Shown here: positions 1 to 64,000 of the stretch, in pieces
How positions within the stretch are numbered: position 1 is the stretch's first letter
How the letters are laid out: each line of letters starts with the position of its first letter
DNA from: Eledone cirrhosa
Taxonomy: Eukaryota
DNA length: 64,000 bases
Reading direction: 5' to 3'
Assembly: GCA_964016885.1 (NCBI GenBank)
Contig: OZ024740.1
Coordinates: 65,472,001 to 65,536,000, forward strand
Notes under the pieces: model-generated
What the model saw: only the letters and a program-made list of their open reading frames with translations
Databases searched by the model: none
Told to the model about the DNA's origin: nothing
Program-made: the position numbers and the translations under genes

Positions 1-2222
1 TCACTTGATCGTCTGGTGAAGGGACCGTTGAATCGTCCCTTCGGCTGGTTGTCGGCTCTTCTATGAGTATGTCCGAATATTCTCTTCGGTTGATAGTTCC
101 TCCTAGGTCTCTGAAATCACAAACTGCGTTGGGGAATTTCGTTTTAATGTTTGTGTATTGTTTCTGTGCTATTTTTAGCAGTCTTATGTCAGTTGGCGTT
201 TTGATTGGTGCTGGTATAATGTAATCGTGTTGTGAAATGTCTGTGTGTTCAATTATGTAAGTCATTAGTTTCTTGTTGTGTGTATTTATTGCAGTGCATT
301 TGTTTTTCTGGGGGTGGGGTGTGGTTCTTCTCGTTGCTTTGTGTGTGTGTTTTGTTGTTGTGTTTTCGATGTTGGTGCTTGTGGTGGTGGTGTTGAAGGT
401 GTTGTTGGCGGTGGGATTGTCGCCGGTGGTGATGGTGGTGCTAGTGTGGGTGGTGATGGTTTTGGTGGTGTTGCTGCTGTGAGTCTCTTTGCAGTAAACT
501 TTACCCTTTTTTCATTTCTTTCCTCCCTTTTCAAAGGCGACGATGCGGTGCTTCTGCGTTTGTGCCTTCTTACGACCTTTTGCCATCCTCTCCCACCTCA
601 CACTCCATGTCTGATTCTGTGAAGTCGGGGAGGGGTACCAGCTCCACTCTTTCACTTGTTGTTGTTGGTGATGTTTGCACTGGAGTATCTGTTGCAGCTG
701 CATTTGGTATTGCTGTTGTTGTTGTTAATACTTCCACTGCTGCTGCTGTTTTTGATTTCCGTGGCGTGGGTATGGGTGCCACGGACCTATCGTTCCTGGT
801 TGCCGCTTGTCCTGTTGCTGGTAGCCGTGTAGCCGGTTTCGGAAGGAGGGGGGTTTCTCCTTTCTCGGGGTCTTCTCGTTGCAGAAGGCCCTGAGGTGAG
901 TCTTCGATCCACAGCGAAAGCATTTCGGGCGTTTGCCCTCAACACTTATGGGCAGTTGAGTGCCGTTATCGAAGTCTATTACATCCGGGATAGCTTCGAT
1001 GCACTCCTCGTTGGTTTGGATTAACATCTCAATGGAGGTGCCGACCCAATCTTCTCTTATTTTTTTCTGTACTTGCAGTACAGTTGTTTTGTCCTCGATT
1101 CCGACGAGGACAGACGCGGCCAGCCAAGAAGGGGCCATCCCGGGGGGGGACGTGGGTCAGTTTGACCCTCACAATTTTTTGCCCGCAGTAGGAGGGCACC
1201 AACACCATTTCCTCGCTCCTTAGGGTCACTACGGATTAAGCCTTTGCCTCCTGGGTGTGGCAAAAAGTACGTCTACGGTGGCATATTTCTTGCCTCGGGT
1301 GATGTGCGTTTTCGGCTGCCACACAGACCCCAAGGCTTTTTGTATGTGAGCCTCTGTGGCACATTCAACCCTACTGAATTTTGTACTTACTGTACGGTAC
1401 GTGACCGTACAGTGCTGTTGGGTTTCGAAAAAATTTTCCACTGCCTTGCAGATTGCTCGGTGTCCGGTTTTTGTCACCATCTTCTTCGCTTCCTCTAATT
1501 CCTCATTTGTTATGAGGATTGTTTCCAGGTTCTTCGCGATACCTGCAAACGAGATTGGTTTTTCTTTGCTGCTGCTGTTGTTGTTGTTGTCGTCAGAGCT
1601 GCTGTTACTTTTGTTGTTGCTGCAGGTACTACGACTACTGCCGCCGCCGCTGTTGCTGTGGTTGTTGTTGTTGTTGCTGTTGCTAATGCTGCTGTTGTTT
1701 ATGCTGCTGCTGATGCTGTTGCGGCTGCTACTGTTGTTTTCATTGTCACTGTTGCTGTTGTTATTACGGCTGCTACTGCTATTATTCCTGACGTCAGACG
1801 AATGAAATGGGTTTTCGTATTTCCCGCACACCTGTTTCGTCGTTGTTGTCGTTGTCGTGGAGAAATCTTGCACGCTTTGCACGAGGCTTTTCTTTTCTGT
1901 CGTCGCTTGCGAAAGAGAAGGGAGGGAGAGAGACAATCTTCTCTCTGCTGTAGTGACGATTGAGGAAGAAGAAGACGGAATGAGTGGGAGTGACCTGTGA
2001 AAATTCTTTTTCGTAGCCATGTTGTTTTTTTTGTTTAAAATAAATATTGGGCACAAAACCCAATAAGCAGTTATTTAACCCCGAAGGGCCAAATAACGGG
2101 CAGAAAGACCCCTCTCACGAGGAGGAGGTTGTTTTTGTCTACATGTTGGTTAAAGTGTTAACAATTTACAATTGATATAGCGTTCAAAATTTACAATACC
2201 TTACAGAGCCGAGCCTCCGTCA
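1..2222 (-). mobile_element. L1/Tx1-clade LINE, copy 1: 5' UTR plus frameshifted gag-like ORF1; runs off the left edge
   Basis: ORFs 1229..2056 and 725..1138 carry a CCHC knuckle (RPKCFRCGSKTHLRAFC). Sequence 836-2222 is highly similar to 21294-22830, which continues into APE and RT. Confidence 0.85.
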
Positions 2223-2256
2223 ACCATAGCATTCAATAATAATAATAATAATAATC

Positions 2257-2890
2257 TGAGTGTAAACACCTAGCACAGACTCACTATAAGGGCTGGAGAC
2301 ATGATGAGATGGGCAGGGTGATCCACTAGCACCTATGCAATGTAAACAATTTACCATATTCTGAGAAGTGGTATGAGCATAAGCCAGAGTCGGTGATAGA
2401 AAACGATCAGGTGAAGGTGCTATGGGATTTTAGGATACAGACGGACAAGAAACTGGAACACAATAGACCTGACCTGGTGGTGTTGGACAAGGAAAAAAGA
2501 TCGTGCCTGATTGTGGATGGGGCCTGCCTATTAGACACGAGAGTGCAATAGAAGGAGAGGGAGAATGTTAACCGATATCAGGACTGAAAGTGGTAGATAA
2601 AAAGGATCTGAAACTGCCATGAAGTCAAAGTGGTCCCGATTGTCATAGGCGCACTAGGCACTATCTCAAAAAGTTTTCAGGGATGGTTAAAGAAAATTGG
2701 CCCCGCCCCGCTTTTCGGAACGCTTCAAAAGGCATGCTTGCTGGGAACAGCAAGAACCCTCCGATACGTCCTGAATATCTGAGGCTGCAGTTAATGGCTT
2801 GATATTCATTTCAACAAATTTCCAGTTAACTAACATCAATGACTGAGACCCAAAGAACAATAATAATTATTATTATTATAATAATAACAA
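2257..2890 (+). mobile_element. R4/Dong-type LINE 3' fragment (family B), RLE domain, (TAA)n tail
   Basis: Near-identical to 17366-17985 and 24167-24817. Degenerate LWDFRIQTDKKLEHNRPD motif, preceded and followed by AAT repeats. Confidence 0.85.
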
Positions 2891-2944
<54 letters not shown>

Positions 2945-3141
2945 GAATTTTGCACCCTTAATTCATACGGATGTCCTCTTGCATCAAATGAGTTCATGGT
3001 ATCCTATTATACCTGCCCATTGTTAGAAAATCTTCAATTCATATACATTACCACCTAGTGTCCCTCTTTGACAGAATGATGATTTTCACAATAGCAGAAT
3101 TGATGTCTCTGCCTCTGGAGATTTCCCACCGTGTCTATATT

Positions 3142-3282
3142 CGAATGGAATTTATTGGACATATTATAATCGTTTCTCTGGCGACCAGCTCGAGGCACGA
3201 TCGATGTGATGATCGAACCTGACTCTGAAAATCGAGTGGTCGCCAGAGAACCGATTGTAATATGTCCAATAAATTCCATTCG
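3142..3282. repeat. Inverted repeat, about 46-bp arms with about 49-nt spacer, in a TA-bounded block
   Basis: 3142-3187 is the reverse complement of 3237-3282 with 2 mismatches. Confidence 0.8.
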
Positions 3283-3409
3283 TCGCAACACTGATTCTCT
3301 TTTTTCTGTGATATCATACTCTGCTCTATGAGAGCATCGAATGCTCAAACGGCCTACCGCATGCGGAGGTTTTAAACATCCAACACCAATTATATGTATA
3401 TATATATAC

Positions 3410-3446
<37 letters not shown>

Positions 3447-3448
<2 letters not shown>

Positions 3449-3569
3449 CGTTTCTGAATTTGTTTAGCAAGATTCTTTATCTGAAATCATGTGTTGAAAC
3501 CGATATTGTTATACTTTGGGAGGGTCATGTTGCCAATAAATTATTGGCAACATGACCCTCCCAAAGTAT

Positions 3570-3577
<8 letters not shown>
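3447..3577 (-). mobile_element. Fold-back remnant of a PLE terminal repeat: perfect 37-bp palindrome arms plus tail, between (TA)n
   Basis: Arms 3503-3539 and 3541-3577. Same sequence as 59943-59979 and 60370-60459, and similar to the 3' end of the GIY-YIG element at 34840-34868. Confidence 0.75.
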
Positions 3578-3622
<45 letters not shown>

Positions 3623-5169
3623 TATAAATATATATATATATATATATATGCACACACACCTAAATAGGTATATAGTGAATGAAGATACTTAAATATATGA
3701 GAGACTTCATTTATTCAAGTAAATCACCTCTTATTTCTAATGTACAAACTGTATTATGGAGTTACGATTGCCAACGCGTTAGTCCGCTCTTCAAAGGTAG
3801 ATAAATGTGTTAACTCGATCGGTTTATGAGAAAATAGGGAAAATAATATAAATGATGGGATTTCTTTTCTTGTCCGAAATTCACTTTGAAGTTATAGAAA
3901 TCTTTGAAACCTTTGTGTTTCATCATAGTATGTTAGTGGACATCGTACATGTGCGCAGGTATGGATGTATCTGTGTATTATGCATATGCTACATATAGCA
4001 AGTTGTCAGGAGGAAAATAAGCATAAACGACGTGATAAAATATTAATATCGTATTACGCCTCAATAAAATGTAAGAAGATAAGGATTGTAGGTTATTATT
4101 AATGGTTTCTAATGTATACATAGGGTACCGCACATGGAAGATGTATTAGTCAATGTAATTGACCGTAATCTTCCAATGGTATTATATTTTATCAACTTTG
4201 AGTGATAATAGGTAAGGTTGAATCCCCTGGATAACTGAAACCTTAATTCCCATAATGATCCGTGATATTCTCACAAAATTCATGGCTTATGTGATTTTCA
4301 CACAATATTAAACTGGAAATCATGTGCTAGAGAGCAAGGTGTTATTTTCCATTCTCGTCAATAGTCGTTACATACTTTGAAGATATATTCAAGGCCCTAT
4401 TTATTGATAGAAAATATTTATCAGCAGATTCCCGTTAAATTCTATATCTAGAAATCAATACAACTACCTTATTTCTTGTTCACATTATTATGTGTTTGTG
4501 ATTCATTTTTCATGCAGGTCTCCTTAAACAGTGTCTGCCAGAGTTTTCCTTCTCAGTTACACACACAACAAAGTGAAACATCACACTTTTATAGTTTTAT
4601 TGATATTTTACAATCCTGCTGTTTTCATGTTACTTCTTTGTAGTATCCATTTAAAACAATAATCTGTGGTTTGCACAAATAAAATTACGGCGTGAATCAG
4701 AAAAGAATGAATGAGTTGATGGAAATTGAATCAAGTTTACTTCTAGAAATATAGTTCATATCTTCCTATAACCATGTCATATTTTCGTAAGACGTACTTC
4801 TACAGAAACGTTAGTATGATGTCAAATCAAACCTTTGATCATAGATCTATCAAATTAACTTTTGGGAGATGCTATATCACAAAAGCAACAAAATTGAACA
4901 TTAACACTATCCAATGAGGGAAATAAATACTTGTTAAACCAGATGCTTAATATCAATTGACTGAGATTTATGAAATATTCCATCCTAAAACAAATCACGG
5001 ATGTTTATGGCTGAAACGAGATTGTTAAACGATCTCTTCTGTCAAGATAGACGTTGAGCTCAACACTACCACTACCGGCAGCACATAAGTTGGCAATTCA
5101 AATTTTCACTTGCGTACTGAAGGTTCAATTACAGAGATCATTATATCAATGCAAACTAAATCATTACAC

Positions 5170-5805
5170 ATTTTGTTTTCCTAAATTAAACTTGACTTTC
5201 TGAAATCTTCCAAAGCCGAGGGAGTCTCTGTAGGACAGATAAATGGTCCATTGAAATGCATAAATGATGACCTAGAGCATGTAGCAAAAGCAAAGCAATT
5301 TGGGAGCATCTTGGTGCTCTTCCAAACTGACGACCTTGCAATCAAGCATTTTGTTGTCCCCTGCAAAACAAACAAAATAATCATGTACCCATGTGCGGAA
5401 GAGGACAATAAGGGTCAGTGCTCCAAGGATTCCACAGGGACTATACGTATGGTCCTTCCTGGGAACTGTAGCGACAGAAGGTCCTGATATTCTCCTAAAC
5501 ATTAAATTTACAAAAACGAAGAAATGGTCCGGGTTTGGTTTGGAGATTCTTCTCCAAATCAGGCCCGAAGACATAAAAAATATCCCGTACCACATGAAAC
5601 TGCCGGAGGGGTCCGAAATGCAAGCAGTCATGGATGGCAAACGACCGGACTATTTCGTTTGTGGCGAAGCCACACACCTGCGAACTTTTTGCCTCCAGCT
5701 GAAAAAGTCAATTTTTACTCGATTTCAGTGTAAGCCCATACTGTCCCTGTATTTTCGTATTGTCCATTATACGTAGGCCCTTGTGGTCAATAAAACAATT
5801 AAATT
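5170..5805 (+). pseudogene. Diverged L1/Tx1 ORF1 (gag-like) fragment
   Basis: ORF 5393..5776 ends DGKRPDYFVCGEATHLRTFC and aligns by eye with EGKRPKCFRCGSKTHLRAFC of copy 1. Frameshifted relative to 5251..5487. Confidence 0.7.
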
Positions 5806-5807
5806 GA

Positions 5808-6031
5808 CTGGCAGTAACGGTGAAGCGTCAGAAACCATGCTTTGCTGCATAGATTTATGGTACTTTACGTTCTTTGTTCAAATACAGCCGAGGTTAATTT
5901 TGCCTCATATCCTTACAGGCTCGATAAAATAAAGCACCAGTAACACACTTGGGTCTATTTAATCGACAGTCATCTCTCTTTCAAATTGCTCATGTATAGA
6001 CAATTATTATTATTATTATTAATATTATTAT
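5808..6031 (+). mobile_element. tRNA-derived SINE (family 1), degenerate
   Basis: gttcaaat B-box-like motif, tcgataaaataaagcaccag core and (TTA)n tail. Homologous to 11784-12006. Confidence 0.75.
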
Positions 6032-6566
6032 TGGTTGTTCGCTCCGCAAACTTCATAATTATTGAATCATCGACTGCTTATCGAGTCTCAAGTACAGCAA
6101 TATTTTCATGAATATATTCCTAGTATTCAATGACACAGTCATATATGTAGTAGAACAATTTATGATTCGTGATCTAATTGCGAATGAATCAATTTTAGCT
6201 TAAATGGCATCGAGTTCAAAGCAACGATGACAAGTGGAATTGTTATGATGTTAGGTGATATTTTATTTCGTTCTTGCTCCATCGTTCTTGGTTTGGTGGA
6301 ATGTTTAGAATGTAGGATAAATATTTTATCACATGATGTTCCTCCTCTTTATATTCTGAATTAAAATCCCACTGAGTTGTAATTTTCCTTTCATGATTCC
6401 ATCACTTGTGTCGGTTTAACCGACTTTCCCCTGCATTAAATTTCTTGGCCTGTGCTTAAATCAGAAACCATTATTATCCTGCTTATGCACAGTGATGGTT
6501 TTATATATACTGGATCATTTAATTGACTCCTTATCACAGCATTGGCAGTATGTACAGTCAGATAAC

Positions 6567-6790
6567 GGTGGATTGGCAGTATTAGGAGACTGGCGGGAAA
6601 CCTGCTTTGCTGGTTATGATTAAGATATTGTTTGTTCTAAGTTCAAATCCTGCCAAGATTATCTGTCTTTCATACTTAGGGGGTCGATAAAATAAAGTAC
6701 TTCTAATGCACTGGGGTCAATTTAATAGAATTTCTCCTCCTCCAAATCTGTTGTCTTTGTTCCTTAATCTGACACCATTATTATTATTAT
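6567..6790 (+). mobile_element. tRNA-derived SINE (family 1)
   Basis: ggtggattggcag start, gttcaaatcc B-box, ggggtcgataaaataaagtac core and (TTA)n tail. Confidence 0.75.
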
Positions 6791-7059
6791 GTTCATGAGA
6801 TATATTTTGATCGTAATTTATAAAAGGTTGTGAAATTTCGAACAGAATGATTTAGTAGATTTCTCGAAAGAATAAAACACACTGTTGACCCTGTTTGAAT
6901 TTCAGTTTGACAGCTAACAAAGCAAATTATTTTCAATGAAATATTTTTTTCCAATTAGAAAATTCTTTTTGAACAACATTTAAAAGATAGAATCATGATA
7001 CTAATATTTTGTTTTCTTATTTTCTTAATTTAAGTACCAAGAAATTCTTTTCAAACTAC

Positions 7060-7290
7060 TTTCTCATTTCACCACTTCAACATTTCTACTGGCATAATCA
7101 TTACGTTCAATATCAGTATGATAAACATCGTTATGATTTTCATCATCATCATCCACTTCGACCTCTTCATGCTCTTCCTTCTCCTCCCCCTCTCCCTCAC
7201 CATTATCAACATCATCACCTCCATCATCAACATCATGGCAACCCTTATTAACATGCCTGTGATTATCTTCAATCAACATTTAATTCATTC
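7060..7290. repeat. Degenerate (CAT)n-rich low-complexity tract
   Basis: Repeated catcat/cctcct units; the overlapping ORFs are compositional artefacts. Confidence 0.7.
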
Positions 7291-7439
7291 TCAGGAGTGA
7301 CATTGGTGAAAACTATTTAGAAATTAATTTGAAAGATGCCTTTCTTTTATATTCAATAAAATTAACTTCGAGAACAAAACAAAACGAAATTTAAAACATA
7401 TGTATGTATGTATATATGTATATATATATTATATATATG

Positions 7440-7477
<38 letters not shown>

Positions 7478-8399
7478 TATGTGTGTGTGTGTGTGTGTGT
7501 GTATGTGTGTGTGTGTGTGTGTGCGTGCGTGTATGTGTGTGCGTGCATATTTGAGTGCCTGTGTATGTGGACGTATATATTCATAGAAAATAGAAGTCAT
7601 AACTTTGTTCGGATGTGCTTTGGTTTAGATTTGCTTCAGTTCTTAATAAATGAGTTGAAAAGAGATTAGAATTTATAGCAGTCATTTTGACTACATATTG
7701 TTTTTTTTTTCTATTTTATATGGTATATGTACATTTTCTACTAGAATTTATTCAGAGTATCTGCACCGTAAAGAAATATTCTGTTTTACAGATTTTAATA
7801 AAATCAGTAACACTAAAGAAAACTATAAAGCAATCATATTCGTATATACAATAATTTCGGAATCTGTTTGTAAGTAATTACATTTTTGTGATGGAATAAC
7901 ATATGTTAAGATGTTAGCCACTGGAAATGCCCCGACAGAATATTTGTAAAGTACTAAATCTATTCATATAAAATTGCTAATGACATTGGAAAATGTACTG
8001 ATTTCAAATTTCCAGGAAGAGAAGTTTACACGCTCTACAAACACACACACGCACACACTCTCTCTCTCGGTAACTCGCTCTGACATACACGCGCACCATT
8101 CGCCCCCCCCCCACCAGTTTAGCTCTAGTTAAACAGATATATATTGCAAAGCAACCCAGATATATTGTGAAATATTCCAGTTGTGAGCTAACAAAGAGCT
8201 ACTGTTTTCGGCAAATTATTTTCTAAACCCACGAGTACATTGGATTGTGTTATAGTTGGACGAACATGTGTTGGTTGTACATATGATGTATGAATAATAT
8301 TTACTTTAAGCTGCATTGCTGAATTTAATTTTTCTTGTGTAGAATCTAATTTGGGAAAAGAAGAAAAACTTTCCATAGTGTATAAATAAAAAAAGCTTC

Positions 8400-10500
8400 G
8401 ATTTTGTGCGTTTGTTCATGTTTTTGTTATCAAACTACTATGTTTTCCCTCTCATAACCGACATTATATTTGTTACGATATTAGTATCTCTGTACATTTG
8501 CTGATTCTCCGCAAATAAAAAGTCAAAAGGTTGACAGTAGGGATCGAGATGTCTATTTGAGTAAGCATTGATTCGCTTCATTCATTGATAAATATATATG
8601 GAGGGTATGATGAGATCTCATTGACAGTATTGAAAGAAAAATAATTGTGATACGTTTGGTATATATGTGTACACAGCTTCACTTCTAATATGTCTGAGTA
8701 TACATGCTGAAATGAGGTGTTTAATTGCCTACTTGTAATGTCTGTCGAATGTGCACTTCATATTGGAAACTTACCTAATTATCTGAATGAATTGTGGCTA
8801 TACATTAATCCTATGTAACTTAAATAAACGTTCTTTCTGCTCTTAGTCCATATATCATCTCTCATTGTTTACTATGTGTATATGAATCCTCGATGGCTTT
8901 TTACTTGGGAATATATTATTTTCGGTACATTTCCGTTCTTATTTTGTGTAGCTCTTCTTAATTTTTCTTTGTTTCTTTCTTATGAAAATATTTTTCTATT
9001 GCTCATGATTGATCTATATCTTTCTTCTTACATAAAGAGAAAAACTTTTCATCTTTTCATATTACAAATATCAACTTCAATTCGATTGTTTCTCGTTATT
9101 TATAGATTATACATTTGCCCGTATTCCTTTTTCTGCATTATATGTTTATTCAGTCTGCAAGTACTATCGGATTTAGCTTCGGTATTTTGTTAGTTGTTTC
9201 ATTTTGTTTTGTTATCTCAGTGCTTAAATTAACTTCCAAATCATTATGTTGGGACTGTTGTCGATACCTGGTGGCATGGATAGTCTATTTCTATCGTTTA
9301 TTTTATGTCTAACAATGTGTTTGTTTTTCAAAATTACTCACATTATTATATAGTATGTTAGTTTTGTTTTGCTTTGAGATTAGGTTACTTTTTACTGATG
9401 CTATTTTAGTCACCCTTTTCTTTTTTCCATTTTTCGGTGTGTGAATTTTCATTTTTCACGAGCTGCCTGGTTGTTGTTATGTGATGACAATTGTTGTTTA
9501 GTGTATATAGTCTGAAGATTTTGTAAAATGTGAGATGTGTATACTTCTATGAGTTATATAGTAACCTGGGTTATGTTATTTATAGAGTGTCGACACTGAC
9601 AAGAACCTGTTATTTACGTTGTGTTTCGTTGTAAAATATTTTATAATGTATGTGTCGAGTGCAGAGTATATACTATTCGTGTTGTATTCAAAATGCCTCG
9701 CTGAAATTATTAGAGCTATCTCCAGACAGTATATGTGACCATAATTTTGTCATAGTTTGTACGTGTTGTTCGTAATTTTATTATATCTCAATGGCCCATT
9801 ATATTGTTTTCTAGTATTTAAACGTTCTGTTATATTCAATTTAGAGTTCATATTATTTTTACAGTTTCCCATGCCTGATTCGCGTAATGATTGTGTTACA
9901 ATGGATTGTGATAGCCATCAATATATAGTTTTGTTTTTAATTCTAGACTTTGGTTATACATTCTCGAGTGATGTGCACATGAATAGAATGTGTCCAGGTG
10001 TTTACAATTCCCCGTGCTTGGTATAAGTTAATATGCCCTCCTATTCATTTTTCCTTAGACGCTTGCTTTTTCAACTTTTGGATATAGCTAGTTATTCGAT
10101 CGTGGCTGTATATGCAAACAATTTTGTCAGGATTGGAAAGCCAGTGATTATGTTTTCAAACAATCTGGATACTGGATTTATAGTCCACGTTTAGTGCCAG
10201 CCACTATTTAAAATTTGTAGTTCTTTGAACATTAGCAGCGGGAAATTGGTCGTCTGCCTGCCTCTAGCTGAGAACGTTTGAGGCATTGTTGATTTGTCTA
10301 CCTCCTCTGAAGATAAAAGTATAAGTTTGATAAATGTTAATGTGCCGCTAATAGGAATAACGTAGCTTGATTTTGTGTGGAGGAGGGGAATGATCGCGGT
10401 GATTAACTGGTGTTAATTTTTCTCGCCAATCTTTCAAATTTAATGGTTGTAGGAGATAAAAAGATGAGGAGTGGTGGCTAAAGTAGTAGAGATAGATAAG
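8400..10500 (-). mobile_element. Very old L1-like LINE remnant (ORF1 knuckle plus APE traces)
   Basis: Minus strand is A-rich with broken motifs: CK.PGHILFMC near 9975-10008, ILSGD near 9720 and NRFL near 9600. There are many stops and frameshifts. Confidence 0.35.
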
Positions 10501-11689
10501 GCAGATACAAGATTCGTTCCTCGTAATAGGAATTGTGTGCGTGTTGTTGAACTGCGTCGTGAAATTCAGTAGAGCAGTCATGGGTTCAGTGAATTCTAAG
10601 ATGTATGTAACAACAGCAATATATGAGAACATAGTCTTTAGCGAGATTTACACGAGATTCAAAGTTACTAATCATTGTATTTTGATCAATTGTTGGATTA
10701 CAAATAGTAGGGCAGTCATTGTAATGAAGCCTTTCTTCTCGTTGTGGAGAAGCTTTCCCCAACAAATTCACATTGATGTTTTAGGCCTAGCGTACGCAGC
10801 TTCCGAGCGTTTGCTAGTTGCATGTTTTTCGTGATTATGTAGATGTAGGCTGTGCAATTAATTGCTATCAAGCATTAATTAAAGTTTATGCCATTCACAC
10901 TCAGATTGCCATAGAATTTTCTTCTTGGGAACATGCTATATAAAATACATTTCTACCATAAATGTCCAACGACTTCACTGTACAAGCTGATTTATGCAAT
11001 TTAGAATCTATGATTATTATATTTATAATCGATGCATATTTTTGGGAAACGTATACTAATGTGCATGTTTCGTTAACGAAACCACTTCACCGTTTTATTT
11101 CAGTGGCCAATTGATATGTTTGCTTTCATTATATCGCATTATTTGACTACATACGCTAATCATAATTTATCGATAGTTCTAATCGCGTGACAGATATTCC
11201 ATAGAGAGAATTTAAGTGTATTTGACGAGCATATTGTTGAAATTAGTTTTGAAAATAGATGCGAATTAATCTGTATAAAGAGTCACGCATTTAATCAATT
11301 TAATTCATGAGAATATTATTTATTAACTAGATGTCAAATTAAAAGAGTTTTCATGTGAACTGAAATAGACAGTTGTAATGCAAATCGGACAATACTGATT
11401 ATTTCATGTAATAAAAACTATTGTAACAGCAATTAAGTAATTTGTATCCGTTTATATCCTGGTGAGATATCGCAGGTCATATTGAAATTTTAAGTTTCGT
11501 GCTTAAACGGATATAATATTGAATTAATTCTATTCATTAATTTCACCAATAAATTTACACCATTCATAATTCCAATAAATTATCTCCGATAATATTTAGA
11601 TTCTTGATCCGTAATAGAAAAACGCATTTCAAATAAAAAAAATGAATACAATAATAATACTAATATCATTAATAATGATAATACAAATA

Positions 11690-11762
11690 ATATTGTTTCT
11701 ACTTTAGGCACAAGGCCAGCAATTACCCAGTGCATTACTGGTACTTTATTTTATCGACCCCG
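11690..11762 (-). mobile_element. SINE family 1, 3' fragment
   Basis: ggcacaaggccagcaatt...actggtactttattttatcgacccc. Confidence 0.75.
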
Positions 11763-11783
11763 TAATAAAAGTAATATTATTCA

Positions 11784-12006
11784 TAATAATGGTTTCTTAT
11801 ATAGGCACAAGGCCAGCAATTTTGGGGGAGGGGAAAGTCGATTAAATCAACCCCACTGCGTGACTAGTATTTTATTTTATCGACTCCATAAGGATGAAAT
11901 GCAAAGCTAGCCTCGGCAGGATTCGAACTCAGAACGTAAAGGGTCGTAACTCAATGCCACAAAACATGGTGTCCGATGCCCTACCGATACTGCCAATCCA
12001 CCACCC
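11784..12006 (-). mobile_element. tRNA-derived SINE (family 1), near full length
   Basis: Minus strand has A-box-like TGGCAGTATCGG and B-box GAGTTCGAATCC, the conserved core and a (TTA)n tail. Confidence 0.85.
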
Positions 12007-12089
12007 TAATGGTACCAACACCACCAACAACAATACTTCTCAATTGACATGAGCATAATATCAAATCGTAACAACTGGAATGAGGTCCA

Positions 12090-12480
12090 AAAACATTAAA
12101 TATAAGGTTCTGAAAATTTTCATTGAGAAATGAGGAATCTTAAGACATGTGCATTACAGTCAGAGAACCTGGAATGATGAAAAATGGAATATAGAGTTAA
12201 TTGGGCCATGTACCTAGGAATGGCTACTCTGCAATAAATAGAGAAAATAGTGCTGACTGGCAACGAGAAGGTCAATAATAGTTTAGATGCATTGCAAATA
12301 TATATATCTTTTGTAAGCTCTTATGATAACAGTTGTATACCAATTGATTCTTAAATATATGTATTACCAAATATATCCTCAGGTATCAGGTTAAACCCGA
12401 CAGGATATGGGAAAGAAGGAGAATGCAAGGGAAGTTGGAAATAATTATAATAATAATGATGATCATGATAATAATTCTAA
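12090..12480 (+). mobile_element. Highly decayed R4/Dong 3' remnant
   Basis: EKIVLTG at about 12241-12261 matches the C-terminal QKIVLMGT of ORF 14018..16360, followed by a TAA-rich tail. Confidence 0.45.
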
Positions 12481-12794
12481 TACTAATAATAGTAATCCCG
12501 CTAGTTTGAAGCATTTTCCATGTCTAAAACGCTAGTTGTGATACAATGTTGGTTGCAGCAGGTACATTTGCCCTGAAAAGGGGGGCTCCATAATATTTGG
12601 ACATCCGGCTCAAATATTTAATTTCATATTTAAATTTGCTAACACCCACCGACATAAAAATGCTTACAGCTGAAGACAAACATGTTCCTTCCGCGTCCAC
12701 TGTATGGAACAGCAACAATAATGGCAATGACAACACCACCACCGCAACCACCACCACCACTGAAACCACCACCACCAATACCATTAATAATAAA

Positions 12795-13847
12795 AATACT
12801 GAATGGACGGAAGAAGATGGAAGCTACCAAGAAATGGGCGGTATCATTCCTTAGATATGGGGTGGAGCTGATCACGTGGAAAATGGAAGTGCTAAACAGT
12901 CTAGATCAAAACACAAAATATATATTGACTAGATATGGAGTATTACACCCAAAGAACGACACAGACAGATTATATCTACCAATCAAAAGAGTAAGAAGAA
13001 GACAGATCGAGTGAGAAGACAGCCTTAGAACAGACGAAAACAACATGACGTGGTACATATACAATTCCACACAACCGCTTTTGCTGGAAGTAAGAAGGCC
13101 AGGGCTGTGCAAAATAGAAGATTGAAAAGAAAAATCACATTTGAAGACGAATAAAACTGAAAGTAGACGGACAGAAAAATATTGTATGGACAATCAAAGA
13201 ATAGACCACACAGCAGACAGTGATAAGAGTCAAATTTGTGGTATGAATGGAGAAATGGTATATTATCGGTCAATGTACACCACTAGCTCGGAAAGAATAT
13301 AAGAGACGTCACGACAACATAGCAAGTATAGTCCATTGGGCAATTTGTGGAAAGCAGAAAAGTGGTATGAACAAACCCACGAGGGCGTTATTAAAATTGA
13401 TGATGCAAAGATACTATGGGATTTTGTGATACAATGTTACCATGAGATTGAAGATAGGAAAGCAGGTATTGTATAAATTAAGAAAGAAAGCAAACAATGT
13501 TGGATCATAGACATAGCCTGTCCAGCAAACACCAAGGAAAAAACTAATAGATATGACAGGTTAGCTTGGGAGATTAAGCAATTGTGGTCACTGAAAAAAG
13601 TTGATGGTAATACCAATAATAGTTAGAGTTTGGGGGACAGTGAGTAGAGATCTTGAGAAGTACATAAAACAAATAGGAACTGTAATACGGATGGAACATT
13701 TACAAAAAAAACAGCATTGCCTGGAACGCTTTAATACTCCTGAGGGTACTTGAAAAATAAGTGGTGTTACCTCAGTTTACTGGTAGTGAACAGCTAACAG
13801 TGTAATACAACTCCAGCGTTAAAAGCTGAGCGAAGAAACAATAATAA
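12795..13847 (+). mobile_element. R4/Dong-type LINE 3' part (family C), degenerate
   Basis: VLHPKNDTDRLYLP and YKRRHDNIASIVHW motifs, plus an AAT tail. Confidence 0.8.
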
Positions 13848-13911
13848 TTGTTTCTACTTTAGGCACCTTTACTCCACAACATAGTAATAATACGGTAGTA
13901 ATAATAATAAT

Positions 13912-16500
13912 AACTGCTAAATCAATACCACCCAAGGAGGAAGTGCAAGAATTCTGGGAAAAGATCTGGGCCGAAGAAAAAGTTCATAACATACATGCCC
14001 CATAGATAGACAGACAAATGAAAGAAACAGCTCACCTTGAAGAACAAACATGGGAAAATATAACAGTTGAACAGCTGCGCTTGGCTCTAAGAAAAACCAG
14101 CAAATGGAAATCCCCAGGCAAAGACAAAATACAAAAGTTTTGGATAAATGCCTTCACAGAGTCTCATGAGCTGTTAGCCCAACTTTACAATGAAATAGTT
14201 AAGGAGCCAGAAAAGATACCATCATGGCTAGTTAACGGCATTACATTCCTGCTACCGAAGAATGATGAGACAAACAATCCCCAAAATTACAGACCGATAA
14301 CCTGCTTGACCACAATGTATAACATTTTAACATCAGTCCTAACTGAATACACATATGACCACCTGATAACAAATGACCTATTTCCCATTGAGCAGAAAGG
14401 GTGTAAACGAGGCTCATATGGCTGTAAGGATCAGCTTCTGATTAACAAAATGATACTGGAAGATTGTCATAATAGACACAAAAATCTATCGATTGCTTGG
14501 ATAGATTATACAAAAGCATTTGATAGTTTGCCACACAGTTGGATTGAAAAATGTTTAGAGATTTTCAAAATATCCCCCGTTGTCAGGAGGTTTTTGTCAT
14601 TCAGTATGAGGACATGGAGAACGACACTCCTTTTGAATAGTGAAACAAAATCACTGGAAGCTGGAGAAGTTAACATTAATTGTGGAATTTTTCAGGGTGA
14701 CTCTTTATCACCGCTTTTATTCTGCATCGCACTTATACCATTAAGTAAAATGCTCAATGAAACAAAACATGGATATAGAGTCTATGACAAAACCATTAAT
14801 CACCTGTTCTACATGGATGACCTGAAACTATTTGCAAAAAATGATGAACAATTGCAAGGGCTATTATCCACTGTGAAGCAGTTCAGTGATGACATTAAAA
14901 TGGAGTTTGGACTGGATAAATGCGCCAAAGCAACGTTCACCAGAGGAAAGCTGCTGAAGAGTTCAGACATTAATCTTGATCGGGGGAACGTGATAAGAGA
15001 GCTTGATCAAGAACAAACTTACAAATATCTAGGTGTTTGTGAAGGAGACGGAATCAAGCACTCGACAATGAGGGAAAGGGTAAGGAAGGAATGTTACCGC
15101 AGAGTCAGAGCAATCTTAAGAACGGAATTGAATGCAAGGAATAGGATCGATGCCATAAACACGCTTGCCATACCAGTAGTAACCTACAGTTACAATGTCA
15201 TCAACTGGTCAAGCACAGAGATCCGTAGGTTCGATACAAAAATCCGAAAATTCTTAGCCATGCACAGAATGCATCACCCTAAGGCAGACATAGATAGAAT
15301 ATATCTCCCTAGGAAAGAAGGAGAACGTGGGTTAATCCAGTTAGACATTGCGTTGAAAACTGCAACAATTGGATTATCCACACATCTAAGGGAATCACAT
15401 GATTGGATGATCAAACTCGTTTTTAAACACGAAAGCACCAAAAGATCATATTCCATTACAAAAGATGCACAAAGATACAGTAATGGACTACAAATTTCAG
15501 AAGTCCCATTTACTGCTGAAATGGAAAACACAGAAAAAGCAAAGCAGGTAAAAGTAACTGCAAAGAAAGAACTGCTACAGAAACTGGCTAAGAAATGGCA
15601 AGAAAAGCCTCTGTATGGAAAATACCCAGAGCGAGCTAACAATCCTGATGTTGACAAAACTTTAACCCATCAGTGGTTGGCATCCTCTGGACTAAAATCG
15701 GAGACTGAAGGACTGATTATATCGGTACAAGATCAGTGTCTGCCAACAAAAAATTACCAAGCCAACATAATAAAAAATGGGTGCAGCCCATTATGCCGTG
15801 TATGCAAAAAACAACCAGAGACCATTGACCATATAATTTCAATGTGCAGTCCTATAGCTCCAACCGAATACCTAAATAGGCATGACAGAGCTGCACAATA
15901 CATACATTGGATAATGTGTAATCATTTTGACCTGCCCCATCAAAAGAATTGGTGGGAGCATCAACCACCTCCCATACTTGAAAAAGATCACATCTCAATC
16001 TTGTGGAACTTTAGCATCCAAACAGACCGAAAAATAGATGCAAATAGACCTGATATAATATTGAAGGACTTTCAAAGGAGGGTATGCCTGCTAATTGATA
16101 TGTCTGTTCCAATAGACAAGAATGTATCTATAAAAACATTTGAAAAATTGAGCAAGTATAAGGACCTGGAGATAGAAATTGGAAAAATGTGGAAATTGAG
16201 AACTAAAACAATACCAGTGGTTGTAGGCGCTCTGGGAATGATACCTAAGGGGTCTAACGACTACTTATCGCAAATCCCAGGAAACCCGCGTATAGGAGAA
16301 ATACAAAAGATAGTACTAATGGGAACTGCCCATATACTAAGGAAGATCCTGTCAATATAAGTACATCACAAGTCTAAACACTAAGGATGCATGTGTGAAT
16401 ATGTGTGTTCTTTCTTGAACATGGCGGACCTTGTTGTCTCTTGAGGTCACTGGTTGTGACTTGGTGATAACTCGTATAAACATAAAGCAAGATAAATGCA

Positions 16501-16541
<41 letters not shown>
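13912..16541 (+). mobile_element. R4/Dong-type non-LTR retrotransposon (family A), 5'-truncated, flanked by (TAA)n
   Basis: Starts directly after TAA repeats, contains the RT-CCHC-RLE ORF, a 140-nt 3' UTR and an (AAT)n tail at 16501-16541. Confidence 0.93.
14018..16360 (+). CDS. Reverse transcriptase + CCHC zinc knuckle + restriction-like endonuclease (R4/Dong clade), N-terminally truncated
   Basis: NYRPITCL, EQKG, DYTKAFDS, GIFQGDSLSP, YMDD, YKYLG, CRVC..ETIDHIISMC, RH and RPD..D..K..KY motifs. The frame extends upstream to about 13912 through one TAG. Confidence 0.92.
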   Translation: MKETAHLEEQTWENITVEQLRLALRKTSKWKSPGKDKIQKFWINAFTESHELLAQLYNEIVKEPEKIPSWLVNGITFLLPKNDETNNPQNYRPITCLTTMYNILTSVLTEYTYDHLITNDLFPIEQKGCKRGSYGCKDQLLINKMILEDCHNRHKNLSIAWIDYTKAFDSLPHSWIEKCLEIFKISPVVRRFLSFSMRTWRTTLLLNSETKSLEAGEVNINCGIFQGDSLSPLLFCIALIPLSKMLNETKHGYRVYDKTINHLFYMDDLKLFAKNDEQLQGLLSTVKQFSDDIKMEFGLDKCAKATFTRGKLLKSSDINLDRGNVIRELDQEQTYKYLGVCEGDGIKHSTMRERVRKECYRRVRAILRTELNARNRIDAINTLAIPVVTYSYNVINWSSTEIRRFDTKIRKFLAMHRMHHPKADIDRIYLPRKEGERGLIQLDIALKTATIGLSTHLRESHDWMIKLVFKHESTKRSYSITKDAQRYSNGLQISEVPFTAEMENTEKAKQVKVTAKKELLQKLAKKWQEKPLYGKYPERANNPDVDKTLTHQWLASSGLKSETEGLIISVQDQCLPTKNYQANIIKNGCSPLCRVCKKQPETIDHIISMCSPIAPTEYLNRHDRAAQYIHWIMCNHFDLPHQKNWWEHQPPPILEKDHISILWNFSIQTDRKIDANRPDIILKDFQRRVCLLIDMSVPIDKNVSIKTFEKLSKYKDLEIEIGKMWKLRTKTIPVVVGALGMIPKGSNDYLSQIPGNPRIGEIQKIVLMGTAHILRKILSI

Positions 16542-16543
<2 letters not shown>

Positions 16544-17984
16544 GCAATTTGGTATTAGTAAGTGTGGAGTCATTGTGATGAGGAGGGGTAGGTTGAGCAG
16601 ATGTAACGGAATCCAGATACCAACAGGTGAGATGATAAAGGAAATTGACTCTGAGGAAGGATACAAGTATTTGGGCGTTCTGGTGGCTGATGGCATAAAG
16701 AACAAAAAAATGAAGGAATTGTTAAGAACTGAATACATTCGGAGAGTAAGGAGCGTATTGAAGTCACATCTGAACAGCAGAAATGCCATAAGCGCAGTAA
16801 ATTCCCGAGCTGTGTCTATTATTAGGTACAGTGCGGGAATTCTGAGATGGAATGTTGCTGAACAAAAAGAAATGGATAGGAAGACTAGGAAGCTATTGAC
16901 TATCTACAACATGTTCCACAAGAGGAGTGATGTCGATAGACTCTACTTAAGGTGATCTGAGGGTGGAAGAGGTCTTATCAACATAGAGGACTGTGTTCAG
17001 ATGGAGAAAAATAACCTACACAAATACGTGACTGATAGTAAGGAGCCAATGCTCAGAACTGTACTGAAGGAGGGGACAATAGGCCAAGGGATGTCCAAGG
17101 AGGAAATAACATCAAGGAGAAAGAGCAGCCTTCAGGAAAAATCCCTTCATAGTACCTTCTTTGAGAAAACTGAATTTAGAGATCCACAGACATGGAACTG
17201 GTTGAAAAGAGGAGACATTAAAAAGGCTACAGAAGGAATGTTAATGGCTGCGCAGGAGCAGGCCCTCAAAACGAAGTGGTTGAAACACCATATTTACAAG
17301 GAGGAGACTAGCCCACTGTGCAGGATCTGTGGAGAGAGAGAGGAGACTGTGGCTCACATTGTATCCGAGTGTAAACACCTAGCCCAGACCCACTATAAGG
17401 GCTGAAGACATGATGTGATGGGCAGGGTGATCCACTGGCACCTGTGCAAAGTAAACAGTTTACCACATTCTGAGAAATGGTATGAGCATAAGCCAAAGGC
17501 GGTGATAGAGAACGATCAGGTGAAGGTGCTGTGGGATTTTAGGATACAGACGGACAAGAAAATGAAACACAATAGACCTGACCTGGTGGTTGTGGACAAG
17601 GAAAAAAGATCGTGCCTGATTGTGGATGTGGCCTGCCCATTCGACACGAGAGTGCAATAGAAGGAGAGGGAGAAAATTAACCGATACCAGGACTTAAAGT
17701 GGGAGGTAAAAAGGATTTGGAACTGACATGAAGTCAAAGTGATCCCGATTGTCATAGCCGCACTGGGGACTATCTCCAAAAGTTTCCAGGGATGGTTAAA
17801 GAAAATCGGCCCCTTCACGCTTTTTGGAACGCTTCAAAAGGCATGCTCGCTGGGAACAGCAAGAACCCTCCGATACGTCCTGAATATCTGAGGCTGCAGG
17901 TAGTGGCTTGATATTCATTCCGACAAACTATCCAGTTAACTAACATCAATGACTGAGACTCAAGGAATAATAACAATAATAATG
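16542..17984 (+). mobile_element. R4/Dong-type LINE (family B), 5'-truncated, with in-frame stops
   Basis: ORFs 16542..16955, 17001..17405 and 17415..17660 are one frame broken by stops (YKYLG, CRIC..ETVAHIVSEC, RPD). AAT tail. Confidence 0.92.
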
Positions 17985-19292
17985 CTTTATTTATTAACCA
18001 AAAGGGTTTACATAAAGTAGACATTAAGGATAGTACAGGACAATACAGGACGGTACAAACGGGCATTTCTGCGTGTAAAAAAAACAGAGGATGTAATAAA
18101 AAATAACAATGAAAAATTCCCCAATAGGGGGGAGATTTCCGAGGGATATTTGTGGAGAAAGCCCATTAAAAGGCCACTGTGACCCTGACCACCAGGGCAA
18201 GTGCCCTCTCCCAGTTTTCCACCTTTAATTTACAGACTGATACTCAGAGTAGGCCCAGTCACACGGGCCATACTTGCTTCGCTCACCCATCTTTCAACAA
18301 AATGCTGGGAAGAGAGCACTTCCCTCTCTACCCTGATTTTCCTTTTCAAATGAAATCTGAAAAAGTTAACCAGGGCATCACCGAAGAGGTAAGTGCTCGT
18401 CTTCAGCCCTTTCAAACGTGTCCACCATACTATCTCTTTCGCCATGGCCACCAGATAGATAAAAACTGCCTGCCCTTCCCGGCTAAATGAAGAGGGCGGG
18501 GCAATCATCACGATGGACTCAGCTAATAGCTGGATCCCTCCTACACGTGACAGCAGGTGTTCGACATAAACCTACAAGTCAGCAATGCTCGGACACTGGA
18601 CGAGTGCGTGCAGGACGGTTTCGTCGCCCTGCGCGCATCTCGGACATGCCCGGTTGACAGCACCTCCATGCATGTAGAGTTTACCCCGAACTGGCAAAGC
18701 TCCTCGGTAGCACTGCCAGGCCAGGTATTTCTGGAAGTTGTCCATAGGCGCCGGCCCGAAAGTCCTTCCGAATAGACTGGCTAGTTATTTTCATCGATGC
18801 CTAGATTTTCTCAAAGTACGTCGTCGCTCTTCCCCTCCACTAATCCTCTATAGAACGCCAAGGTGGAGTTTCCACCGATCACATTGCCCGATTGGTCGAG
18901 GGCTGTGAGCGCCTGAAGACATTCCAGTCTCCAAGCGCTCCCTATCGGTCTTCGCTTGACGCAGGACTGAAGCTCCATCAAGGAGACGAGCTGGGGAAAG
19001 ACATGTCTAGCAAACGGCGACCACACCTGGTCACCGTCGTGGAAGAGGTGGAGCTGTCGTAGCCTGAGCGCGAGTCTGCGCATCATCAGCCATGGCATGC
19101 CCACCCTCCACGTAGCGGGTGTTGACAGCAGATGTACCGCCTGACCATCGGAGCGCAGCCCTTCCACAAAAAGCGAAAGAGCAGTCAGGCGGGCTTAGGA
19201 CAAGGTATGACGGTCAGGCGGTAGTAGATGACGGACGCGATGTACGCGTTAGCCACCTCCGCTCGACCATTCAGGGATAGCTTCCTCTCCGC

Positions 19293-20203
19293 CTATTTCT
19301 GGGTGAGAGAAGCCACCCTGCTCGTCACATCGTCCCAGTTTTTGTACGTCTGAAGGTCCGGACCGAACCAGACCCCTAGCAATTTCACCGGTCCGTCCTT
19401 CCAGAGCCCGACGACGCTGTTGGACGGAATGGACCTGCCTCTCCAGGTGACGAGCTGCAGGCCCACTGTCTTTTCCTGGTTGATCATTGTTCCTGTCACC
19501 GCTTCGTATTCTCTTAGTGTAGTGCCGATCGCTTCGATGTGTTTGGCGTTCGACACCACAACGGTGACATCGTCCGCATATGCTGACACGGATCGACCGC
19601 ATCCTAGTTCGCGCGGGACGCCCCTCAACGTCTCCAGTGTGTGCAGTAATGGCTCGAGAGTCAATACGTACAAGAGGGACGAGAAGGGACATCCTTGGCG
19701 GACCGTGCGCATGATGTTGAACGGTTCCGAAAGGTGACCGTTCACTCTCACTACAGAGCAGCGATCCAGCCTCTGAAGACGGGCCCAAAGCCAGCCGCCC
19801 TCAGGACTGCCGCTAGGTAACGATGGTCGACCCTATCGAAAGCTTTCAACTGATCTAAATTAATCAAGGACCCACGCGTGCCAGGTTCCCTAGTTACCCT
19901 CTCTACGATGTATCGCATGAGGTGGAGCTTGTCGTGGATGGATCTGTCGGGAATGGCGCATGTCTACGCCTCTCCCACCAGACCACCAACGACAAGCGCC
20001 AACCTCTTTGCTAGCACCTTGGCCAAAATCTTGAACTCTGTGTTTAGCAGAGTTATGGGCATGAAATTATCTAAGTTATCCCCCTTGTTCGGATCCTTTC
20101 TCAGCAGCGCCACCGCTCCTCGGCTCACAGAGCTGGGAATTCTCCCGTTTTGTTGCCAGTTGCAGTAGACGTCTGCCAACAGGCCCCCGAACAAGTCTGG
20201 CAT
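19293..20203 (-). pseudogene. Tx1/L1-type reverse transcriptase, frameshifted
   Basis: ORFs 19964..20203 and 19293..19751 carry RT motifs including QGCP and YADD. Confidence 0.88.
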
Positions 20204-20509
20204 TTATACGTAAAGTTTATAGGGCAGACCATCCAAACCAGGCGATTTACGCCTTGTGCAGCCAGTCATTCCCTCCCGTACTTCAGCGGCTGTTATCGGC
20301 TTTTCGCAACACTCCGCCTCAGTGGCCGAGAGCTGCGGCAGTCCGTCGAGGTAGACACTAAAGACCATCCCTCAATCCGGCCCGCCGCTGCTCCCGAACG
20401 GCTGGGCGAAGTGTCGGTGGAATGCTTCACACATTTGCCCGGGATCGAGTAACATGCGCCCGTCGTGGTCCACCAAAGACCGGATTGTGGTTTTGTTAAC
20501 ACGACGCGC

Positions 20510-21445
20510 TTACGCCACTCGGGTCCATTGAACGGCTTTCGTCCCCTCGTGTCTGAGAGGACGCACCCTAGCTCTGACAACGCAGCCTTCGTGCTTTGCA
20601 TTGAAGAATTGGTCAAGGACCAATTTCGCCGCACGTACATTGGTCGCGATGCATTTGCTAAGCCCCTCGTCTAATTTTCTAACTAATTCTCCCTCTGATC
20701 TATTTTTCTCTATTGCTAAAGCCTTACTAAACCTAATGGACTCTATTCTAATTGCTCTTTTCGGAGAAAACCACCACTTGTTGTTGACGTTGGCCCCCGT
20801 CAACGCCCGCTTAACTAGTTCGCTAATCCGGTCTCTGTAGGCCATGCGCGCTGGTAAGGATGCGTTTAGCTTCCAATAGCCGGGTCCTCGTCTATGAAGC
20901 CTATCTAATTCAAGCACACAGATCACGAATTTGTGGTCCGTGTAGCTGACTATCTTGAATTGTGGACAGCCTATGCTAGACCTATCTATTTCCCTACAAA
21001 ATACTCTATCTAGATATGATCTGGATGACCCTATGCGATTTGTCCAAGTCCACATTGGCACATTCGGGAAATCCAATTGGTACCTGTCAGACAGTTCAAA
21101 ACGCCTGAGCAGGTAGGTGAGACTCTTGCACCCTCCTCCCCTATCCGCTAATCCCACACAGTCCAAGCGTGCATCTAAGATCCCGTTCCAGTCGGCCACT
21201 AAAGAGCGGGACGCTCCAAGAAAGATCTCCAAACGCCGGAAGAAATCAGGCCGCCCTGCTCTTGTCGGGGCATAGACGGCCACTAGCTTGAAAGCCGGTT
21301 TCGGAAGGAGGGGGGTTTCCTCCTTTCTTAGGGTCTTCTCATTGCAGAATGCCCTGAGGTGAGTCTTCGATCCACAGCGAAAGCATTTCGGGCGTTTGCC
21401 CTCAACACTTATGGGCAGTTGAGTGCCGTTATCGAAGTCTATCAC
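20510..21445 (-). pseudogene. Chimeric ORF: ORF1 zinc knuckle fused in frame to the C-terminal part of the APE endonuclease
   Basis: Matches copy 1 up to PLLPKPA (about 21294), then switches to FKLVAVYAP..., whereas copy 1 continues TRLPATG. Confidence 0.75.
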
Positions 21446-22115
21446 ACCCGGGATAGCTTCGATGCACTCCTGGTTGGTTTGGATTAACCCTCAATGGAGG
21501 TGCCGACCCAATCTTCTCGTACTTTTTTCTGTACTTGCAGTACAGTTGTTTTGTCCTCGATTCCGACGAGGACAGACGCGGTCAGCCAAGAATTGGCCAG
21601 CCCGAGAGCTGGGGCGTCAATTTGACACTCACAATTTTTTGCCCGCAGTAGGAGGGCACCAACACCATTTCCTCGCTCCTTAGAGTCACTAAGGATTGAG
21701 CCTTTGCCTCCTGGGGTATGGCAAAAAAGCACGTCCACGGTGGCATATTTTATTGCCTCGGGTGATATGCGTTTTCCGCTGCCACACAGACCCTAAGGCT
21801 TTTTGTATTTGAGCCTCTGTGGTTCTTTCAACGCTACGGTATTTTGTGCTTACTGTACGGTACGTGACCGTACAGTGCTGTTGGGTTTCGAACAATATTT
21901 CGGGTGTCTTGCAGATTGCTCGGTGTCCGGATTTCGTCACCATCTTCTTTGCTTCCTGTAATTCCTCATTTGTTATAAGGATGGTTTCCAGGTTCTTTGC
22001 GATACCTGCAAACGAGATTACTTTTTTCTTTCTTGTTGTTGTTGTTGTAGTCAGAGCTGCTGTTACTTTTGTTGTTGCTGCTGGTACTACGACCGCCGTC
22101 GCCGCTGTTGCTGTC

Positions 22116-22146
<31 letters not shown>

Positions 22147-22844
22147 TTGTTGCTGTTGCTTCTAATGCTGTTGTTGTTTATGCTGCTGCTGTTGTTGTTG
22201 CTGTTGCTGCTAATGCTGTTGTTGTTTATGCTGCTGCTGATGTTGTTGCGGCTGCTACTAGTGATTTCCGTGTCATTGTTGCTGCTGCTGCTGTTTTTAC
22301 GGCTGCTACTGGTATTCTTCATGACGTCAGACGAATGAAATGGATTTCCCTATTTACCGCACACATTTTTCGTCGTTGTCGTCGTCGAGGAGAAATGTTC
22401 CACGGTATGCACGTGCTCTTGGTGAAACCTCTCAGAAACTATATTTTTATTTTCCTCTAATGGCATCGCTTGCGAAAGAGAAGGGAGGGAGAGAGACACA
22501 TTTAGAGAAGGGAGGGAGAGAGACAATCTTCTCTCTGATGTAGTGACGATTAAGGAAGAAGAAGACGGAATGAGTTGGAGTGACTTGTGAAAATTCTTAT
22601 TTGTAGCCATTCTTTTTTTTTTTGGGGGGGGGGGGGGGGGGTTCAAATGGATATTGGGCACAAACCCCAATAAGCGGTTATTTAACGCCGAAGGGCCAAA
22701 TAACGGGCAGAAAGACCCCTCTCACGAGGAGGAGGGTGTTTTTATCTACAATTTGGTTAAAGTTTTAAACTATTTACAATTGTTATAGTGGTTAAAATTT
22801 ACTATACCTTACAGAGCCGAGCCTCCGTCAAAATCTACCTTAGC

Positions 22845-24769
22845 TCTAGATAAACAACTTGTTACCGGACGAACAGAAAAGATGCCGAAAGAAGTCCCGT
22901 GGTACAAAGGACCAGTTACTTATTGATAAGATGGTAATGAGGAATTGCAGGAGGAGACACACTGGTCTTGCCATGGGATAGACTACAAAAAGGCATTCGA
23001 CATGGTATCTCATTCTTGGATCACCAAAATCCTAGAGATCTTCAAGGTGGCAGATAACATCAGACAGTTGTTGATCAAAAGTATGAAGTCCTGGAAAACA
23101 GAGTTAACATTGGCTGGATAATTCTTTGGAGGCATGAAGTTCAAGAGAGGTATCTTCCAGGGAGATAGTCTGTCCCCTCAGTTGTTTGTCCTTGCCCTGA
23201 TACCCCTGACAATTATACAGCGAAAAGTGAGAGCAGAATACAAGTTGAGAAAGGGAGAGCTTACCATCAAACACCTACTCTTCATGGACGATCTTAAGCT
23301 ATTCGGAAAGAGTGAGAAGGAGTTGGATGTGCTTGTTGACAATGTCCGTATTTTCAGCAAAGATATATGTATGCAATTTGGTATTAGTAAGTGTGGAGTC
23401 CTTGTGATGAAGAGAGGTAAATTGAGCAGAAGCAAAGGAATCCAGGTACCAACAGGTGAGATGATAAAGGAAATTGACACTGAAGAAGGATACAAATATT
23501 TAGGTGTTCTGGAGGCTGATGACATCAAGAACAAAGGAATGAAGGAATTGATAAGATCTGAATACATTCGGAGAGTAAGGAGCGTATTAAAATCACATCT
23601 GAACAGTAGGAATGGCATAAGTGCTGTAAATTCCCGATCTGTGTCTATTATTAGGTACTGTGCGGGAATTCTGAGATGGAATGTTGCTGAACAAAAAGAA
23701 ATGGATAGGAAGATTAGGAAGCTATTGACTATCTAAAACATGTTCCACAAGAGGAGTGATGTCGATAGACTCTACTTAAGGAGATCTGAAGGTAGAAGAG
23801 GTCTTATCAGCATAGAGGACTGTGTTCAGATGGAGAAAAACAACCTACACAAATACGTGACTGATAGTAGAGAGCCGATGCACAGAATTGTACTGAAGGA
23901 GAGAACAACAGACCAGGGGATGTCAAAGGAGGAAATAACAATAAGGAGAAATAGCAACCTTCATGAAAAATCCCTTCATAGTACATTCTTTGAGAAAACT
24001 GAATTTAGAGATCCACAGACATGGAACTGGTTGAAAAGATGAGACCTTAAAAGGGCTACTGAAGTAATGCTAATGGCTGCGAATCACCATATTTACAAGG
24101 AGGAGGCTAGCCCACTGTGTAGGATCTGTGGAGAGAGAGAGGGGAGACTGTGGCTCACATTGTATCCGAGTGTAAACACCTAGCCCAGACTCACTATAAA
24201 GGCTGGAGACATGATGTGATGGGCAGGGTGATCCACTGGCACCTATGCAAAGTAAACAATTTACCACATTCTGCGAAGTGGTATGAGCATAATCCAGAGT
24301 CGGTCATAGAAAACGATCAGGTGAAGGTGCTGTGGGATTTTAGGATACAGACGGACAAGAAACTGGAACACAATAGACCTGACCTGGTGGTTTTGGACAA
24401 GGAAAATAAATCGTGCCTGATTGTGGAATTGGCCTGCCCATTCGACAGAAGATTGTAAGAGAAGGAGAGGAAGAAAATTAACCTATACCAGGAATTAAAG
24501 AGGGAGATAAAAAGGATTTGGAACTGCCATGAAGTTAAAGTGGTCCCGATTATCATAGGCGCACTAGGTACTATTTCAAAGAGTTTCCAAGGATGGTTAA
24601 AGAAAATTGGTCCCGCCCCGCTTTTTGGAACACTTCAAAAATCATGGTAGCTGGGAACAGCAAGAACCCTCCGATACGCCCTGAATATCTGAGGCTGCAC
24701 GTAATGGCTTGATATTCATTTCAACACACTTTCAAGTTAAATAACATCATTGACTGAGACTCAAAGAAC

Positions 24770-24817
<48 letters not shown>
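22845..24817 (+). mobile_element. R4/Dong-type LINE (family B), 5'-truncated, degenerate
   Basis: [27 protein letters not shown] and RPD motifs. (AAT)n tail at 24770-24817. Confidence 0.92.
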
Positions 24818-24959
24818 CTTCTTCCAATTTTTCGAAAAGTTCAAAATCAGTCGTTTAAATTTTGAGAAAAAAGCGGAAGTCAGATGTCAACATGTCTAGA
24901 AGATGTTACTAGCGAATTGTATCACTATAGAACACGGCACAGACAAATACAAATACAAA

Positions 24960-25420
24960 AACAATACCTCACAGGCAAAAAAAAGCAAACACAATAACAA
25001 CACCCCGCTGTTATGGTTACAAAAGCTAGCGGAAACAAGCGCAAAAAGAGCAGCAACAACAACTCCATCAACACCACCATGTTGAGTTTATCACTATTGG
25101 CACCGCTACTCCATTACCACGACCATCATTCCTACTCAGTCACCACCACCAACACTACTACTTCTTCCCCGCAGCCACCACAGCCGCATGACGACCGCCA
25201 GCACCACCCATCCAGCACCGCCACCACTAGCCCATCACCACAATCACCGCCATTACACCATCACTACCACCTCACAAGCATTTGAAAAACTTCCGGTACC
25301 AGCAACACCAAAGAAAAAAAAATCGTGGAGAAATGCCGTTAATACTATTAAACACACTAGCTATGATTAGTCGAGTAACAACTTAGCCACCACCACTACT
25401 ACAACAAAAGCTATCAACAC
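24960..25420. repeat. Degenerate (CAC/CAA)n low-complexity tract
   Basis: Repeated caccac/caacaa units. Confidence 0.6.
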
Positions 25421-25440
25421 AGCACCGGAAACATGTAAAT

Positions 25441-25612
25441 AATAATTGTTTCTACTTTTGGCACAAGGCCAGCAATTACCAGTGCATTACTGGTACTTTA
25501 ATTTATCGACCCCGTCAGGATGTAAGGGAAAGTTAACCTTCGCGGGATATGAACTCAGACCGGAAAGGGTCGTAACTCTATGCTGCAAACCCTCTACCGA
25601 TATTGCCAATCC
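25441..25612 (-). mobile_element. SINE family 1
   Basis: ggcacaaggccagcaatt...ttatcgacccc...gaactcaga...tgccaatcc. Confidence 0.8.
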
Positions 25613-25689
25613 AGATAATTCGTTTAATGGTTGTAAAGATCATAAGTCTTTCTTTCTCGACAATGATAATAATAATCACTAAAGGGTAG

Positions 25690-26470
25690 AGACATACTCT
25701 CAGCCATTACAAGGGATTTTACTTTTTCGTCGCTACTGGATGAGTAGCCAGCCCAGGAAAACCCACCTTAATGAGGGCAGGCAGTCCTCTCTAAGCTTCT
25801 TCATGCAAACCTGACTAGTTTGGTTCAAGAGTATATACCCCTGGTCAGTATGGATAAAATGGAACTTAAATGTACAAAATGCATAACCCCCGTAAATTAT
25901 AACGCGTAGTCCATCACATGGGTTACCAAGAAATGCGTCTTACAGTGATGTAACAAGATGAGCTCGAAAACAAACAACTGAAGCAACCTTCTCAGCTAAG
26001 AGTACAGCAGGTAACCAGAAACAGGAAATACCCAACTTTGGATCAGTAGAAGAAACACTAACAAGCAACACTCGAAATCAGAAAGCAAAACAAAAATGGA
26101 ATAGGGAAGTATATAAACATGGTATGACAGCATTCTATACGGCATTAAACAACACATAAATAAAGGTAACAAAACAAACATACACTAAATGGAGGAAATT
26201 GGTCGGGGAAAACAGCTGACCGTATATAGCTGTCAATAAAACAGGTAACGCATATAGATACATTGTAAAAGAAAACAAATATACACTGATTGAATTAGAA
26301 CAGATAAAAGTACAACGTAATAACAGAGAACCAGATATACCAATAAGACATATCAACTTCAAAACAAATGATAACAGGTCGGAAGAAGAAGTCAACAAGA
26401 AGATTGACAAATCAAACAGAATATAAATATTAGTGAAGAACAACTTAGGGAAACAGCTGCTGAGGATAAT
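25690..26470 (+). mobile_element. 5' UTR and N-terminal region of an R4/Dong-like element, decayed
   Basis: Translation QKWNREVYKHGMTAFY...YTKW...YIVKENKYTLIELEQI resembles the N-terminal domain of R4/Dong ORFs. Follows a TAA-rich run. Confidence 0.5.
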
Positions 26471-26509
26471 GAAAATGATTACAGGGTTCTAGAAGGGACT
26501 GGGTAATAC

Positions 26510-27000
26510 AGTTCAGCTGGAAATGCATCGACGATTGTCCTCCTTGCTTCTGCTCGTTACCACAGGGTGGTAATAGTTGCCAGTCCTCTTGCATAGCTAC
26601 GGCGTTCTAAATGTTTATTTATAAATATAGCGTATTTCTTTGGATATACGAAATTCCAATATATATCTGTATACAGCTATGCTCACAGCTAAATTCTTAT
26701 TCTATTCTATAAGTTGAGGTAACTTATACAGCTTCATATGAAAATGTGATTAATCACATCATTTACACAGACGAGAAAACTATATATTCTCACCTGCTTT
26801 CAAAGTCCAGCAGTTGCAAGAACGTGAGGGATCGTCCCGAGGTGAGCCAGTCCAGTTCAAAATGCATCGACGATTGTCCCCCGGTATTTTTATATAGCTA
26901 CGGCTTTCAAAATGTTTATTTTTAAACATACCGTATCTCTTTAGAAATACGAAATGCTAATACATACCTGTATACAGCTATGATCAAAGCTAAATTCTAA
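26510..27000 (+). mobile_element. Partial tandem unit (period about 340 nt) with a decayed hammerhead; retrozyme/pLTR-like
   Basis: aaatgcatcgacgattgtcc recurs at 26521 and 26860. 26592-26699 is similar to 26893-27000. Confidence 0.55.
26831..26874 (+). ncRNA. Decayed minimal type I hammerhead ribozyme
   Basis: atcgtc-[ccgaggt]-gagc..gttc-[aaaa]-tgca-TC-gacgat: stems I and II and palindromic III intact, core mutated. Confidence 0.5.
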
Positions 27001-27099
27001 TTATATATATAAAGAGAGAAATAGAGAGAGAGAGAAAAACATGAAACGAAATTTCATTTCTCACTCTTAGTACGGCTGATACTTAAATATAAGTATGTA

Positions 27100-27306
27100 T
27101 ACGTACATACATATATGTGTACAGGCGCACGGTAGTACGTATATATATATATATATACATACATGCACACATATATATATATATATATATATGTACGTAT
27201 GGTTTACCGAACATTTATTATAATATTCGGTTTGTTTGTAAACAAACAGCCCGAATTACGCCGGACAGTGCTCGGCAACCATCGTCGCCATTTTGTTCAA
27301 CACTGA
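27100..27306 (+). repeat. Unclassified microsatellite-embedded interspersed repeat
   Basis: ggtttaccgaacatttattataat core recurs at about 30325, 51238 and (minus) 54455-54480. Confidence 0.7.
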
Positions 27307-28410
27307 TACCAGTCACTGATACCGGTCACTACCTTCAATTTCTAAGCCCTTTAAACGCAATGTTATTACTCTAAGGTTCTATACCTTATCGAGTGCTTGA
27401 CTGCACTTCTGATTGCTTAGCTGTGGCTCGAGCTTCGATTATGCTGTACTTCCATTTGTATATATACATATATAATAGGTATAAATGAAAGTTGTAGCCG
27501 CTGAATTGCAGATATCAATCGAATTGTTTGAGGCAGTCCAAAGCGCTCAATGGAGTGAAAAGGTAATATATTTTCATCCAGAGTAAAGACAAAAAGTGTG
27601 ACACCAAGAATAAAGCGACCAAATGTATGTTGCCATAGTCATAGTTAAAACCACAACATCGATATATACAAACGGGCCGAATGCTAAACTTGACTATCCC
27701 GAATATACAAGAATCGATAAAAACCTTTGAAAAGATTCCGGGGCGATACACTATGGGTTGCAACATGTATATGTCAGATTACCAAGCCCCCCCCCCCCCG
27801 CATACACACCACCACCATGTTCTACCGCCCCTGTGTGTGTGTGTGTGTGTGTTCTTGCGTGTGCGTTTAAACAATAAAAGCAGAAGTCAGGTATAGGTAA
27901 AGAGATAGTTCATTTATATATATATATATATATATATACATTAATTTATTATGGCTCTTGATATGCTTTATTATTCTAAAGTTACAGTTGCGCACCTTTT
28001 TCTCTATCTATTATTAGTAATATTCCTAAACTATTTTTTAGGGCCTTAGATAAATGCTTCCCTCCTTCACATATTTATAGTAAGATCTTTAATAAGCATA
28101 CAAGTAAATTCTCTCATTCCACTACTTCCAATATCTCAAAACATAATACAAAAACATTAAATAATAAACCATATCCATCCAACACTGAGCGTCATAATAA
28201 TAACAATAGTAAGCCCGACGTCAAGTTAACTCTAGGGTAGATTCCGTAAATTTAAATACGACGTCAAACGCAACTTTGTCGAATGTTCATAATACCAATC
28301 TAAATTAGGAAAATTTAGCCCCTATCGTAAGTAACATCTGCAAATCAATTCCTTCTATAAATAATACTGGGTCACTTGCTAATACCTCTGGTAATTACTC
28401 TAATCGTAAT

Positions 28411-28758
28411 TGAAATTGCCCTATTAGAACTAAATGTCCTCTTAGTAACCAATGTCTTGATAAAAAATAAGTGTATGATTGTAAGGTTATAACTGGTACT
28501 AATTACTTTACCTACTTTGGTTCCACTTCCACTTCCTTTAAGGCAAGATTATATAATCACAATTCTTCTTTTAGATACCCACTTAAAAGAACTAACACAG
28601 CACTCTCAGAACTCATATGGTCCTTAAAGGACAAAAATATTAACTACAACATTTCTTGGAGAAAGGTTTGCAACGCCTCTCCCTACCTTAATTCTTCCAT
28701 ATCCAGAACAGGTAATCTCTGCTTAGCGGAGAGAAATTTACCATTATCTCTAATTTAA
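28411..28758 (+). pseudogene. PLE CxCx5Cx5C finger + GIY-YIG endonuclease (copy 1)
   Basis: In frame with ORF 28471..28758; TGA at 28411 and TAA at 28468. Confidence 0.8.
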
Positions 28759-28930
28759 ATTCTATAATAAATAGACGTACGGATTTATTTTCGCTCTGCT
28801 TGCATAAATCCCATAGAACTTTCCATGAAGTATACAGCTAATATCTTACTACCTAATTAGTTTAAAATCTTTTTCTCAAACACTTTTATATTTTTTACAA
28901 ATATACCCATCTTTCTACCTTATTTCAGTT

Positions 28931-29088
28931 CGGACGCCATGCTTTCCAGAATAGTTACGTCACTTTGCGGTCTGAGTTCAAATCCCACCGAGGTTAACTT
29001 TGCCTTTCATCATTACGGGGTCGATAAAATAAAGTACCAGTAATGCACTGGGTAATTGATGGCCTTGTGCCTAACGTAGAAACAATTA
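28931..29088 (+). mobile_element. SINE family 1 inserted in the PLE 3' region
   Basis: gagttcaaatcc B-box, ggggtcgataaaataaagtaccag and ggccttgtgcc. Confidence 0.8.
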
Positions 29089-29695
29089 TACAATATTACT
29101 CATACTATGTCGTTAGCGGTCCCCTAATTTTTCTTCTTTTTTTAATTTCTAATCTTTAATCTGCAACTTTAACTTCTTAATTAATCTCACTATAGCATTT
29201 TCCTTATATTCTCTGCCATACAAATTTTTATTTTTAATACATACTAATATTACCATTAGAGTAATTTTGTAAACATATTTATTTGACGTTATATATTTTC
29301 TCTTCCTTGAATTTTTTCTTTCTTCTCTCTTCCCATGCTCGTACTAACTCTATTATTTACTTTTTCCTATTATAATATATTGAAACAAACTCGGACCCTA
29401 TTGAATTCCTCTAAGTTCATAATTCATTTAACCTTATCTTCATTCACCTTATCTCTCTTAATATATTTTATTTTAATAATACCTTTTAATAAATTCCTTT
29501 TCACAAATAGTATTAAACCATTCAATATATAAACCTTAAATAAAAAATATTCTTAATTTCTTTTTCTTTAATCATAAGCATCACCATTCATAAACTCATT
29601 AATTTTTAATTTCTTATTTTTTAAAATTGTGTATTATCGTACAACGTTTTTTTTTTAAATTTTACTCTGTGAGACAGTGTTTCTCAGTATTAAAG

Positions 29696-29803
<108 letters not shown>

Positions 29804-30005
29804 ACTAATTTTCTCCTCACTCATCCTTCCTTATTATTATTTTTTTTTCTCCTATCTATATTTTTTTCTTCCTCTTCCTTACCTTTTCTTTCCCCCTTCC
29901 TTTCCTTTTTTACAATCTCATATATCCCTCTGATTTTATTTTTCACATGTTGATTTGACACTTCACTGCTCACAAATGCTTTTTAATCTTCATATCACGT
30001 CTCCT

Positions 30006-30076
30006 TATTTTATCTGATGAGAATGCAAATATCATCCCATGATGATATTTGTTTTTGAAATGCGCATAATAAAATA
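30006..30076 (+). ncRNA. Minimal type I hammerhead ribozyme
   Basis: tattttat-CTGATGA-stem II (caaatatcatc/gatgatatttg)-GAAA-tgcgca-TA-ataaaata, with a perfect 8-bp stem I. Confidence 0.88.
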
Positions 30077-30106
30077 CATAGAACTCTTTTAACCACCTTT
30101 TGATTT

Positions 30107-30142
<36 letters not shown>

Positions 30143-31068
30143 AGAGAAATAGAGAGAGAGAGAAAAGCATGAAACGAAATTTCATTTCTCACTCTTAGTA
30201 CGGCTGATACTTAAATATAAGTATGTATACGTACATACATATATGTGTACAGACGCACGGTAGTACGTATATATATATATACATACATGCACACATATAT
30301 ATATATATATATATATGTACGTATGGGTTTACCGAACATTTATTATAATATTCGGTTTGTTTGTAAACAAACAGCCAGAATTACGCCGGACAGTGCTCGG
30401 CAACCATCGTCGCCATTTTGTTCAACACTGATACCAGTCACTGATACCGGTCACTACCTTCAATTTCTAAGCCCTTTAAACGCAATGTTATTACTCTAAG
30501 GTTCTATACCTTATCGAGTGCTTGACTGCACTTCTGATTGCTTAGCTGTGGCTCGAGCTTCGATTATGCTGTACTTCCATTTGTATATATACATATATAA
30601 TAGGTATAAATGAAAGTTGTAGCCGCTGAATTGCAGATATCAATCGAATTGTTTGAGGCAGTCCAAAGCGCTCAATGGAGTGAAAAGGTAATATATTTTC
30701 ATCCAGAGTAAAGACAAAAAGTGTGACACCAAGAATAAAGCGACCAAATGTATGTTGCCATAGTCATAGTTAAAACCACAACATCGATATATACAAACGG
30801 GCCGAATGCTAAACTTGACTATCCCGAATATACAAGAATCGATAAAAACCTTTGAAAAGATTCCGGGGCGATACACTATGGGTTGCAACATGTATATGTC
30901 AGATTACCAAGCCCCCCCCCCCCCCCCCGCATACACACCACCACCATGTTCTACCGCCCCTGTGTGTGTGTGTGTGTGTGTTCTTGCGTGTGCGTTTAAA
31001 CAATAAAAGCAGAAGTCAGGTATAGGTAAAGAGATAGTTCATTTATATATATATATATATATATATAC

Positions 31069-32621
31069 ATTAATTTATTATGGCTCTTGATATGCTTTAT
31101 TATTCTAAAGTTACAGTTGCGCACCTTTTTCTCTATCTATTATTAGTAATATTCCTAAACTATTTTTTAGGGCCTTAGATAAATGCTTCCCTCCTTCACA
31201 TATTTATAATAAGATCTTTAATAAGCATACAAGTAAATTCTCTCATTCCACTACTTCCAATATCTCAAAACATAATACAAAAACATTAAATAATAAACCA
31301 TATCCATCCAACACTGAGCGTCATAATAATAACAATAGTAAGCCCGACGTCAAGTTAACTCTAGGGTAGATTCCGTAAATTTAAATACGACGTCAAACGC
31401 AACTTTGTCGAATGTTCATAATACCAATCTAAATTAGGAAAATTTAGCCCCTATCGTAAGTAACATCTGCAAATCAATTCCTTCTATAAATAATACTGGG
31501 TCACTTGCTAATACCTCTGGTAATTACTCTAATCGTAATTGAAATTGCCCTATTAGAACTAAATGTCCTCTTAGTAACCAATGTCTTGATAAAAATTTAG
31601 TGTATGATTGTAAGGTTATAACTGGTACTAATTACTTTACCTACTTTGGTTCCACTTCCACTTCCTTTAAGGCAAGATTATATAATCACAATTCTTCTTT
31701 TAGATACCCACTTAAAAGAACTAACACAGCACTCTCAGAACTCATATGGTCCTTAAAGGACAAAAATATTAACTACAACATTTCTTGGAGAAAGGTTTGC
31801 AACGCCTCTCCCTACCCTAATTCTTCCATATCCAGAACAGGTAATCTCTGCTTAGCGGAGAGAAATTTACCATTATCTCTAATTTAAATTCTATAACAAA
31901 TAGACGTACGGATTTATTTTCGCTCTGCTTGCATAAATCCCATAGAACTTTCCATGAAGTATACAGCTAATATCTTACTACCTAATTAGTTTAAAATCTT
32001 TTTCTCAAACACTTTTATATTTTTTTACAAATATACCCATCTTTCTACCTTATTTCAGTTCGGACGCCATGCTTTCTAATCTTTAATCTGCAACTTTTAC
32101 TTCTTAATTAATCTCACTATAGCATTTTCCTTATATTCTCTGCCATACAAATTTTTATTTTTAATACATACTAATATTACCATTAGAGTAATTTTGTAAA
32201 CATATTTATTTGAAGTTATATATTTTCTCTTCCTTGAATTTTTTCTTTCTTCTCTCTTCCCATGCTCGTACTAACTCTATTATTTACTTTTTCTTATTAT
32301 AATATATTGAAACAAACTCGGACCCTATTGAATTCCTCTAAGTTCATAATTCATTTAACCTTATCTTTATTCACCTTATCTCTCTTAATATATTTTATTT
32401 TAATAATACCTTTTAATAAATTCCTTTTCGCAAATAGTATTAAACCATTCGATATATAAACCTTAAATAAAAAATATTCTTAATTTCTTTTTCTTTAATC
32501 ATAAGCATCACCATTCATAAACCTCATTAATTTTTAATTTCTTATTTTTTTTAAATTGTGTATTATCGTACAACGTTTTTTTTTTTATTTTTCTCTGTGA
32601 GACAGTGTTTCTCAGTATTAA

Positions 32622-32656
<35 letters not shown>

Positions 32657-32987
32657 AATTTTCTCCTCACTCATCCTTCCTTCGTATACTCCTCCTCCGT
32701 CATCATTTCCTTATTATTATATTTTCTTTCTTCTATCTATATTTTTTTCTTCCTCTTCCTTACCTTTTCTTTCCCCCTTCCTTTCCTTTTTTACAATCTC
32801 ATATATCCCTCTGATTTTATTTTTCACATGTTGATTTGACACTTCACTGCTCACAAATGCTTTTTAATCTTCATATCACGTCTCCTTATTTTATCTGATG
32901 AGAATGCAAATATCATCCCATGATGATATTTGTTTTTGAAATGCGCATAATAAAATACATAGAACTCTTTTAACCACCTTTTGATTT

Positions 32988-32995
<8 letters not shown>
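31069..32995 (+). mobile_element. Penelope-like element (Naiad-type), duplicate copy
   Basis: Duplicate of 27940-30114. The frame is open from TGA 31540 through ORF 31600..31887. Confidence 0.85.
32887..32957 (+). ncRNA. Minimal type I hammerhead ribozyme (duplicate)
   Basis: Identical to 30006-30076. Confidence 0.88.
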
Positions 32996-33070
<75 letters not shown>

Positions 33071-33076
<6 letters not shown>

Positions 33077-33534
33077 ATGTATTTTGCAATACACTTTATG
33101 CTTAATTAAAAGCATTTTGAAGACCGTAAGCTATTGTTTTAAAGTAGTGACAAATTCACTCACTTTGATCTCCACAAACAGGAGGAGATAAGCCGACATG
33201 ACATGTTTCGCTTTTGTTGAAGCTTATCAAGGCCAACTACCCCGCCTGTCTACTGAGATCAATGATGTTATATTCTTATAGAAATCTAGTAAATAATCAG
33301 GAGCTGATTATGCAGAGCGGTTGTTGGTCAGGCAGAAATTAAAAATTAGAATTGGAGCTCTGAAATAGCAATATATATATGGATGTATATATAATGTATT
33401 TTGCAATACACTTTATGCTTAATTAAAAGCATTTTGAAGACCGTAAGCTATTGTTTTAAAGTAGTGACAAATTCACTCACTTTGATCTCAGCAAACAGGA
33501 GGAGATAAGCCGACATGACATGTTTCGCTTGTTG
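33071..33534 (-). mobile_element. Retrozyme-like partial tandem unit, period 317 nt, hammerhead-containing
   Basis: 33071-33217 repeats at 33388-33534. Homologous to 46800-47242. Confidence 0.8.
33191..33234 (-). ncRNA. Type I hammerhead ribozyme with core substitutions
   Basis: Minus strand reads ggcc-TTGATAA-gctt..aagc-GAAA-catgtcatg-TC-ggct. Confidence 0.7.
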
Positions 33535-33850
33535 CTACACATTTTATATCCAGCCTGTATTGATTAGCCACTGGTGCACCAGGGAGTTCGATGCTGCCGC
33601 CCTAAGGTTTCCCTCGTGCCTTGCTGTGGGCTCATCCGGGATACTGGAAAGCAAGGTGTCGAGATGTTTCTTGAAGACCTCCACATCAACATTATGCAGA
33701 TCTCTCATATCCCTAGGCAGCTTGTTGAAGAGTTGAGGGCCCTTGAACCCCAGGCTATTGCAATGTCTGCTCCTTATTCTAGATGTGGAAGAGGGGACAT
33801 TTGGCACCACACAGTGGCGTCCTGTTCGACATTGATCCATCTCCCAAAGT
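33535..33850 (-). mobile_element. CR1/L2/Jockey-group LINE 3' fragment
   Basis: NSLGFKGPQLFNKLP...FKKHLDTLLSSIPDEP is typical of the ORF2 C-terminus. Confidence 0.75.
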
Positions 33851-33851
33851 A

Positions 33852-33926
<75 letters not shown>

Positions 33927-34040
33927 AAAACCCACTGTACCAATAGGAAATGTATCATATGTAAGGTGAACCCCCGGATAAACTGTAAAACTAGAAACGT
34001 AGTCTATAGCATATGATGTACTGAGGGTACTTGCAGAAAC

Positions 34041-34340
34041 ATGACAACAACATACATAGGTGAGACAGCTCGTAGCATAGGTGAAAGGATAGACCAACAC
34101 TGGGGGGAACTAAAAGGACGAAAAAACGGTTCAGTACTATACGAACATGCTAGACAACAACATGACGGTAACATAGACAACATAGAAATTAGAATAATAT
34201 CTAAACATAGGAATGACCCAGCAGATAGGCAAATCAGAGAGGCCAGTGAAATAGAAATTAGAAGACCAAAGCTAAACAGAAAGAATGAGTGGAACAACAA
34301 CAACACCCAAACAAACAACACTGACCTAAGAGAAGTATAA
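34041..34340 (+). pseudogene. GIY-YIG endonuclease domain of a PLE
   Basis: YIGET..R..EH..EA..I..PKLN motifs. Confidence 0.85.
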
Positions 34341-34604
34341 ATAAGTAAATAAAATTAAATAAAATAAGATAAATAAATACATACACAAGCACATAAACAC
34401 ACACTAGTCACCCAGCAGACACAACACTATACACACTAGTCACACATCACACATAACACTATACACACACGCAAACGCATGCGCAAAGAAGACAAAATAA
34501 AATAAGATAAACAAACAAGCAAATAAATAAATAAATATATAGACAGACTGAACAAAAAAAAAATGGCGTAGACATACAACACAACAGGAGGAACAATGAA
34601 TATA

Positions 34605-34650
34605 ACACCACTGACGATGTTGCAGATGTGCAACGAAAGATTTATGTAAA
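34605..34650 (+). ncRNA. Hammerhead-like motif, stems I and III not resolved
   Basis: CTGACGA-t-gttgca gatg tgcaac-GAAA in the PLE 3' region. Confidence 0.55.
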
Positions 34651-34883
34651 TTATGTAAACTATATATATGTGTTTGTGTCTATATTGTATCTGTATTATT
34701 TTTGACCGCCGGTCAGTCAATGGCAACATTGAGGACCGAGTAAGTTAGATCGCAGATATATATATATAAAAGACAGCGAGAAGCGAAAACCAACCAAACA
34801 GTGAGCGTGTTCTGTTATTAATTCTGGCAATATTACGCAAATATGACCCTCCCCAAATATAACAATATATATATATATATACC

Positions 34884-34943
<60 letters not shown>

Positions 34944-34950
34944 TATATAG

Positions 34951-35040
<90 letters not shown>

Positions 35041-35234
35041 TCAGGTTTGAGGTTCACCACTGTATAGAGTTGGTCTATTCCGTATGGTCAATCGTAATGC
35101 AATAATATAGAGAGTACTCAACGTAAGGCAGTTCAACCGTCTTTGTTTTTGTAGTTGGTGGTGCTATTACGGACTTAAATATTATAATGAAATGACAGGA
35201 GGCTGGATTTGTGTAAATCCTTGAAAGTTTTATT

Positions 35235-35292
35235 ATACTATGATCATTTCAATGACCGGGTTCCGTATGAATCCGGTGATATCATCAGGTAT
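35235..35292 (-). ncRNA. Minimal type I hammerhead ribozyme
   Basis: Reverse complement of 37014-37071. Confidence 0.82.
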
Positions 35293-37013
35293 TCGAAATA
35301 TAATACGTGAATGTAATAGATAAAATCCATGGGGCTGAAAATCGAGGACCCGAGGGCGACCGCTATTCTGTTCCTTCAACTTCAGCCGGTCGCCCTGGAG
35401 TGACGTGGCTAAAGTTTATAGTATGCTACTAGTGGTGTTGGAGTAAGATGGAGAAATCAAGACATAGGAGAATTACAATATAGTTCAGGTTGCAGTATTT
35501 ATGTTCCAGGGGGGGGGGGGGGGGGGGGGGCAATCCTGTGTCGTGTGCTAAGGGTGCACGCGAGTAAAAGTCCGAATAAGGGAAGTAAAAAGTACATGGA
35601 TGTATAGAAGTAGATTATTGTAATTCTCCTATGTCTTGATTGCTCCATCTTACTCCAACACCACTCTTGTTGGTTTATTTACATGTTTATACCTATATAT
35701 TGATATGTTTATATATTTATACCTCTGCTGTACCAATGGGCCCTTCCACGTATTCCACTTCTATGTATCCATGTATTTCTACTCCTCACATTGGGACCTG
35801 TACCCATTAGCACACGACACTAGAATGTCTCCTCCTGAGAACAAAAATTAAACATTACACGACTATATCCCGTACTCTACATCCCACTAGGATAAATTAC
35901 AGATCTACATAATACAATTAACGTTTCTTCATAAAAGACTCTATTTAATTAAACCCCGCAACCCAAAACCTCATAGAAGTTATTTGAATGTTTAATCTTC
36001 AATTTTCTGTTTGTTCAATTCTCAATCTTCTTACTCCTTAGTTTTATAATGTTATTCAACTATTAATGGTTGATGGCTACTAATAGTAGCCATCAACCAT
36101 TACTCTTCTACTTCTCTAAGCACATTTTTTAAGTTCCAACTTTCTGTCGGACTGTTGGGTGGGTTTTAAATGGCGGCGCGACCGGCTCCCTGGCGAACGA
36201 GCTCACCTGGAGTGCTTGGAAAAATAAATTTCTCCTTCTTTCGGTAAATGAAAATACTCGGCGTAGCTAAATTCGCCATGGGGCCCGGGGCGCGGCCGGT
36301 GTTTTAACCGCCACATAGTACCTTTAAATTACAGAACAAATCGGAACAAGTATATAATAAAATGTTAAACTGTTGAACTTTAAATTCTCTAACCTCTTTA
36401 ATATTGAATATTGATTATTAATTTTTTTAACTTCATCCTAGAAGTCTAAACACTGTAACACACTGACTCCCAATATATTCATCTCAACTAAGATGCAGGT
36501 CCCTGTGAAAATTTTCTCGCGCCACTCCTGGCCTGACTGTGGTCTGACATTAATATCGACCACTCTTCCTCTTTCTTTCTATCTTCCTTCTTGTAGCCAT
36601 CAACCCTTACTTTTCTACTTCTCTCTTCCCTTCCTTCTCTTCTCCCCTCTTCCTGTCTTCCTCCCGCAGACTTATCTTCCTTCCCCCTCTTGCTTGCCTA
36701 TATCTGACCGGTAGTAGTTGCCTTTCTTCTTTTAGCTGACATTAAACCTGGCTTCTCTTCTTCTTTCTTACCCCTTCTTTTCTCTCCTTCCTTTCTTTCT
36801 TTCTTTTACCTTGTGCCATGAGATCGACGTTAACTTATGTTCCCATCTCTTTCTGTTCTCGTTTATCTGACCGGTAGTAGCATACTATAAACTTTAGCCA
36901 CGTCACTCCAGGGCGACCGGCTGAAGTTGAAGGAACAGAATAGCGGTCGCCCTCGGGTCCTCGATTTTCAGCCCCATGGATATTATCTATTACATTCACG
37001 TATTATATTTCGA

Positions 37014-37071
37014 ATACCTGATGATATCACCGGATTCATACGGAACCCGGTAATTGAAATGATCATAGTAT
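37014..37071 (+). ncRNA. Minimal type I hammerhead ribozyme
   Basis: atac-CTGATGA-..accgg..ccggt..-GAAA-tgatca-TA-gtat. Confidence 0.82.
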
Positions 37072-37122
37072 AATAAACCTTTCAAGGATTTACACAAATC
37101 CAGCCTCCTGTCATTTCATTAT

Positions 37123-37163
<41 letters not shown>

Positions 37164-37171
<8 letters not shown>

Positions 37172-37647
37172 ATGTTGAAAAGGTAACACACCAGAGACAG
37201 ATATACAGTGCGCTATCAATGAAACAAGGATAAAATCCACCAGAGTATGGAATCTATAACCTATGAAAGGCAGACTATAGACACGATAATTAAAAATATA
37301 AATTAAAGCGTAAATAAAAACCTCTATAACTATCAACAAATTACTGGTGAAACATATCTTTGGATTAGTATCTTTGGATTTGTACGTGTGTTATATAGTT
37401 ATAGAGGTATTTATTTTCGCTTTAATTTATATTTTTAATTATCGTGTCTATAGTATGCATTTCATAGGTTATAGATTCCATACACTGGTGGGTTTTTTCC
37501 CTGTTTTATTGATAGCGCACTGTATATCTCTCTCTGGTCTGTTACCTTTTCAACATATTGTATTTTAAAGAGATCAGGATTTCTCCTCCTTTGAGCACAT
37601 TATTTACAGGGAATAGCGAGGGCCTATGCCTCCGTTAATTCATCATG

Positions 37648-37648
<1 letters not shown>
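37164..37648 (+). repeat. Fold-back: about 170-bp inverted arms plus 85-nt tail, between (TA)n
   Basis: 37164-37333 pairs with 37395-37563; tail at 37564-37648. Confidence 0.85.
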
Positions 37649-37675
<27 letters not shown>

Positions 37676-37678
<3 letters not shown>

Positions 37679-37946
37679 TAGAAAATTTAGTATATCTACC
37701 AACATATGCGTATAGATGTACACTAATGCTAGCAAATACATAGATTATGTCATAGTACCTAGGTGGTTCAATGCAGGAGGATGCAGAACAATAATATGAA
37801 AGACGTAAAATAAGAAAATAAAAAAAAAAAATTAAAATTAACTTACTTACTAACTATCTTTATCCCATTACAGAAACTAATTAGTTGGAGTGAAAATTTT
37901 AGTAAGTTAATTTTTAATTTTTTTTAAAATTTTCTTATTTTACGTC

Positions 37947-37955
<9 letters not shown>
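37676..37955. mobile_element. Fold-back form of the 47582-48165 family
   Basis: 37795-37850 pairs with 37901-37955. 37851-37891 is the 3' half of the 48020 hammerhead. 37676-37830 is the reverse complement of about 47600-47742. Confidence 0.78.
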
Positions 37956-37987
<32 letters not shown>

Positions 37988-38000
37988 TATATATGTATAT

Positions 38001-38190
38001 ATACTAGCAGTTAAGCTCGGCCGTTGCTGGGGTTTGTTCATTTGCTATGAAAAGTTACATACAGGTAAACGTGGCTTGAAAGCGGATAACCTTATCAATT
38101 AAGTGCATAAAGCAGTTGAACCAGTTATTAAAAGTTACGAACCAATTAGCATTGGGGATAGTCAATGATGAGTTAATAATCTTCTAATAG
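38001..38190 (+). mobile_element. Possible Helentron/HINE-type element end
   Basis: ACTAGCAG start after (TA)n, followed by a short GC-rich imperfect palindrome. Confidence 0.35.
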
Positions 38191-38564
38191 CGAATTTAGC
38201 AGACCAAATGTGCAAGATGGTGGCCCTGATGCGGCTGGGTGGCAGATCTGTCCGCCATGAGTGGCCCTATAGTTTTCCAGACGGCATAGCTCCAACACCT
38301 CCAACACATGCACCAACATCTAGAACACCTCTTTGTAGACGATATTGTGTGGGGTAAGCATTCCTGTAAGTCCATTCCTGTTCCCTGCGCGGGAACAGGC
38401 AACCTAAGGTTGGTCATGGGAGAAGCATGGCTACCCCAGATGGATGCTCCGAACCTACAATGGTTTCCCTTGTGACTTGTTAATGGACATGGCAAAACAT
38501 GATCTCACCGGGAATTGGGATCGCCGGAAATCGAACGGGATATCTGACGCCGAGAGGAAAAGTT

Positions 38565-38893
38565 CCTTCCTCCTCCTTAACTTTTCTTTCCCCCTTCCTT
38601 TCCTATTTTCCAATCTCATATACCTCTTATTGTATTTGTCATTTGTTGATTTGACACTTCACTGCTCGCAAGTGTTTTTTAAGCTTCATATCATGTCTCC
38701 CTATTTTATCTGATGAGAACGCAAATATCATCCCATGATGATATTTGTTTTTGAAATGCGTATAATAAAATACATGGAACTCTTTTAACCATCTTTTGAT
38801 TTTATATTATTTATACTCCAGTTCTATAAACTGTTGAGTGCTACTTATCCGATATTTGCATTGCTTTATTGTGCTACAATAAAACTCACCCCA
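38565..38893 (+). mobile_element. Solo 3' terminal fragment of the Naiad-type family, with hammerhead and tail
   Basis: Homologous to 29870-30114 plus an extra tail at 38811-38893. Confidence 0.8.
38702..38772 (+). ncRNA. Minimal type I hammerhead ribozyme
   Basis: tattttat-CTGATGA-..-GAAA-tgcgta-TA-ataaaata. Confidence 0.85.
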
Positions 38894-38948
38894 TATATAT
38901 ATATATATATATACATATATATGCGTTATTTCGCGTTGAATCGGAGGT

Positions 38949-38996
38949 AATCCTGATGATTTCTAAAGAATGAAACAGTTCTAGTCCTGTAGAATC
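38949..38996 (+). ncRNA. Type I hammerhead ribozyme, weak stem I
   Basis: CTGATGA-t-ttc taaa gaa-t-GAAA-cag..ctg-TA-ga. Confidence 0.68.
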
Positions 38997-39733
38997 TTAG
39001 AAATTGAGGTTTATTTACAAAAGGAAAAATAACCGAGGTGTCCTACACGAGTGAAAGTATAAGGAAAAAGAGATGAAATCGAAAATGCAACTGGAGTCTT
39101 ATTTTTTAAAAATTATATATATATTTATTTGGTTCCTTTACCGGTTTCGCAGTTCTTCTGCTTTTCAAAAGTAGATTTGAGATGGAGGGTCTGTGGTTTT
39201 TCTCACATCTGATGTGAGAAAAACCACAGTATGTATGTATTTATATGTATGTTTGTTGTGTTTGTGTGCCTGTGTGTGCGCGTGTGTGTACGTGTGAAAG
39301 TGGGCGCGTGTGTGAATGTGCTTGTTGACACCTGGAATATAAATTAAGAGAAACTTCACAATAAAGGGAAGCACCCCTAACTCAAACCTGTTTATAGAAC
39401 ACTTTCTGCCTTTTTCACCCTTATTTCAGCCATAATGAATTAGCTTCTAAATAATTTCCTTTTTCTTTAAACCAATGAACCCCACCCATCCTCTAGACAC
39501 CTGACTTACAGGCATTGTTAGTTTAAGAGATAAACAAGTATTGATATTCCAATTGGAACCAATACAGTACCCTTTCTGCCTTTGTGAATATAAATTATAG
39601 CTTTAAATTATTAGCTTTTAATGAACTCCCTTTTCTTTAAATCCATTAACCAATGACCTCCACCCATCCCAATCCCCACCCTCTCCTACCACCAGAAAAT
39701 ATATAAATACCACCACATTTACTTGGACAGTCT

Positions 39734-39782
39734 GCTTCCTAATGATTTCTCATGAATGAAACAGTTCTAGTCCTGTAGAATC
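39734..39782 (+). ncRNA. Type I hammerhead ribozyme, core G>A
   Basis: ttc-CTAATGA-t-ttc tcat gaa-t-GAAA-cag..ctg-TA-gaa. Confidence 0.6.
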
Positions 39783-39864
39783 TTTTCTATATTAAAATAT
39801 TTATACTCTGCTATGTATTGAGTGCCTTACTTAATGTGGTTACCAGCGATTGAACCCGGAATAA

Positions 39865-39901
<37 letters not shown>

Positions 39902-39908
<7 letters not shown>

Positions 39909-40368
39909 ATCATGGTAGGACAATATTGATAGCATGGAGAATTAAAAAAGAACATGAACATTTTTGAAGCATTTTACAACATACATATCCGCACACAGGC
40001 ACCTATCTGCAGTTTATAATGATATAATGAATATGTATGCATGTATATATATGGATGTATTTATGAATGTATGTATGTATGGACGCATGTACGCTTGTAC
40101 ATGCATATACAAACATACATACTTACATAAATACATGTACAAGCGTACATGCGTACATACATACATGCGTACATACATACATACATTCATAAATACATCC
40201 ATATATATACATGCATACATATATACATACATACATATTCATTATATCATTATAAACTGCAGATAGGTGCCTGTGTGCGGATATGTATGTTGTAAAATGC
40301 TTTTAAAATGTTCATGTTCATTTTTTTATTCTCTATGCTATCAATATTGTCCTACCATGATCAAATAT
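39902..40368. repeat. Fold-back inverted duplication, about 200-bp arms, left end at (TA)n
   Basis: 39902-40103 is the reverse complement of 40134-40368, apart from microsatellite slippage and a few substitutions. Confidence 0.9.
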
Positions 40369-40379
40369 TTCGTTGGAAG

Positions 40380-40448
40380 ATGGCAAACGTCACAGAACTA
40401 AATGCGGAATACGAGCAAACAAACTTCAAAGTAATCGAATGTTCAAAG
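40380..40448 (+). CDS. Candidate host coding exon (MANVTELNAEYEQTNFKVIECSK), unidentified
   Basis: aagATGg start, 23 open codons and an AAG|GTATGT donor. No recognisable protein. Confidence 0.25.
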
Positions 40449-41786
40449 GTATGTTGTTTTGCTAGCTCTTAATAATAGATACACTGCCACTACACAGGAA
40501 GCAATTGACGTGCGGTAGTAAATAAATTATATTTTCGTACATGACCTTAAGGCTTGTTTATTACCATACATATAATGTGTTTTGAATTTTTTTTTACATC
40601 ATTAAAGAAGGAATATATTTGTTTTAATGTACCTTTCTACTTCGGTGATTTATATTTTATTCTCTATATTGTGATGAACTGTAAAGTCAAACCCAGCATA
40701 ATGTGAACATGTGAACTCAGAACATGAAAGGCATAAATCAATGATTCAATGCACCTAGTTCTATTTAATAGTGTAAAATAACCAGCCAACAAGTGTGTCT
40801 CTTCGCGGTCGCTGAAGCTACTGGGAATGACACCCGAATTCCCTCAAACTTCATGTTAGGACGGACATATTTGTCAGTGTTATTTTACGATATATAAATT
40901 CCCAGGTACGTTATGAGTTGAACCTCTCTGATCAGAGTGCTCTTCTATCACACCTGAAGAGTGGTTAAAAATAAAAACAACAACAACCCCAACAGCAATA
41001 ACAATGTGTTTCCTCTTATGTTGATAGCCGCGCAAAATCTAGAGGATTGTAGTCCATATATATTTTCAATGAACCCATCAATGCTGCAAACAAAATAAAC
41101 GCCATTTTCTACAGTTTGTTGAATTCCAACTATTTACACGGATCAATTCGTAAATTGCGAAGGTATTGAAAATATTCATGACATCAGTCTAGATCGACAA
41201 ATAGTTATTCGATTAGAGTCAAAATCCCTGGGAGGTAAACACAAAGTTGGAATGTCCGAATTTATCTGCAGAATAAATCCACAAAATAACATACAAGAAA
41301 ACAGCTCACACAATAATGCACTTAAATAAACAGAAACACTCAATATAACAATCTACTTGGACCATTCGATACACAATCGAAATAACATACCATAAAATAG
41401 GCATTGGGAGATATGTAATAAATAATATATTCTGATATCTGTTACAATGAATGTGAATAGAAAATATAATGAGAGGAACTAGAATAGGGTAAAATAAGAA
41501 TGAAAAGAAAAGAAAACACTCAATAAACACCAAGATGTAAAAGCACCACCTAAAAGTACAGGCACCTCTATAAAATACTAAAACAGCTTCATGAGAAGGA
41601 GATTCAGTCTAGCTATCTGTATGGAAATTTATCAATACATAACTGACACACTCATGACCGACCCCATGGAGACTGTTCTCCAAAAAGGTACATATATAAA
41701 ACATCGATACGTGCACATTCTCTAATTGTCCCGTCACCAATGACGAAATGTACATGAGATAGAACATACAAAATATGCTCCAGGTT

Positions 41787-42000
41787 ATACATTGGCAGAA
41801 CAGTTCGAAGCTACACATAGGGATCAAAGAAGACAAAATTACGAGTTTCTCCTCCTCTACAAAAGCCACACACATAAATATGTATATATATATATGTATA
41901 TATACATATTTATGTGTGTGGCTTTTGTAGAGGAGGAGAAACTCGTAATTTTGACTTCTTTGATCACTATGTGTAGCTTCGAACTGTTCTGCCAATGTAT
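41787..42000. repeat. Palindrome, about 100-bp arms centred on a TA run
   Basis: 41787-41890 is the reverse complement of about 41897-42000 with a few mismatches. Confidence 0.9.
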
Positions 42001-43088
42001 CTTTACATGTGTGTATGTGTGTAGGTGTGTTTATGTATTCATATACACACACATACAGTATAATTCGGTTGCTTCAAATGGACAGTCCAGACCTCCCATT
42101 GCATCAATAGTATCTGAATTAAGAGAGCTAACTGGGATGAAAGCGACGCTCGCTGGACAAAAGAATTAGGGCACAAATTAGGTTTATTCGACGCATTACA
42201 CAGAGAAACTAGACAAAGTTTGCATACGAATATGAGAGATAAAAGTTACTACAATGAAATGTGACACACATATGCATGTAGGTAACCGTAAGAGGAATAG
42301 AGAAGTAATGTGTGTATACAATGGACATACTCGATAATGAGGAGGCAGCCATCGTATATGTATGTATATATACACATGCATACATATACAGAAGGAAAAG
42401 TGAAATCAGGCACGGCACAGTTTAGTAATGATACACTTAGGAACAAGAGAAGAGAAGAAAATGAACAAAAACAAGGCAAAAGAAAACCAATTTTTCGAGG
42501 GAGAAACATTAAAAATATATTTTTAAAAATATAAATTCAAAGGAAAGACACATAAATCCAGATTCTTCAGTCGTTGAGATGGAGTATAGCGGTTTCCACA
42601 CCAAACAACGGCACTCATCTCCCACCGGGTGTCATAAAGTCTGACACAAGAGAAAACGCGGTTCTTTGAGCAAGATACAAGACAAAACAATAATTTATAG
42701 CAATTAAGCTATAACATATACACATACAATTTTATGTGACGTCGGGTAGAAAGTCTTGTAATGGTTGTAGCAGGAAAGGCTCATGAAACAAAACGAAAAG
42801 AAAAAAGGAAGAAGTAAGGGAAAATGCATGAAGAATAAAGTAAGGTATCGTGATAAATCATTTCAAATATTGGGAGCGTGTCTTTTACTCCTTGGACATT
42901 GCTTTGGCTTGTGTCAGATACTGTGACTCCGTGTGGAACAGTACTGTCATTTGTAGGAGCACTGTGTCCTTCGTTTGGCTTTCTATTAAAAAAAAAATTG
43001 TAAAGTTCCCCCTCCCAAAGTTATTCTTCTTTTTGTCTTGTTTTCGTCCCTTATCTTGTCTTGTGTTTGGTAATTTCCCAAAGAGTAT

Positions 43089-43167
<79 letters not shown>

Positions 43168-43679
43168 ACACACATATATATATATAGATATGGGTGTGTG
43201 TGTGATTATCGTGTAGTACTTCACTAGAATATTTGGTAAGAAGAGATGAGATATAAGCACATGACAATCCTGGGTTCGTCAGGAGTTTAAAAACGCACGA
43301 ATATGTTACATATAAACGATTGTTACATATCGTATTTGTAACGACGCTTCTGGCAACAGAGTATTAAAATTCACTATTTAAAAACAAACAAAGGTTACGA
43401 ACTTACATGTTTCCTTTATTTCAACGATCGTTTCCATTTGGTTATAATCGTACATGTATTTGAAGAAAAACTTGAAATTATTAGATAACAATTAAATACA
43501 CTGTGCATATTCCCTGCAATTCTCATATGCTTAGACAATTGTAAAGAACACAATTAACGATTACCAACCTCATAAGGTTTCAAGAACAAAAACAATATGA
43601 AAAATATTTAGCGTAGAGCAAGCAATTAGATTCAAAAGATATATTATATCGATGGAATTGTTTAAGGATATGCGGATTG

Positions 43680-43991
43680 TACAGGGTGGTCCAAAAAGTA
43701 ACGAGAAACAGTTTATATTCCCATCGCAGTATCGTCCACTTCGGAGGAGCTGGTTTACCGAATCTCGCAGTAGCATCATGTCGCACATCCGACATGCTCT
43801 TGCGAGAATGCACACGATCATGTGTCCGTACACTTGCAAACAGCCTCTCTTTCAAACTCTAGGAGCTCTGAAATAGAAAATTACGGGGTCTATATAATAA
43901 TGATACTATATATTTTATTATTAAAACAAAAAAATACTAAAAGTTAAAACAATATGTGACAAGGGGTTATAAGACTTTCGGACCAGACTGT
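43680..43991. mobile_element. Possible Tc1/mariner-derived remnant
   Basis: ta-cagggtggtccaaaaagt at 43680 and, on the reverse strand, cagtctggtccgaaagt at 43990 resemble degenerate TIRs. Confidence 0.4.
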
Positions 43992-44133
43992 GCATGGTGT
44001 GGTTAATAGTTTCCAGTTGTTCTGTAAATAGATGTACATTTATAACCGTATTGAAATTAACGTAGAAATAAAGGAATAGAAGTACTTGCGTAACAATGAT
44101 TTTTTTCTAATATTGAATTATATATATCTATTG

Positions 44134-44174
<41 letters not shown>

Positions 44175-45759
44175 ATTTTTGACTAGTCCAACAACAAATA
44201 TATCCAGATTCCAGCACATGCTGAAAGACCCTTACTACACTAAGGGTTTATGTTGACACAGTAATTCAAATATCTTATACAACCGTAAGTAGGAAGTACT
44301 TGATTTAGTTACGGATATCAGGGAAACTATTTGAATTAATGTAACAAGAAAAATGTGCTTGTACTTCATATTACTGATTTTTCAGAAACGTATAAGGGAG
44401 ACATTCTGTTTACTGTACACAATTATATACTAGTCAACGTGATGTAAATTGTAATTCAATTTATTTAATCGCTTGCTCACAAGTTTATTCATTAATAATG
44501 CTAAAATCTCTTGACTTTCTACATTTATCAATAGTCCTGATTAATCACCATTCTAAAATCTGAATGCCTGTAGCTCACTATTATGAAATGTTTTCTTCAA
44601 AAATCTGTTAGCTACATGTCTGACGCAAAATATATTGCTGCTATATTGTGTACAACAATTATTAGGATATATATATATATATTAGAGATTTATATTGTAT
44701 ATAGATTAGATGAATAATAAAATAAGTTACAGGTCATCAATAATACGATTTTCCTAGTTCAGTTTATATTCCTTATTTTAAAAGATAAATATATTCTGTA
44801 TATCTACCTTAAGTTTTAATCCTCGATCATGATCATGCTGTTTATTCCTGGATATATATATATCTCGTACCACATAGTATTTAATATATTCTGGAGTTGT
44901 GTGTAATTGCTATTAGTTTAGAAATAAGTGTTCTATGTATACTCCTCTTCCAAATGAAAAGAAGCGATTCATCGATCAGAGACGAATATTTTGGAAATAT
45001 ATTGTAGATATAAATACTAAAACAATAATTACAATATATTAATGCTACTAACAATTATAATGGTATAAACATTAACCTATCCCAGACATTTACACATTTA
45101 AATGATTAATTAACTTGCTGTAGTCAGCTGGATACACTGCTCAATTCTATTGTTAATTACACCCGCCAGCCTCATCACATGTATTTCAGGAATTATGTGA
45201 TTTCGGTAATATAGCAGTAAACTGAGTGGTCATGGATACAATACAGTACTGGTTGGTGGTAGGGTTAATAAAGTTGTTAGTTATCCCATTTGAAACTGAT
45301 GAATTAAAGAAATAGATAAATACGGGGTGGGTCACAAGTAAAATGGCAATCAATGCATTTTTTTTATTGCAAGGTTCACAGATCACTTTTTGAACATTCG
45401 CTCGAAAATGTTTTGTGGTACGGGGTCAGCTTTTCGAAAAATTACTTTAATTACATTTTAAAATTATCTTTGTTGGATGTGTATATATTTTCGTACTGTA
45501 TGACATGACCAGTGTTTTAGTAAATATTATAACTTGGAATATAAAGGTTGGCCTCTCTGCTTACTTATGACTCACACTGTGCACTGCAGGCGTGATCATC
45601 GTGTCTTTTAATGTACTTTTGTTTACGTTCTCCAATGTACTATTTCCCTCTTTATATGAAGTATCGTATGTTTTGAGTTACATTTAATTTTTATCTCCGA
45701 GTAGCGTAGAAATCTTAAAAATGCACAGATATTAATGTTTTTTCTTTAGGAACAAGACT

Positions 45760-45890
45760 AGCAATTTGTGTGTGTGTGTGATTAAATTGACCCCAGTGAG
45801 TTACTTGTGTTTTATTTATCGACCCCATAAGGATGAAAGGCAGAGCTCACCTCAGTGGGATATGAACTCAGGACGTTAAGCCTCGTAACA
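45760..45890 (-). mobile_element. SINE family 1 fragment
   Basis: tttatcgaccccataaggatgaaaggca...gaactcag. Confidence 0.75.
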
Positions 45891-46649
45891 GATATAATGG
45901 TTAATGTTTAGATATATTTGCATTAATACTGCCGAGTAATTTATTCATTTACTCTGTCGGATAATCCTGTTTTTCTCTCTCTCTGTTCTTCTGTCTTTCA
46001 CTTCACCTCTTTCTGAATTTTTTCCACATATGTATTCACATTCTCAAAAGAGACAACATATTAAAAATTTGATCGGCATGTATAGATTTAAGTTTAATGG
46101 CCTACATTCGTTATATTTGGAACTTTCTCATGTGTTTTCAAATTAACAACACAAAATCAACACATTAAAATGTAATTGTGCATAGCGTATCGTTATTGAT
46201 GTAAATAGGACACATATTCTCTCCAATCCGCGAGACTTTACATTTTTATTCGATTTATTATATATAAAATTGAAAGTTCTTTCATACTTAAATAAAGGAC
46301 GCGCAATTGAGATAATGTAGCTCCAGATTAATTGGACGGCATGATAATGGGTGGAATGGTTTTCATCATGAGGTGCAGTGCTTGGGTTTGACGAAAAATG
46401 ACATCAAAAACAAACCCAAACGAGGGATAAAATGGCATGAATGATACCCTTTAAAATTTTGACTAAACTATCAGATTATCTTCTGAAAAGGACGTGGACA
46501 ATACGAGCTTATGTTTGCAGATCTATGGTAATGGATTTCAAATGTCATTCTAAACTCGTTACACCCTCGCATACCAACAATACACAAACAAAGAAACACA
46601 CACACTGAGTCACGCAACGACTACACACACACACACACACACGCATATA

Positions 46650-46732
<83 letters not shown>

Positions 46733-46758
46733 TCACCTTTATAGGCCTGAGGATCTGA

Positions 46759-46799
<41 letters not shown>

Positions 46800-46804
<5 letters not shown>

Positions 46805-47239
46805 ACTACTTTAAAACAATAGCGTAAGGTCTTCAGAATGCTTTTAATTAAACTTACAGTGTATTGCAAAATACACTATATATATATTCATATATATATC
46901 GCTATTTCACAGCACCAATTCTAATTTTCAATTTCTGCTGGACAGGCAACCGTTCTGTATAATCAGTTCCTGATTATTACTGGAATTCTATAAGAATCCA
47001 ACATTCATAATTTTTAACAAGGGGAGTGGTAAACTCTGAAGAGTACCAACAGTACGAAACAGAGATCTGTCAGCTCATCTCCCTTTGTTTGCTGAAAAAA
47101 GAAGTAAGTGGCATAGTCACTACTTTAAAACAATAGTGTAAGGTCTTCAAAATGCTTTTAATTATGCATACAGTGTATTGCAAAATACACTATATATATA
47201 CATTCATATATATATCGCTATTTCAGAGCACCAATTCTA

Positions 47240-47242
<3 letters not shown>
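46800..47242 (+). mobile_element. Retrozyme-like partial tandem unit, period 314 nt, between (TA)n
   Basis: 46800-46926 repeats at 47114-47242, with one hammerhead per monomer. Confidence 0.82.
47032..47075 (+). ncRNA. Type I hammerhead ribozyme
   Basis: aact-CTGAAGA-gtac caaca gtac-GAAA-cag agat ctg-TC-agct. Confidence 0.8.
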
Positions 47243-47279
<37 letters not shown>

Positions 47280-47403
47280 GAAGTAATTCCATCGGAAAAG
47301 TCCAGGAAAAAAGAGTGCTCTATGTAGGCAACAGAGCTTAATTATTATTATTATGTAAGAAACCACTGGTAAATGGAATAATTGCCTTATGTTGTTTATT
47401 ACG

Positions 47404-47568
47404 TACGTAGGTGATATTTTAAATAAACATGTTTTAAATAAACATGTTTTAACGGTCTATTCTCCGATTTTTCACTTTCCCACGTATATATATATATATT
47501 TTACGTAGCTGATATTTTAAATAAACATGTTTTAACGGTCTATTCTCCGATTTTTCACTTTCCCACGT
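47404..47568 (+). repeat. Direct repeat of about 65 bp separated by a TA run
   Basis: tacgtag.tgatattttaaataaacatgttttaacggtctattctccgatttttcactttcccacg occurs twice. Confidence 0.85.
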
Positions 47569-47581
47569 ATATATATATATA

Positions 47582-48165
47582 TTTTAATTTTTAATTTTTA
47601 AAATTTTCTTATTTTACGTCTTTCATATAATTGTTCTGCATCCCCCTGCATAGAACCACCTAGGTACTATGACATAACTTATGTACTTGCTAGCATTAGT
47701 GTACATCTGTACGCATATGTTGGTAAATATACTAATTCTCTATATTTATCTCCAAATTATTTATTTGTTGAGCAAACTTGCCAAATCCACTGCTAATTCA
47801 TGGTAGTGGTAGTAGGCTCTTGTCATAATACCACCCCACTCCTACTGACTAGCCTCCGTGCAGGTGATTGATTATTTAGAATCTGCCACTTGACCAGAGA
47901 CAGTGAACTTTTTCAGTGCTATAGAATTCAGTCCCCGCTAGCTGTTCCATCCACTGAATTATTATTTTTATATGAGTTCCTAGTGTCCGCGCATCGCCTG
48001 GGAACTTAGCTGAGAATAGACTCCCTGATGACGTAATGAATTCTCGATAGTTACATTGCGTAACTATATTTATCCCATTACAGAAACTAATTAGTTGGAG
48101 TGAAAATTTTAGTAAGTAAGTTAATTTTTAATTTTTAAAATGTTCTTATTTTACGTCTTTCATAT
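47582..48165 (+). mobile_element. Retrozyme-like unit, period 537 nt, with short terminal direct repeat, between (TA)n
   Basis: tcttattttacgtctttcatata at 47607 and 48144. Hammerhead at 48020. Confidence 0.75.
48020..48101 (+). ncRNA. Minimal type I hammerhead ribozyme with extended stem II
   Basis: actcc-CTGATGA-.gtaatg..atagttac/gtaactat..cattac.-GAAA-ctaattag-TT-ggagt. Confidence 0.82.
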
Positions 48166-48255
48166 ATATATATCTATATATATATACATATATATATATA
48201 TGCATATATATATATATATATAGGGATAGATACACGCATGTACACACACATACAC

Positions 48256-48339
<84 letters not shown>

Positions 48340-49549
48340 ATATGTGAGCGCGTGCGTGTGTGTATGTTTGACTGTGATTCTATGCTCGTTAACATTGTAC
48401 ATTTCTCCATACCTCGCTCATATAACACTCTCACAAAATATATGCCGGCTAGTGTTATTCAGGGACATTCTCCGATTCAATCAAAATTCGTGGATTATTA
48501 TGCCGAGCAAGTACTTTTTGTGCTCATCGTATCCAGTCATGATTACGGCCTTACATTGGCAAGAATACTCAACAAATGAAATTAGCAACACCATTTCAAA
48601 GCCTATTCCACAGCACGCATTATGATTTTAGCTGCAAGATAAAAGCATTCCTATTGTGTATAGTCAGTTCAAAAGCATATTTGAATGTGAGCTGCTTCTC
48701 TTTCGTTATTACAAAATAACAATAGAAATAACAAGCATATTGAAACAAATTTTCTGAAAACGAGCTTTTTAATACACTCTAATCGTAATTACCTAATGGT
48801 ATTTCTGCAAACGTTTCTGCAAAAATATTACGTTTGCCTCACACATGTCTCACACACATATATATATGTACTTATCTATACATACATACATATACACACA
48901 CGCATACACACTCACTCAAACGTGTGTGATTGTCTGTGTGTGCGCGAGTCTTTATGTCTGTGCGTTGTTAAATAATCAACAAATAAGACAAAAGTTGAAG
49001 TCATTAATTAATCCATTGTTGCACTATATTGTTCTGAGAGAAAAAATATCGATGTGCAGAGTAATGGATGGAAGATATGCAACTTTAAACCATTATCCTT
49101 CTATTCACTTGTCCATCCCCAAGTAGCAAAGAAAAACTTATCGACATAAGCAACGAACTAGCGTAAATTACAGCCAAATATCATAACATCCAATACAAAG
49201 ATATGTCACACTTAAACATCAAATTGAAAATAATTCGTTGAAATATTTATCGCACCTCAATCACACAAACCCTCATGTATAATTTAGTTGATATTTGGGA
49301 ACATTGGTTCAATGGGCTTTCAATAGGCATAGATATTGCCGGGTATTTCCGCAAGAAAGCACTCTTTTATACGTCTTCACATTAACTATCACATCTTATG
49401 TCGACATCTATCAGACAAACCTATGCGCATAATATCAAACAGAAATGCAGGGGCATACAAGCACAATCATATACACATATATGTGAATACACATAGACAC
49501 ATACATACATACATGGTGGCTGCCAACTCGTTTTCGAGTACGGCCACTA

Positions 49550-50120
49550 ATTTATATCCATGTAGGAGAACCCCTACCGATGCGCTGAACGAGTGTGACT
49601 TTTTAGTCCACCCAGCGACTTGAAAACTCTGGTACAAACACGACACTTGTGACAATTATTGACACATAGTGCTTTGCCTTTGGTACCATGTGACGACAAG
49701 TGCAGAGAGATATCCAGATATAAAGCAATGCCTGTGCCGTGAAGCTTTTATAGTGAGCAAAGGCACTGCACAAAGCCAGTCCCACTCTCTTAACCAAGAT
49801 GATATTTATCAAAAAGAAGAACAAGTCAACATCATTGGATACCATCAGGGTTGCAGGTGTTATATCAGAGTTTTCCTTCTCCTAGAATTCTGCCTTGACG
49901 AAGGCTAAGGGGTCATCTCTCCCAGTGATTTTGGATAGCTATTGACTCTTAAGAGCTCCTTTGCCCTCTGACAGGTTTTGTTTTTAGTCCTGCAGGATGT
50001 CCAAAGTCACCCTCCTCACCAAGAAACCTTGGTGGGGTTGCCAGTTTAGTCGCCAACGACCCGACCATGAGACAGGTTGTACTGGGATACATGTTACCAG
50101 TAGCACCAAGTGGTGACCTG
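49550..50120. mobile_element. Unclassified retroelement-like fragment
   Basis: More GC-rich block ending at (CATA)n. Resembles LINE UTR/SINE sequence, with no diagnostic motif. Confidence 0.3.
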
Positions 50121-50151
<31 letters not shown>

Positions 50152-50236
50152 CATACATATATATGTGCGTGTGTGTGTGTGTGTGCAGAAAGTCCAGTAA
50201 ATCCGAAGAAAACAAAGTCAGCACTCAGTGCAGAGT

Positions 50237-50652
50237 GTATACCATAAGGACAAAGTGAAAATGTTACATAGGAGATTTATAGCTCAATCGCGGATACAAA
50301 TATTTCTCAAGCAGCTGGTGTGTGATCTGGGATGGCACCCCTAGACCAGACTCCAAGTCTACCTGATCCACTGTTAAAACAACAAAAATCACATCAAAAT
50401 CTGTGGATGAACCACCAAAGATACAAACAACGTGTTTGGTCATTATATATGCTTGTTTGTGTCTTTCCTGGTTCGTCCACAGATTTCATGTGATTTTTAT
50501 TGTGTTAACACTGGCCTGAGGATCAGGCAGACTTGGAGTCTGATCTGGCGGTGCCATCCCAGATCACAAGCCAGTTGCTTGATAAACAGTTGTAACCAGG
50601 ATTTAGCAATAAATCTCCAATGTAACACCTTCACTTTGTTCTTATTATATAC
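50237..50652. repeat. Diverged fold-back, about 195-bp arms, with a tail at 50186-50236
   Basis: 50237-50430 pairs imperfectly with 50453-50652. Confidence 0.8.
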
Positions 50653-50655
50653 ATA

Positions 50656-50743
<88 letters not shown>

Positions 50744-50755
50744 CACACACACATG

Positions 50756-50797
<42 letters not shown>

Positions 50798-50802
50798 CAT
50801 AT

Positions 50803-51000
50803 AACGAAGGAAATGTGGTAAGGAACCAGGTGGACCATAACGCACCAAAGTACTCAATACTTAGGGTAGTAGAGTGGGTAATAGGAACGAGTAGAACCCC
50901 GACGGCTGAGCTCAAGCCGTCTCGACGGCTAATTCTGGACTCCAGAATTAGGCGTCGAGACGGCTTGAGCTCAGCCGTCGGGGTCCTACTCATTCCTATA
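50803..51000. repeat. Fold-back: 59-bp arms with 1-nt loop plus about 78-nt tail, between (TA)n
   Basis: 50881-50939 pairs with 50941-50999 (3 mismatches). Confidence 0.9.
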
Positions 51001-51024
51001 TATATATATATATGTGTATGTTGT

Positions 51025-51072
<48 letters not shown>

Positions 51073-51075
51073 TAA

Positions 51076-51146
<71 letters not shown>

Positions 51147-51147
<1 letters not shown>

Positions 51148-51345
51148 GTACATACATATATGTATACAGACGTACAATAGTATGTATATACATACATAAA
51201 TGCACACATATATATATATATATATATATGTACGCATGGGTTTACCGAACATTTATTATAATGCTCGCTTTGTTTGTATCAAACAGTCCGAATTAAGCCG
51301 TACAGTGTTCGGCAACCATCGTTGCCCTTTTGTTCAACACTGACA
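51147..51345 (+). repeat. Unclassified microsatellite-embedded repeat (same family as 27100-27306)
   Basis: Shared gggtttaccgaacatttattataat...cggcaaccatcg...ttgttcaacactga. Confidence 0.75.
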
Positions 51346-51599
51346 AAGGAACGATGAACTAGTTTCTAGCTTATTAGCTGTCATCAGCACCGTATACATT
51401 CCTGTCAATCGATTGAAATTTTGAAAGTATATACACAACAATTGTGTCCATCTACGGATGAGATTAAATGAAATGAAAGAACTATAACTTGGATTTAAAT
51501 CCGAATTCATTTCGATATATACAGATGAATTTTAAATAAAATTAAACGTTCTCAGACTTGAATACACTTACAGGATTATATACACACACAAACATATAT

Positions 51600-52172
51600 C
51601 TATCTAGAGGGGGGTTAAATTCCCGAGATCCATGGACGAATTCTCTCCAGCGGTCTCTGTCCCTCATTATCACTGCCAAGTCCTGCGTCTCCAACAGACC
51701 AGTGTCTGTCCTCAGGGCATCAACATATGTTAACCTTGGTCTTCCGCTTCCAGTGTGTCCATGCATGGGCTCCCACAGGAGCACTGAGTGCAGAGTCAGC
51801 TCTGGATGTCGGTAAGCATGTCCAGCTAACCTCATTCTCCTCTGTGTCACTTTTGAGCTGATTTTGGGAGGCTCCCATACAGCTCTGAGTTTTTCATCCT
51901 CAGTGTATACTGATTAATGTTCAGGGCCATCCCCAGCATTCTCGTGTAGCACCCATCCACCATCTGAGTGAGTTTCTTGGTCAGTTTCCAAGTCTCAGAC
52001 TCGTACAGCAGCACAGACTCCACTACAGCAATGAAGGTCCGACTTCCACACCGATCTACACGAAGGTCCGACTTCCACACCGATCTCAAGCTGTGGCACG
52101 CCGCCGAGGCTTTGCTCTCCCTCTCGACCACATCATCTTCCGTATTCCCAATCTTTCCTCCAAAATACAGGA
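51600..52172 (-). mobile_element. RTE-group LINE 3' fragment
   Basis: VESVLLYESETW..YTRML and RMRLAGHAYRH..LLWEP..GRPRLTYVD..DRDRW. Confidence 0.82.
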
Positions 52173-53729
52173 ATGCATTAAATTATAAAAATTCATATTT
52201 TCATAAGACAAATAGAATGCATGTCACACAATGTACGAAGGAATCTTATTTGCTGATGAGCTATTACTTTCAGTGTGTACTGCTAGGTATATTTCTAACT
52301 ATAAATCAGTTAAGCCTTACTTCGGTGAATCATGGAAAATATTTTTAGAAATATATATTGTATTATCAAATTGCATGCTCTTAAAAATAATCGCTTAACG
52401 TTGGTAAATATTCCCAACTTGCCACACACATAAAACATACCGATATGAAGCATGTTGAGTGTTGCTAATAATACAATATTTTGGAAGAATAGTGTTGATA
52501 AAGAAGATCAATACTTATTGGTTTTCTTTTTCTTCTTGGGCATATTATAGAGTGGAATTTTGTAAAGATTCAGTGTATTATGATTAATTTGTTATTTTCC
52601 AGGCTGATTATTTTTAGTGTAAATATGTGATGACACTATTCTTTCATTCCCTTTCACAAATTTAAGTTATCTAGGGAATTTTTATTTGATTTAATTTTAT
52701 TCGAATTCCATTAGAATTTCAATTGTCAGATCAATATTTGAACACAGAAATCTAGTTTTGATAAGATATCTAAAATGAAATATGCATATGATATAAGGTT
52801 GAATGCATTAGAAATATAGCAGCTACATGCCAGCATCTATTTAGAAACGGGTTTAGAAATAGAATATTTCGTATTTCATCTTGCTGGTGTCGTTTATATG
52901 TTTCATTTTATATTATTGAAATAATGATGAATTATTTACTGTTTCTGTGAGGAAAGTGACATTTATTTCAGTTGAAATGGGTACAAATGCTGTTGGAAAT
53001 ATTTATAACCCATCAGCTTAATGATAAAACCAAACTTCAGTATAGCTTATATTTTATGGAAACATTTTCCAGCAAGCATCATTTTGTGATAGTTATTAAG
53101 CAGAAATGGCCTCAGCCTTTGTAAATATAACATATATTACTGGTAGAATTATTATTTGAGAATGCATAACTTATTGTTTCATATGTAATCAGATGTTGAA
53201 GATAGCACAAATTTGTACTTCTGACACAATGCCAGCAATTGAGGGGAAGGGGAGAGTCAATTGAATCGTTTCATGTGCGTTGCTGTTACTAAAAAGTTGC
53301 CGAGCCCGTACTGATGAACATTGGTGCTAACCATGGGTATAATTCTAATAAGCACGTAGAGGGCTGTAACTAAATGCCCAAAAGCATTTCGTCTAGTGCA
53401 AATAATCAGGAAATTATTAGATTAACTTGTTCTCCTTGGTTCTGGAATTAAACCGTTACAATTCCAATAACCTTTCCTCCCATTTCTTTGACGACGTCAC
53501 AATAATTTAAAAAACAAATATAAGGAATAAATTTAATTTTTATAATTTATTTAGAATTCATTTTAATGAGAAATACAAAAGGTGATCATATCGAAGGTTC
53601 GCGGAGAGAAAGAAAGAACATTTATGAACAATGAATGTGTATATACTCTGTTGGTGCAAGGCACATATATTAAATTCCTTTTCTTAAATATATTATTTAC
53701 CCACATCTCTATTCATTATTTCTTTTTAC

Positions 53730-53830
53730 AAGGTTAACTTTGCCTTTCATCCTTACGGGGTCGATAAAATAAAGTACCAGTAATGTACTGGGCAATTATT
53801 GGCCTTGTGCCTAAAGTAGAAACAATTATT
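53730..53830 (+). mobile_element. SINE family 1, 3' half
   Basis: tttgcctttcatccttacggggtcgataaaataaagtaccag...ggccttgtgcc. Confidence 0.8.
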
Positions 53831-54168
53831 TCTTTTTACAATTCTCTGTTGCATGATGAGGAAGCCTAGTGATATATCTAATCCGATAAATGATTCTGGT
53901 CTAGTGGGTAAGTTTAAACAAATACCTCGTGTATGTAAGAAAAGAGTTATTACTACTTACAATATAACTCTTGTATACAGCACTTTCCTAATATCGGGCA
54001 CGTGAAAGTAATCCTTTTCAGGGATGGCTGAATCGTTTAGAGTTAGAAGGCAGTGCTGGCGACTACTCTTGCAGAGCTGATCAACTGGATGTTTTCCGTT
54101 TCTACTAACAATCCAGTTATATAGGATATATTTGCCTACGAGGCAGTAGTGTTGTGAATGACAGAACT

Positions 54169-54420
54169 TTAAAGATAAATATGATCTATTCTAAGGCCCC
54201 ACTCGGTCACGATTGACCATGGTTTTGAACCTAGAAAGTTTCCCTCTGAGGCACAAGCCTGGGCAAGGTTTGTTTTGTCAAAGATAAGTAGTCGCCGATG
54301 CATAGCTACCGATGTTGTCCAAGAGAAAGACAATGACCGATACAGCTTGCCACCAGTGACGTCGCAACTCATTTCTACAGCTGAGTAAACTGGAGCAACG
54401 TGAAATAAAGTGTCTTGTCG
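54169..54420 (-). mobile_element. Second SINE-like family, 3' part
   Basis: ccagtttactcagctgtagaaatgagttgcgacgtcactggt resembles a cephalopod SINE core as I recall it; not database-verified. Confidence 0.55.
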
Positions 54421-54424
54421 TGCT

Positions 54425-54484
54425 GTATGTTTGTTTACAAACAAACAAACCGAGCATTATAATAAATGTTCGGTAAACCGATAC

Positions 54485-54558
<74 letters not shown>

Positions 54559-54625
54559 ATGTGCATGTATGTATATATATACATACTGCTGTACGTCTGT
54601 ATACATATATGTATGCACGTATACA
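54425..54625 (-). repeat. Unclassified microsatellite-embedded repeat (same family as 27100-27306)
   Basis: Reverse complement of the ggtttaccgaacatttattataatgctcg core and the upstream gtatacagacgtaca block. Confidence 0.75.
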
Positions 54626-54629
54626 TACT

Positions 54630-54718
<89 letters not shown>

Positions 54719-55198
54719 TTACCTTTATGTATGTATGTTTGCCCCCAGGTGTAGATTCATACAGATAATCGTTGACGATATTCCCATGACCATTCTACCA
54801 TTAAACACACCAGTACTGGTGCATTTTTGTGTAGCTCTGCATAAATAACATCCTGCTATATTTATGTTACTTTACTTTCAGATTTAATCTATATTTTGGT
54901 GCAATATAATGTTAATTTTATGTTTTGTATGTATGAAGCATGTTACAAAGCTGTACTTGAAAAAATAATATCTTCTATATATCTTTGAAATGCATTGATA
55001 TATTACATAGTCATTGATGCGAGGAATTGATTGCTTTGACAAACGTTTCAAAGTCCGGTGATATATGGATGTTCTGTAACAATGAATTTTTGTACATATC
55101 GTCGTGGGAGTTGTTGTTCAATAACCGTTGTATTCACGCTTGGTTTGGTTTGAAAATTATAAATTGATATGTTATCCTATACTTCATATATTTATATA

Positions 55199-55684
55199 TA
55201 CTAGCAGAAAAACCAACCTTCGGGTGGTTTTCTACTAGCATGTGTAGTGTTATATTGATATTATACGCAGGTATATATACATGTAGATATGATACATCAA
55301 ATAAAATTTTAATTGACAATATATAATACATAGAAATTGAACGAAGACTGCGTTACACTGTCTTATTTAATTAGTAACGTATTCCATGATATATTAAAAA
55401 AGACGATATTATATATAAACTGCATTAGGAGAAAATTAGTGACAGAAAATTAATATGTTTAATTAAGCGACGGCCAACCGGAAGTGTTGACATTTCAGAA
55501 ATTTTAAAGAAGTGAATCTTTAAATAAACAAAATATATTTAATCAACAGCCACGACATTTAGTAGATAAATTATATAATATTCATTCATTATTTATTCAA
55601 AGTAATCCAACTTATTTTACTAATGGGACAAAACATTATAAACTCTACGCAGTCCCCCGCTACTTACTTTATTATAGTTTAGAT
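55199..55684 (+). mobile_element. Possible Helentron/HINE-type non-autonomous element
   Basis: ACTAGCAG start with a hairpin at 55201-55238; ends tttattatagtttagat. Confidence 0.4.
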
Positions 55685-55804
55685 ATTCGGGGTGTGTACA
55701 CATACGAACAAATGCACTTACATGCATACACATATGAGGTAGTCCCATAAGTACTGTCACTTTTAGTAGTAGGTTTTAAAACGAACATCATGAACAACAG
55801 AAGT

Positions 55805-56300
55805 GTCACCCTTGGCGGAGTTTCATAACCACAATGAATGGATTTGATTTAGCACCATTGTTTTCAATGCGGATACTAGGGCATTCGTACATAGGCATCA
55901 GGGTAACACGAGGATTTCCATCAATACACTCCTACAGAACCTTTCACAAAAGGTTCCAAAGAATGCGGATATGTGCCTTTACACAATCTACGAAAGAAGA
56001 ATATACACCTCTATGCAATTCTACCAGGATTTTTCAAATACCTGCATCAGTGAGAATATACGGTTGGTCGTATTTCATCCTGGGACTATTCTTCAGCTAG
56101 CCTGGATTCGATGATATCTATTTTCCATACATTTAGACTAGACTTTACAGGGGAGGCTTAACAAGAGGATCCCTCTTTATTTGAAGCATTATCCCTTGTC
56201 TCCGTTGTTATAAATTGTGATTTTTACACCTGATTGCCATTGCTTAGATGCCTTTCCAGATATCCAACAACATAGTGCTATACAGCAGGAATGAATGCAG
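55805..56300 (-). mobile_element. RTE-clade RT fragment, decayed
   Basis: Minus strand: W..GK..KQWQSGV..IY..GDK..RGILLLSLP.KV, then FEKSW..FVD..KA and LRQG. Confidence 0.7.
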
Positions 56301-56719
56301 GTGATGCGAAGTCTGAGGATCCCATCGTCGCAAGGGTGCCTGCACAATGCACTCTATATGTAATTAGAGTTGCCATGAAACAGGGGAACATTTCAAGTTT
56401 CTCTGGGCTGTGTGCACGAGAAATGGGGCAAAGGAGGCTAAATTATTAATTACAAGAATTGCAGGAGCAATAATATGAACGCTTTATCACTCGGTAATTA
56501 AAAATGTGGTGTAGGGGTAAAACCAAACTCGCTATCATTAACTCGGGATTCGTACCATTCCTTAATATGATATTGAATGTTGTATAATGACAGAGAAAAT
56601 GATCGCGAATACATGCGGCCGAAATGGGGTTGCCTCGCAGGGTGTTTGGAGTAAGGTTACTCGCTTGAAAGCGTAAGCCGTAAGTCGCTCCGTTTAAATT
56701 CGCTACTTCTCGTAAATCG

Positions 56720-57246
56720 TTAAACATATTTTACTGGTAAAAGCAGCCAGTAGGACACCCCGATAATATAAATGTGATTGGCCTTTCTCTCTTCCTCGTC
56801 GGGATCCTGCCAAATCAATAGTAGACGTTTCCTTCTGACATGACGCACTGGAAATTGTACTAGCTGAATTTACCTCTATGAAATAAGTGGCTACATTAGA
56901 AAGGTGCTCCAGGTAGATCCACTAATATTTCGAATTGAGAGCTGACAGAATGTCTCAGGAACGAATTGCTGGACAGATTTAGCGCACAAAACCAAACCGA
57001 GGGAAACCTAAAAGTAAACGACCGGTGAGATGATTGGATAGCATCCATAAGCTCGGTGTGTCTCATTTGGGCATCTTGTCGGATCAATTGGAGACGGGTT
57101 CTTCTGACATGAACCACTTGAAGGAATGTTTGAAGTCTCCCCTGACGAAGAAGAAGAAGAAGAAGAAGACGAAGAAGAAGAAGAAGAAGAAGAAGAAGAA
57201 GAAGAAGAAGAAGAAGAAGAAGAAGAAGAAGAAGAAGAAGAAGAAG
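56720..57246 (+). mobile_element. RTE-clade 3' fragment with (AAG)n tail
   Basis: LDSIHKLGVSHLGI..QLE resembles the RTE C-terminus. (AAG)n at 57148-57246. Confidence 0.55.
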
Positions 57247-58269
57247 GGCCTTGAAGAAATAAAATTGCAGGGTACCAACTAATTTAATGAAGTATATATT
57301 CCCCCTTTAAAACATTTCAGCACTGTGAAATGTTTTTTATGACATTCTTATAGAAATTAAATGGGTTCGAAGAGAAAAAGCCGTGGTGTACATTTTAGGA
57401 CTTTATGCCTGGGAGAATTCTATATGATTTGCTGTTACAAAGCGCACATTCCTTTGATCTTTTGCTAAATGAATTTGTATCCATGTTATTAGATTGGAGA
57501 AACCTCTATCATTTTGTTCCATCATATGTTTCCCAAGAGCAGACGCTGTTGTCATTTCAATTTGATTGAAGGGTGAGACACGTGTGTAAATAATTTGCTT
57601 CTACCATACCACACATATATTAGTACCTATTACTTCATTTGTGTTCTTAGCCATAACTCAGCTTCATATACGGATGTAATGTTACAAGCCTATTGCAGAG
57701 AGCATGCGCTTTTTATTCTACAACAGCAAACTGGTTCTTTTCTGACTGTATGTCTTGCAGGTATACCACTCTTCATGAAAGTGCCAAATGAATATCTAAT
57801 CGCAGATGTGTGCGTACTGAATATACAACAATATTTTTGCTGTAGAGGAGCATTTTATTCATTAGTTCATTTGATAGGGACTTAATTTTGATACACTACT
57901 GCAACGTTGTATGTCAGGAACCTATGTCATTGTATGTTATCATCTTTATTCGATATATAATAGCCCGTGAAAACATGTAATTAAGTCTCGGTTACGTCGA
58001 GGAACTTAGCCACAGTGATGTATTAAATCTCTACGAAGGTTTTTAGAGTGTACCCATAAAAATTGCGTCATAAATTGCGATTGGAGAATTCATTCTTTAG
58101 TTTGCATGGCATAAGGCTGAATGAAATATAAAGAATTCTGAGGCCTATGTAAGAAGGTGCTAGCTTCAACACTTGGTCAGAACTTAGTCAGCAGGATAAT
58201 TGTGGTAGGTGTAAAAGCTGAGCTCAGTAACTTCAGTTACGTTTTCCTGAGTACCCTTACCTGTAGTCA

Positions 58270-58670
58270 TGAATCTTGGGCAATACAAACTTGAATAAAA
58301 GCGGCTGAATTCGGACTCCGATAGGGTGAGTAGTTCGGAGATCAGTGTGTCGATCCAGGTAGAGATGCCACTTCTCTGCATCGATTGATTACAGCTACAG
58401 CTCCGTATTACGAACACATAGTTATAATTTCAAGTATAGAATCACTAGATAGATCTTACGATTAAGGTCAATCTGCATGAGACCAAGGAGTAGACCACGA
58501 GTAAGTTGGTTGGATGACCTCGAGTGATCTAGATCGGGCACCCAACCGAAACATTTAGAGAGGGCTACTTCTCATAAGCTTCTCTGGGTAGCGTGTCTGA
58601 GGAAAATACCACCAGGCTCTTCTCAGGTATCAGTGGAAACAAGAAATAGAAGAAAAAAGAAGAATATAAG
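58270..58670 (+). mobile_element. RTE-clade 3' fragment, decayed
   Basis: DRVSSSEI..VE..LL.I..QL and RPRSRPRVSWLD..LW..L.KIPP, plus a GAA-rich tail. Confidence 0.65.
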
Positions 58671-58929
58671 TCAATCACCACACATGCCAGCGCTGACGTA
58701 TGATCACGACGAAACATCGAAATGATTATCTGGCTCATATTTATTTATCCATACAAACCCGTTTCCATAAAGAAGGGTTTCGAGGATATTCACAAGGATT
58801 ACTATATCTTGAGCACTAATATAGATAAAACTACGGGTGAATTATAAGTTTCTAACGAATATTAGTCACGAAATTTAGTGGTAAATGTCCCCTATGTCTT
58901 AATGTGTGAATCTACTTCTATTTTTGTAG

Positions 58930-58975
58930 GTGCTACCTCTGAACCAGGATATTACACACGTTGCGCTGTTCCATT
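58930..58975 (+). other. Candidate 46-nt host exon
   Basis: Pyrimidine tract with TAG acceptor (58921-58929) and GTAAGA donor (58976). Two open frames, no recognisable protein. Confidence 0.25.
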
Positions 58976-59942
58976 GTAAGATATGTTCACGTGTACGTTA
59001 ATATCTCTTAATATTCTCTTTCTAGCAAGTTTTAATTTAGTTGTGGCAAGTTTCAGTAATCTACAGCTGGGTCAGTTATTGAAGTCAGCCGTATGTTTCT
59101 TCGTGTTCAAGAGGGTTTCACCTAGGAATTTAACTCGTTTTTATTTTAACTTTCTAGCAATAAACTTAACACCATCATTTAAATGTTTATAGGAATGTAC
59201 TCTAGATTTTTTAAACTTAATTATAATTGTATTCAAAATTAACTGATTATATCTATCATAATCTTCTACCTCGTACGGATTATTTGTCTTATCAGAGAAA
59301 ACACGTATTTAGAAGAGGATTTAAAAAAAAAATCGTTACAGAGATAAATTTAAAAGGATTCCTGTACTTACAACATTTTGTTGTTGGATATAATATCTAT
59401 GACTACGGCTACAAACGATGACGCATCTTTTCATCTTAAGGCACTTATAACATTTAATATTAAAAGGTGCAGTTGAAACTGTGGAAATGCGAGCAGCACA
59501 CAAACAGAACGGCGCGGAAAGGTCAACGACGACACACCGCACCAGCTGCGGGTAACATTTTTCTAGAGTGTTTTATTTCGAGGATGAATCTACGTTACGA
59601 AAACAACTAAATCTTTTGAAATATTTCACAGAAATCTATTGAAATATTTTATATTATGAATGCGAGGAATCTTATAAGAGTAAGAGTCTAACATTAGATG
59701 TATAGGAAAGACCCAATGGTGAACCGTCGATGAGACAAATACTGAAAATAATTAAAACAAGGAATGAAAATTAAACCTAAGGGCATATCAAATAATATAC
59801 TAAATTATCAATACAGATCTGAACATTTCCCCAGTAAGTTACATGCGACAACACGGGAAGATGCATGTGCACATAAACACGCAAACTCTCTTAACACACA
59901 CACACGTCATGTATATGCATACATCCATACATATATATATAT

Positions 59943-60456
59943 ATATTGTTATACTTTGGGAGGGTCATGTTGCAAATAAGAAACACACGCACCAGTTGCT
60001 TTCACTTCAATTTATTATATATTTATAAATTTATAAATTTACAAATTTACAAACTTATACATTTCTGGCTGGTTGGTTGGTTCCACAACCAGATAGTTGT
60101 TTATATGCGCAAACTGAGCACACAACACACACACAGAAACAAAATGGCGTAGGATAGAAGAAAGGAAAGGCACAGAAACGAAGAAAGGAATCCCCAGTCA
60201 CTGAAGAGGTCACAGAGTGTGTGACTAAAGGACTATGACTATATATAAACAACTATCTGGTTGTGGAACCAACCAACCAACCAGAAATTTATAAGTTTGT
60301 AAATTTGTAAATTTATAAGTTTATAAATATATAATAAATTGAAGTGAAAGCAACTGGTGCGTGTGTTTCTTATTGGCAACATGACCCTCCCAAAGTATAA
60401 CAATATCGGTTTCAACACACGATTTCAGATAAAGAATCTTGCTAAATTCAGAAACG

Positions 60457-60459
<3 letters not shown>
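59943..60459 (+). mobile_element. PLE terminal-repeat fold-back: 164-bp arms, hammerhead in the spacer, 53-nt tail, between (TA)n
   Basis: 59943-60106 pairs with 60243-60406. Shares aaaatggcgta and atgaccctccc..tataacaatat with 33924-34868. Confidence 0.82.
60196..60240 (+). ncRNA. Decayed minimal hammerhead ribozyme
   Basis: agtca-CTGAAGA-ggtcac..gtgac-[taaa]-ggac-TA-tgact. Confidence 0.62.
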
Positions 60460-60520
<61 letters not shown>

Positions 60521-60669
60521 CAGATTAAAGTTTAAGCAAAGAATCGCTGCTGTCACCCTTAACGGAATCTTCTGAAACTAACAAAGTCAATCTGTGAACG
60601 CAGAAGTAAATATTTCAAAAAACGTTGCAACCGGAGGAAGACAGGAAGACGATACTTTGGTTCGTGGAA

Positions 60670-60940
60670 ACGCTCTCTGGCAAAGAACGGGAAAAAACGA
60701 ATATAATACGTCATTATTTGGAGCAGTGAAAAACAATTACACACAAAGACAAAACCACGTTTATGGTATAAAAGAAGTCGTAGACTAATATTCTATTAGG
60801 TGGTTTATAGAGATGTTCTCTGGCAATGAACGGAAAAAACGAAGATAATACGTCATATGTGGTGCGTGGAGAACAATTGCACGCAAAGACAAAACCAGGT
60901 AAATGGTATAACTGAAGTCGTAGACTAAAATTCTAACTAG
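60670..60940 (+). repeat. Diverged tandem duplication, period about 142 bp
   Basis: tctctggcaa...aagtcgtagacta occurs at 60674-60795 and 60817-60935. Confidence 0.8.
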
Positions 60941-60963
60941 GAAACCGAATGATTCTCGGCGTC

Positions 60964-61300
60964 AGAGTTAAGAATAAAGTAAATAAAATACAGAGTTAAT
61001 TGAAATTAAATAAATACATACACGCATCCATATACGTACATACACAACGTCTCCGAACATATGTGTATTTACATGTAGGTATGTGTGCGCGCTTGTTATA
61101 TACGTATTTATTTATTTATATACGTTTATTTAATTATTTGTATATACGCACACACACACATACATATATATATATGCGTGTATTTGTATACCTATGGCGA
61201 TTGTTTTCGCGTATGCTTGTGTATGTACGTATATGGATGCGTGTATGTATTTATTTAATTTCAATTAACTCTGTATTTTATTTACTTTATTCTTAACTCT
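60964..61300. repeat. Perfect 84-bp inverted repeat
   Basis: 60964-61047 is the reverse complement of 61217-61300. Confidence 0.9.
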
Positions 61301-61310
61301 TTAATTTCAA

Positions 61311-62067
61311 TTGGTGGGGTGTTGCTCTTACCCTAAGCCTGAAGCTTACCCCCTTCAACAGCAATGCAACACACCAGCTGTAATCTATGAAGCTGTGGTC
61401 ACTTCCAACCGACCAAACGAACCACAGGAGGTCAAATCCTATGTGTGCATGGCTGAGGGCCGATTCAAGGAACGTTTTCTGAACCACGAGTCTACCTTCA
61501 GATACCCAGACAGACGGTCATCCACGAAACTCGTGAGCCACATATGCTCCCTCAAGGACTCAAGTATAGACTACTGAATTCAATGGAAAGCCAGCACTAA
61601 GTCCAAGCCATACGGAAAGGGCAAATCCGACGTGTGGCTTATGTATTGACGAACGAATAAGTATTCTAAAGAGATTACGCAATAGTGATTGCCTAAACAC
61701 GAGGAGTGAATTTTCCACACGTTAACCACACGTCGCCAAATACCTATTGCATAACTACAAGACTCCGGACTGATTCTTTGTAATTTTATTTTCAACCTAA
61801 AAACTTTTCTGACTTTCGCAGTTATCTCCCTTACACCTCTCGCATGCAGTCTAGTATTGCCTGTGAAGTGACTGGGTTTTCTGCGCATGCGCGTTCGTAC
61901 GGTTGTCCTTCCCGTTCCTATAACCATGCCCAATCCGAGCTGAAGATCCGTAAGGTGAAACAATTGTTCTCGGTATGGTGAACTAACTGTTGTGTAACCG
62001 CTTCTACCTAACTCGTCCCTTTGACTGAGTGCTCTACCACTACGGATATTACCTTCCAGTGTTTCAC

Positions 62068-62070
<3 letters not shown>
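61311..62070 (+). mobile_element. Penelope-like element (Naiad-type), 5'-truncated: decayed finger, GIY-YIG, hammerhead, tail
   Basis: VIYEAVV..YVCMAEGRFKERFLNH..F..TKL..I..LKD, CGLC and LNTRSE..[TAA]PH..KYLL. Confidence 0.85.
61935..61973 (+). ncRNA. Minimal type I hammerhead ribozyme
   Basis: ccgag-CTGAAGA-tcc gtaa ggt-GAAA-caattg-TT-ctcgg. Confidence 0.82.
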
Positions 62071-62120
<50 letters not shown>

Positions 62121-62148
62121 ATCAAAAGATGGTTAAAAGAGTTCCATG

Positions 62149-62219
62149 TATTTTATTATGCGCATTTCAAAAACAAATATCATCATGCAATAACATTTGT
62201 GTTTTCATCAGATAAAATA
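62149..62219 (-). ncRNA. Minimal type I hammerhead ribozyme
   Basis: Reverse complement has the same stem I, CTGATGA, GAAA and tgcgca as 30006-30076. Confidence 0.85.
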
Positions 62220-62599
62220 GGAAGACATGATATGAAGGTTAAAAAAACACTTGTGAATAGTGCAGTTTTAAATCAACATATGAAAAGTAGTTTTAGATTG
62301 ATGTGTGATATTGGGAAAAAATGTTGAGGGTGGAAAGGATGAAAAAATGTTGAGGTGGAAAGGATGAAAAAGAGGAGGAGATGAGAGTAAAAAGTGGAGA
62401 GGGAGGAGTATAATGAGGAAGGATGAGATAGGAGGGGAGATGGGTGATAGAGAGAGAGAGATACCTTTTATAACTGAGAAAAACATATTGTTTTACATAG
62501 AGAGGTTGAAAAACCGTTTGAAGATAATATATAAATTAAAAGAATTTGAAAATTAATGAAGAGAAAAACAATGTTAAGTTAAGGTTTGTATATTGAAGG

Positions 62600-62880
62600 T
62601 TTTAATAATATGTGCGATGAAAAGAAATTGTTAATATGTATTAAGAATAATATTTAAGGGTTTAATAATATGTGCGATGAAAAGAAATTGTTAATATGTG
62701 TTAAGAATAATATTTAAGGGTTTAATAATATGTACGATGAAAAGAAATTGTTAATATGTATTAACAATAATATTTAAGGGTTTAATAATATGTGCGATGG
62801 AAAGAAAATGTTAATATGTATTAAGAATAATATTCAAGGGTTTAATAATATGTGCGATGGAAAGAAAATGTTATATGTAT
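62600..62880. repeat. 60-bp minisatellite, about 4.7 copies; mirrored at 63740-63960
   Basis: tttaataatatgtgcgatgaaaagaaattgttaatatgtattaagaataatatttaaggg repeats with period 60. Confidence 0.92.
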
Positions 62881-64000
62881 TATTAAAAAAAGCAATAGTA
62901 ATGTAAGTAAGGATATATTGTGAAAAAAGTAGAAGATAGGATGAATAAGTTAGATGAGCATGAAAAGGGAGAAAAAAATAATGAATTGAGGATGAATAAT
63001 CTAGCGTCAAAAAAATGTTTATGTTTACGAAGGATTTTTTCAAGGTGATATAAAGTAAGAATATATTCTACTGTGTAATAATTGTTTCTATGTTAGGCAC
63101 AATGAGAAAATGTACAGATTAGGTGATAGAAATTAAAAGAAAAAGGAAAAGAAAAGGAAAAGGAAGAAAGGGAAGTGATAAATAGGAGTGATATAGAATG
63201 ACTAACTAGTATTATATAATGTATAATAAATAACTTTGGAATAAGGTAGAAAGATGGGTATATTTTTAAAGAAGTATATATATATATATGTGCCTTTGAG
63301 AAAAGGATTTTAAATCTCAAAGGCATGTATATATATATACTTCTTTAAAAATATACCCATCTTTCTACCTTATTTCAAAGTTATTTATTATACATTATAT
63401 AATACTAGTTACTCATTCTATATCACTCCTATTTATCACTTCCCTTTCTTCCTTTTCCTTTTCTTTTCCTTTTTCTTTTAATTTCTAACCCCTAATCTGT
63501 ACCTCTTCTCATTGTGCCTAACATAGAAACAATTATTACACAGTACAATATATTCTTACTGTATATCACCTTGAAAAAATCCTTCGTAAACGTAAACATT
63601 TTTTTGACGTTAGATTATTCATCCTCAATTCATTATTTTTTTCTCCCTTTTCATGCTCATCTAACTTATTCATCCTATCTTCTACTTTTTTCACAATATA
63701 TCCTTACTTACATTACTATTGCTTTTTTTAATAATACATATCAACATTTTCTTTCCATCGCACATATTTTTAAACCCTTAAATATTATTCTTAATACATA
63801 TTAACATTTTCTTTCCATCGCACATATTATTAAACGCTTAAATATTATTCTTAATACATATTAACAATTTCTTTTCATTGCACATATTATTAAACCCTTA
63901 AATATTATTCTTAATACATATTAACAATTTCTTTTCATCGCACATATTATTAAACCCTTCAATATACCAACCTTAACTTAACATTGTTTTCTCTTCGTTA

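Follow-up and report, generated by a model that had tools for sequence, protein, structure and literature searches.

A non-coding repeat of about 316 nt in the genome of Eledone cirrhosa combines a covarying type I hammerhead motif with Penelope-type insertion ends and is probably mobilised by a Penelope-like reverse transcriptase (RT)-endonuclease, most plausibly of Neptune type, that would reverse-transcribe into (TA)n a circular RNA formed by self-cleavage and ligation of a monomer. The element is a new family of the already known animal non-LTR retrozymes, and it comes with unusually good genomic evidence on mechanism. Two copies lie in the window, the 64,000-nt stretch of DNA analysed here, as single-armed insertions of 1.4-1.5 units that each hold one complete type I hammerhead motif and together represent both types of 3' end found in the family (Table 1).

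Table 1. Positions of the two copies and their parts in the window (m, position in the unit)
Feature	Position	Strand	Remark
Copy 1, full 314-nt unit of subfamily 1 (m1-m314)	46802..47115	+	single-armed insertion; 5' end abuts a TA run
Copy 1, second pass (m1-m126), 128 nt	47116..47243	+	stops at the 'tailed' 3' site; 94% identity with first pass
Internal TA-rich stretch, ending at m98, the family's 'short' 3' start site	46876..46899	+	
'Tail' of 26-28 nt (m99-m126), separating the two 3' start sites	46900..46927	+	
(TA)n run flanking copy 1 on its 3' side	47244..47277	.	putative target microsatellite
Type I hammerhead motif of copy 1, C3-G8 core at 47036-47042, near-palindromic helix III	47017..47089	+	predicted cut after 47071
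Copy 2, subfamily 2, 1.5 units (m256 round to m98)	33054..33530	-	ends at the 'short' 3' site, followed by a TA run
Type I hammerhead motif of copy 2, U3-A8 core (33230-33224)	33177..33249	-	predicted cut after 33195
Second hammerhead of copy 2, 3' half only, without the core	33495..33530	-	remnant of 5' truncation; microhomology join to a LINE-like 3' fragment

The units of the two copies, numbered m1-m316 with m1 at window position 46802, are only 77% identical (245/319; BLAST E 3e-102), and the copies are therefore assigned to different subfamilies. The layout that the initial annotation had given for copy 1, with a period of 314, stands; for copy 2 the period of 317 and the minus strand are likewise retained, but the limits of 33071-33534 were a few bases off (33530-33054). 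The repeated part of copy 2 is 97-99% identical. As had also been stated, the copies are free of ORFs, the sole ATG ORFs of at least 30 aa being two that run into TA repeats.

The surroundings of the copies contain several other repeats. The LINE-like 3' fragment joined to copy 2 (33531-33860, minus strand) lacks its terminal 70 nt at the microhomology join, whereas intact ends of this element are present in loci L151 and L104. At 32850-32995 and 47276-47420, members of other repeat families have ends that adjoin the same TA runs as the copies; these families recur next to retrozyme loci elsewhere and are possibly further TA-targeting elements. A non-LTR retrotransposon with a 784-aa open frame and an RVT_1 domain (E 1.5e-27) occupies 14006-16360 on the plus strand, with related decayed pieces at 16542-17405 and 23122-23736.

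The assignment of the hammerhead depends on core letters and covariation, since Rfam returns no hammerhead match at gathering score in the window, nor at E<=10 in 46700-47300. In copy 1 the predicted motif consists of the core CUGAAGA (47036-47042), stem II GTAC/GTAC, GAAA (47056-47059) and GUC (47069-47071), with two mispairs in stem I relative to its own subfamily (47033 and 47076). Copy 2 has stem II GCTT/AAGC and stem III CAT/ATG, so that, as first observed from the two copies, the stems differ and yet pair; its core UUGAUAA (33230-33224), overlooked at that stage, contains a U3-A8 pair. A decayed hammerhead in copy 2 is ruled out as the origin of this core, U3-A8 being fixed in its subfamily (536 exact matches). 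Across 146 distinct motifs, positions 3 and 8 form C-G in 79 and U-A in 64, and are mismatched in 3. A covariation test on 13 sequences, inflated by the relatedness among them, finds that 89.9% of cells pair and that double changes occur at all four stem II pairs; double-change cells number 29 versus 10.1 in shuffles (reached by 0 of 500 shuffles), and slid controls give at most 1. Helix III varies between subfamilies and is self-complementary in each, with 0-2 central mismatches. This covariation, together with the retained self-complementarity of helix III, indicates selection on the hammerhead fold. In favour of a circular RNA, the circular plus strand folds with z-scores of -5.6 and -6.7, which are partly due to the long stem I of the hammerhead; the minus strand of subfamily 1 folds too (z -4.0).

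Hammerheads of Penelope-like elements (PLEs) offer a close parallel. Cervera and de la Pena (2014, PMC4209133) report U3-A8 in place of C3-G8 in Schistosoma Cercyon elements and interpret a palindromic helix III as pointing to hammerheads that work as dimers. The present motifs share both the U3-A8 core and the palindromic helix III with those described in that source, but differ from them in a longer helix III (a 9-12 nt palindrome), a long stem I, and the coexistence of C3-G8 and U3-A8 among subfamilies of one retrozyme.

The family is distributed genome-wide in thousands of copies, in agreement with its first description as a non-coding, retrozyme-like repeat of about 315 nt. A 25-nt tag (m100-124) has 6,145 exact matches in the 3.0-Gb assembly, several per locus, versus 0 for a control, and the hammerhead tags of the three subfamilies have 536, 514 and 219. 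Subfamily 1 is older than subfamily 2. Unit lengths are 314-317 nt, and tandem copies extend to a 6.5-mer at C1:6.52 Mb and a 165-unit array on C2. An LTR-interior-LTR layout is absent among the 194 loci whose ends were mapped. With a type I hammerhead motif per unit, tandem units within the 150-450 bp range, no coding capacity and no LTR pair, the family possesses every feature of non-LTR retrozymes that can be assessed from sequence.

The 194 end-mapped loci were drawn by hammerhead tag in genome order (48 + 36), tail tag (59), score (31) and membership of the third subfamily (20); duplicated loci (L146, L234 and L257), overlapping extracts of one locus and array loci L040-L060 were left out of the counts. 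In 134 of the 194, two inverted arms are joined at their 5' ends. Among the 88 such insertions whose outer ends both lie at the two common sites, 84 combine an end at m94-99 with one at m122-135 (73/77 + 11/11), the exceptions being three with two tailed ends and one with two short ends. The family thus has two fixed 3' sites, some 26-33 bases apart, each followed by (TA)n. Outer 3' ends lie at these two sites in 59 of 64 cases in subfamily 2 (58 followed by TA) and in 56 of 76 in subfamily 1 (43 followed by TA), while 5' ends are scattered across the unit. The initial annotation had proposed plotting the start and end points of genomic copies on the monomer and had read the two window copies as different circular permutations. 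Freely placed start points are not what the plot reveals: the 5' ends do scatter over the whole unit, but the 3' ends are fixed, so that the two layouts reflect two 3' starts combined with random 5' truncation. Two permutations alone are consequently no evidence of a circle, because any Penelope-type insertion displays fixed 3' starts and truncation.

Two further proposals made from the window copies are borne out by these loci. Reverse transcription passes beyond one unit length, with 53 of 73 subfamily 2 arms longer than one unit and 12 longer than two, and the internal TA-rich junction is a genuine priming end, coinciding with the outer 3' end in 30 of 64 subfamily 2 cases. Annealing of this junction to (TA)n is plausible; a PLE studied in vitro starts without target homology (Frangieh et al. 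2024, PMC11167929). At single-armed 5' joins, short inverted duplications of flanking DNA occur nearby in the 5' flanks of L157, L162, L203, L207, L226 and L262, which suggests fold-back synthesis during insertion. A literature search of titles and abstract openings found no description of two-armed retrozyme insertions, a result that does not imply their absence from print.

The same architecture characterises PLEs, for which an inverted-arm layout with one end bearing a tail of 30-40 bp has been described (Craig et al. 2021, PMC8557442). In the work of Frangieh et al. (2024, PMC11167929), the tail length reflects how far apart two RT initiation sites lie, and both strands undergo extension by the enzyme. 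Partial tandems, an inverted 5'-truncated arm, a tail at one end, microsatellite bias and two RT start sites are all shared with the endonuclease-positive PLEs of Neptune/Naiad type described in these two papers, from which the present family differs in its lack of an ORF, its unit of only 316 nt, its tail of 26-33 nt and its multi-round arms. Coding elements with RT and GIY-YIG domains are abundant in the assembly, with 10,595 candidates, 150 of which were scored. Several have a CxxxxCxxC linker, as in Neptune and Nematis, and these elements show TA ends, two-armed insertions and two alternative ends. At 8 of 84 family loci a coding PLE end shares the TA run. In 50 GIY-YIG loci (30 + 20) from the 10,595 candidates there is no unit likeness or pseudo-LTR (pLTR) homology, bar one nested insertion, and a partner enzyme of this kind is accordingly proposed from shared insertion habits. 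Mobilisation by a Penelope-like RT-endonuclease is likely, and that enzyme is probably of Neptune type.

PLE-like ends, tail, inversion and TA targeting would also be expected if the copies were 5'-truncated pLTRs of an ordinary coding PLE, and two free 5' ends (L222 and L286) abut PLE sequence head to head. This origin is nevertheless very improbable. Arms continue into more units and never into an ORF, the hammerheads of coding families differ, and 61 loci selected by the 3' tail alone share no foreign upstream sequence. The initial annotation had named fixed ends attached to a coding PLE as the mark of a pLTR; the 3' ends are indeed fixed, but no coding element is attached in 56 free 5' flanks (a set including one duplicate and one alignment artefact), which have no upstream ORF in common. 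The abutments in L222 and L286 are explicable as target DNA, and the pLTR reading is already largely refuted.

Locus L222 (1499-2112) contains a retrozyme arm head to head with a PLE 3' end, with TA at both ends. Its reading as a two-RNA chimera that would name the partner is weak, because a 5' join may remove target sequence, about 70 nt in the case of copy 2; moreover, the retrozyme arm matches its relatives at no more than 96%, as against 99% for the PLE arm. The abutment in L286 was set aside as partner evidence, target DNA explaining it likewise. A full-length young PLE is present in L091:3000-7600 (C1:145.87 Mb), with a 938-aa open frame encoding RT and GIY-YIG, two pLTRs 4,979 bp apart that each contain a minimal U3-A8 hammerhead, a TA end, and two 3' ends 99 nt apart; a 3' fragment of this family lies in the window at 38994-39211 (minus strand). 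A U3-A8 motif likewise occurs in a second PLE family (L061 with its relatives), and the two-armed fragment at window positions 60658-61303 matches the 3' region of another GIY-YIG family (L095).

A 53-kb array of subfamily 2 lies in C2:207,686,300-207,740,009 (L113-L119), where the insertion itself (207,687,219-207,740,009) comprises 165 units, mostly of 316 and 304 nt, in higher-order patterns. Its plus (long) arm ends at m98 and TA, and its short inverted arm at m124 and TA; the array is a satellite grown within one normal two-armed insertion by DNA-level amplification.

Array and dispersed loci share a mutational hot spot in loop 3 of the hammerhead. In subfamily 2, the C at m269 is variable among the units of a single locus in 8 of 95 calls versus a 0.4% background (P 1e-8); in the window the counterpart of m269-270 is 33200-33199 (minus strand), and the C at 33200 is unchanged in copy 2. 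Outside the array, m269 is changed in 20 places genome-wide (A 9, T 6, G 5), 10 of them outside the earlier sample and 7 with a tandem change of the next base, whereas a control C in loop 2 gives 0. The equivalent base of subfamily 1 shows a weaker excess (7/42 versus 4.4%), and the third subfamily, represented by loci chosen for an intact helix III, shows none. Three different m269 errors in the three passes of L190 suggest RT error, while within the array the hot spot needs 14 parsimony steps versus a mean of 0.42, which suggests a DNA-level hot spot at a short palindrome. A purely RT origin is not established, as the same base changes repeatedly on duplicated array backgrounds, and the balance leans toward a DNA-level origin.

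Variants inside multi-pass arms are better evidence on the nature of the template than the permutations. A polymorphic allele found in such an arm is present in every pass in 76 of 82 cases (50/52 + 26/30, from at least 6 and at least 10 haplotypes, respectively); variant counts leave out the TA-rich m72-100 and arm ends, and 8 odd-length array units were dropped. Of 132 site-locus comparisons made at five marker sites, 107 spanning both arms, 3 are discordant. In L120 (two sites), L185 and L032, every unit carries variants that are private among the sampled loci; in L185 and L032 this holds for both arms. Unit-specific variants common to several loci are rare (9/176 and 8/163). A monomer bottleneck thus appears to recur, because a linear multimer lineage would not homogenise new variants without extra steps, whereas a circular template imposes such a bottleneck directly. 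On these sequence patterns, and on the indel-free crossings of the predicted cut site, a ligated monomer circle has a fairly good chance of being the template.

Some observations run counter to the circle. 5' ends do not pile up at the predicted cut (1/76 and 4/64), and arms of exactly one round are not in excess (22 versus 74, P 0.27); tailed arms alone give P 0.02 for a one-round peak, a value that is not trusted, as three tests were run. L300 contains two haplotypes in successive passes of one arm. From the experimental side, the Poseidon PLE uses uncleaved RNA in vitro, its hammerhead being dispensable (PMC11167929), and of 9 predicted Xenopus retrozymes, Li et al. (preprint) saw cleavage in vitro for just 1.

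An alternative template is an uncleaved linear multimer transcript copied by the same enzyme, with RT starting internally at m98 or m124 and reading back through head-to-tail units, multimers renewed by DNA-level duplication, and the hammerhead serving in transcript processing or as a passenger. Internal initiation at two sites and uncleaved RNA as the main substrate have been described in vitro (PMC11167929), arrays with DNA-level amplification and higher-order repeats are present, and mixed passes such as those of L300 would follow. Clean cut-site junctions are expected as well, and a young homogeneous multimer would give the same daughters as a circle. Each new variant would, however, have to spread to all source units before copying, and at least 16 haplotypes are homogeneous across passes. 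The scarcity of unit-specific variants that recur between loci is a further difficulty, and the array markers (a 12-nt deletion, 204C and 315G) are neither fixed nor recurrent in the sampled dispersed multi-copy loci. A linear multimer is accordingly considered unlikely, though it deserves to be taken seriously.

A linear self-cleaved monomer, on which RT, having reached the 5' end, would jump to the 3' end of that molecule or of a sister, would likewise produce a monomer bottleneck with occasional mixed haplotypes, as in L300, and the mutation hot spot 4-5 nt past the cut agrees with it. End-jumping generally adds or removes bases at the junction. The predicted cut site is crossed 145 times with 0 indels, which argues against such jumps, and in the 8-nt junction at the cut, 1,157 base calls include 7 substitutions and no indel. 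Together with the lack of a 5'-end pile-up at the cut, these counts render a linear monomer template improbable.

With the ligated circle as the preferred template, mobilisation might proceed as follows. Multimer loci would be transcribed, and paired hammerheads, which probably act as dimers because helix III is self-complementary, would excise monomers for circularisation by a host ligase. The enzyme would then nick both strands of a TA run and use both as primers, with one start at m98 and the other at m124-131. Round the circle, arms would extend for differing distances (as many as 6.5 rounds are seen) until their 5' ends are joined to each other. Copies with one arm, such as copies 1 and 2, would arise by a microhomology join to the flank, often with loss of target. 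More speculatively, and with the chances against it, each two-armed insertion might document directly in the genome how a dimeric Penelope-type enzyme, starting on both nicked strands, travelled round a single ligated RNA circle without requiring homology to the coding element, and the hot spot five bases past the ligation site might be the RT footprint on that circle. If this were true, the circular-template model of retrozyme and PLE mobility would become a countable signature and cease to be a proposal.

Known metazoan non-LTR retrozymes resemble the family in their non-coding units of 150-450 bp, type I hammerhead, low GC and range from monomers to long arrays (Cervera and de la Pena 2020, PMC7229834). 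For those elements, experiments demonstrated cleavage and circles, which in the present family are predicted from genome sequence; the text compared here does not mention a pair of fixed start sites, inverted two-armed insertions or targeting of (TA)n. Repeats of this kind, with units of about 313-342 bp in insects, amphibians and coral, are regarded as non-autonomous PLE derivatives in the preprint of Li et al., on the basis of co-occurrence and pLTR homology (24 of 57 Xenopus families). The family fits this reading, but pLTR homology is absent from the 50 GIY-YIG loci compared here and the PLE mechanism is visible in the insertion ends instead. Two consecutive complete motifs, the mark of an 'active' element in that preprint, occur in many family members and in neither window copy.

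Copying of more than one unit from a circular template was proposed for PLEs (PMC4209133), as was a circular template with PLE mobilisation for metazoan retrozymes (PMC7229834). The circle origin and the enzyme of animal retrozymes thus stand as proposals in these sources, and the in vitro PLE study found cleavage unnecessary (PMC11167929). The present family is young, abundant and haplotype-marked, so it permits a direct test by comparison of the two arms, and of every round, within one insertion. A satellite array can also be seen at its origin, with the two original insertion ends still in place. The value of the family lies in the evidence that it contributes on retrozyme mobility and in its use as a test system for that mobility.
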